From Paramecium tetraurelia (lineage: Eukaryota): a DNA stretch of 64,000 bases. The stretch spans positions 186,001 through 250,000 of the forward strand of contig CT867999.1 in the NCBI GenBank assembly GCA_000165425.1, given 5' to 3'. A program made the position numbers and the translations under genes. Every line of letters starts with the position of its first letter. Within the stretch, counting starts at the first letter, position 1. Shown here piece after piece: positions 1 to 64,000 of the stretch. Below the pieces are notes generated by a model. That model saw only the letters and a program-made list of their open reading frames with translations. It made no database searches and was not told where the DNA came from.

Positions 1-412
1 ACACTCAAATTTGAATTGGCTACAATAACATTCTAAATTACACAATAAAAGTCCTATCACTTTATGATATTTTTATTTAAATGAATCTTTATGACTAACT
101 TGCTTAGTATTGAGAATGGGAATCGCCCCTTTTCTCTTTGTTGATAAACCGATTCTACTTTTTGAGAGGGCCTTCCTTCTTTAAAAGGAATTATTAAGCG
201 CAGCATCAGTGGACTTATCAGATATGTAAAACATTTACTTGTGAGGTTTTTACATTTATCATTCTTGTTTCACCTTATTTTTCAGAATCAAAAACCTCTT
301 TCATGTACTTTTCTTGATAAAACTTTGTTTTTTAAAAGGTTTTTTCCAAATTCTTATTAACAGGGCTCTATTGTTTGTTAGCATTTTCTTTTTTTGATAA
401 ACATACACCCAT
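1..412 (-). CDS. N-terminal part of a probably N-myristoylated/palmitoylated protein (runs off the window start)
   Basis: Code-6 translation MGVCLSKKENANKQQSPVNKNLEKTF... with an MGxC acylation motif and one ~25 nt GTA..AAG intron; the frame stays open towards base 1. Confidence 0.6.
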
Positions 413-1178
413 TGGTTTTCAAAACTATATATTTATTTAATTTTTTATAATAAACTTTAAGAAATTAGAAAACGTTAAAATATACCTTGATTGAAAAAGG
501 TTGATCTTTTAATTTTTAAGAAATTTTGCCATAAATTAGTATAATTTATTTTTAATCAATTAAAATTTGATTAATTAAGACGCTAATCACTAATGAATCA
601 TTTACCTAATTTGATTGCCTTACATCAATCGAACTATCTTGAATGCATTGCTTATGTTTTGTCTGAAATCTAAGAGCAACAGAAAGCATGTTAAACTATT
701 AATGCATTGAATTGTATAAATAAATTGAATGAGATTTGGATAGTTAAGAGTAGAAGCTATCTGAATGGCTGAAGGAATGATAGTATCATAATAGTGGTTT
801 TCTGTTGCTTTTAAATCAAGATTCTCACTGAGAAAAAACCACTTTATTTTATTCTATAGATGGGAATTAGATTTTGATTTAGCAACTAAATAAGTGGCAG
901 AAGAGGGTAGTTAATTTGAATGAGATGAAGTATTGAAGATTCAAATATTACATAGTTTGTAAAAATAGATTCTCGATTTTCATATTGTGGATTATCATTA
1001 TTAACATTGATGTTTAAATTGAGTTAAATCGGCAAATCTAATTATAAGATAAGGGAAATCTATATAAGTGATTACTAAATTAGAGTAACAAGGATATCAT
1101 AAATTAATATTGAAAATAATGGATATCAATAAAACAATAAATGTAGTAGCTTAAAATGATAATTTACTATAACTATAA

Positions 1179-1682
1179 TCAATATATAGATTTTTTAAAT
1201 TTAGTAAAGTCGACTTGATACTTTTTAGGATTATTAGGACTTAATATCTACCTTATTTTTGATATTGTAGTCTTAATATCAAGTGGAGTTTGCCATTCTA
1301 ACTAACTGTCTTGAGTCTTTGTACTTGGTGTATGGAGACTTGGTTTAGAAGGATTATGAGAATTGAACTTCAAATTGTTTTGCTTAATTCGAAAGTTTGC
1401 AGGAGATTCTGGGATTCTGTTCTTTTGTTTTGAATTGAAGTTGGGACTGTAAATTCCCTAAGCTTTTTTAAGTGATGAAAGAGTGATTCTCTAAGTGTGT
1501 CTGAAATGGTTGACTGCTTTGGTAGATTGATTTGGGGTTTATTTGCCATATAATTCAAGACTCAATAGGGCTTATGGAGTTTTATTTTTTTATTCTTGAT
1601 CCTTCACAATGATGATGCTATCATAATTGATATCATAGTTGAGATGCCTCTCGGTGAGTTCTGTTTTATGTCGATGATTCAT
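1179..1682 (-). CDS. Hypothetical protein (~167 aa, Ser/Pro/Lys-rich)
   Basis: Uninterrupted code-6 frame MNHRHKTELTERHLNYD...KYQVDFTKFKKSIY*. The ORF-track call at 1370-1558 is in a different frame. Confidence 0.6.
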
Positions 1683-1741
1683 TAACGATAATATTTTTAT
1701 AATATGTTTGTCATTATATTTATGAGAGAAGCCTATAATAT

Positions 1742-3220
1742 TCATAGTCCAATTTAAATTGCATGAAGAATTGAAATAACTTTCTAAATAGTTAAATTGA
1801 TATTATTACTTTTAAATGTCTTCTCCTTTGTACACAATGAATTCATGAGGAGTAATATCAAAGAAGCCTAATATCGCGACATTCTTTTGAGTTTATAAGA
1901 ATTTGATTTTTTAAACTAAAGCACTAATGCAACTCTTTTTCAGTTTGTATTAGACTATTGAATTGAATGCTAAATCATAGGGTTCGTCGCTTTCATGAAC
2001 TTAAATTTTTATTATCTAAGATTAAATTAACAGGGCTATGATTCCAATAACTGGCCTCTACTATATTTATTGATTGTGTATAGAAATAAACTTCTCATAG
2101 CAATCCTTAACTCTCAAATCTTCAATTAATTATATTGATATTTTACATCTTTTCTCTTAGAATTATTGATTGAGCTTTTGTATAAAGGAGGTGACATGAG
2201 TTTCAATAGTGGACATCAATTGTTTTTTTGCAGTTTGCTTAACTTTCTTCTACATTGCAGAACAAATTCTCTCAACAATCAGGGGATAGGAATCATCAAA
2301 ATAGACATCCACTTTGAATATCTAACTATTATAATTTTATTTCAATTACTCATTCAATTCAATTTATAAACACATAAGTATCTTCGAAATAGGTGAAGAT
2401 GATCTTAATCGACAATTGGTGTTTAAATCAAGATATGCTCTTTTTGTACTTGGTAGGACTTATGAATTTTGTATTTGGCAATTTTAGTATGAAGTGCTTT
2501 ATGTTAGAATATTTATGGTATCATTATGCTATGTTGATTTATCTTGGATTAATTCGAATGCTCTAAAACTCTCTACAGTTTCACTCTTGATGCTCTTATA
2601 ATCTGATTAGTTTTCTTTGTCTCCAGAGGATTAGGGTGTTTATGGCAGTGGTCTATTCTGCGTGACTTATTTAATCTGGTGATCGATGGTTTCAAATTCC
2701 TTTTCTCTATTGGATTCTAGAGGAAATGGTTGGATTTAACATTTTTTCATTATCAATTAAGCCTTGATTCTAAGAAGATTTTAGAGTAGAATAACGTTGG
2801 TTCCAAATTTAGCGCTTGTTGCTATGAAATTTATTTGGTTTTAAGCGCAATAATTTTCTAATTCGTCTTAAAGTGATAATTGGGAATCTACTTTGTTGTT
2901 GATGAGGACAATAAATTAATAGGAACGATTCAGTTATTTAAGTATTATTTGAATTCTATGAAAATAGATAAAAATATATACTTTGATTTGGCATATTGGA
3001 TTGATTATGATGATTAGTCACACACAATCAGAAAGCAAAGAGCATCTGGAATGTAGGATTCATCTTTTTAGAATTCATAGATAAATAGTGTTTCTTGCAT
3101 TTTATCATGTAATTAAACAGTTTTAAGATCAGTTGAAGAGTCCAATGATTTAAGGATTGTTTTTTTACCAACTGCTTTTGCTCCCGATATGATAGCTTTA
3201 AATTGATAATAATATTTCAT
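1742..3220 (-). CDS. Degenerate Rab/Ras-like small GTPase domain fused to a long C-terminal extension
   Basis: MKYYYQFKAIISGAKAVGKKTIL (G1-like), LINNKVD (G4), IATSAKFGTNV (G5), no DxxG. About 330 further codons follow, with short GT..AG introns and TGA at 1742-1744. Confidence 0.7.
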
Positions 3221-3241
3221 TTCTAAAATTCAAATTTTGAA

Positions 3242-3960
3242 ATGAATAAAATTTATAGTTAATATAATCTAGAAAGATTATGATTGCGATAATCTATAAA
3301 GGATTTACTAAATAAGAATCTAATTTAGACGTAGTATTACAAAAGAACTGATATCACAATATGAAGGAAAATTATGCAAATTAAAAATATTCTGAAATTG
3401 ATTAAGACTTATCATACAGATTAGAAGAAACTATCAAAATGGGTTAGATTTAAACACTTTCAAGTTGTTCCCAAATAAGAATTATTTAATACTTTTGATA
3501 AATGCATAAATATTTGACAAGGATGTCTATTTAATAAATAAGAAATGATTTTGATCGTTAGTTAAAATGGTTGTAATGGTTACATATATGATTGAATGGA
3601 AAGGTTGAGAATTTGTTTCATAGTTCAATCCAAAATAATTTAAGTTCTATTTACAATACTCAACCTTACATATGCGAATTACAACTGAAAACAATAATTT
3701 TATCCTTAATCTCAACTTTACCTCCTAAATACTCACTTATATCTGGAACATAATTTATTGATATCACACCGACTGAATGGAACCAACCTAATGATCAATT
3801 TGCAATGTCTATCAAAAATCAGTTAAATATAGCATATAATTATTGATGCCCATTATCTAATCCATATTAATATCCCTAAGATTAACATATTTAAATAATG
3901 AGTTTAAGCATGTCAAGAAAGAGGAAAATCTGTCTACTTAGGATTCATTAATAATGTGAT
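3242..3960 (+). pseudogene. Possible decayed coding sequence
   Basis: Coding-like stretches in several frames, each broken by TGA; no intron model restores a frame. Confidence 0.2.
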
Positions 3961-3993
3961 TAAATAATAAATGATGTTATTAAATAATTATCA

Positions 3994-5217
3994 ATGATTA
4001 AAAAGTTATTTTATACATTTTCAACTATTTCTAATCCTTACAAAGTTTTGGGTATAAACAAGGGGGCTTCACCATAAGAAATAAAATAAGCATATTACAA
4101 ATTAGCTTAGCTTTACCATCCAGATAAAAACGCTGCTAAGGATGCTGCTAAAATGTTCACTCAAGTTAATAATGCCTATGAGATTCTGTCAGATGAAGTA
4201 TTGTTATCTAATAGCATAGAGCAAAAGAAGGATGTATGACACATGTGGGGTTTAAGAGGATAATAGTGATGAATAAGATTTTGAGGATGAATTGAGAGGC
4301 AATGCAAATAGTTATCAATAAAAAGCAAGGAGAAAATAATCAAAGGGCAAATATTACTCAAAATTTCATTAAGCAGAATATGAGACGATATTTAGCGAGT
4401 TTGATCAATTTTTTTAGTAAAAGCATGGTAAAAAGAAAGCCTACTATGCTAAGAAAAAGGGAGATGATATAAAGTTGGATTTGAATTTGAGCTTCAAAGA
4501 TTCAGTGTTTGGTGGAAAGCATAAATTGTCGTATAATAGATAGAAGACTTGTGATACTTGCAAGGGGAGTAGATGTGCTCCAGGGAAGACAGCACAAAAG
4601 TGTTTTTCTTGTGGTGGATCAGGATGGTTGTTTTATGTAGATGGAGGGAGTTCGATGGAAGTAAAGTGCAACAATTGTGATGGATGGGGAAAGGTAGTTA
4701 GAGATCCTTGTCACACATGCGAGGGGAGTGGAATAGTTGAAAAAGAATTTGATATTGAAATAGAATTACCAAAGGGAATTCAAAATGGGACGATAATTAG
4801 ATAGTCAAGATATGGTCACGCAGTATTTACATTCTTTGATAGTAGAGTTAATACTAGGGAGAACCAGGGGATTTGTTGATAGAAGTAGAAGTGGAAGAGG
4901 ATAATACTTTGAGGAGAGATGGAAATAACATCATAAGTGAATTAGAGTTGAGTGTGAGTGAGATGGTGTTGGGATGTAAGAAACAGATTCAAACTATTTG
5001 GGGTGCATTAGAGGTATGGAATTCATATGGAGTTTAGATTTCGATTCCAGGAGCTCAATAGCCTAGGACTAAGTTGTAAATACCGCAGTATGGAATTCAA
5101 TATGGGTAATCCCAATGGAAGAAGGGAGATCATATTGTGATTCTGAACTTGGAGATTCCGTAGCAAGTGAATGAGAGAACAAAACAATTATATTATGAAC
5201 TTTTAAAGCAATTATGA
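3994..5217 (+). CDS. dnaJ: Type I DnaJ/Hsp40 co-chaperone, probably mitochondrial
   Basis: J domain [33 protein letters not shown]; four zinc repeats CDTCKGSR, CFSCGGSG, CNNCDGWG, CHTCEGSG; C-terminal GEPGDLLIEV. Short basic/Phe leader MIKKLFYTFS. Introns include 4198-4219. Confidence 0.93.
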
Positions 5218-5251
5218 TTTCGAAATCCGTTTTTGTGTTATTAATAATAAA

Positions 5252-6924
5252 ATGAAGTGGACACTGATTATAGTGGCTCTTTGCATGTATACATTGCATG
5301 CAAAGTTCAGATCTTGATACTGTCAAACAACTGTTGACAGATTTGAAAACCAATGTATAATTAGATATAGAGGCCTTGGATGCAGCCTGGGAATTACATA
5401 AGAAAAACAAGCAATCAATAATCGATGCCTTAGGTTTCTCAGCATCAGAGTAAAGAAGTGAATGCGCAAAAAAAGACGAAGATGTTTAAAGCAAATAGAG
5501 GGATATCAAAATAACTAATGATTTCGTAGCTTGGATGTAAAAAAGATAGGGATTGAATTCTCAAAGATTAGGTGTTTTGGAAGTTAATAGGTATGTACAT
5601 CATCTATCAATAGATGTTAAGCAAGCAACAATTACGTACATGACATCAAGAATTACAAAATTGCCTTGGCATTAGTCAAATTCTTGAGAGAATAATTAGA
5701 CAAACTTGATTCTAATGCAACACCTGCCTAAAAACAAGAATTTTTATAAAAAGTACACAAATTCGTGTAAATCTATCAAACAGGCAAGCTCTTAACCATG
5801 GTTGAATAAATTCAAATGAATGATGATGGTTCCTATGTCTTACCCAACATCGAAGGTGAAGAATAAGATCTCACTGAATCCGCACTTACTCAAACTAGAG
5901 GAAAAAGAAATGCCAACAAAGTGCTCCTTCAATAATAATAGACTACTGTCATTTCCTCAAGTGATGGTGATGATAAGGCTGATAGTGCAGTTGTCCTTAT
6001 TCCTAGTCAATGTGATGATTCTATTAACACTGTTATCGTTGTCTAAAATGATGATGGCACAGGTGGTGATGATGATTTACACATTAAATTCACTAATGGA
6101 GGAGGCTCAGGAACTCAAGGAGGATCCTCAAAACCCAAGCCATAGCCAAAACCAGAACCAAAACCAGAACCAAAAAAAGAAGAAGAGAAGCCAGAAGAAG
6201 AGGCTGAAGACGAGGAAGCATCCTAAGAGGATGATGGATAACATACAGATGAACCTGCAGGAGAGGAAGAATCTAATGATGATAATAAAACAGATGATCA
6301 ACCCACTAATCCAACAGGTGAAGAAGATTCCCATGATGATGGAAATGATGGCAATGGAGATGACAATGGAGATACTAATGGAGAAGGTAATGATAATAAG
6401 AGTGAAGATAAAAAATAACCCAATAAAGACAATGGTGGTGAAAAATAGGGTGAAGAAGAGGAGGATTTAAGTGTATAATCATAATTTTAATATACTCTAG
6501 GATATCAGAAAGGTCTTAGATGCAATTGAAAAGCATTCCAAAAAGTCATTAGATTTAGAATAAGAGGATGAAGTCAGAAGTTCCATGATCTACATTGACT
6601 TTAAATTGCACATTGAATTAGAAAATCAATACTTTGATAAATAAGTTGCTGGAGAAAAAGAAAACCTAGTACTATTATATATCATATTATAGATCAAACT
6701 CACAAATCAATTAACTAGTAGAGTTGGAATTGCTAGACAATGTAATGCAAGACTTAAGCAAATCGATATCGCTTATTAAGTTAGCTAAGATGTACTAATC
6801 AAATACTTATTCTTAGGATTACAATGATTCATATTAACATTACTTGGAACTTAGAAAGCAAAAGGAGGAAGAACTTGCAACCTTTGATGACATATATAGA
6901 ATTTATACCACTTAGGTTGTTTGA
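5252..6924 (+). CDS. Trichocyst matrix protein-like secretory precursor with a long acidic/Pro-rich spacer (frame discontinuity near 5280-5305)
   Basis: Signal-like MKWTLIIVAL; helical half 1 SDLDTVKQLLTDLK...RCQASNNYVHDIKNYKIALALVKFLRE; helical half 2 DIRKVLDAIEKH...RQCNARLKQ...EELATFDDIYRIY; four short introns; PKPEPKPEPK and D/G/N-rich spacer between halves. Confidence 0.7.
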
Positions 6925-7263
6925 ATTTCACACCATAAATCATAAAATTATTCAATTTTATAATTATAAATATTAATCTTAATCACTTGAATTCATCAAA
7001 GATTCATATCTACTGAACCTCTGCATCCTAACTTCAAATTATCTATATGCAATTCTGCTTAATTCTCCTATATTTATGTAATCAAAAATGTATTATAAAA
7101 TTTAATTACTTAAATATCTTCACTCAATTGTGAAATTTTATCCTTCATTCTACCAGTTCCATTTAAGTTACTACTAATGATGTCAGTCTGCATTATAATC
7201 TTGAATAATGTGAATACAAATTAGAATATTACGTTTTTATAGATTTACAATAATTATTTTATA

Positions 7264-8244
7264 ATGTCAATAACTGTTTCGACCTGTCAACAGATTTGCC
7301 AATCACCTTTAAACCTTAGTCCATCTAAGAATCTATGGACATTCTCCAAATCAGAGAGATTTGGCAAATTAGCTAATCCAGTATTGTAATTGATTCTGAT
7401 CTCAATTTTAGTTGCTAATAAGCCTTTTACAATCTTCCTTCAATGATTGAAAAAAGATCAGCTGGCATCGGCAAAGGCAATAAGTACAAATGAATATTAA
7501 AATACAGGGTTGACTTCACCAAAGTAGTTGTTCCAAGCCCATCTCCCCAACAATATGATTTAGGCAGTGATGTCTAAAATAATTAGAAAAAGAATAAAGG
7601 ATTTAAATTTGGAGTGAGCAGAGATAAAATGGCCAGTACAGGCATTTTAGGAACCTTAAATCTCAAGACTCCAGGTTACAACTCTTTAATTTACCCCTTT
7701 AGCTCCTGGAACCTATGATCTAGGAAATACCTTAAGTGATATAAGATACACAATGAGGCCAAAACCATAGAAAAGCTCTTTAATTTCCAATGCTAAGGTT
7801 CCAGGACCAGGATAATATGAATCATTACCAGCTATCAACGAGAAAGGGAGATATCCAATATCAAAATACAACAATTCATGTGCCACTTTATTCAATCCAA
7901 AATCCTCAAAGAGATTTACAACTGATTATTGTAAGAATGAGTACCTCTCTTATTTTTATAGCCACTAAAGTACCTGGTCCAGGACAATATGGACTTGATA
8001 AGACAGGAATCTAATAAGTATTATCGATTAAAGAATATATAGGATGGCAGATATTTTTTATCTAAATTCCATGATTCAAATGTAAGAAGTTTTCCAAAAG
8101 AAGCAAGAAGAACAGGTTCAAATGAAAAATGTAAATAATTGATTTAAATTAGATTAAACACCTGCACCTGGAAATTATAGATTGCCATCTGAGTTTGGCT
8201 ATTATGAGGCCAGCAAAAGCGTTGGACACACTGAACCAAAATGA
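7264..8244 (+). CDS. SHIPPO/PG-rich repeat (ODF3/STPG-like) ciliary protein
   Basis: Repeated P(G/A/S)P(G/Q)xY motifs: PSPQQY, PAPGTY, PGPGQY (x2), PAPGNYRLPSEFG; several 22-30 nt introns. Confidence 0.85.
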
Positions 8245-8419
8245 GCAAACAATAATATATAAAGATTAACATCTATATAGATTATTTTAATCTCTTCAAG
8301 TTTTATCATCCTTTAACTTTTGGTTAATATATTTGTAGAGAAGCTAATTATTAAGTTTTTGAATCATAATTAATCTTAATCTCATGATAGATAATTTATT
8401 TAATATTTATAATAAATAG

Positions 8420-8960
8420 AAAAAGTATAAAACTAATTAAATTTAGAGGAAAGCATTTAAAATAAAAAATATTATCAATACGTAAAACAGATGGAGAAGT
8501 AATGGATAATTTTAGATTCAAAAAATCGAATTGATAAAAGTAAGCAACAATTAAAAGTAGGCTTAAAATAAAATCGATAGACTTAATTGGAACTTCTAAG
8601 GAAAATGTAGTTGTTGATTAATGTATGTGTTTTATAATATTAGATAAAGGATTTTAAATAAAAAGAATCTAAATACCCTTGGTCTGCGAATTTGAAAGCT
8701 AAAATAAAATCTCTGAGAGCTGGAGAAAAAGAAAAACCATACTCCAAGTTTAAGAAAATTATTGAATTAAGAAAAAAAGTTAGAATGATAACCAATTCAT
8801 AACAATAAAGAGCATTAAAATCCTTATATAATATGAATTGAAAATGATGATCAATGCACAAGAATGAATAAAAAACAATCTGGTATTAAAATAGAAGGAT
8901 TACAAAAATACCATTAAATAACAAATTTTCTAATGGATTCTCATAGTATACAAGTGAGTA
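8420..8960 (+). pseudogene. Decayed 3-prime fragment of the pseudokinase gene at 41022-42790
   Basis: Aligns by eye with ~42125-42700: KNRIDKSKQQLKVG vs KNRIDESEQQLKVG, LELLRKM vs LDLLRKM, same intron gta(t/a)gtgttttataatat(t/g)ag, PW..NLKAKIKSL vs HW..NVKSKIKSL. Contains deletions and in-frame TGA. Confidence 0.8.
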
Positions 8961-9012
8961 GGGATATAAATTTTTATTCTATTAAATATCTATTTAAGTT
9001 AGTTTTTTTAAA

Positions 9013-10887
9013 TCATTTTTTTGGTTTCTAAGGAGTTGGCTCTTCTATTTCATCACATGGTATTAATTGAATGTCTGATAGAGGAGAGCAAGGGCTTTTA
9101 ATAAAACTAGTTGATAGTTTCCCTTTCTGTTTTTAAGAATCCTATTAATTTTTTTTTTTAAATACATTGCAATGATCTAAATATAGTTTTAATTAGTTAT
9201 TGATGTAAGATTTCGACAAAATTGGGTTCAATTTTGGAACGAATTGAGATTAACTGGACTATAAGTGTTTGCATTGTGATGGTGATATGTTTAATTGATT
9301 ATCTTTCTCTTTTTCTAAATCATGCGCTATCAATTTTTAAGGAATTGGTAATTTCGTATTAATTAGAGGAGGTGGTAAATTCTTCAGAATTTCTATCTAT
9401 TCCTTAGTAAATAAGATCTTCTTCAGCAGATCTATCTCTTATAACTTTTTTAGTATTGTCACAATATCTAAATTCTTTATGATTTTTGTTCTGGCTTTAA
9501 CAAATTGTTAATGCTTATCTTTCTAAAACCCAAAAATGATAAGAAATGTCTCCCACATAGATTGATTTAGCTTTTAATTACAGTCTATACTTAAATTTTC
9601 AATAGGATGATTATTCAAATTGATTGGTGATGAGAACTCCCTATCCGTCTAAATAATTTAGGCTTGAGTTGGAGGTTAGATTTGTTTTTCCTATACGCCT
9701 TAAAATCTGTAGAGAGAATTTGCTATTTCAAGCTTCATCAAATTGTCTATAATAGGTTTAGATATTAAAGCAACAATTATTATAAAGATTTGCAAAATAC
9801 CTCCAAGTTTTCCTAAAATAGTTTACAATTTGATATATGTTCTGATATTATTAGTCTATTTGAAGTCTAACCTGATAAAGTGCAGAATTAGATATTACTA
9901 GTTATAAAAGTCTGATATTTCTCTCCAATCTGTTTGTTGAATATTTTACTAACCATTTTCAACATCCCAAATTAACCCTTCATCTGTGGTAGTCTGAACA
10001 ACTCTATATGACTACACAATCGTTTTTGATGTGCTATAAGAAAAACCGCTGAACTCATTTGTAATAATTTATTTATATGGTTCTCCAGGATTATCAAGCT
10101 AGGCTAAATAATCACTTTTATAGACATTATAATGGCCTGCTTACAAAATATCTTAGATTTCTTCTTAAGGAGCACAGTCCTGAAAAGTACTAGTATTCTG
10201 GCAAGCTGTGAATTATATATATAAATATTTATATTCCAAGGCATTGAATTAGCCTTTTAAAACCTAATTAATTAAAATTATTTCTTACTGGGGGATTTGT
10301 TTTTATATAATCTCTATTAATACATTGAACTCCGCCAAATCTTATCGTCTTAAAGTATTCTTTTTAAAGGTCAGTTGTAAAATGCGACATATTGCAAGGC
10401 TCTATTGGCATTTCAATGCACCTAACTTAAATTATTTTATACTTCAATGAGACTGTTATATTTCCTGTTGATGGATTTCTTATCCTTTCTCTACTGCACT
10501 GACTCACATTCAAATTAAAGTATTTATTGATTCCAATCAACGGCTCGGAAAAGCGGTTGGCGATTGATATTGCTAAGGTGAAATTTTCATTATGAAGATA
10601 ATAGGACTAAGTTATAAGAATCAATTTACATCTGTCTCTAAAACTTGAATTTCTGTTTAATATATCGAAGGCTTCGATTTTGAAATCATAGAATTGATTT
10701 CAGTAATCAAATAGTATGCACTTAGTGTTCCAATCAAAATTGACATTACAAATCCAAATTTGGACGTGTATTTACTTCTATTGAGAACTGTAAAACTTGG
10801 AAGTTGACCAAATATGTCTATTTGATACACTAATTCATTTTTTAATTTTAACAATGTTAGAGAAATGCTTTCTAATATCTTTGGCAT
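9013..10887 (-). CDS. Ciliate two-transmembrane protein with a large Cys-containing ectodomain (copy A)
   Basis: MPKILES...IDIFGQLPSF...KYTSKFGFVMSILIG (TM1), ectodomain with PCNMSHF, VQCIN, FTACQN..DCAP, then RTYIKLQTILGKLGGILQIFIIIVALI (TM2); short introns. Confidence 0.85.
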
Positions 10888-12556
10888 TTTTAAATTAAAT
10901 ATCAAATTTTGAAGAACAATTAAAATCTGATATTTCAAAATGGAAGTGATTTTAGCTTGATTGTTAACTTCAAAGATAAGATTGATTTAATTAATACCTG
11001 ATAGGGGCTATCAAATTAGAGTTTATAAATTAATAAACGAAGAATTCATGTAAATAATTAACATGATAAATTCAATTGTACAATTACAAACCTATATGAC
11101 TGACACAAATGTTTTAAGTCAAAAGTGAAAGATTTTGTTTTAACGAAATTTTTCATGAAAATTATAATTATTAAAATTTATTTAATTGTTAATTAAACTT
11201 CAATAAATATTGATTATAGGGTCTGCTTGTATTGTATTTTAGTAATAACATTTGATTTTCTAAATTTTTAGGTTTAAGAATTTAGTTTGTTTCAACTTGT
11301 TTCCTAAAGATTTAACGAAACTACTAAAAGAAAATTTAATTCAAAAGTAAAAATCGTTAGCAAATCTTTATAATGAAAGTGAAAATTGGGACACTTAGAT
11401 CCCTCATTTTAGACTGATAATTGCCTTTTGTATTTAACGAAAATTATCTTCTTGCCTTGGATATTTGTAAAAATAAAAGATAAATCTTTCACGTTATTAT
11501 CTCTTAATTTATTATAATTATATATTTTTCATTACATCTGCAACTATTCCTTTTAACTAGTATAAAAAATTCGAAAGTCTGAATATTTAATGTATGATTT
11601 ATCAGTTCAGATAATTAATTTTATCTACTTTCCTTAAACTTCATCCTTATTTTATTAAAATAATGTTTAATTGTCAAATTGAATTCATGCTGGGAATAAA
11701 TGTAGGTTATAATTTCTTAATTTTTTACTTAAGTTAAAACTTCAAGCCTCTAATCAACATATCAATAATACATTCTCACTCCTTGACCTAACATTTGTTT
11801 AAAACCTGTAAAATGAAATAATTCATCATTACAGAGGCTTACAGAGGCTTTATTCTAAATTTTAAACTCAAAATCAAGGCAAAGGAAAAATATGAAATCA
11901 TAATATAGCTAATACTCTATGTAAATTATTGAGCTTTTAGAAGAGTCTAATATTTCAGAAATTGATGTAGAAATCAACTAAAACCTCAAATATAGTAATT
12001 TTTAAAGATCAATTGGAACAACTGGATTATTGATAATGATATAGAAATAAAGTTTTTAATTGATTGAATATTATGTGCTTCATTTAACAAGTAATTAAAA
12101 TAGTTGATAGTAAAGTATAATAAGTTTAGGATTAATTGAGGTTATTCTACTAGTTACTTTAAACTTTGCAACACTTAAACTAATATTTTAATAAATGGTT
12201 TTAATCGCTAAATTAGCAAGATTGGTTTAAAATAAGAGTTATTTAATTTTTATGCAAATTTTGATAATTTAAATATGAAATGGATGAACTTTTTTGTAAT
12301 TTAATGAAGAAGGATCAAGTAATTTTGAGAAAAAAAGAGTTGCAACTATGATGAAACTTTTTTTTACAATTCACTATAATAAATAAATCAAATTAAGAAG
12401 GATTGAGAATGTTTGTAAATTAAAGGATAGTAACTAAATCGGCATAGTAATATTTAGTTTTTTGTCAATATTTGATTTTAAGAATAAAATTTAATTAACT
12501 ATGAAAAATTCGTTTTTTAAGTATTTTTGAGAACTGAGATATGTAATATTTATTTT

Positions 12557-14645
12557 ATGAAAAACAGAACAGTCATTCTATTGGTACTAATCTGTAGTGC
12601 AGTTACAGTGTTAGGAGAGCCAGTCGTAGTGTCATAATCATTCACCGGAAATGCCTTCAATGATGCTGATGGTAATAAAACAAACAATTTAATAGGTTGG
12701 GTCGTTGCTGGTGGACCAGCTCATGTTACTGAATGCAGTGGCACAAAAATGTTTGGAGGTTTCGGAAAATTTGGTGCCAGAGCAGTTGCAAGCAAATTAT
12801 TTGAGTTGCCACCACATTCTTCAATAAACTTGAAGGTTTAATTTTGGAAGTAAGATATATGTACTGATAAATACTTAGAATTGACTCATGGGATAATGAA
12901 GAAGGATACATCTTTGTTGATGATTAACTTGTGTGGTCCAGAAAGTTCTAATACAATGAAGGTGATGGATAAAAGTGTGGATAAGGTGGAGACTGGAAAG
13001 AAATGACTCTTAATCTTAACCTAAATATCAAACACACAGGTGCAACTGCAGTTGTTGTGTTTACATCAAATTTGAATGAAGCCGCAGATAATGTAATTTT
13101 ATAAATCTTATAAAATAGGAATCTTGGGCCATCAGAGATTTTGTTTTGGCTGTTGAAAGATGTCCAGAGGGTTGCTCTGCTTGTTAGGTTGATGATAAAG
13201 CCGAAAATTGCTAATTCTGGTAGTCATTCGCCAATAGTTGGGGATCTTTAGATTCAAACTAATTAGGTGCTGATGGCTGGGATGTTGCTGGTGGATAAAA
13301 TGCTGCTACTAATTGTGGAGGTATATAAAAATAATTATCAATTCATAGGTGTTGCCTTATTTGGTGGTTTTGATAAGACTGGTTCTAAAGCTGTAATTAG
13401 TAAGGTCTTAAAAATTAAACCTCATTACAAGTTGAAGATTAAAGTGCTTTGGGCTAAAATTGACTCTTGGGACAATGAAGCTGCTTAAATCAAAATTGAT
13501 GGAAAGTTAGTTTGGGAAAGAAGATTCTAATGGCATGAGGGTTACTTTGGCAAGATCTGTGGATGCCCTGTCTTTGAATGGAAATCAATGTTTGCTAGAA
13601 CCGAAGTTGACATTGATCATACCGGTGAATAAGCTAAAGTTGAATTCACCACAACTTTAGATGAAGCTGCAAACAATGAATCATTTGGTTTGAGAGATTT
13701 ATACATTTTCTATGCATCCTGCTCTGAAAATTGTGATGAATGCACAGGACCTAAAGATTCTGATTGCAAAAGTATAATAATTAGTTATTATTATTAGAAT
13801 GTGCCAATAATTGGGCTTTGGTTGGAGGAAAATGCTAAGCTTTACCAAACTTCATTCTCTTGGAACAATCCTTTTTGGAAGATAAATTCACAGGAATTAA
13901 CGGATGGGTTCTTAATAAAAACAAAGGAGGAAGATAAATTAACGAATGCAGTGGCAAATCAATGGTCGGAGGTTTTGATATTATGGGTGTTGGTGCTAGT
14001 GCAACCAAGACTTTTGATGTCCCACCACACAAAAGACTTAGACTCTAATCCACAATCTACAAAATCGACTCTTGGGATGGAGAATTCATGATTATCAAGG
14101 TTGATGGAACTGAGGTATGGAAGACTTCATGGAATCTCTAAACCGGAGGTGCTAACTTCTGTGGATAAGGAGTTTGGTTTGATGGTATTACAGGAGTAGA
14201 TTAAATCTTTAATCACTAAGCTCCAAAAGCTGAAATTGTATTCACATCCACTTTGGATTAAGATGCTGCTGATGGTATTTATAATTTTATATCCTTTAGA
14301 ATCTTGGGGTTTCAGAGATTTCAAGTTATGGTATGAACCAAAAGAAGCCTGTGCAGTTTTCTATAGTGAATGCGATTACAAGGGAGCCTCATTCGAATTC
14401 TGCTCTAAATCTCCTGATTTCTAAAAGGACAACATTCCACCATAAATTAGATCCATCAGAGTACCACCATAAGGAAGAGTGACCTTATATGAAAGCACTG
14501 ATTACAATGGAAAGAAGGTTACTTACACCTAGGATCAACCTTGCATTCAAAACTTTGATGTAAGATCTTAACATTATTTATATAGTTTTCATTGATTTAA
14601 ATGAGTGCAAACGTTGAAGGAGGCTGGATTGAAGTCGAACAATGA
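12557..14645 (+). CDS. Secreted/surface protein with three LPPH-KIDSWD-ESWG repeats, Cys-rich linkers and a C-terminal beta/gamma-crystallin domain (possibly PCM-family-like)
   Basis: Signal peptide MKNRTVILLVLICSAVTVLG; three repeats each with (L/K/V)P(P)H, KIDSWD and ES(W/F)xxRD; C-terminal CAVFYSECDYKG...IRSIRVPPQGRVTLYESTDYNG; seven short introns. Confidence 0.85.
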
Positions 14646-15750
14646 TTCATATACATATACATAGAACAAAAATATAAAATATCCATTAATAATATATTAC
14701 ATTAAAGCCTGTTTATATGTATGATGCTAAAATTATACTAAGAACTTTTTTTGAAATCCAATAGTCAAAATCTTAAGTTGAAATTATAATGTATATTTAT
14801 CTACTAAAAGGAGAAATTATTGCACAAGAGTAACATTTAAGATTTTCATAAAACTTTAATTCAATCACTACATTTATTTCTTATATATATTTTTTAGTTT
14901 ATTTAACACTCTAATAGCTGCACCTCGCGAATATATCATAGATCCTCATTGTAAACTTAATCATTGATGAATATTATTCAAACAAAATTATATTGAATAA
15001 ATAAGCTGTGCTATCTACACGCAGATAAATCTTACTTAGCTCATAAATTTTTAAGAAAAAATATATTAAAAGTATATTTCAAAACCTCAAAAATTCACCA
15101 GCACCAATCTAATTATTGAATAATATTAAATTTCACAAAATTTATTGGAGAAAATCAAGGATACTGAACTAATGATAATAAGTACATTAAAAATTAAGAA
15201 TAGGCAAAGACATTAGCCATTTAATGTATATAAAAATATAAAAAACTTGACAGAAAGACTCTAGGAGCTGAAGTATGATTTTTCTCATAATTATTAATAT
15301 TTATCAGATTATCATTTTTCTTGAATAAAAACAATAAAATTAAAAGTGTCAATACTATTAAATGTGAAAATATAGGGATTCGAAATAAAAACATGGGAAA
15401 AAATTTTGTTCTTTCTCACAAAGAATCAATAATATAATTCACACCATGATATTTGTGACTGTTCTTCACAGATTCAAGCTTTTTACTGATTTTGATAGAG
15501 AGCAATCAGTTATCATTTGGTTTATGAAAACTAAAATCAAAAACCTATATTGAGGCAGGCCTGAACTCATTTGTAACTAGATTAACAAAATTATTGCAAA
15601 AACAAAATTCTCGCTTTAACCATATATTTTGTGAAAATTGAAATTATTAAAGTATTAATAATAAAGCATGAAATACTTCTTAATTAAGTTTAAAAAATAA
15701 ATTTTTTAAAATTCATTTTTAATGTATGAAATAGGAGATGTTATTTATTT

Positions 15751-17050
15751 ATGAGTTTCAAAACAGTGATCTTAATATTACTAAAGTATAGTGATTAGAG
15801 CCCCTTAAGTTGTATCTCAATCATTAAAAGGAAATTAAGACATAGATCGTTATATATGAAATGAATGATCTATAAGGCTGATAGGGTGCTTGATGTATGA
15901 TTAAATTACAGAAGGTCCAATCACATTTATTTTTTAACTTTGGAGATCCTAGAACCATGTAAATTGCAAGCAAATTATTTGAGTTGCCACCAAATTCTTC
16001 AATAAACTTGAAAAGTTTAGTTTTAGAAGTAAGATATATGATAATTAATTGGAATTGACTCATGGGAAAATGAAGCGGTTTACATCTTTGCGGATGATCA
16101 AGAAAATTCTAATATAATGAAGGTGATATATAAAAGGATGGATAAGGTAGGAATTGGAAGAATGACTCTTAATCTTAATCTAAATATTCAATATATAGGT
16201 TGGAATATTGCAAATAGGCTGAATTCAGCTGCTGATTTTGAAGGTGCATTTAGAATAATCAAAAAATGTCATTTCGTTTTGCGATTTTCATAAGACGAGT
16301 GCTAGAGTAGCAATTACTAATGTCTTAAAACTAAACATCATCACTTATAAATAATTAAAGCGTTATTGAGAAGAAATTGACTCTTAGTAAGAATGATGTT
16401 GTTTAAATTAGAGTTAGTCAAAAGTTAGTTTTGGGAAGAAACTAAAGCTAGCTGCTAACAATCAATAAGTTTGTTCTAAAGACTGTATTATTTTCTATTC
16501 ACTTAAAATTTGCTTATGTGTATGAATTAAAATTTTTGATTCCAAAGTACTAAAACCAATATTATGGTTGATTAATAAGAAATTCGGAAACCCTTCTGAT
16601 AATCTTTAAATTGAAGAGGCATCGTTATTATGCAAAAGGATTTTTTTATGGTACTATTTAAGTAGATTAAATTTTTAATCATTAAACTACAAAGTAAAGC
16701 TGAAGATGGATTTTCATCATTTTTATATTATGATGCTTCATGCGGTATAAAAATAATTAATACATTTTGGATTTAAACTCTAATATCTTTTTGAAAGGAA
16801 AAATCTGGAGTTTAATCGGAATTCTCAAATATCTGAAAAGATCGATCTCTTTTCTTGTGCAAATCGAAGAGAATTCCTTTTTGGGGAAGTTTGGTGTAAT
16901 TTAAAAGGAACATTTCAAAGGGAAGAGTAATTTATACATTAGATCAAACAAGGCTTGAAAATTGAATTCAATGATTTTTACTTAGTATAAGAACGTCGCT
17001 GCTTCAGATAAGTGGATAATTAAATGAGGCTGAGTTGAAAGGTCTATGAT
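15751..17050 (+). pseudogene. Decayed tandem copy of the 12557-14645 gene
   Basis: Start context tatt(t)atg..aacagt matches 12550-12580; 15965-16200 nearly copies 12786-13040 including the intron donor; weaker colinear matches to ~13480, ~13665, ~14090-14280 and ~14470-14640; many indels and stops. Confidence 0.85.
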
Positions 17051-17150
17051 ACTATATATGATATCATAATAATATATTTTAAGATGAGTAAGTGAGAGTT
17101 CAAACTATTTTATAAAAAAAATTTATATAATTTTCATATCATTTATACTG

Positions 17151-19044
17151 ATGTTAAACGTTTAGAATAAATTTGAAAACTTTGAATTGGAAAACAAGCT
17201 TACTTCTCTCATATAAAGATTAATGGAACCTCACATTCATAATTTTTATAAAAATTAGACACTGATAACGGAAATGTCTCAAAAATATAAAGCTTAAGTT
17301 AATGAAGTTTCAACTTTAAAAGAAAATTTGGAACCTAAATATAACGAATTAAAATAAAAGTTGTAATTTTTAGAGGATAAATTACAAGATAATTTTAAAC
17401 TTTGTATCACATAAGCTTAAGAAAAACAATAGCAAATTTCCTAGATTAAAAACCAAATTTAAGAATATAGTATATTGAATAAACAAGCAGAGAAGCAATA
17501 TATAGAATCAAAAAGAGAACTAGAGGATGTTAAGGCAAACAATACATTGTTTAAATCTTCTATAGAATAAGTGGTCAATAAATTGAACGAAAATAATAAT
17601 TTATAATTACAGGAATTAAAAAAATCGCAAATGGACATTGATTAAAGCTAGAGAAAATTGATAAGTTAAATTTCTAATTAAGAAAACAAGTTATTGGTAG
17701 AATCAATGAAAATTAATGAAATCAAGGAGGAATTATCAAAAATTTCCCTAAAAATAAAACAGGATTTCACTTTAGATAAAATGACTTTAAAGAGTCAACT
17801 GCAATAAGAAGAAATTAAAAATATTAAAATAAAATTATAAGATTAGGATAAAATATGTAATAGGATGAATTCAATAGAAATATATTTATTATATTATCAA
17901 CAATATCATGTATAAAGGTAGATAAATGATGCACTTTTTATTTGTTAACCTGTGTAATTTTTTTATAAATATGCATCATTTGAAAAGTAAAAATTGGATG
18001 AGTTTGATAAATATATTTTAAATATGAATAATGATATCAGTATCTAAGAACTAATGAATTAGCAAAAAGATATAGTGAAGAATGCTACTAAAAGATTTTA
18101 GAAGGTTTCAGAAACTGTCAAAAATATGGAAAATAATGATCAAGATTCTAACTTAGAGGATTAAAAAGGAGAAGATCAAAAAATAGTAAACCATAAAGAA
18201 ATTTAAAATTAATAGATAAAAAAAAGGAAATAATCAGCAAATTTAGTTTATTTTGAAGAATAGTTGCGTTAATTAAGGGAATATTTCGATCTTTAAATGG
18301 AGGAAAAATCAAATTAAATTGATTCCTTAAAATAAAAGATCAAATAACTTAGCGATGAGCTCTATTTGTCTTAAATATAATTTTAAGCTAGCTTAGAACA
18401 AAATATAGAAAAATAGTCGATAAATTAGAAGTTATCTATAACTAATTTACAGGAGTCATTATATGAGGTATAGAACGAATTCTAAAGGAGTGATTATAAG
18501 AAGTTGAATGAAGAAATAAATCTTCTGAAAAAATTTCAACAAAATATGATAAAATTATCTTCCAATATGTTATGCTTGTTGAAATAGGATGAATAAGATA
18601 AGGAAGGTCTAAAATTGTTAGGTGCAAAAGATATTTAAATTGACAGTGCGCTCTCGATAATGAACGTAATTTATTTAATAAAATTATTAGAGTTAAATAA
18701 ATTTGGGAAATAAGAAGAACTCGATAATATTAAATACTGATTGCATCTCATGTTCAGGATCGCCAATATAACTATTCTAATTCTTCAAAGTTGCCTGTTT
18801 AGGTTACAACCCCTCTGATGTTGAAGTAGACGGTATCTATTTTAAAAGGACTGAAATAATTCAGTAATGCTTAAATATAGTCCAAACTTGCGAGAAGAAA
18901 AATAGGGATTTGCGTCCAATAAAACAAAGATAAATTCGGTAGTTCGATCAACGGAGCAAATCAATTTAAGCATCTCCTCGTTTCTTTTCAACAGAAAATA
19001 GAACCAAATTAGCAAAATATAGTTAAATGAAAATATTTTAATGA
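17151..19044 (+). CDS. Ciliate coiled-coil protein with a C-terminal DCISCSG...KVACLGYNPS Cys motif
   Basis: Long open code-6 frame rich in Q/E/K/L heptads; one intron near 18666-18690. Confidence 0.75.
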
Positions 19045-19170
19045 ATTCAAAATTCTTTATATAATTGTTTTTGTTTCACTCATATATGATATGATTTCAA
19101 AGTGATATTTTCGCATTTATGTTATATTTCTTGTTGAGTTATTTAAATAATAAATATTAATTAAAATAAC

Positions 19171-20103
19171 ATGGATTCTAATAGTAATAAGGAGAAGGAT
19201 AAGGATATATAGTTTCTTTAGAAAAGAGTGAAATTGACTCAACAAGAAAATGAATTGCTGAGGAAGGAAAATTAATTGTAAAGATAACAACTTTCTCAAA
19301 TGAAAAATACATTTACAAATATCATATCAACTAAAAGATTAAAGACAGCAGATGGAAGAAGCAATTCAGTTTCTGAGTATATTTCATTATGAAATAACTT
19401 AGACGCTTTTAAAATGAGGATGCCTTGAGATAAGTATTGGAGATGCAGAGAAATCGAATTAATTAATTAGAAAAGGATAATGACTAGTATAAATAGAAAT
19501 ACGAGAAGATACTTTTCTAGGATAAATCATAACCATATTCTTAAACCCAGGTCGACGATTCAACAATAAAAGAACTTTATGATTTAAGAAAGAAGAACAG
19601 TGAATTAGAATAGAGAATCAAAGATATGATTAGTTAACACGCAAAGGAATTAGCAAATTACAGATAAAAGATAGCTTAATAGGATGCATAATTTATGGTG
19701 TCCTAATCTTAGGGTTTCTCTACACCTCTATCAACTTAATCATAAAAATTAGAGCCTTTAAACAATGGTGGATATCAGATTTTGAAATAAGGAATAAAGA
19801 AGTACTGAATGCTATGATACTAATCAATATTAAGTTATGCAAATTCAATATAAATTAATACTTATTAAATGTAACCAAATCCATCTCTCATATAAGGAAA
19901 AACTTGTTTGAGAAGTCATAAATGGGGACAACAAAACATCTGAAAGGAATGGAATATTCAAGGGTTTAAGACATAGGGTAGTTAATGGGAGTTTCCTTAT
20001 TAATTACAGCTCTATCATTTAAAGATTACATCATTAATGTAGTGGTTCTAATAAATTGATATTGGATAAAATATAAAGTGAACTATTTTAGAATGAAAAA
20101 TGA
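19171..20103 (+). CDS. Hypothetical coiled-coil protein
   Basis: MDSNSNKEKDKDIQFLQKRVKLTQQENELLRKENQLQ...; short introns; ends LILDKIQSELFQNEK*. Confidence 0.7.
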
Positions 20104-20329
20104 AATCAAAAGATATTCCTTTCCTTGATGATGTATAAAAAAATGTACAAAAAAAGAAATTATTTTGTAAATATGAGAGCCAAGTGAGAAATATTTGGAA
20201 TTTGGCCTGGAGTTAAAAATGTTTAATTTATTTTAAGAAACACATAAATCAGTTATGGATAGATAACAGAGAAGTATAATTAAAAAAAATATTTCAGAAT
20301 AATTATGAATTATTATAAAAATAATTTAT

Positions 20330-21046
20330 ATGCAAAAATAGATTTTAAGGCCTTAATTCTTATACTCTCTAGTTTACCAAAAGGCAACTCCTACTAGAAC
20401 AATTGGTGGAAAACTACCAGTCTATGTTACACCTGCACCTTATGGTTTGGTTGTAATCTAGGAATGGTGGGGTCTCAATTCATCCATTTGTAAAACAGCA
20501 GATATCATGAGTTCTTATGGATTCAAGTGTGTTGTGCCTGATTTGTATAGAGGGAAGATAGCTAAGGATACAGAAGAGGCAGGACATCTTCTTTCTGGAT
20601 TAGATTGGAAATAAGCTTTAATTGATATAGAAGAATCAGCACGTTATTTGAAGGAAGAATTGCATTGCTAAAAAGTTGGAATTTTGGGATTTTGTATGGG
20701 AGGAGCACTTAGCATAGCAGCGATTACAACATCTAAAATAATATCTGCTGCTGCACCATTTTATGGTGTATGTGACTTAAGTGCATTCAAATTATCAAAT
20801 GCAAATGGACCAATTTTAGCTTAATTTGGTTAAAATGATGAGATGGTAGGTTTCTCATCAGTTTAAGACGCTAAAAGATTAGAATAAACTGCATAATCGT
20901 AAGGTAATAAGAGTTTGTAAGTGAAAATATGGCCAGGAGTAGGACATGCATTTTGTAATCAAGATAGACCAGAAGTATATAACTAAGTAGTAGCTAAGTA
21001 AGCCCTAGATTTGGCAGCAAAGTTCTTACATGAAAATTTAAAATGA
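20330..21046 (+). CDS. Dienelactone hydrolase family alpha/beta hydrolase, intronless
   Basis: VIQEWWGLN, VPDLYRG, nucleophile motif VGILGFCMGG, PFYG, and GHAF His motif. Confidence 0.93.
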
Positions 21047-21068
21047 TGAATAATTTATAATAAACAGT

Positions 21069-22916
21069 TCAGTCAGAGACAATGAATTACTCATATTCTT
21101 CGATTAATTAATGTACAAAATCTAATACTTTATAATCCTCCAAAGCAACTTTAAAGCTTTATTGAAAATCATAATATTAAGAGTAAGTGATTTTGAATCT
21201 TTTATGGATTATTTGTAAATCCTACTTCTTAAAGAATCTAACTCCGTAAAGTAACAAATTAAGTTTACACAAAATACTTTGACTCATGTTGGCCTCTTCA
21301 GTCTCATATACTTAATTAAGATTTCTTTGAGCAAACTCGTACTCTAGAATCGAATGAGCCTTTGAAATCAAGTAATCCTCTCCAAGATTGACTATTAATT
21401 GACCTCTCGCTTCCCCAAGAATGATAGGCCTAATTTCATCCCAATCTTCTTTGAAATCCTCTATAATCAAGTTGTCATTGGTTAATAGTTTGACTTCTTG
21501 GATGGCTTTTTGTTTGAGTTTCTCAAAAATCTTTTCATTTATTATGGCTTTTTTGCAATGTATTAAATGTAGATCATCTCTAGTAATAGCTTTTATGTTA
21601 TATCTGAAGAAATAATGGAAAATATTGCAACAGTGAGCAGTGAATCTTTGCTTTCCTCTACGAATTATTAATTCCGATAGCATGGTATCTTACTAGCAGC
21701 TGTTCACGAAGTTGTCAATGAACTAATGAAAGCCAATTTAGTTCACATAATATTAGAGATCCTTCTTGTTGATTATAGCATATTTGTAGATATCCATTCT
21801 GCGTAATAATAATCTGATATTTTTCCAAGGAATATTTGATTCTTAAAGAGTTAAAGAAAGATAGTATTTAAAATTTGTAAGCTAAACATTTGTTAATGCA
21901 TATTTAACATGTCTCTCTCTTAAAGTTTCACAAGAATAGTTTGGCGAATCTAAATGATAAATGAGCTGAAAGAACAATCTTGCAAATTTGATTTCTTAAG
22001 TAGCCACATCAATTTTTTCAAAATAAGGAGCAAGTGTGACATCAGACAAGATTTTTTTATACATGGATTTGGTTATTGCTTAGATACCTTATTCTCCTCC
22101 ATAAATCTCATATTCCAAGACTTCATTCAGTATATAAGGTCTCATGTTTTCAATTTTTTCACAGGAATTGAACATTTTCTCTGTTGGTATATTTAAAAGC
22201 ATAAACCTATTCAGAAAGTGATACTTAAACTTAAAAAAATGAGCATGAGTCAACTGCATGCCATTATGAATCACTCTTAAACGAGCTAAATCCAAAAACA
22301 TTTATTAATCATAAGCTGTTGCCAACAAATTCCTAAAAATTTGTTTAACTCCATTTTGATTTTTATTAGGAAATTTTGGAGCGAGCATAGTATCTTTACG
22401 AGTAATATCAAAATATATTTGATCTACCTCAAAATTGAGAAGATCTTCAGTGCCTTGAGGTTTAGGAGCCACCTTACGCTTCACTGATAACTTTTGAAGA
22501 TAACTTTTAATTATTTAATCTTAAGATTTTATAGGCACCAATTATTACTATGAGTTCTAATGACTAGCTTTTCGAATAACATCATTAAATATTTATGAAT
22601 TTCGAATTATATAAGAAGGTTTTTTTTTCTAACTCCATTATTTAATAGTAAAGAGTGGCAATTCTGACCTACTTGTTTTGGAGCATGATAATTCTTTGAA
22701 TCTTAAATGTGTTTAAGGATCTCCATTGGATGCTCGTCTGTTGCTGAGAGCATAACTCAAGTTTTATTCGATTTAAAGTCCCTGTATTTATGATTCAAAG
22801 AGAGTCCTTTGGGATTCGTGATAATTATTTTGGGATTTCTTTTTGCTCGTTCTGTATTATTTAACTGCATAATTTAATACGAAATCCTTAAATGATTATT
22901 AAGAGTCAGATATCAT
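21069..22916 (-). CDS. Multi-domain truncated hemoglobin, four tandem group I-like globin domains (copy 1; 615 aa, intronless)
   Basis: 1848 nt open frame. Domain 2 EIYGGEQGIQAITKSMYKKILSDVTLAPYFEKIDVATQEIKFARLF...LRERHVKYALT is a typical 2/2 globin. Proximal His motifs LRVIH, LRERH, LHLIH, LQIIH are spaced ~115-120 aa apart. Confidence 0.85.
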
Positions 22917-22933
22917 AAATAATAAAATTTATA

Positions 22934-24989
22934 TCAATCGAAAACTATATGTTTTTTGTAGTCATCTATTACATCAAGAATAAAGTATAATTTTTGTGGT
23001 TCATCTTGCATAACTATTTTCATAGCCTAAATAAATTGGTAGATATAATTAAGTACTTATTAAAATTCGAAATATGGTTACTCTCTTATTCTTAATCGTT
23101 TATGAAGAACCTCAATATCTGTTCTTTTGTAAAAATGGAGTCCATATAGAATTAAATTGAGTTTGCATCTTAAGTTTTAACCCACAGATGATTCATTATC
23201 CTTAGTTAATTTTACTATTTACTTCAAATACTTTGTATAATAAAGGTCGCTGCATGATCTCATTTTCAAGTTTAGATGCTATTCTATTGATCACATGTTA
23301 TCCTCCAAGCTATTTTATTATAGTCTTCCTTGGTCTATTCAAAAGAATAGGAGTTATTTCTTCCCAATCCTCTTCAAAATCGCTTAATAAAATGGGATCA
23401 TTAGTTACTTTGCTTACTGCTTGCATGGCTTTCTCTTTGAATTTCTTAAAGACCTTTTCTGAAATTATAGTTTTATTCTTATGAATCGATTCAATATCAC
23501 TATCTGTAATTGACTTGACATTATCTCTAAAAAAATAATGGAAAACATTTTCACAATGAGCAGTAAATCTCTACTTCCCCCTTTTTTAAACTAAATCAAA
23601 GAGGATTGGTTCGCTTGTACATAAACGAACAAAACTATCAATGAACTCCCGATAACCTCCAGGAGAACTGAATATGCTTTCCTACAATGATTATTTGTTT
23701 AATATGGCAAATTTGTAAGTATCCATTTTCCTTAACAACATTCTAATATGCTTAAATCTGATTCCTAATTTTTACAGCGTGGTGGATAAATAAAACTTAA
23801 AATTGGCCAATTAAACATGTGTAAGCTTGTATTTTACATGTCTTTCTCTCAAGACTTCTAGGGTATAATTTGGTGATTCAGTATGATCAATCAATTGGGC
23901 AAATAATTTCGCAAACTTAACTGCTTGTTCCTCTAATTCTATTGCCTTAAAGTATGGACTTAATGTGTAATCTTTAAAGATCTTTTCATAAGTATTTTTA
24001 GCAATTTCATTAATTCCGAATTCTCCCCCGAATATCTCAAAATCACTCTTCTCATTTAATATTAATGGTTTAAAATTTTCTAATTTATAGCATCCTTTAA
24101 ACAACAACTCAACTGGAGTCTCCATATCCATAAATTGGTTTATAAAGAAATACTTAAATCTAATAAATTACTCCTTCTTTATAAACAAAGGTGCATGTAT
24201 ACTTCTCATCCGAAATGGATCAAGCAAGATTTCCTATGTGTACCCAATTCCTAAGATGCTCTTATAAATATCCTTCAAGTACTTTAATGATTTTCCCTAG
24301 AATTTGACCTTTAACTATCGATCTTGAATAATACGTGAATAAAGAGTCTCTGAATGTTAATCAAGTAGTTCATTACAACCATATTGTTTTATCTAAGTTT
24401 TTATGATTCTCTAAAATTTAGTCTCAAAGAATTTGCTTATAATTTCAGTCTAGGTCATTGGTTATTACTTTAACTCTCTATGATGGGAATGTATTTTAGG
24501 CTTTCTTAGTTGTTCAAGTTGATCTTGTACATTTCTTAATCCAGCAAAACTTGATACCTTAGTTTTTGTTGAGATGGGAGTGAATTTAAAATGAACAGGA
24601 GAATTAGGGAGTATGATGTCTTGTGAATCCCCTATCAACGGTAGTTGATAGGCAGTCTTTGCAGGAGATTGTTATTGGCTTCGAAAATTCTTGGCCTTAT
24701 TTACAAAGTCCTTCAGTGCTATTTGACATTAAGATGAATGCTTAATGACTAACTCATTTTATTAGTCAGATCGTAAAAGTGTATTTAACTATTTTTCCCA
24801 CCTTTCCTTTTTAGAGTTAATAGGAGAGCCTTATAATGGTGACAGTCGTCTTGTATTTTAGAATCTCATATCATCCTTGGTTTGCTACATTTGAATGAAG
24901 TCTCTAAAAGCCATGCTTTTACTATCTTATTTCATATGCTCAGTGGGAAATTTTATTGGGCATCTCGGTGAAGTTGAAAGATTATGCAT
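22934..24989 (-). CDS. Multi-domain truncated hemoglobin, four tandem globin domains (copy 2; 667 aa, two introns)
   Basis: Introns 23027-23056 and 23201-23222 restore the frame. Domain 2 SDFEIFGGEFGINEIAKNTYEKIFKDYTLSPYFKAIELEEQAVKF; His motifs MRSIH, LRERH, IESIH, IEVLH; colinear with copy 1. Confidence 0.87.
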
Positions 24990-25825
24990 TATTATTTAAA
25001 AATAATAAATATTGCTTATATAAAACTAACTTTATAAAAATAATTGTCTCAAATTTCTGACAGCCCTCACATTTGTTGAATTAAATTCAGTCATAAAGTA
25101 AATTTGGCTCTTTTAAAGATTATTTCTATTAGTTTTACATTTTAGTCTAAGAACTGATTATCCATCATAATATTTTAATTATAAAGTCTAAAATTAACAA
25201 ATTAAAAACAAAATTTTAACAATTTAACTTATCAATATATATATTAGTCGATTAAATTCTTATTTAACAGCTACGTCAATAAATTTAGCATATGTTAAAT
25301 AACACTATCTAAAAGTAATTCATAAATTATTTAAATAAGTTTTTTTAATTCTAAATTATAAAAACTGCAAGCTTATGGTAACTACTCAAAATCAAACTGG
25401 AAAATAGTATTTCTCGTTTTATAAATTTGTAACAAGATGAAACTATTCCTAATATTTAATTAAATTTTATTATTGTTTTAAGTTAATCTTAAATAAAGTT
25501 TCTTTATTATAGAAGTATTTATTTATAATTATGACTCTATATTCTTATACTATATAATCAAGTAATAAAGATATTCTCAATTAATATCATATCGTATTAA
25601 GTAAATAAACCATTAAATAAATAAATTATATTCTAGATTATGTCTTTGAAATTCGATTGATAATAATGTTATGTATACTTTTACGATAAATCATCATCTT
25701 AAAATCCAATCAACAGACTTTGAATTTAAATTAAAAATAAAGAAAAATTAGATTTGATTACTCAAACTTTGGTATTTATTAATTAATATTTTTCTAAGAT
25801 ATTTTTAATAATAAATTTAAATTAT

Positions 25826-26773
25826 TCAATAAATTTATGTACTATCTAAGTTTTTTAATGCTCTTGAACTATATATAATTAGAATTAGATATATACCCAT
25901 AATAATTGAAAGGCTGATGGTTACTATCACTTTTTAATTTGAAAGTGTTTGGTGCTCCTGCCTAATAATTATTATATTATTAAGAGAAATACTAGTTTTG
26001 TTAAATATTTTATGATGGTAATTAATACGTTTAATATTATTGCGTTGATTGGCTTGGTTACAATTAATATTATTATTATGTTGCTTGACTTGGTTATAAT
26101 TAATATTATTATTGTGGTAATTATGATTATGAAAGTTGTTGTTATGACTATTGTAATTATTATGAATGCATTTATTATTGTTGTAATTACTAATTTTACA
26201 ATTATTATTCCTATTGGTATTAATAATTTTGATGCTATTAAGGATATACATTTTCTGCTTATTAATTCTACAATTGTGACTAAGTCATTTATTAATTTTA
26301 TAATTGTGTTTGTGTTTTTAACTATTATTAACTATCATAGCCAATAAGCATATTGCCTACGTTTTAGTAATTTATTCTTTATTCATTAGATTGCTGTGAA
26401 TATCTTTGAGGTGCATAATCCTTCTGGTTTTGATTGTAGGGTTCTTTGCGAAAGATATTATCTTGCCCTAGGTACGAAAAATTGTGATTGTATCGCTATG
26501 GATCTCTTCCAGAAGGACTGGTGATTTAATAATTGATAAGCGGTTTCGTAAAATTTTTGATAGGATCAGGTCTAGATTATATAGATTGTGATACACATAG
26601 CTCTGATTCTTTAGTAATGACTGACCGATGATCTAAGAGGGAGGCTCGATCTTTCTGACTCTGGGTCGTTCATGTAATCGAAGATCATCAGGATATTACT
26701 AAGGCTATTTGCGTTTGTTTCTTTGGCTAATTTCTTCTTGGAAGCTTCGAACATAGAGTTCTGGGTCTTGCAT
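25826..26773 (-). CDS. Gln-rich low-complexity hypothetical protein
   Basis: MQDPELYVRSFQEEISQRNKRKQ...; TAA/CAA-rich poly-Gln tract around 25950-26250; intron near the 3-prime end. Confidence 0.65.
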
Positions 26774-26925
26774 TAAATTAAATAAATCAATATTTAATGA
26801 TTATGAAGGCAGAACTTAATTTTATATTTCCCTTAATTTTGAAATATATGATTGATGAGTATTTGAGAACCGAAATCAGAACATAATTAATCAAATCCTG
26901 TTGATGCAAAAATTAATGAGATAAT

Positions 26926-29201
26926 TCAATAAACTAGTTTGTTGTTTATCCATCTGCCATCCATGATTTTTCCATTCATACAATAGAATATGCCAGGACC
27001 ATTTATAAAATCTTTTTAGAAAGTGCCCACAAATCGTTCCCCATTGGTTAAGTAGAGGGTACCCTACCCTTCCTTGTTATCCTAATCAAAATTTCCACTA
27101 TACTTAATCCAGTAACTAAGGACATATAGGATATTATATAATACTCTTCAACATTGTCGAAATCTCTGTAATCAAATGATTCTTGCAATGGTTAAGGATG
27201 CTCATTGTATAGAGTTCCATGACCTTAAAACTAATCTTCACTCCATTGTCCCTAATAGGCAGGTTGTCCTGTTGCATAATAGAGTGTGCCTAAAAAAGAA
27301 TGTAATTGATTCATTACCATCTCCGTGCATCTTGTTCTCTTTCCACCCACCATCATACAATCCACCATCTTGATAGTAAAACTTTCCTTATCCATGTCTC
27401 ATGCCATTGGCTTTCATTCCCTCATAACGAGATCCATTTGAATAATGCTCAACTACAAACTCTGGTCTACTGACACTGTCAGCCTTAAATTAAGGGATGT
27501 CATATGGTAATGAAAACTCCTTGGTTTAAGTGGCTGTTATTTATTAAGGAAGATTGGTGGAATCACTAAGAATTTTAGAAAATTTGAAATATTCTTATCT
27601 TTAGGTGGTTTATTCGATATCTTCATCAGGTTGAGGGTCTATATTTTCATCAAATTACGACTATTTGCTTATGGTTTCACTAGGTTATTTGAAGTGTAGA
27701 GTGTCACATTGATCAGGTTGCAGAGCCTGGATTGGAGCAGGCTACTTTTATATATTGCTGCCCTTTTAACTACTGAATTGATATTCCTGTGCTTATTAAG
27801 TGGTATAATTCATTCTAGATTATTACTAAGTTGCTGTTCTTGTATTTGACATTTTATTAGATAAAGGTTTTGGAGGAAAATATATTTATTAGTGCTATCC
27901 ACTTTTATTACTAAGTATAGACAAATCTGTGGGAATTGTTGGTATAGCATATGTGTATGTCTAATTCACATCCTTGCTGCTATGTCTCGATCCTCTGAGT
28001 CTTGGGACTGAACTATCTCTATTATCTCTTACTATCAGTTACTATTGAGGTACTAATATTTTGCCTAAGGGAGTGAGACTTCTTTATGAAGTGTCAGTTT
28101 TAATTGAATATTAATGAACATATTCTAGTGGTGCGATGTTCTACACTTATTGAACTCTTCTCGATTGAATCTATTAGAGACTATTCACTTAAGTTAGGCT
28201 TGGTTGAATTGTAGTATTGGCAATAGTTGGATGTTGTTGTTGTATTGTTTATAGAGTATTAGATTAATATGTAGGATCTATAATGATCTACCTTTAAATT
28301 ACATTGGGGATATATTATTGTTTATTCTGAACTTATTAATTAGTGATGTATTGTTCCATCTATAAGAAATCTGGCCTTTGATCTTCTTTGATTGTTAACA
28401 TTGTTGTTATCCAATCGCAGAATTGCTGTCCATATCTCTGCCTCAATTTTTATAGTTTACTATTCAAAACATCCTCAATTAGTAGGCCTTGTTCGTAGGA
28501 GTAACAATCGGAACTTGGTTAATTTAAGGCCAAGTGGAGGAAGAGCATGCCCAATGTGAATAGGTCACTCTTGTGTTCATTGTGTTTTGGTTACCAATTG
28601 TTTAATTGAATTGACTTCACCAAAATTGGGGATAGATAAATGCATTCCAAACAATTCGGATTTTAGAGCACTTACATAAAGTTTGTGTTATGTTGAAAGT
28701 ACATTGGGTCTGTCACTTTGATTGTGTCATCAACCAGGTACAGGTATTTGAGTTACAGTGAATTGTGCGGAATCTCATTTTTTTGCATGCATGCTAATCC
28801 TACAATCGCTTGTTTCAAATAGGATACTAATTGGGTTTCATTTAGTGCTGGAACTAACTCCAAATTGCCAGTCGGATACTCAAAAAGTAAGTAGACTTTG
28901 TAGAATTGTCCACAGAGTTATTACTCGAATTGGTAAAAGTAATTGCTCAGATTAAGCACATTTTAATGATTGATTTTATGTCTTACTTGGTATTGTTGGA
29001 CAGCCTTCTTGAAGTGAATCTCATCTGTTATGTTCAAAGTACGAAGAATCAACTTCTGATGAGGATCTCTCTTATGCTATAGGATTAGACACTCAGGAAA
29101 GTCTATGATCATCTACTTTACGACATACCATTGTTATAAACATTAATCTATCTGAAGTGATCATAAAGCTTAGTGATTGGTTTCGAATCTGTTGCTCCCA
29201 T
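26926..29201 (-). CDS. N-myristoylated pseudokinase with C-terminal MORN repeats
   Basis: MGATDSK start; kinase fold with HNSL for HRDL, KVTDP for DFG, YLSP, HKSDLFTLG; Gln/Ser/Pro linker; MORN repeats [37 protein letters not shown]. Confidence 0.88.
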
Positions 29202-29559
29202 TTTTGATTTCAAAATATAATTAACTGCCTATATAATATATACATCAATTATACTAACATAAATGTATTAAATCAATTATATTATTCTCATTATTTTTTT
29301 CATCATTTCCTATTATCTTCACCACTTAAATAATTGAGATTTATGTGAAATCAAATTACTTACTTAGATGAATGTCTAAACAATTAGAATTTTAATTTCA
29401 TAACAAATATTCTCAGATAAAATCACTCTTCATGCTTTTGTAAATATCAACTATTAAATAAAATGCTTAGATATTATAAATTATTCATATGATTGGGAAC
29501 CCTAAAAAGGATTAGAATATAATATAAAATGAATGATCCCAAAGTACATTAATAATCAA

Positions 29560-30119
29560 TCATTATAAACTATTAATACTATTGCGAAACTCTTGCTTGA
29601 CTAATTACACAAAATAGGGACAATTATTCATGTGTTTTCTGATGATTCTTAAGAGGATAGATTGATCCAATTTTCTAATCTTAATTAATTTATCAATTTG
29701 ATCCAACAGATTGCTTATGACTTAGTAATAATGATTTACTCATTGTTCAATTGATTTAAAAGTGAAGGAGAACCAGGGGTGCTTTGGATCGGTTTATTCG
29801 GTGTTTAGATTTGTGAAATCTGGGAGACTTAGGACATATTGAGTTTGGGAGTCGAAAAGTCAGATTAAGTGTATCTCTTGCTCGATTGTTGATTGAGCAT
29901 GTAACCCAGTTGGTTGATATTATCAGCACATCTACTTTGAGCCTATTATATGAGATAATATGAGACTTGGATTAAGTCTTAGATTAGATCTTTGTAGTGA
30001 TTGGTTTGAACTGAACTTGTGGATCGGTACTTCTCTGTTCTGTGGATGGATTCCAATTGATCGATCTCGTACTTCCCATCCAAGATGTCAGAATAGCGAA
30101 TCTATTCTTAACAGTTCAT
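29560..30119 (-). CDS. Hypothetical protein (~177 aa)
   Basis: MNCQEQIRYSDILDGKYEID...; one 26 nt intron; ends KQEFRNSINSLQ*. Confidence 0.7.
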
Positions 30120-30136
30120 TAATATTAATAATAAAT

Positions 30137-30467
30137 ATGGATTGCATTCGTTTCTGGACTATCATTTTTGCTTGTGGATTCATCCTATTTGTAATGGAGC
30201 ATCATTTAATCGTAGTTGTCCTTGTTCCTAATACTCAAATACTAGATCGAATTTTACAGGTATCCTGTTAAGAATCAAACCAATTCGGAGACTACTGCCA
30301 TTGTATCAGCTTGTGTGTATTTGGCCCTGACTATTGGGTTCATAATTTGGGGGAGAAGAAGGGCTGAGAAGCATAAATTGGAGATCTTATAGTAATATAG
30401 CAATTTGCCAGCCAATCAATTTGAGGCAGCTCCTGAGATCGAGAATGAGAAGAAGATGGAATCATGA
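30137..30467 (+). CDS. Small two-TM protein (101 aa), possibly RNASEK/V-ATPase subunit f-like
   Basis: With a 25 nt intron removed: MDCIRFWTIIFACGFILFLSLFLILKY...TTAIVSACVYLALTIGFIIWGRRRAEK...MES*. Confidence 0.65.
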
Positions 30468-30521
30468 GAAAAACTCATGTAATTAGGAATTTACAATAAT
30501 AATCTATAATATTATCTTCTT

Positions 30522-32927
30522 TCATTTCTTGATGCTAGGAAGTTTAAATTACTTCCTAATATCACAAATACTCTTAGTCGTAGGGGTTTTGGATTTAAGT
30601 ACAGGCTTTTTCAAAGAGGAAGCAGCATCCAAGAGGGGACTCTTATTGGAATCAAAGTCAACTGACTTCTTTACCAGGAATGCTTAAGTGGCATTGTTTT
30701 ACAATTGAGGTTTCTTGATCAACATGGTTTGACTGTGCAAAGTTGAATTGGTGGTTTTTATTTTGGAAAGAGGGTACTTCTTTTTGTATTTGGTCAAGTA
30801 ATCATTTAAATCTATTTTATTGATTTCCAAATCATCTCTTTCTTAATCCAATAGCAATTATCGCTGTTTTTAATCGTTCTTAAAGATCTGCTCCTCGTGT
30901 TCAAGCATCTCCTGATCCTTCTGATTCAATTCGTTTTCATCACTTGGCTTTAGTAGTTCTTCCTTAGTCTGTTGGATCATGTACTGAAAGGAACGAGACC
31001 CACTGAGGATACAGTCTTGAACAGCATCATTGAACATATTCAAAGTGGATGCATCTTCGGAATCTATCTTCTTATAGAGGATTGGCAAGATCTAATGGAT
31101 TCTAATTGAAAAATACCTTGATCAATCTCACCCTCACATTAAGGATCGGGTCCTTGGAGAAGATAAGTATATCGTAAAATTAATATTGTTTGAATAGTTT
31201 TCTAGAGATGAATTAAGTGAATTCTTGGACTATATCAATGAAGGTGATTCTATTAAAGTAGCTATCTGATTTAAAGTAGAGTTCAAATAGTTAGATGATC
31301 CAATCCTTTCTCTTCCTTAGATCTCCTAAGTTACTTAAGTATTTGGCAATGTTCAGACAACACAATTGTTTGGTTTTCGGAATTCCCTTACTTATGGTTG
31401 TAATCATAGTATTTAGAAACGTAGTGATTTCAGGGAATATTTATTGGCATTCCGAAAATTTGGATAGTAGATCTATTTGCAGATCCCATTGATTCTTCGC
31501 AATTAGACTATTAAGCAATTCAAGGGCATGTTGACCAAATAGTGGTTGTTACTGACTACGCATAAGATTAACAAACTACTTGTTTTTGAAACGAATTGAC
31601 AATTTATGTAAATCTCGCTATTAACAATTGTAAGACTGCAACACATTTCGATTTCATAAAGTTAATGAAAACTTGAACTAAAATGTCTGTATTCTCACTC
31701 AGAAGTACAACCTCATGAAGACTACTTAAGATAGACCTCTAAAGAGATTCATTGGGATCATTGCAACACAACATATATTACTCTTGAAAGAATTCGAACT
31801 TTTTGAGACTCAATGAGAGTATGGCTGGGAAATTAGAAATATAATTGATTCTCACATCCAAGTTCTTACTCTTGGCATATGAAACATAGATGTTGAGAAA
31901 TAGAGATGTCTAATTTACATTTAAATAATCTTTAACCTAAATTTTTAAAATATTGATTACCAACATATAAACTCTACCACACATCTTAGACATGACAACT
32001 TTACTATCTTCATTTAAACTTTGTATTTGATCAATGAATAGTTTAGTGCATCTGTTTTTGATTTCATCAACTGATAATAAATTGGCGATGGTGAAGAATA
32101 ATCTCATGCCTGAACTCTTTACAATGATATCTGTATCATAATACAGTTCCATGATCTTTTCAAGCAAATAACACTCTATCAAATCACTAGATAGTTATTA
32201 ACACACTTTCACTATCACATCTTCAGCCATCACCAATCTTACTTCCTTATCATGATCTGAACACAAATTTCTAGCTCTATCCAACAACGGCCCTTTGATC
32301 TCATTTCCTAAAAGCTAATCTTCATGAACCAAATTACTTATGCCAATGTGCCTATGAGTTTGGCAGCACTTTATCTAGAAATTGTTGGCTATGAAGCATC
32401 AGTCAGCAGTAGTATCAGTTATTACACTGGGTTTAGAATGATGTTGAGACTGATAACTCTAAGCAATGCATCCATAGTGTGTATCCATTCATCCAAAACT
32501 GGCAATGACCAAATTTTTAGAATCTGAGCAGTCAAATCATAAATTTATAATAACTCCGTTATTTAAAGTGAGTTCTCCTTAATCAATTTATGAAGTGACT
32601 TGGCTGCAATTATTTGATTGTCCTCCTCTTGTTGCTGAATTTCCTCTCTTAAATAATCAATATATCATACACTATGACTTTGAATAAAATCTCGAATGCA
32701 TTTGGTTCTTTTAAAATTCTATGCAAGTTTTAATATATCTAAATATAAACCATAGGTGTTACTGCCTTCTTTTGCAATTATTGCCCCTTTATCAATATCT
32801 GATACGACCTCTGGCATTCACTCAAATCCTCCTCCAACGTCAATTTCTTGAGTTCATCTTCACTCTAATATAGAACGGAGTCTCATACTTTAGTACTTGT
32901 CTTGTATTCTTATTCAGGGAAAAACAT
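30522..32927 (-). CDS. PPP4R4: HEAT-repeat Ser/Thr phosphatase 4 regulatory subunit 4-like protein
   Basis: N-terminal KSEDELKKLTLEEDLSECQRSYQILIKGQQLQ resembles the PPP4R4 N-terminus; HEAT repeats such as LCSDHDKEVR and LYYDTDIIVK; several short introns. Confidence 0.75.
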
Positions 32928-33249
32928 GAAAATTTTAAATATTATTAAATTGAAAATAAATATCAATAGGATAAGAATGTTAGCTAATTAATTACTTAAA
33001 GATTTCATTTTAGTATTGCTAATGCTATTCAATTATTTAGAAATTCATCCCTCTATTATTCTCATTCTAGTAATAATGAAGGTGGCTAATATTAAATCTC
33101 GAAATTTTATAACTCCTTCATTTAAACAACAATTAATCATAATTTTAAGCATTCTCTACTTGTTTACTCTAATCTTCCAAACTTATATGCACATCCCCCT
33201 CCTATTTGTGAATCCTATAATTTATATTTTCTTCTATAAATTATAATAT

Positions 33250-34050
33250 TAATGCAAATCAAATTTTCCATATCAAATATCCTCGTTTGACCAGGTAGAT
33301 GATTCTAATGGACTTAATTCCTAGGGAAAACAATTTCCAATTACTCTACCTTCAAAAAAGTAAGAGTTAACTTCCTTAACTCTTCTGTTCATATTAATGA
33401 ACTCTTCCTGTGAAATTTGGATATAATGAAAAAATGGATGAAGTTAACCATCCATTTTCTATTAAGTAACTCTCCAGTCTGCCAATTAATGGCCATTTAA
33501 TATTCAATAAGTATTGATGATGTACCACTTATTCTTAATTTACTATTTCCTGAAAATATAAGGATTGAACTTAATTATCATTATTCATACTATTCTGTGA
33601 TGTCAATTATTCTAATCATAATTCGAGTTCCTATATTGAAGTGATGATAAGGATAGTTCCTTCTAATCAAATTTTCTATTGATTTCTCTTATAATCAGTT
33701 AAATTTGTACACCAATATTTCATAATATTACCATTTTAAATAATCCAAATTAAATGCTGAATAAGGTTTTTCATATATTCCAAGCGAAAATTTAATTTCA
33801 TTTGTTTTCTTTTAAATCGCTTTAGAATCTTATTATAGTATCCAATAAATAATCATTTATTCATTCTCCGCCTTATCTTCTCCTGCTTTAAGGGTATTTG
33901 CTTTGCCCTAGAATAGGCACATAATTTTTTTTTTCTTTTGAAAATATATTCATTAACTTATGTTAAAATGTACAATCATCATCACAATCACAAAGCTATA
34001 TTTTAAGTTAGGATTAAATTTTACTTATGAGTATAAATTTTTGTCTTTAC
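33250..34050 (-). pseudogene. Probable decayed coding sequence
   Basis: Coding-like run LADWRVTQQKMDGQLHPFFHYIQ...ESSTWSNEDI* bounded by in-frame TGAs; the upstream part is broken in all frames. Confidence 0.3.
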
Positions 34051-34389
34051 TTTTGAAAACGAATACTTCTTTGTAAATTACTGAGCGTGATCTTATATAA
34101 ATTATGAATATTAAATATTTAATTTTTATTGATAAATTACTCTATGTATAAACCACGATTTCAAAATTCTTCTTTTGCTATTAATATCCATAATAATAAC
34201 AATGTTTAATCAAATTCAATGCATAGCATTATTATTACTATATTTTTATTCGAAAAATGAGAATCAACAAAACTGATTTCTTGTTTTTAAGTCAAAATTT
34301 GAAGACTACCTAAGATTATTTTTGTAAATCATAAAAAATCATGACTAATAATGATAGTATATTATAGGAATATATATTATTTCAATCAT

Positions 34390-35569
34390 TCCACTTAAAA
34401 TTGGAGTCACTTACTCTCTCGATTTCTCTAAATTCATCTAATAGTCTTTTATATTTTTTAACATAGTTTTTGATTGCTATTTTTTTGTTCAACCTTATTT
34501 TTTTTTCAATTTATCTTATTGCCTTTTCTATATCATCTCTTATTTCCTTTATACTTCTCATAAGTTTTTAAATAATGAAATATCTTGTTATATTAATTTA
34601 TTAATTTATTGATAAAATTAATATAATTCATACTTAATGGTTTTGAAATTCTTGTTAATAACTTAATTCATTTTCTCTAAAAACATAATTTAAGAATTTG
34701 ATTTTCATTAAACTGATTTGAAATGAAAATATCTGAAGAAAAGCTCATTAACTCTTGAATATTTACTAGATTTATCCAAGAGCCCAACCCTTTTTGTCAT
34801 AAATTTATTCATCTCCAAAAACTAATACTAATCTGCTTAGCAAAAATGTTTTGGATATTCTTAATGGTAAATTGGTTAGAAGGGTTCATCTTATTCCAAC
34901 AAATCTGAGAGCAGATCTGAGAAGCGACTAAGCATTTAAGTATGATTATTGATAATAATATCTAAATTCTTATCTTTTTTCTAGTATTTTCTTCTTTTGA
35001 ATTTCAATGAAGTTTCCTTAAATCCTAAGTAAAGATTCTGTAAAGTTTGGGCAAAATTAGTGTACAAAAACTAATTGAATTGTAATTAGAAAGAATGCAT
35101 TGAGTAATCTAAAGACAACTTTAGATTTATATCAAGAAAAACTTTGGATTTATATCAAAATGCTTGGATTTTCCCTTAACACTTCAATTATGTAATATCT
35201 TAGTTGTCGTTGCTTAAGAAATCCTAAGTAGTTATATTATATAAATTACAAATTTGATCAATTCTTCTTACTAATTTTGATTTTAACATTGAAGAAATGT
35301 AGTCTGTATTCTTAATTGGCAAATAGAATTGACAGACAACATTCATTCAAAAAGAAAATGATTTAAAAATGCCAACATAAAATTTTTTCTATAAAGAACT
35401 CTGCATAAAAATGGTACAGCACAGGGTATTAATTAAGAGCTTAAAGCTGGTGCCACTTAATTGAGTCAAGGAAGGAGGGCCTAGATTCAATTCTTTTATG
35501 AAAAAGAACTTAGTTAGTGAACTTTATATGAAATATATTCTAGAAAGTATATGAATAAATATATTTCAT
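34390..35569 (-). pseudogene. Probable decayed coding sequence
   Basis: ATG near 35569, long coding-like stretches and intron-like GTA..TAG segments, but several in-frame TGAs or frameshifts. Confidence 0.35.
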
Positions 35570-35632
35570 TTTGTGATTAGATTTTAAGAATAAATGAGAT
35601 ATAAAACTATTCATTTTATATTAATATAAAAA

Positions 35633-36247
35633 ATGAATTAATTGGTATCAATTGATTCAACGTTGTAAGCCAATTTAGAACGACTAAGTTATTTGATGGC
35701 CCAGAAGAAGGAGAAGAAACCTGACTTCAGAGATCAATTCAAAACTCAAACAAACTCTAAGAAAATATTCGTTAATTTGAGAGCTTTTGTCAAGCAACCA
35801 CAACCTCCCTCTCCTCCATCTTAGAACTAGTATAAAGAACACAAAATTCCTTCATAAACAATTACTACTTAGACGCAGACTCCAAAAACACCCACTTATA
35901 GACAATAGTTCATAAGACAGTAGTCATTAGCCTAACTAGAACCTTGTTTCAGGAGACAAGAAATATCTGCCAGTAATATAATGAGTGAAAGGACGGATGT
36001 TAAGGCAAGTTATAAGAATTGGGTGGGCTTATCAGTAATAGAAAGAAATGAACTATTTCTTAAGAAGAAGTAACAAAAATTACAGAAGATGAGAGTCGAT
36101 AAAGATGAATAGGAGCTCAGCAAATGTACATTCTCTCCTCATTTCTATAATCCAATCAGCATCGAGAGGCCATCCTCATGTTGTTAGAATAAATCTTATC
36201 AAGATATTCATAAGTAACGAAAGAATCAAAATGAGAAATTATATTGA
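35633..36247 (+). CDS. Hypothetical protein with a ciliate (E)CTFxP-type motif (204 aa, intronless)
   Basis: Open 615 nt frame; ERNELFLKKKQQKLQKMR...ELSKCTFSP. Confidence 0.75.
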
Positions 36248-36398
36248 TCAAACTATTTCCACTTTTTATATAAATACAATTACAATAAATTTAAGTTTTC
36301 TTAGGTTATTTATCTACTTGGAGACAAGCATTACAATTTAAGATCTATTATACTATAACTTTATTATAAACTAAAATAGAATATAGATGTATCTATTT

Positions 36399-39315
36399 TC
36401 AACTTATCCACATCTTTTTTGAATAGTGTTCAGAGGAACTTACTTCAGATTATCGTTATGGATTTTTCATGCGTCCTTAATTTAATTTAAACTAAAAATA
36501 GGAAATTAAAATAAAAACTTGTCTTGATTATTTTATTTCAACTAAAGTAGTAAATGGTAAAAATTGCTTTAATCTTTCTGGTTTGACTTCAAGTCTAAAT
36601 CTATTGATATCCTCAATATTGATTGCATAATAATCCAAGTATTCTTCAAACACATTGACACTATTTTAATATTTAAAATTCTTACTCGTATTCAGTGTCT
36701 ATTTTTGGTTTTATTTGTGCACCATTGTAATACTTTTAAACTTCTTTCAAAACAACTGATAAATTATTGTGAGTGTTATAAATTTCAAAATCAAATCCAA
36801 CTTCAAAATGATCAATCAAAGAATAAGTTTATTAACCTTTATTTTAAGTGAATAGATTCTCTTAAATTTAATTTTCTTTTTAAACTTAATATTCTAATAT
36901 GATTTCATCCAATTTCTATTAGATTGTCTCTGAATCACTTTCTTCCTCTGAACTTTCATTTTCATTAATTTTACTATGACTTATACTGCTGCTCTGCATG
37001 TTTAATGAGGGTGTTGAGGATTAAATTAATTAAGAGAGAGATTTAGTAAGATTATAGAGATCATTTTGTTTTTGATTGATCATTTAGACTTAGTTCTATT
37101 ATGCACGCATGACCTTTTATATTTCTCTTCTTCTGCTTCGATCTTCTTTGAATTTTGATTTGATTTTAAAAGGTTAGGGAACACTTTTAAATTGAATAGT
37201 TTTAAATTGGCCATCATCCAAATTACACTCTTCTACAATAAATCCTGTCATTGGGATTACAGTTTAGATACTTAATGCCTCTTTCTTGATAAGCTATTAA
37301 TGCTTGATGGCATTAAAATGTACTCTATCCTTTCTCACATACTCCTTCATGATTTATCTGATGCATCTATTCTTTGTTTTATTATACACATATAGATCCA
37401 CAAGGAAATGCAATTGTGGACAATCCCTAACAACATGTCCTGGCAATTCACAAGCAAAGCAATGTATCTAAAGAACTTAAAATTGATGTTTATTGACTTC
37501 CTCTTAGATTAAATAGAACTTCTCAAAATCCTTAGGGTATTTTTGCAATATCTGCAAGAAGTCCTCCCTTTTGAGAACAAACAAATCGCTAAACCCTTCA
37601 CTCTTGGCTGAGGCAGTTCGACCTACATTTCCAAAGAAGTTGATCTCCCCAAAGATTTACTTATTAGTTAATTTGGCTACAACCTGTCGAGTCTTAGGCA
37701 ACACAATGTTGATCAATCCGTCTTGAATGAAATAGAGATGATGTGAATTTTTGGGGTTATCTTCAATGATGATATATTCATCTGGTTGTGCAGTCTACTC
37801 GAATAAGATTTGAGTAATGTCTAAGAGGAGGACACGAGAGAAGGTCTTACAGAAATTTGTATAAGTAGCTAAGATATTGCCATTAACATGGACAGTTAAC
37901 AACTATTTCAATTCTTAGGATAGATTAACAGTGATTGCATCCAGTTTAATAAGTCTACTCGAATCCCAAATGTATTATAAATACTTTCTTACTCTCTACT
38001 AGAGGTGTTTGGGTATCTTTACTTTCTGCATGTAATTGTTGATTTCAGCAATATTCTTTTTTTACTAATCTTTTTTTTAACTCATTTATTACATGGTATT
38101 TCCTATGGAATTCATTGTAAATGACAACACCCCACAAGCTACCAATAAGAAGAATATTCCACAAAATCTCTCGGTGGTTGTTTAAGGGGAGATGTCTCCA
38201 TAGCCAACAGTAATCATGGTGGTGACAGCCCAATAGATTGATGTCACATATCTTACTTCTACAGGTTAATCGTAAATCCCAGCAACGACTAACCAATTGT
38301 GATTCGGATCTTCCTGCATTCCTACAAAGTGAAAGATGCACCCCAACCAGTGCGACCAAAATAATACAAAAAAACTTAACTTAAGGAAGCTAGCAATTGT
38401 ATTTATGGTAGTATAGGTCTGTAATTGTTCCTCTATTTTATCGAAAATCACTTTTAGTTTTGCTAACCGAAGTAATCTAATGATCTTAATAAATCGAAAG
38501 AATTTTAATAGTCTCAAAATTTAAGCGCTTTATTGTAAGGTTTTAGATGATCCAGCATTTTTGGTAGTTGAATCAGTTTCTTCGGCATCAGATAACAATA
38601 CAGATTCTATAATCTAATTATGATTGTTTCGTTTAATACCATATCATAGGGGAAAGATGCAATGAGATCCAACCAGAACCAAAGTTTCATATACTGTTTG
38701 AATATCGTTGAATATTGATAGTTGATTGTTCCTTTGATCCAGACTGCTGTGTTGAATGTAACTACGATGTCAATCAAGAAAATAGCAGTGATGAATGTAC
38801 TAAGTTCATTGCTTATCTCGAAATCGAAACTGATTCTAAAAGGGATCGACAAAATTTCATAGAATATTAGAAACATACACAAAAAATCCCAAAGGATTTT
38901 GAGTGTTCCATCTGGGGAAAATACAATGGATTCTAAAAAGGTTAGTCTTTTTTTTGCCTTTGTTCTTTGCTGAATTGAATTACTATTTTTCATCGATGAA
39001 AGTGCCATAGTGAGTGTCATTTCCTTAGACTTCTCCTTTCTTTCAACACACGCGTCATTGTCGAAGGGAGTCTTGAAATCATACATTCGCTGCTCTTGTC
39101 TTGAATGATGTAAGGACTTTAAATAGGATTGAATGCAAAAATACTTTGTCGTTCAATATGTATTGTTCAGTGGGAGACAAACAAAGGTAAGCCTTGCGGT
39201 CAGATATAGATTTATTAATGTACTCCAATCGTCTTCTCTCTCTTTCAGTGTGTTTGTTAAAGTGTTGCTTTTCCAAGAGGTTGGTCTTTAGAAATTTTTT
39301 AACAATAATTGACAT
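36399..39315 (-). CDS. Voltage-gated, cyclic-nucleotide-binding-domain K+ channel (KCNH/EAG-like ciliate family)
   Basis: S4 RLLKFFRFIKIIRLLRLAKL; pore YWAVTTMITVGYGDISP; CNBD FGEINFFGNVGRTASAKS; downstream CCHC knuckle. A 28 nt intron joins the two 5-prime ORF-track frames. Confidence 0.95.
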
Positions 39316-39324
39316 TAATTAAAT

Positions 39325-40968
39325 ATGAGAACTACTCGCATAGCTCAAACTAAGCAGCAAGGTAATTAAAACAAATTGACCTCCATCAAAAACACTCTCA
39401 AGTTTCAATTCGACGATGAAAACGACAAGAACATAGATCGCACTACAAGTCCCTCTGTGACCATAAAGGATCTGTGTTAGGAGGACAAGGCAAAAATAGG
39501 AGATCTAATCAAGAGACTGGCATAGGAGCAAGAAGAAAACAAAAAGCTCTAGGAACAGATAAGACTGAAGGAAGAGGAATGCAAGAAGTAAGTAACCAAA
39601 TACAAGCAACTTTCTGAATCGGCCAAAAAAGAATAGAAATAGACCGAAGAGAAATTCAAGGAATCCCTAGAAGTCATCAAGAAGTTGCAATAATAGGAAC
39701 ATTTGATTCAAGAATAGATGCTACTTACGAGAGTGAACAAATTTGACTCATTCACTTAATATGAGATTGAGAACAAAGAAAATAATTCAAAAGTCTCCCA
39801 AGCTCCAAATCCACCTCCTATACCTCCTCCCAAATAGTAGAAGAGTGAGATTTTGCAATTGAAAGCGGAGATCGAGGAATTTACAAACAGTTTGAAACAG
39901 TTATAGTTTGAATCAAGCAGTTAAGAAAGATAGGAGATTTCTCCTTTAAGGAAAGTAATTAAACCAGAACCGAAACAAGACAAATAAAGAGTGATTCCTA
40001 GACATCAGACACCTGTAAATGTGCCCAAACATGACCAAAGGAAGCACATTGAAGTATAAACCATTGATCCAGGAAATCATCCAAATCCACATTAAAATTC
40101 AGCAGACAAACAGATCTAAACAGAAACGGACAGTTTTGCAATTAATTCACACACATCCAACTTTTTCAAAAAGGAAGAATTGATTCAAACACAAGAACCC
40201 ATTAAAACTCCAGGAACTTAAAATACTTTATAGACAATTAGATTCTGCGAAGAATTTAAGAATCTAGAAAACAAGTTAAAATAAAACCAAAATCAATATT
40301 ACAATGGCAATAAGGATCCCTCAGTCCAATCTGACAGTTTTCAATAGAACCAACATTTTCAAGATGATGAATCATCAGATGAGGAGTTTACTATAGCTTA
40401 AGAATTACTGAAACGAAAAAACCAAAGAATATCATAGTAATATCAAAAGAGGTCGTCAGTGGGATCTCAAAGAGGCCAATAGGTTTCTGATGTTAGTCTA
40501 TAGAAATAATAGTAATTCCAAAATAGTTATCAGTAACAAGTTTAATAACCGTATTATCCATCTTCTTAACAATAAACACAATCAGCATAACAACAAAATC
40601 TGATTCAATCTAATTATTTCAAAACCAATACTCTAAGCTTCAATTTAACCAATTAGGAATACACACCTTAACAATCCATTCAAAAATCTGCTGAATAATT
40701 TGGATCGAGTGTCATGCAGACTCCTCAACAGAGAGAGATGCTTTCTCAATAATTGCAATTTTCTTAATAGGAGGAAGAAATTGATTCCGTCATCACCAGT
40801 TTGAATGGGAGATCCTTCAATAAACCGAATGTGTTTCAGCAAGAGCAATATCCCATGATTGAACAGCAACAGGAATCGTATTCTTCAGAGTCTTCTATTC
40901 CGAAGGAAGAATATCAGAAACTCATTGATAGATACATGAAAGATAATTAAGATTCTGATGATGATTGA
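39325..40968 (+). CDS. Hinderin (KIAA1328)-like coiled-coil protein with a Gln-rich tail
   Basis: TIKDLCQEDKAKIGDLIKRLAQEQEE resembles the hinderin motif LKDLCxEDKxxIxxLIKELA; 1644 nt frame. Confidence 0.7.
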
Positions 40969-41021
40969 ATACAATAATGAAAACTATAAAACATCAACAA
41001 TTAAATTATATTAATTTTCTT

Positions 41022-42790
41022 ATGAGTCGAAGGTAAAATATGAATGATGAAAACTTGAATTGGATTCTCAAGTATCCTAATGAGTTTTCACGAGAAGATT
41101 TTGAGTCTCAACACATGCATGTACTTAAGTAAGAACAATTTGGGTAATTAAAAGAATCAGATGAAATTTTGAATGCATAACTCTATACATTTTGGAATGG
41201 AACATTGGAATATAGTAAATTTATATTAATGCCAAATTTACTAATCAAGGTAACCATCTAAAATGGCTTGTTACAAATACCACAATCTCAATTTAATCAA
41301 AGTGGAGCTACCTATTATTTATCCCTATCGGAGTGTACGATCACTTAGAAAATGATCCAACATAGATCACAATAAGCTTTTGGCATGCTCTTAACCAATT
41401 CAATAGGCACCACTTACTTATTCTTCTCCAATTTCGTAACCTTTAGAACCTGGTACAAATAAATGAAACAATTTTGTAAACTCACAGGCTTTCTTGATAA
41501 ATACAAATTGGGTGACAAATTATTGCCTGGATTCTACACATGCACTAAGAAAACCAAGAAAACCCAATACACAGTCCAAATTTACAAAAGTGATGATTTC
41601 GAACAATGTTAAGAATTAGAAGACGCTGTTTATAATGAAATTTAGATACTGAGGAGTATCAAACATCAATCCTTGTTAGAATTAAAGAGAGTATATGAGA
41701 ATAATAAGTATCTTTTTATTGTCTATGAATACTATAAAGGTGAGACCCTCTTCAATCTACTAAATTCTAATCTCTAATTACATGAAGTATAAATTGCATC
41801 TGTAATTATTTGAATACTAATGCTAGATTATATATTAAATCCTCCAAGTCGTTAAATTTCTCAATTAGCATCAATTTTATCATGGTAGCATCAACCCTCA
41901 GAATGTCTTAATCAACACTCAACATCAAATGCTATAAATCACACTCATAAATCTCTCCTTCAAAGAATATAAAGTCAATGACAAATTAGATTGGATCTTG
42001 AATAGAGCAGTCGAGTCTTTCTTAGCTCCTGAGATCTTTGAAGGCATCGCACCCAACATATCGACTGATATCTATGCATTAGGCTGTGTATTATATTTTA
42101 TGACCTATTATGATTCAAAAAAATATGAAGTACTTTAAACCAATATGTATTTTAGATCAAGAATGAAGATAAAGATTTTTATAATGTTATGGACAATTTT
42201 GAGATTCAAAAAAATAGAATTGATGAAAGTGAACAACAATTAAAAGTGGGTTTCTAATAAAATCAATAGAAAAGCAAAGTCAGTTCGTCTTAATTGGATC
42301 TTCTAAGAAAAATGCTAGAAACTGATGCAAGTAAGTGTTTTATAATATGAGATAAAAGATTGACAATAAAAGAAGCTACTAAACACCATTGGTTTGTGAA
42401 TGTGAAAAGTAAAATTAAATCTTTGAAAGTTGAAAGAAAAAGAAAAAAACCACTTCCAAGTTTAAGAACCATAATTGAATTAAGAGAAATGAGTGAAATG
42501 GATGTGAGAATGACAATTATTTAACAACAATAAAGTGGATTAAATGCTTTAAATCATATGAATTCTAAGTTATAATCAACTCCCTCTAATACTAAACGAA
42601 CTTTAATTTACACCCAACAACCCTCTAAACTCATTCAATATGTGGCCAAGAATGAATTTGATGATGATTATGAAAGTAAGAATCCTATTGTTAACTTTCA
42701 GTCCCTGATGAAGAACTCTATTTGGAAGTCCCTGTGATTAGACGCAAAAGGGAACCCAAAAAACGACCTTCCAACATCAAATTGCTCTGA
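41022..42790 (+). CDS. PH-like domain plus CAMK-like pseudokinase
   Basis: FRTWYKQMKQFC (PH-type helix), then NEIQILRSIKH, YHGSINPQNVL (HRD lost), TLINLS (DFG lost), FLAPEIF, TDIYALG; no Gly-rich loop. Confidence 0.85.
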
Positions 42791-42865
42791 ACGATTGTTA
42801 ATCTATTCAAGTTAATTTAGAATTAAATGTGTTATTTCTAGATCTTTATTTAAATTAATTTTTAT

Positions 42866-44726
42866 TCATTTTTTTGGTTTCTAAGCAACTGGTTCATCTA
42901 TGTCATCACACTTTATTTGACTGTTAGAAAGAGGTGAGGAAGGGCTCTTCAACAAACTGTTTTACAACTTCACTTTCAATTTTTAAGAATCCTTTTAATT
43001 TATTTAATAAATATTACATTGCAATGATCTAAATATAGTTATAATTGGGTATCAATTTACTACTTTTACAAAACTGTATTCATTTTTGGAAAGTAATTGA
43101 GCCTTGATTACTAACTTTAGAGTGGTGATAAATTAATTTAATTCGCCTTGTCTTATTCTATATCATTTTCTATCAGATTTTGAGTAATGAATTGTTTCTA
43201 ATCGATCAGAGGCTTAGGTAAATTCTTTATTATTTCCATCTACTCTTTTGAAAATAAGATCCGCTTCAACATATCTATCTCTTACAATCTTTTTAGGATT
43301 GTTACTATGTCTAAATTCTTTATTATTTTTTTTCTCGCCTTCAGGAATTGCTAATGCTTTTCTTTCTACAACCCAAAAATGATTAGAAATGTCTCAAACA
43401 TAGACTTATTGAGCTTTTCATTCTTCTAACTATTTTAGCCTTCAATCTTCTTAAGACTGTTAGGAGGTGAGAATTCTCTCTCCGATTAATTGATTTAAAG
43501 TTGAGTTGAACGTTAATTTTGTTTTTCTGATGAATCCTGGAATCTGTAGAGGGAGTTTGCTAATTCTAGTTTCATCATATTGTCTATGACAGGTTTAAAT
43601 ATGATGGTAACAACCATCATAAAGATTTGCAATATACCCCCCAGTTTTCCTAGAATCGTTTACAATTTGATATATGTTCTAAAATTATTAGTCTGTTTGA
43701 AGTCTAACTTAATAACGTGAAGAACAAGATATTAGTGGTTATAAAAGTCTGATATTTCTCTCCATTCCGTTTGTTGAATATTTTACTCAACATTTTCATC
43801 TTCCAAAATCATTCCTTGATCTGTGATTGTTTGTACTATTCTGTATGACTAGACAATCGTTTTTGATGTGCTATAAGAAAATCCACTGAAATCATTTGTG
43901 ATTATTTATTTATATGGTTTCCCAGGCTGATCAAGCTGGGATATATAGTCACTTTTGTAGACATTATAACGTCCAGCCTATAAGACTTCTTCTATCTCTT
44001 CCTAAGGAGCACACCCTTGGTAAGTACTGCTATTCAAGCAAGCTGTGAATTGGATGTACAAGTATTTATACTCCAAGGCATTGAATAAGCCCTTTAAGAC
44101 CTAATAAATTATTCGAATGTCATACTGGAGGATTTTTCTATTGATACTCTCGATTAATACATTACACTGCTCCAAATCGGATGGTCTTGAAGTACTCTAT
44201 CTAAAGGTCAGTAGTAAAATGCGACATGTTGCAGGGTTCAAGCGGCATTTCGTTACAACTTAATTAGTTTCATTGATACTTTAATTGAACTGTTATATTT
44301 CCTGTCGATTGGTCTCTTATCCTCACTCTGTCACACTGACTCACGCTTATATTGAAATACCTATTTATTCCAATCACTGGTTCCGAAAAGCGATCGGCTA
44401 TTGTTATTGCTAGCGTAAAATTTTCATTGTTGAGATAAAATGACTAAGCTCAAATGAATTGATGTTACATCTGTCTCTATGACTTGTATTTCTGAGGAAT
44501 ATATCGAGGGCTTTGATTTCGAAAGCATTTATTGCACTTCATTAATCAAATAGTATATGGATAGTGTTCCTATTAAAAGTGACATCACAAAGCCTAATTA
44601 AGAGGTGTATTTATTCCTATTGAGAACTGTGAAGCTTGGAAGTTGGCCAAATATGTCTAATTGATACATAAATTCATTTTTCAAATTTAACAACCCCTTG
44701 GAAAACTTTTCCATTATATTTGGCAT
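42866..44726 (-). CDS. Ciliate two-transmembrane protein (copy B, paralog of 9013-10887)
   Basis: Colinear with copy A, including intron positions, LDIFGQLPSFTVLNRNKYTS and RTYIKLQTILGKLGGILQIF. Confidence 0.85.
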
Positions 44727-45401
44727 TTTAAATTAATATCACGTTTAAGAGATGTAAAAAGATATAAAAATTGAAGATATTTTTTATCGATTTTACATTA
44801 TTGAAATATTAAAAACTTAATGTATGTTGTTAAGCTACATTTTTATAAACACAATAATAATGAAAATGCATTCATATGCTTTAAAAAAATTAATTATTAA
44901 ATCATTAAAATTCATTTGCAAGATTACTGATTAACTTGAAAGAGTAAAATTATTATTTTAGAGTTTCATTTGGGAATTTAGATTATCCAACTACAAATAA
45001 GGTTTATTATCTACATGAGAAACTTCCAATAAATCGATGCAAGTTTAGCTATTTATTCAACATTACAATCAATAAATGTTGTTGAATTATTCTAATAGTT
45101 TTCGCAGAGTAATTTAATGAATCTTTACCTCCATAAACACTCGCTTAAGAAACTGATATTAAATTGTATCTAGCATATTAATGAAATTATATAAAATAGA
45201 AAATTGATAAATTCTTTATAAAAATGTTGAAGTTCAATTTGTCACTCTACAGTCAATAAATGCTCAATTAGATGGTCACAGATAGTATTTTGGTTACATA
45301 TCTTAAGTTTAGTAAGTGGAAAAGTTTGATGATTTGTATAATCTTATTTATATTGCAAAAATAATTTTTTTATTTTATTAATAAACTAATATCAAGGGGA
45401 T

Positions 45402-46230
45402 ATGGAGAATACAAACTATTTAAAAAGGAGGTTCAGAAGTAGTGGTTCACTCGATATGAGGGATACAATGTCCAGTTCTTAAGGGTTTTTTAGCACCAAT
45501 AAACTATTCGTAAATTAATAAGGATTAAGTTCCAACATTTCCTCATCTACTTTAAGACATACTGCTCTCCAATTTTCCTTTCCAAGAGCCCATAGATTTA
45601 ATTCATAATCAGAAACTAATATTTAAGCTTTAGAACTCCCAAGTTAATTAGGAAGCAAAACAACTTCCTAAGGATTTGGGGGCAGAATAGAAAACTTTTA
45701 ATGGATGTGGTAAGAATCAAATGCTAAGGAAATGCCAAGTCCAGACAGATATGAGGTAAGAGAAATCCCTGGGAAGGATAAACTCAAAAGGTCTTTCGGA
45801 GGACCTTGGGAATTGTACTCTAAAACATATCTGCCCTATAATAAGAACTAAGCCCCAGAATTTGCCAAATTTCTGCCTGGTAATTATTCACGCTTAATTT
45901 GAGGCCCTGGAGAATATAAAGTTAGAAAGGATTTGGGTTAGCATAGATATAAATTTTTATTGAAAGGGAAGGGCAAGATGTTGAATGATAATCCTGAAAA
46001 TGGAGTTCCAGGCCCTGAGGCTTATTCTCCTACCACCAAACTTACCTCGCCATCTCGATTTAAAGTAAAGAGCAATTTTGATTAATTAGGAAATCACTTA
46101 AGGGATAGGTGAAAAAAAAGATCCCTTTCGATCAACCAGTACAACCCCAGGCCCAGGTAAGTATGAATTACCATCCGCGTTCTCGAAAAAACTTAGGGTA
46201 AGAGGAGGGGACAAACGGGCTTTCATATGA
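45402..46230 (+). CDS. SHIPPO/PG-rich repeat ciliary protein
   Basis: PSPDRY, LPGPGEY, VPGPEAY, TPGPGKYELPS motifs; short introns. Confidence 0.85.
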
Positions 46231-46927
46231 TAATGAATAATCAGCTATTAAAAGCAATCATTATTTTTCTCATTAAGTATTATCAAATTTAACTTTGAAT
46301 CAATTAATTATCCTAATTTACATAATTCCTATGAAAACTCTGTCTGTAAAAGTATACTCATAAATTTTGTCAAGATCTCTAAATCCATCAAAATTATTGA
46401 TATTTATTATTGTCTATAATCTTATCTGTAATTTTGGAACATATTCTTTAAAAAAAGATTCCATTTGTATGAAAATTTATAATTCCCTTTTTTAAAAATG
46501 AATAAATTGAAATGTAATAATTTAAAGTACAAGAAGAATGTGTTTATATATATACTTTAGATATAAGAGTTTGTAATAAAACAGTTAGGTTTTTTATATT
46601 ATTAATTATGTGTGTGGTTTATTTAAACAAATAGATCCTGAAAAATGAAATTGGTTTATTTTTAAGGATATGCACCTTATAAATTTGAGTATCAAAATTG
46701 TGTTGGGTTTAACATCAAAATATTTGTGAAAAAATGTCAAAACGAAGGGATTTATGCTGCAATTTATGACACAGCTTATTGTGGAGTTTAAATATTCAGC
46801 TTAAAATTTCTTTGAGGAACACTTACGTTGAGCTTGAAGAAACGATTGGCTGTAAATGATTTACATATAAGAAATAATATTTATTCGATTTTGATCTTGA
46901 ATAATATAATAATTTTAATCCGTTTTG

Positions 46928-48860
46928 ATGATTAAGTACTTACTTTTTGTATGTTTGATCACAACACCTTTTGCCCAAACATCTGAGGCAGTTGTAACTC
47001 ATTATGATTTGGAGGGCAATTTGATTTAGGAAGACAATTCCTTACAAGTATCTGATGACATTGACAGTATGAATTCAATGACCATGAATTAAAAAGATGT
47101 ATACTCAAATGACATGGACTCAATCGGAACTGATAGCATGGATTATTAATCACCAGAATAAGAATCTGTTGAAAGTAGCAATCTTGAAGCTCCAATGAAT
47201 TTAGAATAAACTGAGAATGACAGTATGAATGTTGACCCCAATTCCATGTCAGCCTTAGATTCTATGACAATGAATGGCAGTTTGGAAAACTCTATGCCTG
47301 AATAAGATTCCATGTACAGCACCAATGATCCAAATAATATTAATGCTGTTGAACCTAACTCAGTGGAAGAAGCATTACCCACACAAAACACTGAGGTTTC
47401 TAATTTGGCTGATGCTAACTCAGAGGTTAGCAATGAAATACAGAACACTAATTTGATTGCAGATCCCAATGAAATCAATATTGTTGATCCAAATAATCTT
47501 GGAATACCTTAGGATAATCAAATTGATGTTTAAAATATTTTAGAATCAAATGTTGGATTTACTACTGAGACTAACGATCCAAACAATTTAAGCTAAAATG
47601 AAGTTGATCCAAATATGGCATTTGAAGTTCTTACAAATACAGATAATTTATAATCATCTTCGGAATTGGAAAATGGATTTGCTTAAAGTGAAGTTACTAT
47701 GGAAAAAAATAAAGTGAAAGAAATTCCTGAACCAAAAAACGATGAGGAGCATGGTTCAGGTTAAGGGGAAGAAAAATCAGAAGAGGAATCTGAAGAACAT
47801 TAAAATGGTACTTAATAATCCAACCACGGACATTCCTAGGGATAAGATAATTCCAATACTCCAGGATTAGGATCTGGTCATCATACAGATTAAGGAGATG
47901 GTGATTAAGGATAAGGAGATGGTGATTAAGGACATGGTGATTAAGGACATGGAGATTAAGGTCATGGTGATTAAGGACATGGCGATTAAGGACATGGTGA
48001 TCAAGGACATGGAGATGGAGATTAAGGACATGGTGATGGAGATTAAGGACATGGCGATGGTGATTAAGGACATGGTGATGGAGATTAAGGACATGGCGAT
48101 GGAGATTAAGGACATGGCGATGGTGATTAAGGACATGGTGATGGTGATTAAGGACATGGTGATGGAGATTAAGGACACGGTGACGGCGATTAAGGATAAG
48201 GTGAGGAAAACCAAGGATAAGGAAATGGAGATTAAGGATAAGGTGATGGTGATTAAGGACAAGGTGACGGTGATTAAGGATAAGGAGACTAAGGATAAGG
48301 TGATGGAGACTAAGGATAAGGAGATGGAGACTAAGGATAAGAAGGTGGAGATTAAGGATAAGGTGATGGAGATTAAGGGTAAGGTGATGGAGATTAAGGG
48401 TAAGGTGATGGAGACTAAGGATAAGGTGACGGTGATTAAGGATAAGGTGACGGTGATTAAGGATAAGGAGATGGAGATTAAGGATAAGGTGAAGATAACT
48501 AAAATGGAGTTAAGGGAGAACTTAAGGCAGTAGATTCAACCACTAGTAAATCATTAGTTTAAGGAAATTGTATTATCATTTATTCTTAATGTAACTTCAA
48601 GGGAGAATCCTTAGAAGCATGCAATAGTTTAAGCGAAATTGAGTAAATTTATTAATTATCCTAGGGAATTCAAAGCTTAAATTAGATCAATATATATCCC
48701 AGATGGATTGGGATTGACAGTTTATGATGGCGAGAACTTTACTGGTAACCTACATAAATTCAAATCCTCTTAGGAATGTTTGAAAACCCCATTATCATTT
48801 GCCCAATTAGCCAATTCTGGAAATTAGTTGAGAGGATAAAATTTGAGGTCTAGATAGTGA
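46928..48860 (+). CDS. Secreted acidic protein with Gly-Asp-Gln-His repeats and a C-terminal beta/gamma-crystallin domain
   Basis: Signal MIKYLLFVCLITTPFA; N/D/E-rich region; (GDQGHGD)n/(GDQGQGD)n; C-terminal CIIIYSQCNFKGESLEAC...IRSIYIPDGLGLTVYDGENFTG. Confidence 0.85.
47888..48490 (+). repeat. Coding minisatellite of 15/21 nt units
   Basis: Tandem GATTAAGGA(CAT/TAA)GGT(GATGGA) units; His-coding units first, Gln-coding units later. Confidence 0.95.
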
Positions 48861-49139
48861 AAGCATTATAATATTCATATCACATTATTTCGATCATTCT
48901 TTATAGATTAAAATATAAGAAGTTAAATATCCATTTGTATACAGATTGCAGAGTGTTCTATCGCATCCATTTAGATCTTTTGTAAATGTTTCAACAATTA
49001 AATGGTTTTACATCATTGTTTACACTCGAATAATCAGCTTAATTCAAATCGAGCCAGGAAATTCAAATTGACAGTTTAACAGAATTAAATGTTATTATTA
49101 TTATTTAAAAGTAAATTCTTATACATACTAAATAATTGA

Positions 49140-52100
49140 TCAATTAACCAAAATGCCTGGCTTAATGAATAAAATCATCACAACCACTACAGTGATAAAA
49201 AGTCCAGCGAAGATTTTGACATAAAGCATAAAATTGCCCATACCAAAACCTGCTCCCTTGAAAAAGTCAGCCAACCCTCTTCCCTCAGTTGGTTTAACTA
49301 AATAAGGATCTTCATTTGGCTCATCCTATCCATCTCCAACAGGTTATCCATCAGCTTATTGTTTCGTAAGTATCTTCATTTGAATGAGTACTTAACCTCT
49401 GTTTTACCCAGGATAATTTGGATGAGACAGCTTTATTTTGGTGGGAGGCATCTCATATTTTCCATCCCTTGATAATCTTTTGATAATTCTATGGGTTAAA
49501 CATATATACTTACGGTTTTAATGACATAGTAGCTTCTCCAAGGGATTCATTAGAACCAAAGGGTGAAAAGTCATAGACTGTCATCTTTAACCTTGGGAAT
49601 GGGCATGGAATAACCAGTGGAAATCTCATACGATAAGAGAAGGATCCATCACCATTGTCACTACCATTGTGTACATCTGTCTCTTTGGCTACTTCAGCAT
49701 CTTTGCCTGTAGCAGAGGCATCCATAGCTACGGTTACCATAATGTCGACAACTTTCTTAGTTGCTACCTTTGGTATTTCAAAAGTTTCCCAAATGATCAG
49801 TCTTACCTCGTATTCCTAGGGTAATGGAGCCTACAATGGAGCAGGTTCAATCTCTCTTGCTATATCAATAGGCAAGACTTCCAGAAACATCTCAACAGTT
49901 CCTTAAGAGGCTTGTTGTCTTCCATCTATTTTTAAATCCTTATACTCAACAGGAACCTTGAACTTCTTATCAAAGTTTTCAATTCTTTATTACAAATCTG
50001 TAATTTGTCCTGAAAGATATCCTTTACGTCTTTCAGCATTTTGACTATCATCATATTTTAAGGCTTCTTTTTCAGTTTCAAACCTTTCTTTAAAGACAGT
50101 GTAAGCTATTCTCTACTTTAACTTTTCTTCACCAACAACTCTATCTTCAATGTCAATTTGAATGCTACCAATAACAGAATCGAACATCCCTTTACTTTTA
50201 ATATGTAATTTCATTTTCCAATCAGTGGGTAATTCTGCATCCAACTCATACATCCTGAAAAAATTAGGACTTAATGTATTTTCAATTGGTCTATCCTGAT
50301 CAGTGATGTGTTTGATCAAATCTTGATTATCATGTCCGCTTTCCCCTATGAAGATTTCTGGATAGGAATCTGCTGAGCAAACAGCTTAAAGTCCAGCCAT
50401 TTTATGATAAGCGTCTATATCTTACTTTTATGCTGCTAAATTGAGACATCTCAAAATGTATAATCTCACTTTTAACCTGTAAGGCTGATTGAAGAATTAT
50501 AGAAAGCCCTCATCAAATAGATTAAAGGAATAATCATCTGGCTTATCTGGTACATCCTTTACTGAGGATTTCTTTTTTGAAGTTTTCGACACCTTTGATT
50601 TTTTAGATTATTTCTGGTTATCAATCACAGTTCCCCCATAATCTGATATTCTAATATCTCCTTTAATAACCGCATCAGTTGGATTCCCAATTAATCCATA
50701 TTTAGTTGAAGACAATCTATATAGAGCAAATCTTCTAAACGGAATCTTGGGAGCTAATTTCTCTTCATATGGACCCTTTAACACTTCTCTACCATAATCA
50801 TACCCTTCATCCTCATCTACTTCATTGGTTCCTTTAAAATAGTTTGTTTCTTTAATCTCTACTCCTTTCAATTTTTCTACCTCTCTCTTAATGAGTAATT
50901 TCAATTGATCGAACTTCTTATATTTTGTCTTATAAGTCTTTATCATTCCCAACAATTTCTTCTCCTTTTCCTTATTCTCCTTCTTCTTGTCTATAATATC
51001 CTCCAATTCAAATGTAAGATGTGTCATCTCAGTAACTTCGACATTCTGAACTCCCTTATTCTTTAATGTAGATTTTATCTTCAAATCAGGTCTCTCTGCC
51101 ATCACACTTAACTTGGACATTGTTGAATACTTTTGGGATTTGCCTGATTAATTACTCTACTTTTATTAACTCATCTTTTCAGGTGCAACACTCTACTTCA
51201 CAGTTTCTTTAGGTTGTGTTTCCTTTGGCATAACAGTGTCTTTTTGATCTTATTATTTTTATGATTCTGCATCATGGTTTACAATCACATTCTCATTATC
51301 TTCCTAAAGGTCCTCATTTTTGCCTACATTTAACTAAATATCATCAAAATTTTTCCCTTATTCAAAAAAATTCCTTGCTTCATCAATTAAAATTTAATCC
51401 TTTGTTTAAGCTACATCAATCAATGGAATTGAACAAATGTATCTTTCACTTTTATTGAATGTATCAGATAATTGAATTTCCAATTAAGGATAGAATTTGA
51501 TGTCCTCTGGTAAAAAAACCTTTAAATTAACCAATTTTAAGAAGACTGGATCTTGAATTCCTCCTCCAAACCAACTCTTATCATTTTCTAATAAATCTTT
51601 TTAAGCCTAAATAATTTCACAAGGCTCACTATTGTAATAACTTGGATTTTCAACACTTGAATCAACCATATTAAATGGAACTGGCACTTAAACCATTAAT
51701 TTTGGATCTTTCATTTTCTATTTTAGATTTCTCACTCCAAACACTGGGAATTGAGCCCATTTTTAAGTGAATCCTTCTTAGGGAATTATGGGAGTTGGGT
51801 CTTCTGAAAAAGCTTCTTTATTCTTACCCAATTCTCTTAATTTAAATGCTGCCAAAATTCTGCCAGCTGATTAACCTTAATTGATTATATGATGGAATCC
51901 AAAGATGGGATCACCTTCATACTTACAAACAAGAGCAGGTATGCATATATCTCCAATGTGATTATTACTGAACCATGAATTGGATTTCTTTTGATTTGTA
52001 AAAGTTATAATGATGTTGCTTGCAAATTCAAGATTTTAATCTATTTTCACAATTTTCTCGAATGCCTTATTCCAAATTGGATTCTTGCCTGATTGTGGCT

Positions 52101-53823
52101 TGTCTAACTCTAAATATTGACCCCCTATTTTCATCACAAAACTTGCCTGGACTTCCTCTGAATATAGATCAGGACACAAATCATACCCTGCGTAAAATTA
52201 GGCATACAAGTGATAATATACCTATTGATCTCTCTTGACTATAATTTTAGGTATCTTAAACACAGCGCTTTCAGTTCGAAATATTATGTTAACTAAAAAA
52301 AAGCTATGAGGAATATCATTGTTATCTGTTTATTTGACACTCTTGAATGTGTACCATTTGGGTCTATTAGTTTCTAAGTCTTTGTCTGAATACGGAATTC
52401 TTAAATAGGCCACTCTCTTGCCCTTCTCATTATGTAAGGATACAATCAAATCAGGAATTTATTAAGTATCCTGTGGTAAATCCAATTTCTCATCTTTGGT
52501 TTAAATCTATTTGCCCCATGTATAACTAATCCCTTAAATCTCTTTGTTTTCAGTCTAAGCCTTCTGTTTATATTTGCTTTTCTTCTCTGTCTTAATATAG
52601 GCTTCGTTTGATTTAAAGACTATTCCACCAACTTTGAATTTCACTGTAATCTTTTCTCCACAATCTTTAGCTTCCTAGATCTCATATGTGTCGAATCTCA
52701 ATAAATATTTTTCAATTAGTGGTTCTCTCTGAGTTGTTAGTGGAACAACCATTAATTCAGGTTTTTCACTTTGAGTAAGATTTATCGACATCAAGACTCT
52801 GCCCATGAAGTCTGTTCCGATGATACTCTTTTTGTAACCAAGAAATGCCTATTGAAACCCACCTGGTCTTTCATCTTATGGTATTCCATAGAGATTGAAC
52901 CATCTGAATGGCATTACTCCACCTTTACTCTACAAAAAATTGATATTAAAATAATCGTTTTCTGTTGGGACTTCTGGGATCATCGCAATAAAAGTATCTG
53001 TTGCCATAGTTCTTCTATCCCAAACTCTTACCACTATTTTATCGTTGAAAAATGGAAAATGCAAAGGGAACATCAATCGAGACAAGTATTAGGGTTTCTA
53101 TTGGTTCTTCATTACGGATGTTATTTGGGCTGTACCTCCTGCTCTTACAGATATAAAACTATCGAGGGTGGGATAACCCATCAATGCTAAGTCTTCTGCT
53201 TTTGCAATGTTAACCATCAATTGATAGGATTTTCCCCGAATTTCAGGTTTAGAAACGACAGCAATTCTATTCTTTCTCTCTATTCTCGCTTACAATTATT
53301 CTGGATTCAATTGGTCATCTGGAACACCTCCAAATTCATCAGGTTCTTCCTCCACATTATTCTCGTTCATATCGTGGACAGGCGGACGATCAGTTGGGGA
53401 TATAACATACGCGGATGACAATAAAAACCCTTACGGCTCTAATCCTTGTTTAGGATGAACCAAAGGTAACCAAGTATTAAAGATCTCGTGAGCAGGATTC
53501 CTGTAGAGCGTTGAAATTCCGACTGAGTAAATACCAACAAGTTGATTTTATCCAAATTGTTTTAAATCGTACACTTCTATTTTAATCTCAAAACTCTCGA
53601 ATTCTATCGAGTTCATTAACAACCCCGTGAATGTAAATGATTAGTTAAACACAGCAGTATTTGCAGCCTTTCTAGTCGTGGTTACTTATGGAGGCAAATT
53701 ACCCACAGATATCTTGACAAAAGGATCACAAGCCCCAGTCTTATCTCCGCCCTTAAGATCTCTCACTTCTATTACTTACACCTAAACCAAATACTCTTGC
53801 CTCTACTGCTACTTATTCTTCAT
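49140..53823 (-). CDS. Ferlin family multi-C2-domain, tail-anchored membrane protein (~1552 aa)
   Basis: N-terminal C2 VQVIEVRDLKGGDKTGACDPFVKI; NTLSPNFFRMYEL; ETDVHNGSDNGDGSFSYRMRFP; PVGDGQDEPNEDPYL; single C-terminal TM helix. A 25 nt intron at 49489-49513 restores the frame. Confidence 0.9.
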
Positions 53824-54459
53824 TATAACTATATTATATATATACAATTAATTAATCTAAAACAAGAGCACATCTGTTTTTTATTATAATTAAACTGCAT
53901 AACCCACTTTATATTGAAAACTAAATAACAAGAAATCCATTCAATCTAATTGATAATTCTCGAAAATACATTTTATTATATCTATGTATATTCATTTTGC
54001 TAGAATAACCAACCCATTCTTTATTTTTAAATATTTCTTAGCAATCTCGTTTTTCAGAGTTAACGTGCTTTTATACTTTGTTACTGATTTTCTCTCAATA
54101 TCTTGGGGATTAGGTCTACACCAAATGTTTTGTCAAGGTAAAAGAATAATCAAAAATCAAGATGTAACTTCGTAATCCCTAAATCTCATGTTAGAATAGT
54201 TGAAAAAGTATAATAAACTTAGATTAACCATATTGAAGAATTAATATACTAATAAAATTGAATTAATTTGAATGATTCTACTATATCAAAGTTATTGGAT
54301 ATGTAATTTCAACTCCAATAATATATATAAATTATGAATAATTGATCTGACTTATTTTTAGTTCAGTCTAAGTATTTAAGTTCAAATTAAAAAAGTGATA
54401 CTTTGATTATATTTGCTTTACTATTTCTAAAAGCAAATCTTAAATAATTATTTAATAAA

Positions 54460-56201
54460 ATGGCGTCGGCATTTCCAAAATTACCAGGTTTTGTGCCAAC
54501 ATAAGAATTGGATGTATATTTAACATTAATCCAAGAAACCCAACTTTAGAAAGGTGTCTTCTGTGAAATAGGAACAAAACCGAGAAATAGTAACAATTGA
54601 AGTTTTACAATATATAGAAGCAACTGCCAAATAAAGAATACCCTGTCCCCAGAAAATAGCCTGTTTAAATTCCTCCTTAATCAGGAATGTTTAATCCAGA
54701 TTACTTAAGCACAACACATGCAATGCATATGCCAAAGGTACTTAAATTAAAACAGTATTATGAGAATGTGGCAAATGATTCCGAAGAGCTCTATTAACCA
54801 AGTTGGGTTAAGATGGACAGACACGTTCTGAGATTCAGCGGTTATTTTAAGGAGGCAGTCGTGGAATCAGCCTTAGAGAATTACAGGATTCGCAAATTAA
54901 CAATCTTTTACTATTTAGAAGATCACTCCTTGAGTATCACAGAGCCAAAATAAGAAAACAGTGGAGTTCCTCAGGGAGCTTTCTTGAAAAGACAAAAAGT
55001 AGCAGTACATCAATATTCTAAAGGTGTTAAGGGCTGATGGTTCGAAGACATTTATTACACCAGAAGATTTTAGAATCAACCAAGATATTGAAATATTTGG
55101 TAAAACGATCAGACTCTTCGATTGCGATCAATACACTAGAGAATTTTACGAGGTTTCAATTCACTTAATGTTATTAGGGAATTGGTCAATAATAAGCACC
55201 ATCATTTAATCCAGGATGTGATTCCTTTGAGACTAAAACAATGACTAAGTATGTACCTCAGAAAGACACAGTCATGAAGGATTATCTTGAACATAAATTG
55301 GGTGGTGGCAAAGTAACATCATAAAAGCAATTTTTAGAAAATGACCGAAAAGTAAATTGATGATCTATATGTAGGTGCTTAAATTCTATGTCTTCTCAGA
55401 TATAGATTATGTTTTGCATTATTATTTGGCTGATGATACCATCGAAATTAAAGAAATCAATTCAGCCAATTCTGGTAGAGTTCCATTCCCAATGATGTTG
55501 AGAAGACAAAAATTGCCTCGCAAATTCTCACTCAATCAACCGGGATAAACTTATGCAGAAGACTTTATCAGACCACAGGATATTCAATTTGGATAACCAT
55601 TAATAATTTACAACAGAAAGTTTTTCATTAAGGGATGTGATCCATTTACAAGATATTACTATCAAGAAAAGTTTAATGTTGATTTTCCATTGGGTGGCCA
55701 GGAAGAATATCAATAAGAGCAGAAATCAAGTAATTATCCACTCTATTTCAGATATCATCATACCACCACACAATGGCATAGGAGATGAATAGGATTCATT
55801 GGGATACATTTATAGACTTTAACCAAAACCTCCAAAAAAGGATTTCTTCAAATGGGTTGACAATCAAGTGAATTTAAGATTTCTGGCTATGTTCAATACA
55901 ACCAAACCAGAGGATAAAGACAGGTACGAAATGCTTAAGATATCAATATAGAGTATTTGTTATAACATACTTCTTGAATGATGATAGTCTTTTGGTTTAT
56001 GAGCCAACTGTAAGAAACTCAGGAATCCCAGATGGTAAGTTTTTAGAGAAAAGAAAATACAAAAATGTTCACAATAATAATGAATACTTTATTCCTCGAG
56101 ATTTAATTGTAGGAAACGAAGTTGTTATCAATGGTTGGAGATTTCAGTTGCTTGATTGCGATGAATTCACTAAAAAGTGGTACGCTGAAAATTTTAAATG
56201 A
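54460..56201 (+). CDS. RIB72: Rib72/EFHC family DM10-domain microtubule inner protein, no EF-hand
   Basis: FPKLPGF N-terminus; three DM10 domains ([62 protein letters not shown]); stops directly after DM10-3. Confidence 0.92.
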
Positions 56202-56348
56202 AATTATCTATTTTGCATAAAACATCATATATCCTAGATTTAGATATACGCTTTTTCTTAGTTCTCATTCAATTCCATTGTATTAATTTTAATTCTGATT
56301 AAAAAGAAAATATTATAATTTGTTATATTATATCTCTGATAAATCAAT

Positions 56349-57209
56349 TCATCTGAGCAATCCATGTTCAGGCAATTCAAATCCTACTTCCTTCTTCACA
56401 TCCTCTTTTAGATGATCATATGATTAAAATTCGATCTTAATTACTTCATTATATTTCAAGATTTTCTTAAAGGCTGTAAACTCCTTTTCCAATCTAAACC
56501 ACAAATATTAAATTCTTCCATATTCTGTATTTCTGCAAACCACAAATCTACTGTCTCTGACTCCTAAAAATTATTTGCATGTAAACAAATTCAAGTAATC
56601 ATTATGAATGTCCTCAACAGAGGCGAATTTCAAGGGCTTCTCAAAATCGTAATAGGTGACCCAATTATCATCGATATGATGTTAAAATTAATAATGAGTC
56701 TCGTTTTCTTGAATTCTGTAGTGTTCTTATGCAAATAAGTCATGAGTTTGAGTCAAATCTTAAAAGTTTACTTTAATGGGGAATCTATAGGATCTTGTTC
56801 CAAAACCTGGATCCACTAAATATGTTTCATCTTTTATTTAAACACACAAAAATGCATGTGTACTAGGAAGATCTGGGTTGTATGGACTATTTGGCTCTCG
56901 AACTTAACATCTAATCAATTCCACTTAGAATCCTAAATATTTTAAAATATAGTAAAGAAGAAGTTCGTGCTCATAGCAAAGACCCCCTATCTTTTGAACA
57001 CACAGTCTCTGCAATATATCGCCAAATTCAAGTGAAATTGGTTTCAATTCTTTCAAGTGTAACTCTGAATTTTAGTAAAAATTGTAAATTATTTGTCTAT
57101 TGGCTATGAAATATAAAGTCTCAACTGACACAGATAATTTAATATCTGCTGGAAGTCCAACCCCCTTTAGATAAGTCTAATAATCTTCTTTTGAGATTAA
57201 TTATTGCAT
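56349..57209 (-). CDS. Arylamine N-acetyltransferase family protein (copy 3, intronless, 286 aa)
   Basis: Triad motifs IGGLCYEH, PSTHAF, YLVDPGFG. Confidence 0.92.
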
Positions 57210-57507
57210 AATAATTCAATTAATATTTAATTAGAGTATTTTATTAAAATCCTTAAAATATTTACAAAATTGCTTATTCATTTGATTTAATTGTAATCAA
57301 TGGTTAGTAAACAGCATATTAACTTAAAAAAATAATACCAATTAATTTAGAATTATTTCTTAAACAAAAAAACTAATCACCTTTTGCTCACACTTAAAAA
57401 TAAATGAATAAATAAAAAGCATAATCATCTCTAAAATAATTTAGTATAATCATAGGAACATTCATTCATAATAATTATTCATATACATATACATTTAAAC
57501 TTTCAAT

Positions 57508-58374
57508 TCATTTAACTTCATGCTATTCAGGTAAATCAAATCCTAATTCTTTCTTTACATCATCCTTCAATTCTTCATAAGATTTATATTCTGATTTGGT
57601 TATTTCATTATTTTTAAATACTTTTTTGATTGATGTGAATTATTTTTCTATCCTAAACCAAAAGAATTAGATTCTTCCAACTTCTGTGTATTTGCAGAGC
57701 TAGAATCTATTGTCTCTGACACCAGAAAATTTTTCGTATGTAAATAAATAATGATAATCTTTGGTTATTTCTTCAATAGTTGCAAATTGAAGTGGCTTGA
57801 AAAAATAGTAATATGTAACCCATTTTTCATCAATTAAATGCTAAAATTGATAATGAGTTTCATCCTATATGAATCTATAATGCTCTAATGGGAATAAATC
57901 ATGAGTCGCGTCTAGATTTTGAAAATTAACTTTGATTGGAAATCTTAAAGATCTTGTTCCAAATCCAGGGTCTGTCAAGTATGTGTCCTCTCCTATAGTT
58001 ACATATAAAAAGGCATGAGTGCTAGGAAACTCAGGATCATAAGGGCACCCAGCTTCTTAAACAAAGCATCTAATCAATTCCACGTTGAATCCTATATGTT
58101 TAAGTATATAATAAAATAATAGTTCATGCTCGTAGCATAATCCACCTATTTTTTACACACACAACCTTTGTAGGATCTCAGAGAATTCAAGGGAAATAGG
58201 TTTTGAATCTTTTCTATGCAAAATAGTATTTTAATAGAATGAGTAAATGAGTTGCTTATTTGCTAATAGGTATAATGTTTCAACTGAAACTGATAATTTA
58301 ATATCAGTTGGAAGTCCAATGCTTTTTAGATAAGTATTAATATCTTCTTACGAAATTTTGCTTTCTTACTACAT
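57508..58374 (-). CDS. Arylamine N-acetyltransferase family protein (copy 2, intronless, 288 aa)
   Basis: IGGLCYEH, PSTHAF, YLTDPGFG. Confidence 0.92.
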
Positions 58375-58573
58375 AATAAATAAATTATTAATGATATGGA
58401 TTACGTAAAGTTGTTGTGTATTATTAATTCAAAAATTATCAATTATAAATAAATTCAATTAATATTTATCCTCAAATGTACAAATAATAAATTAATCCAT
58501 ATTAGAAGATACTCAGGTTTTCATTATTATTGAAATTGTAGATAAATTGTAAAATTAAATGAACTAAAATATA

Positions 58574-59432
58574 TCATCTGATTAAATTCCTGTCTGGTAA
58601 GATAAATCCGATTTCTTATCTGACATCTTCTTTGAGCTCTTCATAATTAGCAAATTCAATTTTTGTTACTTTATCAAAATTGTGAATTTTCTTGAAAGCT
58701 GTGAATTTTTGTTCAAGTCGAAACCAAAAGAATTGAATTTTTCCAGATTCTGTATTCTTACAGATTTGAAACCTATTATCCCTTCCAACCAAAAATTGTT
58801 TGGTTGTTAGAAAGTTATAATAGTCCTACTTAATCTCCTCTAAGGTTTAGAATCTGATTGGTTTATAAAAGTGATAGCAAGTTACCCATTTTCCATCAAT
58901 TAGATGCTATAATTAGTAGAGGGTTTCATTCTCTGTAATCCTGAAATGCTCAAAGGGAAAGAAATCATGAGAATTATTAAGATTTTGGAAATCAACTTTT
59001 AGAGGATATCTCAAGGATCTAACCCCAAAATCCAATATCTATCAGAAAGATTTCATCCTATAACTTAACATGCATGAAGCCATGAGTAGTTGGGTAATCG
59101 GGATTATATGGTCCAGCTTCCTAAACGAAGCATCTAATCAATTCCACATTGAATCCTATGTGTTTAAGAACATAATAAAGTAATAACTCATGTTCATAAC
59201 AGAGGCCCCCTCTCTTTTGAACACATAGTCTCTGTAAGATATCAACAAATTCAAGTGAAATGGGTTTTGATTCTTTTAAATGGGCATCTGTATTGTGATA
59301 GAAGGTATATATGAGTTGCTTATTAGTGAGGAGATATAGTGTTTCAACTGAGACTGATAATTTTATATCAGCTGGAAGTCCAATACCTTTCAAATAGGTC
59401 TTAAAATCTTCTTGTGAGATTGATTATTACAT
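58574..59432 (-). CDS. Arylamine N-acetyltransferase family protein (copy 1) with a +1 frameshift at 59027-59030
   Basis: RGGLCYEH, PTTHGF, FLIDIGF. Length 859 nt: one extra T in GGA TTTT GGG gives an early TGA at 58992-58994; the downstream frame is otherwise intact. Confidence 0.85.
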
Positions 59433-59717
59433 ATTATTAATACTATGTAAAGAAAATCACAAATAAAAGATTGAAAATAATTAATTTCAACGACATTCAA
59501 TGAATTGAAACAATATATCATATAGATTAATTATTTAAAAACAAAAAATTATTAAGTAAAATAAATTAAAACCTATTACTTAATAGTTGTTTGTTAATCT
59601 ATTTCTGATGTAATTTACATTTGTATATTAATGTAAGTGAGACATCTTCAGTAAACACTCTGAATAAGATGTTCATTATAATGCATTTATTTAATTAACT
59701 GTTAAGCAGATATATTA

Positions 59718-62565
59718 TCAATCATCTTCAGGTTGGATATCAAATATACTCTTTTGAGGATTTCCAAATTATTGTTTATATTCCTCAGAAGCACAAGTTT
59801 AGGCTATTAAAATAAGAAGCCTTTCTAATTTGATATGCAATGGTTATTATTAGCGTTATTCCCAACTCATATCAGGAGCAGCTGGTAAGGAGACCTTTTC
59901 TGAAATTCTTGCTACTGCTTCCATGAATTCGATAAATGACATCTAAAAAATCCTATCACTTTCCAATTCATCTATTTACATCATCATTGATAGATTAAAA
60001 GCCTAATAAAATAAATAGGAATAAATACCAAATCAGCATCTCTATCCACGAATCTCTCATCAAATAAACCTGCTATACCGCATATATCGTGTAGTTCATC
60101 CAAACACATAAACTTCTTCTGTCCTGGCTTCACTTTCTTACTACTAAATCGATTATACACCTAATTCAACATTGGCTTAAAGTATTTGAGACAGTCATCG
60201 CATTACTCGTTAAAATAACGCTCGTCTCTCCACTTTTAAGCATTATATTACTCCATAATGGGTCTACATTGTTGGAGTATCATCTAAACAGATTCTAACA
60301 TAGAGCTAGCCTATTTTTGTTTCAAGTATTTGTCATCAGAAACTCTAACCAGAAATTCCATAAATTAATATCTACACAAAGCTCTTTCAGGATTACGGTA
60401 ATTTCCTTTATATTCAATGGAGGCTGCACAGGTTGCAATGAATTTTAGATCTAAGTCTGAAAGCTTGAACGTCTTATTGTCGACTAATTCAGTGGCTGAT
60501 GAAAATTCAGTAATGACATTCGATGAAATTGACCAAACATCTCCAGTAGGATTGTAGGAGGAATACCATCTGTAGGTTTCTTTGATCATCTTATAATCCT
60601 TCCATAAGAGGTTTTTGGCTTCATTGAGTTCATCTGGATTCTTAATCACCTTCATGATCTTGCTACAACTCCAATCCTTTTCAAAACATTTTCTTAGGAA
60701 TTCTTCGTTTTCAAATCGAAAATCTTTGAACCAAATTGAAATTGGGAAACTCCAAATTCTTTTTTATTTTTTGAGTTTGGGAGGAATATACAAAGGATCT
60801 GGAGTCCTTGGCAATATTGATGTTAAGGCTTTTAATTCTTTCTTATCCATCAATTGATAATGTCTTAGTTTTTGTATTACATTAATGTTGTCTAATTGGC
60901 AAATTACAGTATTGCCATTAACTTTAAGTTTCAAAATGTGTCCAAAAGCATTTTAATTAAAATTATTGCTCACCATTTGATTATCAATAATAGTAAATAG
61001 AAATTACGTCTGTCCTGAAGGCACCATTAATGGAAGCTTTATATAAGTTGTCTAGTTTCTTTGGAATGTAAACTTGCTTGTAATCTTCAAAATCCATGTG
61101 TAGAAACAAGGGATCACATTCCCCTTCAGGTGTCCATTCAAACATTTGCTCTTACCAACCTTAACAAATCCAACAGACACTCTCATATCTGAGGGTTGTG
61201 ATTTAATCCAATCCCTTAATTCTTGGAGTTTCACCTAGCGGTTTTTATTGGGAATTTTCATCAATAATTAGAAATCCCCTGGGATCTATAACACCCCAGT
61301 TTCCATTGAAATGAAAGCCATATATGGTTCTGTTCTGCTTTAGACTTGTTGCTATCAATTTACAATCTTGTAATGTGAATTGATTAGCCGATAAATCACA
61401 ATGTAACATGATTTTATTACCAATGAGAAATTCACATATCTTTTAGGTGCAATTTGATTTTTCGATGATTCCAAAGCAATTCCAACTGCCATCGAAAACG
61501 ACCATGGTTTTATTTTCAATGAGGGCCTCGAAAATCTTCTGACCTCCAGAACCCTTGATTTGATTCTAGAAACGTTATTGATGTAAAATTACCCAATGCA
61601 GATATAATTCTTCAAGTAGGTCCAACTATAATATTGTATCCTTAAGTGTATCTGCCACTTCATTGGTTAAATAGTTCTTGGAGATATTAAGGGATTTCAC
61701 TTTATTTGTAGTACTCAATAAACACTTTAGAATTTTGATGACAAATTTGTCACCCAATTTGTTATCTTCCAAACTGAGAATTTCTATTCTATTTTAAACA
61801 TGCAATGTTACTTATTCTCTCTTAATTGTAATTATTAGCACAAGCAATCAACTCCCAATTGTCCAATTTCATTTTTTGATAAATCCAACACTATGGCCTA
61901 TTTTCCAATTTAACTCAAAATGGAGACAGCTCCATTCTATTTGATTCTGTTATTGCTCAAAAAGAATTCTTTGACTCCTTGGTTTTGTCGTAAACCTTCG
62001 GATAGCATTTTTATATATTTGTCACCATAATGATGGTTGTTGATGGTGACTTGTGATTCATTCCCATTCATTTTGACCATTCCTAATTTACAAGGCAGTG
62101 CATCAGAGGATTCAGCCTATTTGAGCATCTGCGTTTGGATAGACTCATTAATTTTATGATACTCATTTTGTTGTTTAACTTTGTTGAGTACTTTGTAGTG
62201 TTAAAAATAGCTTCTTGCTGATTGAGATCCCACAAGAGGTTTCTGAATTTGATCCTCTAATTTTTGTTCCGGAGATTCCTGTAACTATTTTATTATATCT
62301 TTGTCATTCGCTTTATCATCCTCTTTTATCAATGGTTACAAAACACTCGAACGCGGAACTCGCTAAAACATTGGTTTCTTGGCAGCTGGACTGTACAATT
62401 ATGGCAAAGGAGTGTCTTTCCCTATATATTACAAATACTATGTAGATCGGGGGAGTTGGCAATCGACAAGGCTCTCCTCAACTCTTCTGTTTCATTGGAA
62501 TGTAAACTTGTGATCTTGCGCTTCGAATTGTAAATTGAAAATTTATTTGACAACCCTATATGCAT
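59718..62565 (-). CDS. Leucine-rich-repeat (RI-like) protein with a ciliate C-terminal domain
   Basis: Repeats FFLSNNRI, LDLSKNEIG, LSLEDNKLGD, LNISKNYLT, LYLHWNQI, FDGSWNCFG; short introns. Confidence 0.85.
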
Positions 62566-62587
62566 AATTTATATTTATAAAATATAT

Positions 62588-63470
62588 ATGCAAAACAGTT
62601 AATAATAGGTTAACATGCCCCAGTCGAGAATGATTGGTGACCCTGCCTAATCGCAATACTTACAAAATTCAATGGCTCAAGATCCTCAGTTTTTGAGTTA
62701 TCAAAATTACAGAAACGAAATTCAAGAGGAAGGAGAGATTGTAGCTGAAACAGCCAAATTAAGAAAACTGTACTTCCTCATGCTGCTTCAATTCTTCCTA
62801 GTGATTGTGTTTAGTTACGTAAGCCCATTATTAAATCCCACATAGTTGCGACTGGACTCTTTGGAGGATTACTTTGAATAGAATTCCTACTGGATAATTA
62901 TTCTTTCACTCGGATGTTTCTTGCTGTCATTGGCTGCTTATTTTACTAATCCGGAGAACACTGCTGTAAATGTAGTACTGTACGTGCTATTTACAATAGT
63001 CTTATATTTCTTTTTTATATCACTAACTGCAATTACAAACATTGAACAATCCATGATGGTGGCCTTCATGATTTTTGGATAAGTAATTTATGGCATTTTA
63101 TATTTGTCAAGATATTTTCACAATTCCTATCAGTGATGCAGAGCAGAATCGAGATGTATTACCATCAATAATCTCTCTACGTATTAGCAGGCGGACTCAT
63201 CATTTTCCAATTGTTCATCATTTATTCTATCATCCCCTTCTTTGAAATGATCATCACTCTAGTTTCAGGAGTCGTTTTTGGGTGAGTAATTAATTAATAC
63301 GCTATGCTAGGTTCCTCCTCATTTACAGCACCTAAAGCAATTTAAGTCAAATCAAGTCTGGCGCTGTCAATGGCAGTGTTAGAGTGTATGTTGATTTACT
63401 CGGCGTGTTTTTCTATTTGAACCAATTGATGGCAGACTTGTTTAGAAAAGAAAAATAAATTGATAAATGA
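62588..63470 (+). CDS. Divergent Bax inhibitor-1/TMBIM family multi-pass membrane protein
   Basis: LRKLYFLMLLQF in TM1, about seven hydrophobic segments, C-terminal LLIYSTQ...VYVDLLGVFFYL; three short introns. Confidence 0.7.
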
Positions 63471-63508
63471 ATAATCAACTATGTAATATGTCAAATGCAA
63501 ATTAATGA

Positions 63509-64000
63509 TCACCCAAAATAAAGTAGAACCTCATCATTTTATCTGTCATTCTAATCCAACAGCTTCTATTCGCTCTTAATCTTCTCATATTGATTGACCC
63601 AAAGCTATATTATAAGATCAACATGCTACCTTAAGTCCATCATTCCTCAATCTCTATAATTATGGTATTTCAGACTCCAAAGACTTGAATTCTAATTGTT
63701 TCAACCCAATCTACTGCTCCCCCTTACTTTGGATTTTGATGATCTGATCTGCCACCTCTGTTGTCTTAGTAATTAACTTGGCTTGCTCACTTGACACTTT
63801 CAGATTAGTAAGCACCTACTGGAATATCAACTTATCAATAAACTAATTTTGATTGATCTGAATCAAAAGACACTGGCTGATTTCAGTGCAGGCCTAGATG
63901 TTGTTGGTTTGAAGAGATAGATCAACAAAGAAGCATCCTTTAAGCAAGAGAACTTCGTACATTCTTCTCAAATGGCTAGCCAATGCTGAACATGATTTAA
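63509..64000 (-). CDS. 3-prime part of a hypothetical protein (continues beyond the window)
   Basis: Open code-6 frame from the window end with one 25 nt intron; ends DEVLLYFG*. Confidence 0.65.

What the first reader, a model, noticed from the sequence alone, without database searches (positions are those of the whole stretch)
21069..24989. Tandem pair of genes, each encoding four concatenated truncated-hemoglobin (2/2 globin) domains
Seen: under code 6 both genes give a ~160-200 aa low-complexity N-terminus, then four ~115-120 aa units that each carry an (L/M/I)xxxH motif. Unit 2 has the group I truncated-Hb signature: GG after the short A helix, Tyr B10, Phe CD1, Gln E7, Lys E10, His F8. 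Established: the classic ciliate hemoglobins are single-domain group I trHbs of ~116-120 aa. Inference: these are four-heme globin polyproteins, perhaps O2/NO sensors, NO dioxygenases or an intramolecular heme relay, with the disordered N-terminus as an anchor or regulator. The genes are 17 nt apart and are fragmented in the standard-code ORF track. I cannot tell from the sequence whether they have been described.
Basis: partly seen in the sequence, partly recalled or inferred. Interest (0 to 1): 0.88.

Follow-up and report, generated by a model that had tools for sequence, protein, structure and literature searches.

The report
Tandem four-domain truncated-globin genes in Paramecium
Two neighbouring Paramecium genes each encode a floppy head followed by four truncated-haemoglobin domains in a row, an architecture already noted by computer surveys in other protists but never studied at the bench.

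Summary
The window is Paramecium tetraurelia macronuclear DNA: both proteins are exact matches to its records. Gene 1 (21069-22916, minus strand) gives 615 aa. Gene 2 (22934-24989, minus strand) gives 667 aa after two tiny introns that RNA reads support.

Each protein has an N-terminus with no Pfam domain; in gene 1 it is modelled as disordered. Four units of about 115 aa follow. Pfam recognises only unit 2. Family profiles of all four units match a reference set of bona fide truncated-globin units at 98.8-99.9% probability, against at most 2.3% in controls. Predicted structures place units 2, 3 and 4 with solved globins. Unit 1 has sequence evidence only. The proximal His F8 is kept in 54 of 54 aligned units. 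Unit 3 always has His at E10, the position that gives six-coordinate haems elsewhere.

Haem binding, stoichiometry and function are untested. Multi-unit 2/2 globins are already in print: a four-domain Chlamydomonas THB5, and ciliate multi-unit T1 globins found in silico. This is therefore a new, divergent member of a known kind, of moderate interest.

The parts
21069..22916 (-). Gene 1, 615 aa, no intron, stop TGA at 21069-21071
   Evidence: ORF under code 6. The translation equals stored protein P0107 exactly. Stranded RNA reads in the sense of the minus strand, at low depth.
22455..22916 (-). Gene 1 N-terminal region, residues 1-154, predicted disordered
   Evidence: AF2 pLDDT below 50 for residues 17-152. 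No Pfam family. hhalign against the globin reference gives 0.1%.
22122..22454 (-). Gene 1 unit 1 (residues 155-265): Tyr168 B10, Phe182 CD1, Val190 E7, Ile193 E10, Phe194 E11, His217 F8
   Evidence: hhalign 99.6% over 112 columns against the reference globin units. HMM i-E 1.1e-10 at iteration 2. Confident helices in AF2. No structural search row covers it.
21768..22121 (-). Gene 1 unit 2 (residues 266-383): canonical group I truncated globin with GG 273-274, Tyr286 B10, Phe299 CD1, Gln307 E7, Lys310 E10, His336 F8
   Evidence: Pfam PF01152 at 22.5 bits, cut-off 21. PDB sequence match to 1dlw, E 7.9e-7. VIA Z 15.9, rmsd 1.9 over 118 residues to 1dly.
21411..21767 (-). Gene 1 unit 3 (residues 384-502): Val404 B10, His428 E10, Cys429 E11, His453 F8
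   Evidence: hhalign 98.8% over 116 columns. VIA Z 11.0, rmsd 2.6 over 117 residues to the syNOS globin domain. Z 10-11.8 to many globins. His at E10 in 13 of 13 family units.
21072..21410 (-). Gene 1 unit 4 (residues 503-615): Glu525 at B10, Tyr537 CD1, His571 F8
   Evidence: hhalign 99.0% over 111 columns. AF2 of the unit alone, pLDDT 85.9. In an unbiased search of 48,161 chains the 13 matches with Z of 8 or more are all truncated haemoglobins, best 6bme_B at Z 11.8, rmsd 2.7, 110 aligned.
22917..22933 (-). 17-nt spacer between the stop of gene 2 and the start of gene 1
   Evidence: Read directly from the sequence.
22934..24989 (-). Gene 2, 667 aa; exons 24989-23223, 23200-23057 and 23026-22934 (stop TGA at 22934-22936)
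   Evidence: Splice model. Exon 1 is 100% identical to the 667-aa P0132. Stranded RNA reads, depth about 1-12.
23201..23222 (-). Gene 2 intron 1, 22 nt, GT...AG, shifts the frame
   Evidence: 5 loose read ends at 23222 in X22 continue with the sequence of the next exon. Sequence.
23027..23056 (-). Gene 2 intron 2, 30 nt, GT...AG, in frame
   Evidence: 3 loose read ends at 23056 in X22 continue with the next exon. Removing it gives 667 aa, collinear without gaps with P0008 and P0100-P0102.
24051..24380 (-). Gene 2 unit 1 (His265 F8)
   Evidence: HMM i-E 3.2e-7 at iteration 2. Key residues Tyr B10 and Phe CD1.
23697..24050 (-). Gene 2 unit 2 (His384 F8), canonical group I truncated globin
   Evidence: Pfam PF01152 at 25.2 bits. 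Residues Y/F/Q/K/H at B10/CD1/E7/E10/F8.
23334..23696 (-). Gene 2 unit 3 (His478 E10, His503 F8)
22937..23333 (-). Gene 2 unit 4 (His622 F8), interrupted by both introns
   Evidence: HMM i-E 6e-5 at iteration 2, run on the 677-aa form that still held intron 2..

Best explanation
Shown:
- These are two expressed, tandemly duplicated paralogues of P. tetraurelia, 44% identical over 520 aligned positions.
- Each encodes an N-terminus of about 150-200 aa with no Pfam domain (modelled as disordered in gene 1), followed by four consecutive group-I-type 2/2 (truncated) globin domains.
- They belong to a Paramecium family of four-unit globins. Within it each unit position forms its own lineage and has its own distal-pocket signature.
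- The gene 1/gene 2 pairing recurs across aurelia species and duplicated chromosome copies.

Inferred:
- Because the proximal His F8 is kept in every unit, each domain most likely still binds a b-type haem, making a four-haem single-chain protein with division of labour.
- Unit 2 (Tyr B10, Gln E7, Lys E10), like the classic ciliate haemoglobins, would bind O2 and react with NO.
- Unit 1 (Tyr B10, apolar E7/E11) would be a second ligand site.
- Unit 3, with its invariant His at E10, would be an endogenously six-coordinate bis-His haem suited to electron transfer.
- Unit 4, with an apolar/acidic pocket, has an unclear role.
- The favoured job is O2/NO redox chemistry (NO dioxygenase-like scavenging), with haem re-reduction helped inside the chain.

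My odds: four globin domains about 0.9; at least two units binding haem about 0.65; all four about 0.45; the NO/O2 redox role about 0.35.
For: Homology of every unit:
- Family profiles of U1-U4 were compared with 36 reference units from 32 proteins. All 32 proteins pass the Pfam PF01152 cut-off.
- hhalign gave 99.6, 99.9, 98.8 and 99.0% over 111-116 columns.
- Controls: reversed alignments 0.4-2.3%, column-shuffled 0.1-2.3% (5 shuffles per unit), N-terminus 0.1%.
- An HMM built only from unit-2-like and bona fide units found gene 1 U1 at i-E 1.1e-10, gene 2 U1 at 3.2e-7 and gene 2 U4 at 6e-5.

Fold:
- AF2 of gene 1 gave pLDDT 72.5 and pTM 0.69, confident over residues 155-615.
- U2 matches 1dly at Z 15.9; U3 matches the syNOS globin at Z 11.0, and many other globins at Z 10-11.8.
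- U4 folded alone: the 13 matches with Z of 8 or more, out of 48,161 chains, are all truncated haemoglobins.

Haem ligand and pocket:
- His at the F8 column in 54 of 54 aligned units, and His at E10 of U3 in 13 of 13.
- E10 ligation gives six-coordinate haems that facilitate electron transfer (passages of PMC11904497; Lys E10 in THB1/2/4, PMC7082302).

Expression and gene structure:
- Stranded RNA reads cover both genes, and loose read ends support both introns.

Conservation:
- 13 of 14 family proteins show four units.
- Unit positions form clades among the Paramecium members, support 0.63-0.91.
- 15 further gene 1/gene 2 pairs share a contig and have accession numbers 1-2 apart.
Against: - No haem binding was measured, and no coordinates were available to inspect the pockets.
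- Pfam sees only U2, and for full-length gene 1 even that falls just under the cut-off (20.8 against 21 bits).
- U1, U3 and U4 gave no globin family at E up to 10.
- Unit-against-unit hhalign with 8 close sequences was weak, at most 7.8%.
- Gene 1 U4 reached only i-E 0.79, and the U3 units 0.03-0.06 or nothing, at the unbiased HMM iteration.
- Two of the 36 reference units (P0011, P0019) are fragments of this family's own unit 2.
- Foldseek gave no match at E of 0.001 or better for either model, although truncated globins top both lists.
- U1 appears in no structural search row.
- Features that support haem binding in truncated globins are missing from several units: the EF Gly-Gly in all four, a basic E10 in U1 and U4, Tyr B10 in U3 and U4, and Phe E14 throughout.
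- RNA depth is low, about 0-4 for gene 1.
Confidence: 0.6

Rival explanations
1. Only unit 2 is a working haem globin. Units 1, 3 and 4 are degenerate globin-fold modules that serve as scaffold, spacer or protein-binding surface, and His F8 is kept for structural reasons.
For: - Pfam detects only U2.
- The gene 1/gene 2 identity is highest in U2 at 59%, against 37% in U1 and 39% in U4.
- Canonical pocket residues are lost in U3 and U4, and a basic E10 is lost in U1 and U4.
- Non-haem globin-fold families exist; stressosome and phycobilisome chains appear among the structural matches.
Against: - The F8 His is present in 54 of 54 units, including deep paralogues that are 14-25% identical to gene 1.
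- His571 is one of only 4 invariant columns in the 15-sequence family alignment.
- U3 is the second best conserved unit at 51% and has a conserved potential sixth ligand at E10.
Confidence: 0.2
2. The protein is a haem-based gas or redox sensor or regulator. Ligand binding to one or more units changes the packing of the four-domain body, and the disordered N-terminus passes this on or anchors it to a partner or structure.
For: - The long N-terminus is conserved in presence, has no Pfam domain and is modelled as disordered in gene 1.
- Units have differing pockets.
- pTM of 0.69 hints at a defined domain arrangement.
- Relatives fuse multi-unit globins to other modules, for example ankyrin repeats in P0031.
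Against: - No recognisable output domain.
- The N-terminus is only 27% identical between the two genes.
- Nothing here tests signalling.
Confidence: 0.12
3. The two ORFs are really one gene for an eight-unit protein, either by removal of the stop region or by read-through. The 17-nt spacer would then be an artefact of annotation.
For: - A 17-nt spacer is too short for ordinary promoter and terminator signals.
- For another tandem pair of the family (P0138/P0152 in P. tetraurelia), the P. pentaurelia and P. primaurelia records give single proteins of 1307 and 1320 aa.
Against: - Gene 2 ends in TGA, which code 6 reads as a stop (that it is the organism's only stop codon is established knowledge, not tested here).
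- No joint across the spacer was seen in the reads, although depth is low.
- The two genes are annotated separately in the 15 other pairs.
Confidence: 0.04

Closest known systems
Single-domain group I truncated haemoglobins of ciliates (Paramecium caudatum Hb, PDB 1DLW/1UVY; Tetrahymena pyriformis trHb, 3AQ5)
   Same: - Unit 2 has the same fold: Z 14.8 to 1dlw and 14.4 to 1uvy_A, with rmsd 2.2-2.3; Z 15.0 to 3aq5_A.
- 1dlw is its best PDB sequence match, E 7.9e-7.
- It has the same Tyr B10, Phe CD1, Gln E7, Lys E10 and His F8.
- Unit 4 alone also matches 1uvy, at Z 11.2.
   Different: - The known proteins are 116-121 aa single domains.
- Here four units are fused behind an N-terminus with no Pfam domain (modelled as disordered in gene 1).
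- Three of the four units have non-canonical distal pockets and escape Pfam.
Multi-unit T (2/2) globins found in silico (Hade et al. 2017, IUBMB Life 69:479, as cited in PMC7475203) and Chlamydomonas reinhardtii THB5 with 'four consecutive 2/2Hb domains' (PMC7082302)
   Same: - Several 2/2 globin units sit in one polypeptide.
[quoted passage not shown]
- My search found 21 of 30 scanned relatives with 3-12 Pfam globin stretches, from Lacrimia, Astrephomene, Perkinsus and unnamed sources.
   Different: - In those relatives every unit is recognised by Pfam. In the Paramecium family only unit 2 is.
- Each Paramecium position has a fixed, distinct signature.
- I could not read Hade et al. 2017, so I cannot say whether these Paramecium proteins are in their list.
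- I found no experimental work on any multi-unit form in the papers I could search.
Endogenously six-coordinate group I truncated globins (cyanobacterial GlbN with a distal His; Chlamydomonas THB1/2/4 with Lys E10)
   Same: - Unit 3 has an invariant His at the E10 column, 13 of 13.
- E10 is the position whose side chain ligates the iron in those proteins (passages of PMC11904497 and PMC7082302).
   Different: - Coordination in unit 3 is inferred from alignment only.
- Unit 3 lacks Tyr B10 and, in genes 1 and 2, Phe CD1.
- It has a conserved Cys at E11 in 10 of 13 units.
- That the GlbN ligand is His46 at E10 is my recollection. The passages I read say only 'distal histidine' and 'position E10 may coordinate'.

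Membership tests
Group I (N/T1) truncated haemoglobin domain, Pfam PF01152 Bac_globin | Sequence match to the family model at or above the curated cut-off of 21 bits | tested here: met
   Met for unit 2 only: 22.5 bits in gene 1 and 25.2 bits in gene 2. Units 1, 3 and 4 gave no hit as single sequences. As family profiles they match a reference set of Pfam-positive units at 98.8-99.6%, against controls of at most 2.3%.
Group I (N/T1) truncated haemoglobin domain, Pfam PF01152 Bac_globin | 2-on-2 alpha-helical globin fold | tested here: met
   On predicted models:
- U2: Z 15.9, rmsd 1.9, 118 aligned to 1dly.
- U4: the top 13 of 48,161 chains are all truncated haemoglobins, best Z 11.8.
- U3: globin fold at Z 10-11.8, but the matches are mostly 3/3 globins that borrow the last helix of U2, so the 2/2 subtype is not resolved.
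- U1: modelled with confident helices but covered by no search row, so untested.
Group I (N/T1) truncated haemoglobin domain, Pfam PF01152 Bac_globin | Strictly conserved proximal His F8 (hallmark used in PMC4720485) | tested here: met
   His at the F8 column in all four units of both genes, and in 54 of 54 aligned family units.
Group I (N/T1) truncated haemoglobin domain, Pfam PF01152 Bac_globin | Gly-Gly motifs at the AB corner and after helix E (PMC4720485) | tested here: not met
   The AB Gly-Gly is present only in unit 2 (G273-G274). Units 1 and 4 keep a single Gly, and unit 3 has a single Gly (G395) that the alignment places off the motif. The EF Gly-Gly is absent from all four units. 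The family still places unit 2 by every other test.
Group I (N/T1) truncated haemoglobin domain, Pfam PF01152 Bac_globin | Distal-pocket pattern: Tyr B10, Phe CD1, basic E10 | tested here: inconclusive
   - U2: Tyr, Phe, Lys, so met.
- U1: Tyr and Phe, but Ile/Val at E10.
- U3: Val/Ile at B10, Ile/Val/Met at CD1, His at E10.
- U4: Glu at B10 (from hhalign), Tyr/Phe at CD1, Ser/Asn at E10.
Alignment in helix E of U4 is uncertain.
Group I (N/T1) truncated haemoglobin domain, Pfam PF01152 Bac_globin | Binds haem b | not testable with these tools
   This needs expression and spectroscopy, or at least a co-folding model with haem.
Multi-unit T globins (tandem 2/2 globin repeats in one chain) | Two or more consecutive 2/2 globin units in a single polypeptide | tested here: met
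   Four units per protein in 13 of 14 family members by the iterated HMM. Supported.

The most novel reading that the evidence does not exclude
The four fused units form a compact single-chain 'pseudo-tetramer' with built-in division of labour. Ligand-binding haems in units 2 and 1 are wired to a bis-His (E10) electron-relay haem in unit 3. The protein would then act as a self-contained multi-haem NO/O2 redox enzyme. The tandem gene 1/gene 2 products, kept as a pair through the whole-genome duplications, would work together.
Probability: 0.2. Interest if true: 0.65.

Novelty: new member of a known kind. Interest (0 to 1): 0.4.

Why it matters
Truncated globins are usually studied as single domains of about 120 aa. 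One large survey kept only sequences under 160 aa (PMC4720485, Methods passage), so multi-unit forms fell outside it.

Paramecium carries a sizeable family of four-unit forms. My calls named ten P. tetraurelia genes with a record accession, and counting gene 1 of the window (listed without an accession) makes eleven. Databases call them uncharacterised, with one Pfam domain or none.

If all four units bind haem, and unit 3 is six-coordinate, this would be a natural single-chain multi-haem globin in a genetically tractable ciliate. It could be used to ask what tandem globin units are for: cooperativity, internal electron transfer, or sensing.

If only unit 2 binds haem, the family shows how globin folds decay into scaffolds. 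Either way the sequence-level finding is incremental, because the architecture is known in silico.

Tried and rejected
- Pfam on single units: no globin hit for U1, U3 or U4, even at E up to 10.
- hhalign unit against unit with only 8 close sequences: at most 7.8% probability. It became informative only with the wider family alignment and an outside reference.
- Foldseek against PDB: no match at E of 0.001 or better for the full model or for U4 alone, although truncated haemoglobins head both lists.
- VIA lists for the full model are filled by U2 and U3. No row covers U1 or U4.
- No whole genome is held for the window, and there are no earlier notes on this place.
- Papers not held: Hade et al. 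2017 and Pesce et al. 2000.
- Paper searches found nothing on the Paramecium four-unit proteins or on THB5 function. One search was badly worded and returned unrelated papers. One search returned none.
- One eight-unit gene: no joint across the spacer in the reads, but the depth there is too low to exclude it.
- The upstream in-frame ATG at 25094 was rejected as the start. The annotated protein starts at 24989, and RNA depth is at most 0.58 in bin 24958-25111 and zero beyond.
- The non-Paramecium four-unit proteins P0040, P0080 and P0061 did not group unit by unit with the Paramecium ones, except P0061 U3. A single origin of the four-unit layout beyond Paramecium is therefore not shown.
- The gene-2-like P0008 group (one gene each in four species) had no gene-1-like partner on the same contig in my lists.
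Full report
**What is there**

Under the ciliate code the minus strand carries an uninterrupted 615-codon ORF at 21069..22916. A second gene sits directly upstream, and its reading frame is broken near 23200-23260.
- The first gene's translation is identical to a stored protein, P0107.
- The first exon of the second gene (589 aa) is 100% identical to a 667-aa Paramecium tetraurelia protein, P0132, GSPATT00029572001. That protein lies on a contig of the same length as the one holding P0107.
- The window is therefore P. tetraurelia macronuclear DNA, about 25-36% G+C.
- Gene 1 has 34 in-frame TAA/TAG codons and gene 2 has 31. Both end in TGA. The spacer between them is 17 nt.

**Gene models and expression**

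Gene 2 needs two small GT...AG introns.
- Intron 1 is 23201-23222, 22 nt, and shifts the frame.
- Intron 2 is 23027-23056, 30 nt, and is in frame.
- In three stranded oligo-dT RNA runs, reads cover both genes in the sense of the minus strand. The convergent neighbour is read on the opposite strand.
- Depth is low: roughly 1-12 for gene 2 and 0-4 for gene 1.
- Loose read ends at 23222 (5 reads) and 23056 (3 reads) in run X22 continue with the sequence of the next exon.
- The spliced product is 667 aa. It aligns without gaps to P0008 and P0100-P0102 at 88.6-90.4% identity.
Reading through the second one adds ten spurious residues to unit 4.
- Gene 1 and gene 2 are 44% identical over 520 aligned positions.

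**Are there four globin units?**

Single-sequence tests see only unit 2.
- Pfam PF01152 scores 22.5 and 25.2 bits on unit 2 of the two genes, against a cut-off of 21. Units 1, 3 and 4 give nothing.
- Unit-against-unit profile comparison with eight close sequences was also weak.

A profile search of 1.84 billion representatives gave 93 hits.
- These included more distant four-unit relatives.
- They also included many proteins with 3-12 Pfam-recognised globin stretches, 21 of the 30 I scanned.

I then sliced a 15-sequence family alignment into the four units and compared each with a reference alignment of 36 globin units from 32 proteins.
- All 32 reference proteins pass the Pfam cut-off.
- hhalign gave 99.6, 99.9, 98.8 and 99.0% probability over 111-116 columns.
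- Reversed alignments gave 0.4-2.3%. Column-shuffled alignments gave 0.1-2.3%. The N-terminal region gave 0.1%.
- Caveat: two reference units (P0011, P0019) are fragments of this family's own unit 2. They contain no unit 1, 3 or 4 sequence.

An independent route used an HMM built only from unit-2-like and bona fide units.
- It found gene 1 U1 at i-E 1.1e-10, gene 2 U1 at 3.2e-7 and gene 2 U4 at 6e-5.
- Gene 1 U4 reached only 0.79, and unit 3 was not significant at that stage.

**Structure**

AF2 on gene 1 with the family alignment gave mean pLDDT 72.5 and pTM 0.69.
- Residues 17-152 fall below 50 and residues 155-615 are confident.
- The helix pattern repeats four times.

Structural searches placed three of the four units.
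- Unit 2 superposes on truncated haemoglobins: 1dly at Z 15.9, rmsd 1.9 over 118 residues, and P. caudatum 1dlw at Z 14.8.
- Unit 3 matches the globin domain of syNOS (Z 11.0, rmsd 2.6, 117 residues) and many other globins at Z 10-11.8.
- Unit 4 folded alone (pLDDT 85.9) was compared with 48,161 chains. All 13 matches with Z of 8 or more are truncated haemoglobins of groups I-III, headed by Chlamydomonas THB4 (Z 11.8, rmsd 2.7, 110 residues) and P. caudatum Hb (Z 11.2).
- Foldseek E-values never reached 0.001.
- Unit 1 is covered by no structural row, so its fold rests on sequence profiles and the helix pattern.

**Haem-pocket residues**

Unit 2 was aligned to P. caudatum Hb. The position labels were checked against the B10/E7/E10/E11/E14 spacing quoted for THB11 (PMC7082302). 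All units were then aligned to one HMM.

| Unit (gene 1) | B10 | CD1 | E7 | E10 | E11 | F8 |
|---|---|---|---|---|---|---|
| U1 | Tyr168 | Phe182 | Val190 | Ile193 | Phe194 | His217 |
| U2 | Tyr286 | Phe299 | Gln307 | Lys310 | Phe311 | His336 |
| U3 | Val404 | Ile | Phe | His428 | Cys429 | His453 |
| U4 | Glu525 | Tyr537 | Met | Ser | Ile | His571 |

- Glu525 at B10 of U4 comes from hhalign.
- Gln307 is encoded by a TAA codon.
- His occupies the F8 column in 54 of 54 units from 14 proteins.
- His occupies E10 of unit 3 in 13 of 13 units.
- His571 is one of only four invariant columns in the family alignment.
- According to passages I read, the E10 residue can ligate the iron and give a six-coordinate haem that facilitates electron transfer: a distal His in cyanobacterial GlbN and Lys in THB1 (PMC11904497; PMC7082302).
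- The EF Gly-Gly motif, Phe E14 and, in U1 and U4, a basic E10 are missing.

**Family and gene order**

- Thirteen of 14 family proteins show four units.
- Among the Paramecium members each unit position forms its own clade, with support 0.63-0.91. The four-unit layout therefore predates the paralogues.
- Three non-Paramecium members (unnamed records) do not sort by position.
- The gene 1/gene 2 pairing recurs. 15 further pairs in five aurelia species share a contig length and have accession numbers 1-2 apart, for example GSPATT00034165001/34166001 and 36907001/36908001. Adjacency is inferred from numbering and was not read from DNA.
- One gene-2-like group (P0008) had no partner in my lists.
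- Another tandem pair (P0138/P0152) is annotated as single proteins of 1307 and 1320 aa in two species.

**Surroundings**

- Downstream and convergent lies a dienelactone-hydrolase family gene at 20330-21046 (Pfam E 4e-40). It is far better covered by RNA reads.
- The N-termini of both globin genes have no Pfam domain and are only 27% identical to each other.

**What it most likely does**

Shown: four globin-type domains per chain, the proximal His conserved throughout, and expression.

Inferred: each unit binds haem b.
- Unit 2, and perhaps unit 1, binds O2/NO like the classic ciliate globins.
- Unit 3 is a bis-His six-coordinate haem that could pass electrons.
- The whole would carry out O2/NO redox chemistry.

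I give about 0.9 to the four-globin architecture, about 0.65 to at least two haem-binding units, about 0.45 to four, and about 0.35 to the NO/O2 redox role. The rivals are a single working globin with three scaffold domains, a sensor, or one eight-unit gene. They are listed with their tests.

**Comparison with what is known, and novelty**

- The review PMC7475203 (passages read) states that multi-unit T globins made of several 2/2 repeats were identified in silico, and that T1 chimeric and multi-unit sequences occur in ciliates. It cites Hade et al. 2017, which is not held.
- The trHb survey PMC4720485 kept only sequences under 160 aa (Methods passage).
- My searches found no paper on the Paramecium four-unit proteins and no experimental work on any multi-unit form. 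Subscription papers and the supplements of the unread papers may hold them.

The architecture is a known kind. These genes are new, unusually divergent members with position-specific pockets. Interest is moderate.

Noticed in passing
window 22917-22933: Only 17 nt separate the TGA of gene 2 from the ATG of gene 1 on the same strand. Gene 1's promoter and 5' end, and gene 2's 3' end, must overlap the neighbouring coding sequence, or the two genes share a transcript. Read depth there was too low to tell.
   Followed up: partly
P0150 and P0153 (records of P. pentaurelia and P. primaurelia), against P0138/P0152 of P. tetraurelia: Another tandem pair of four-unit globin genes (GSPATT00027722001/27723001, 656 and 585 aa) is annotated in two sister species as single proteins of 1307 and 1320 aa. 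This is either a gene-model merge or a real eight-unit form.
   Followed up: no
window 21996-21998: The distal Gln E7 of unit 2 in gene 1 is encoded by TAA, a reassigned stop codon. A standard-code reading breaks the gene exactly at a key pocket residue.
   Followed up: yes
window 20330-21046 (+): A convergent dienelactone-hydrolase family gene (Pfam PF01738, E 4e-40) ends 22 nt from the stop of gene 1. It has several-fold higher RNA depth than the globin genes.
   Followed up: partly
window 24990-25094 (-): An in-frame ATG 35 codons upstream of the annotated start of gene 2 extends the ORF. RNA depth is near zero there, and the annotated protein starts at 24989.
   Followed up: partly
P0013, P0016, P0067, P0031: Very long multi-unit truncated globins occur in other protists: 12 Pfam stretches in a Lacrimia lanifica transcript (1882 aa), 10 in Perkinsus olseni, and 5 in the green alga Astrephomene. 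An unnamed protein joins three globin units to ankyrin repeats.
   Followed up: no
P0132 / P0008 names: UniRef labels the gene 2 proteins 'HECT domain-containing protein'. Pfam finds no HECT domain in P0008, the gene 2 paralogue, scanned whole, nor in the separately scanned pieces of the window's gene 2. P0132 itself was not scanned. The name looks inherited from a cluster representative.
   Followed up: partly
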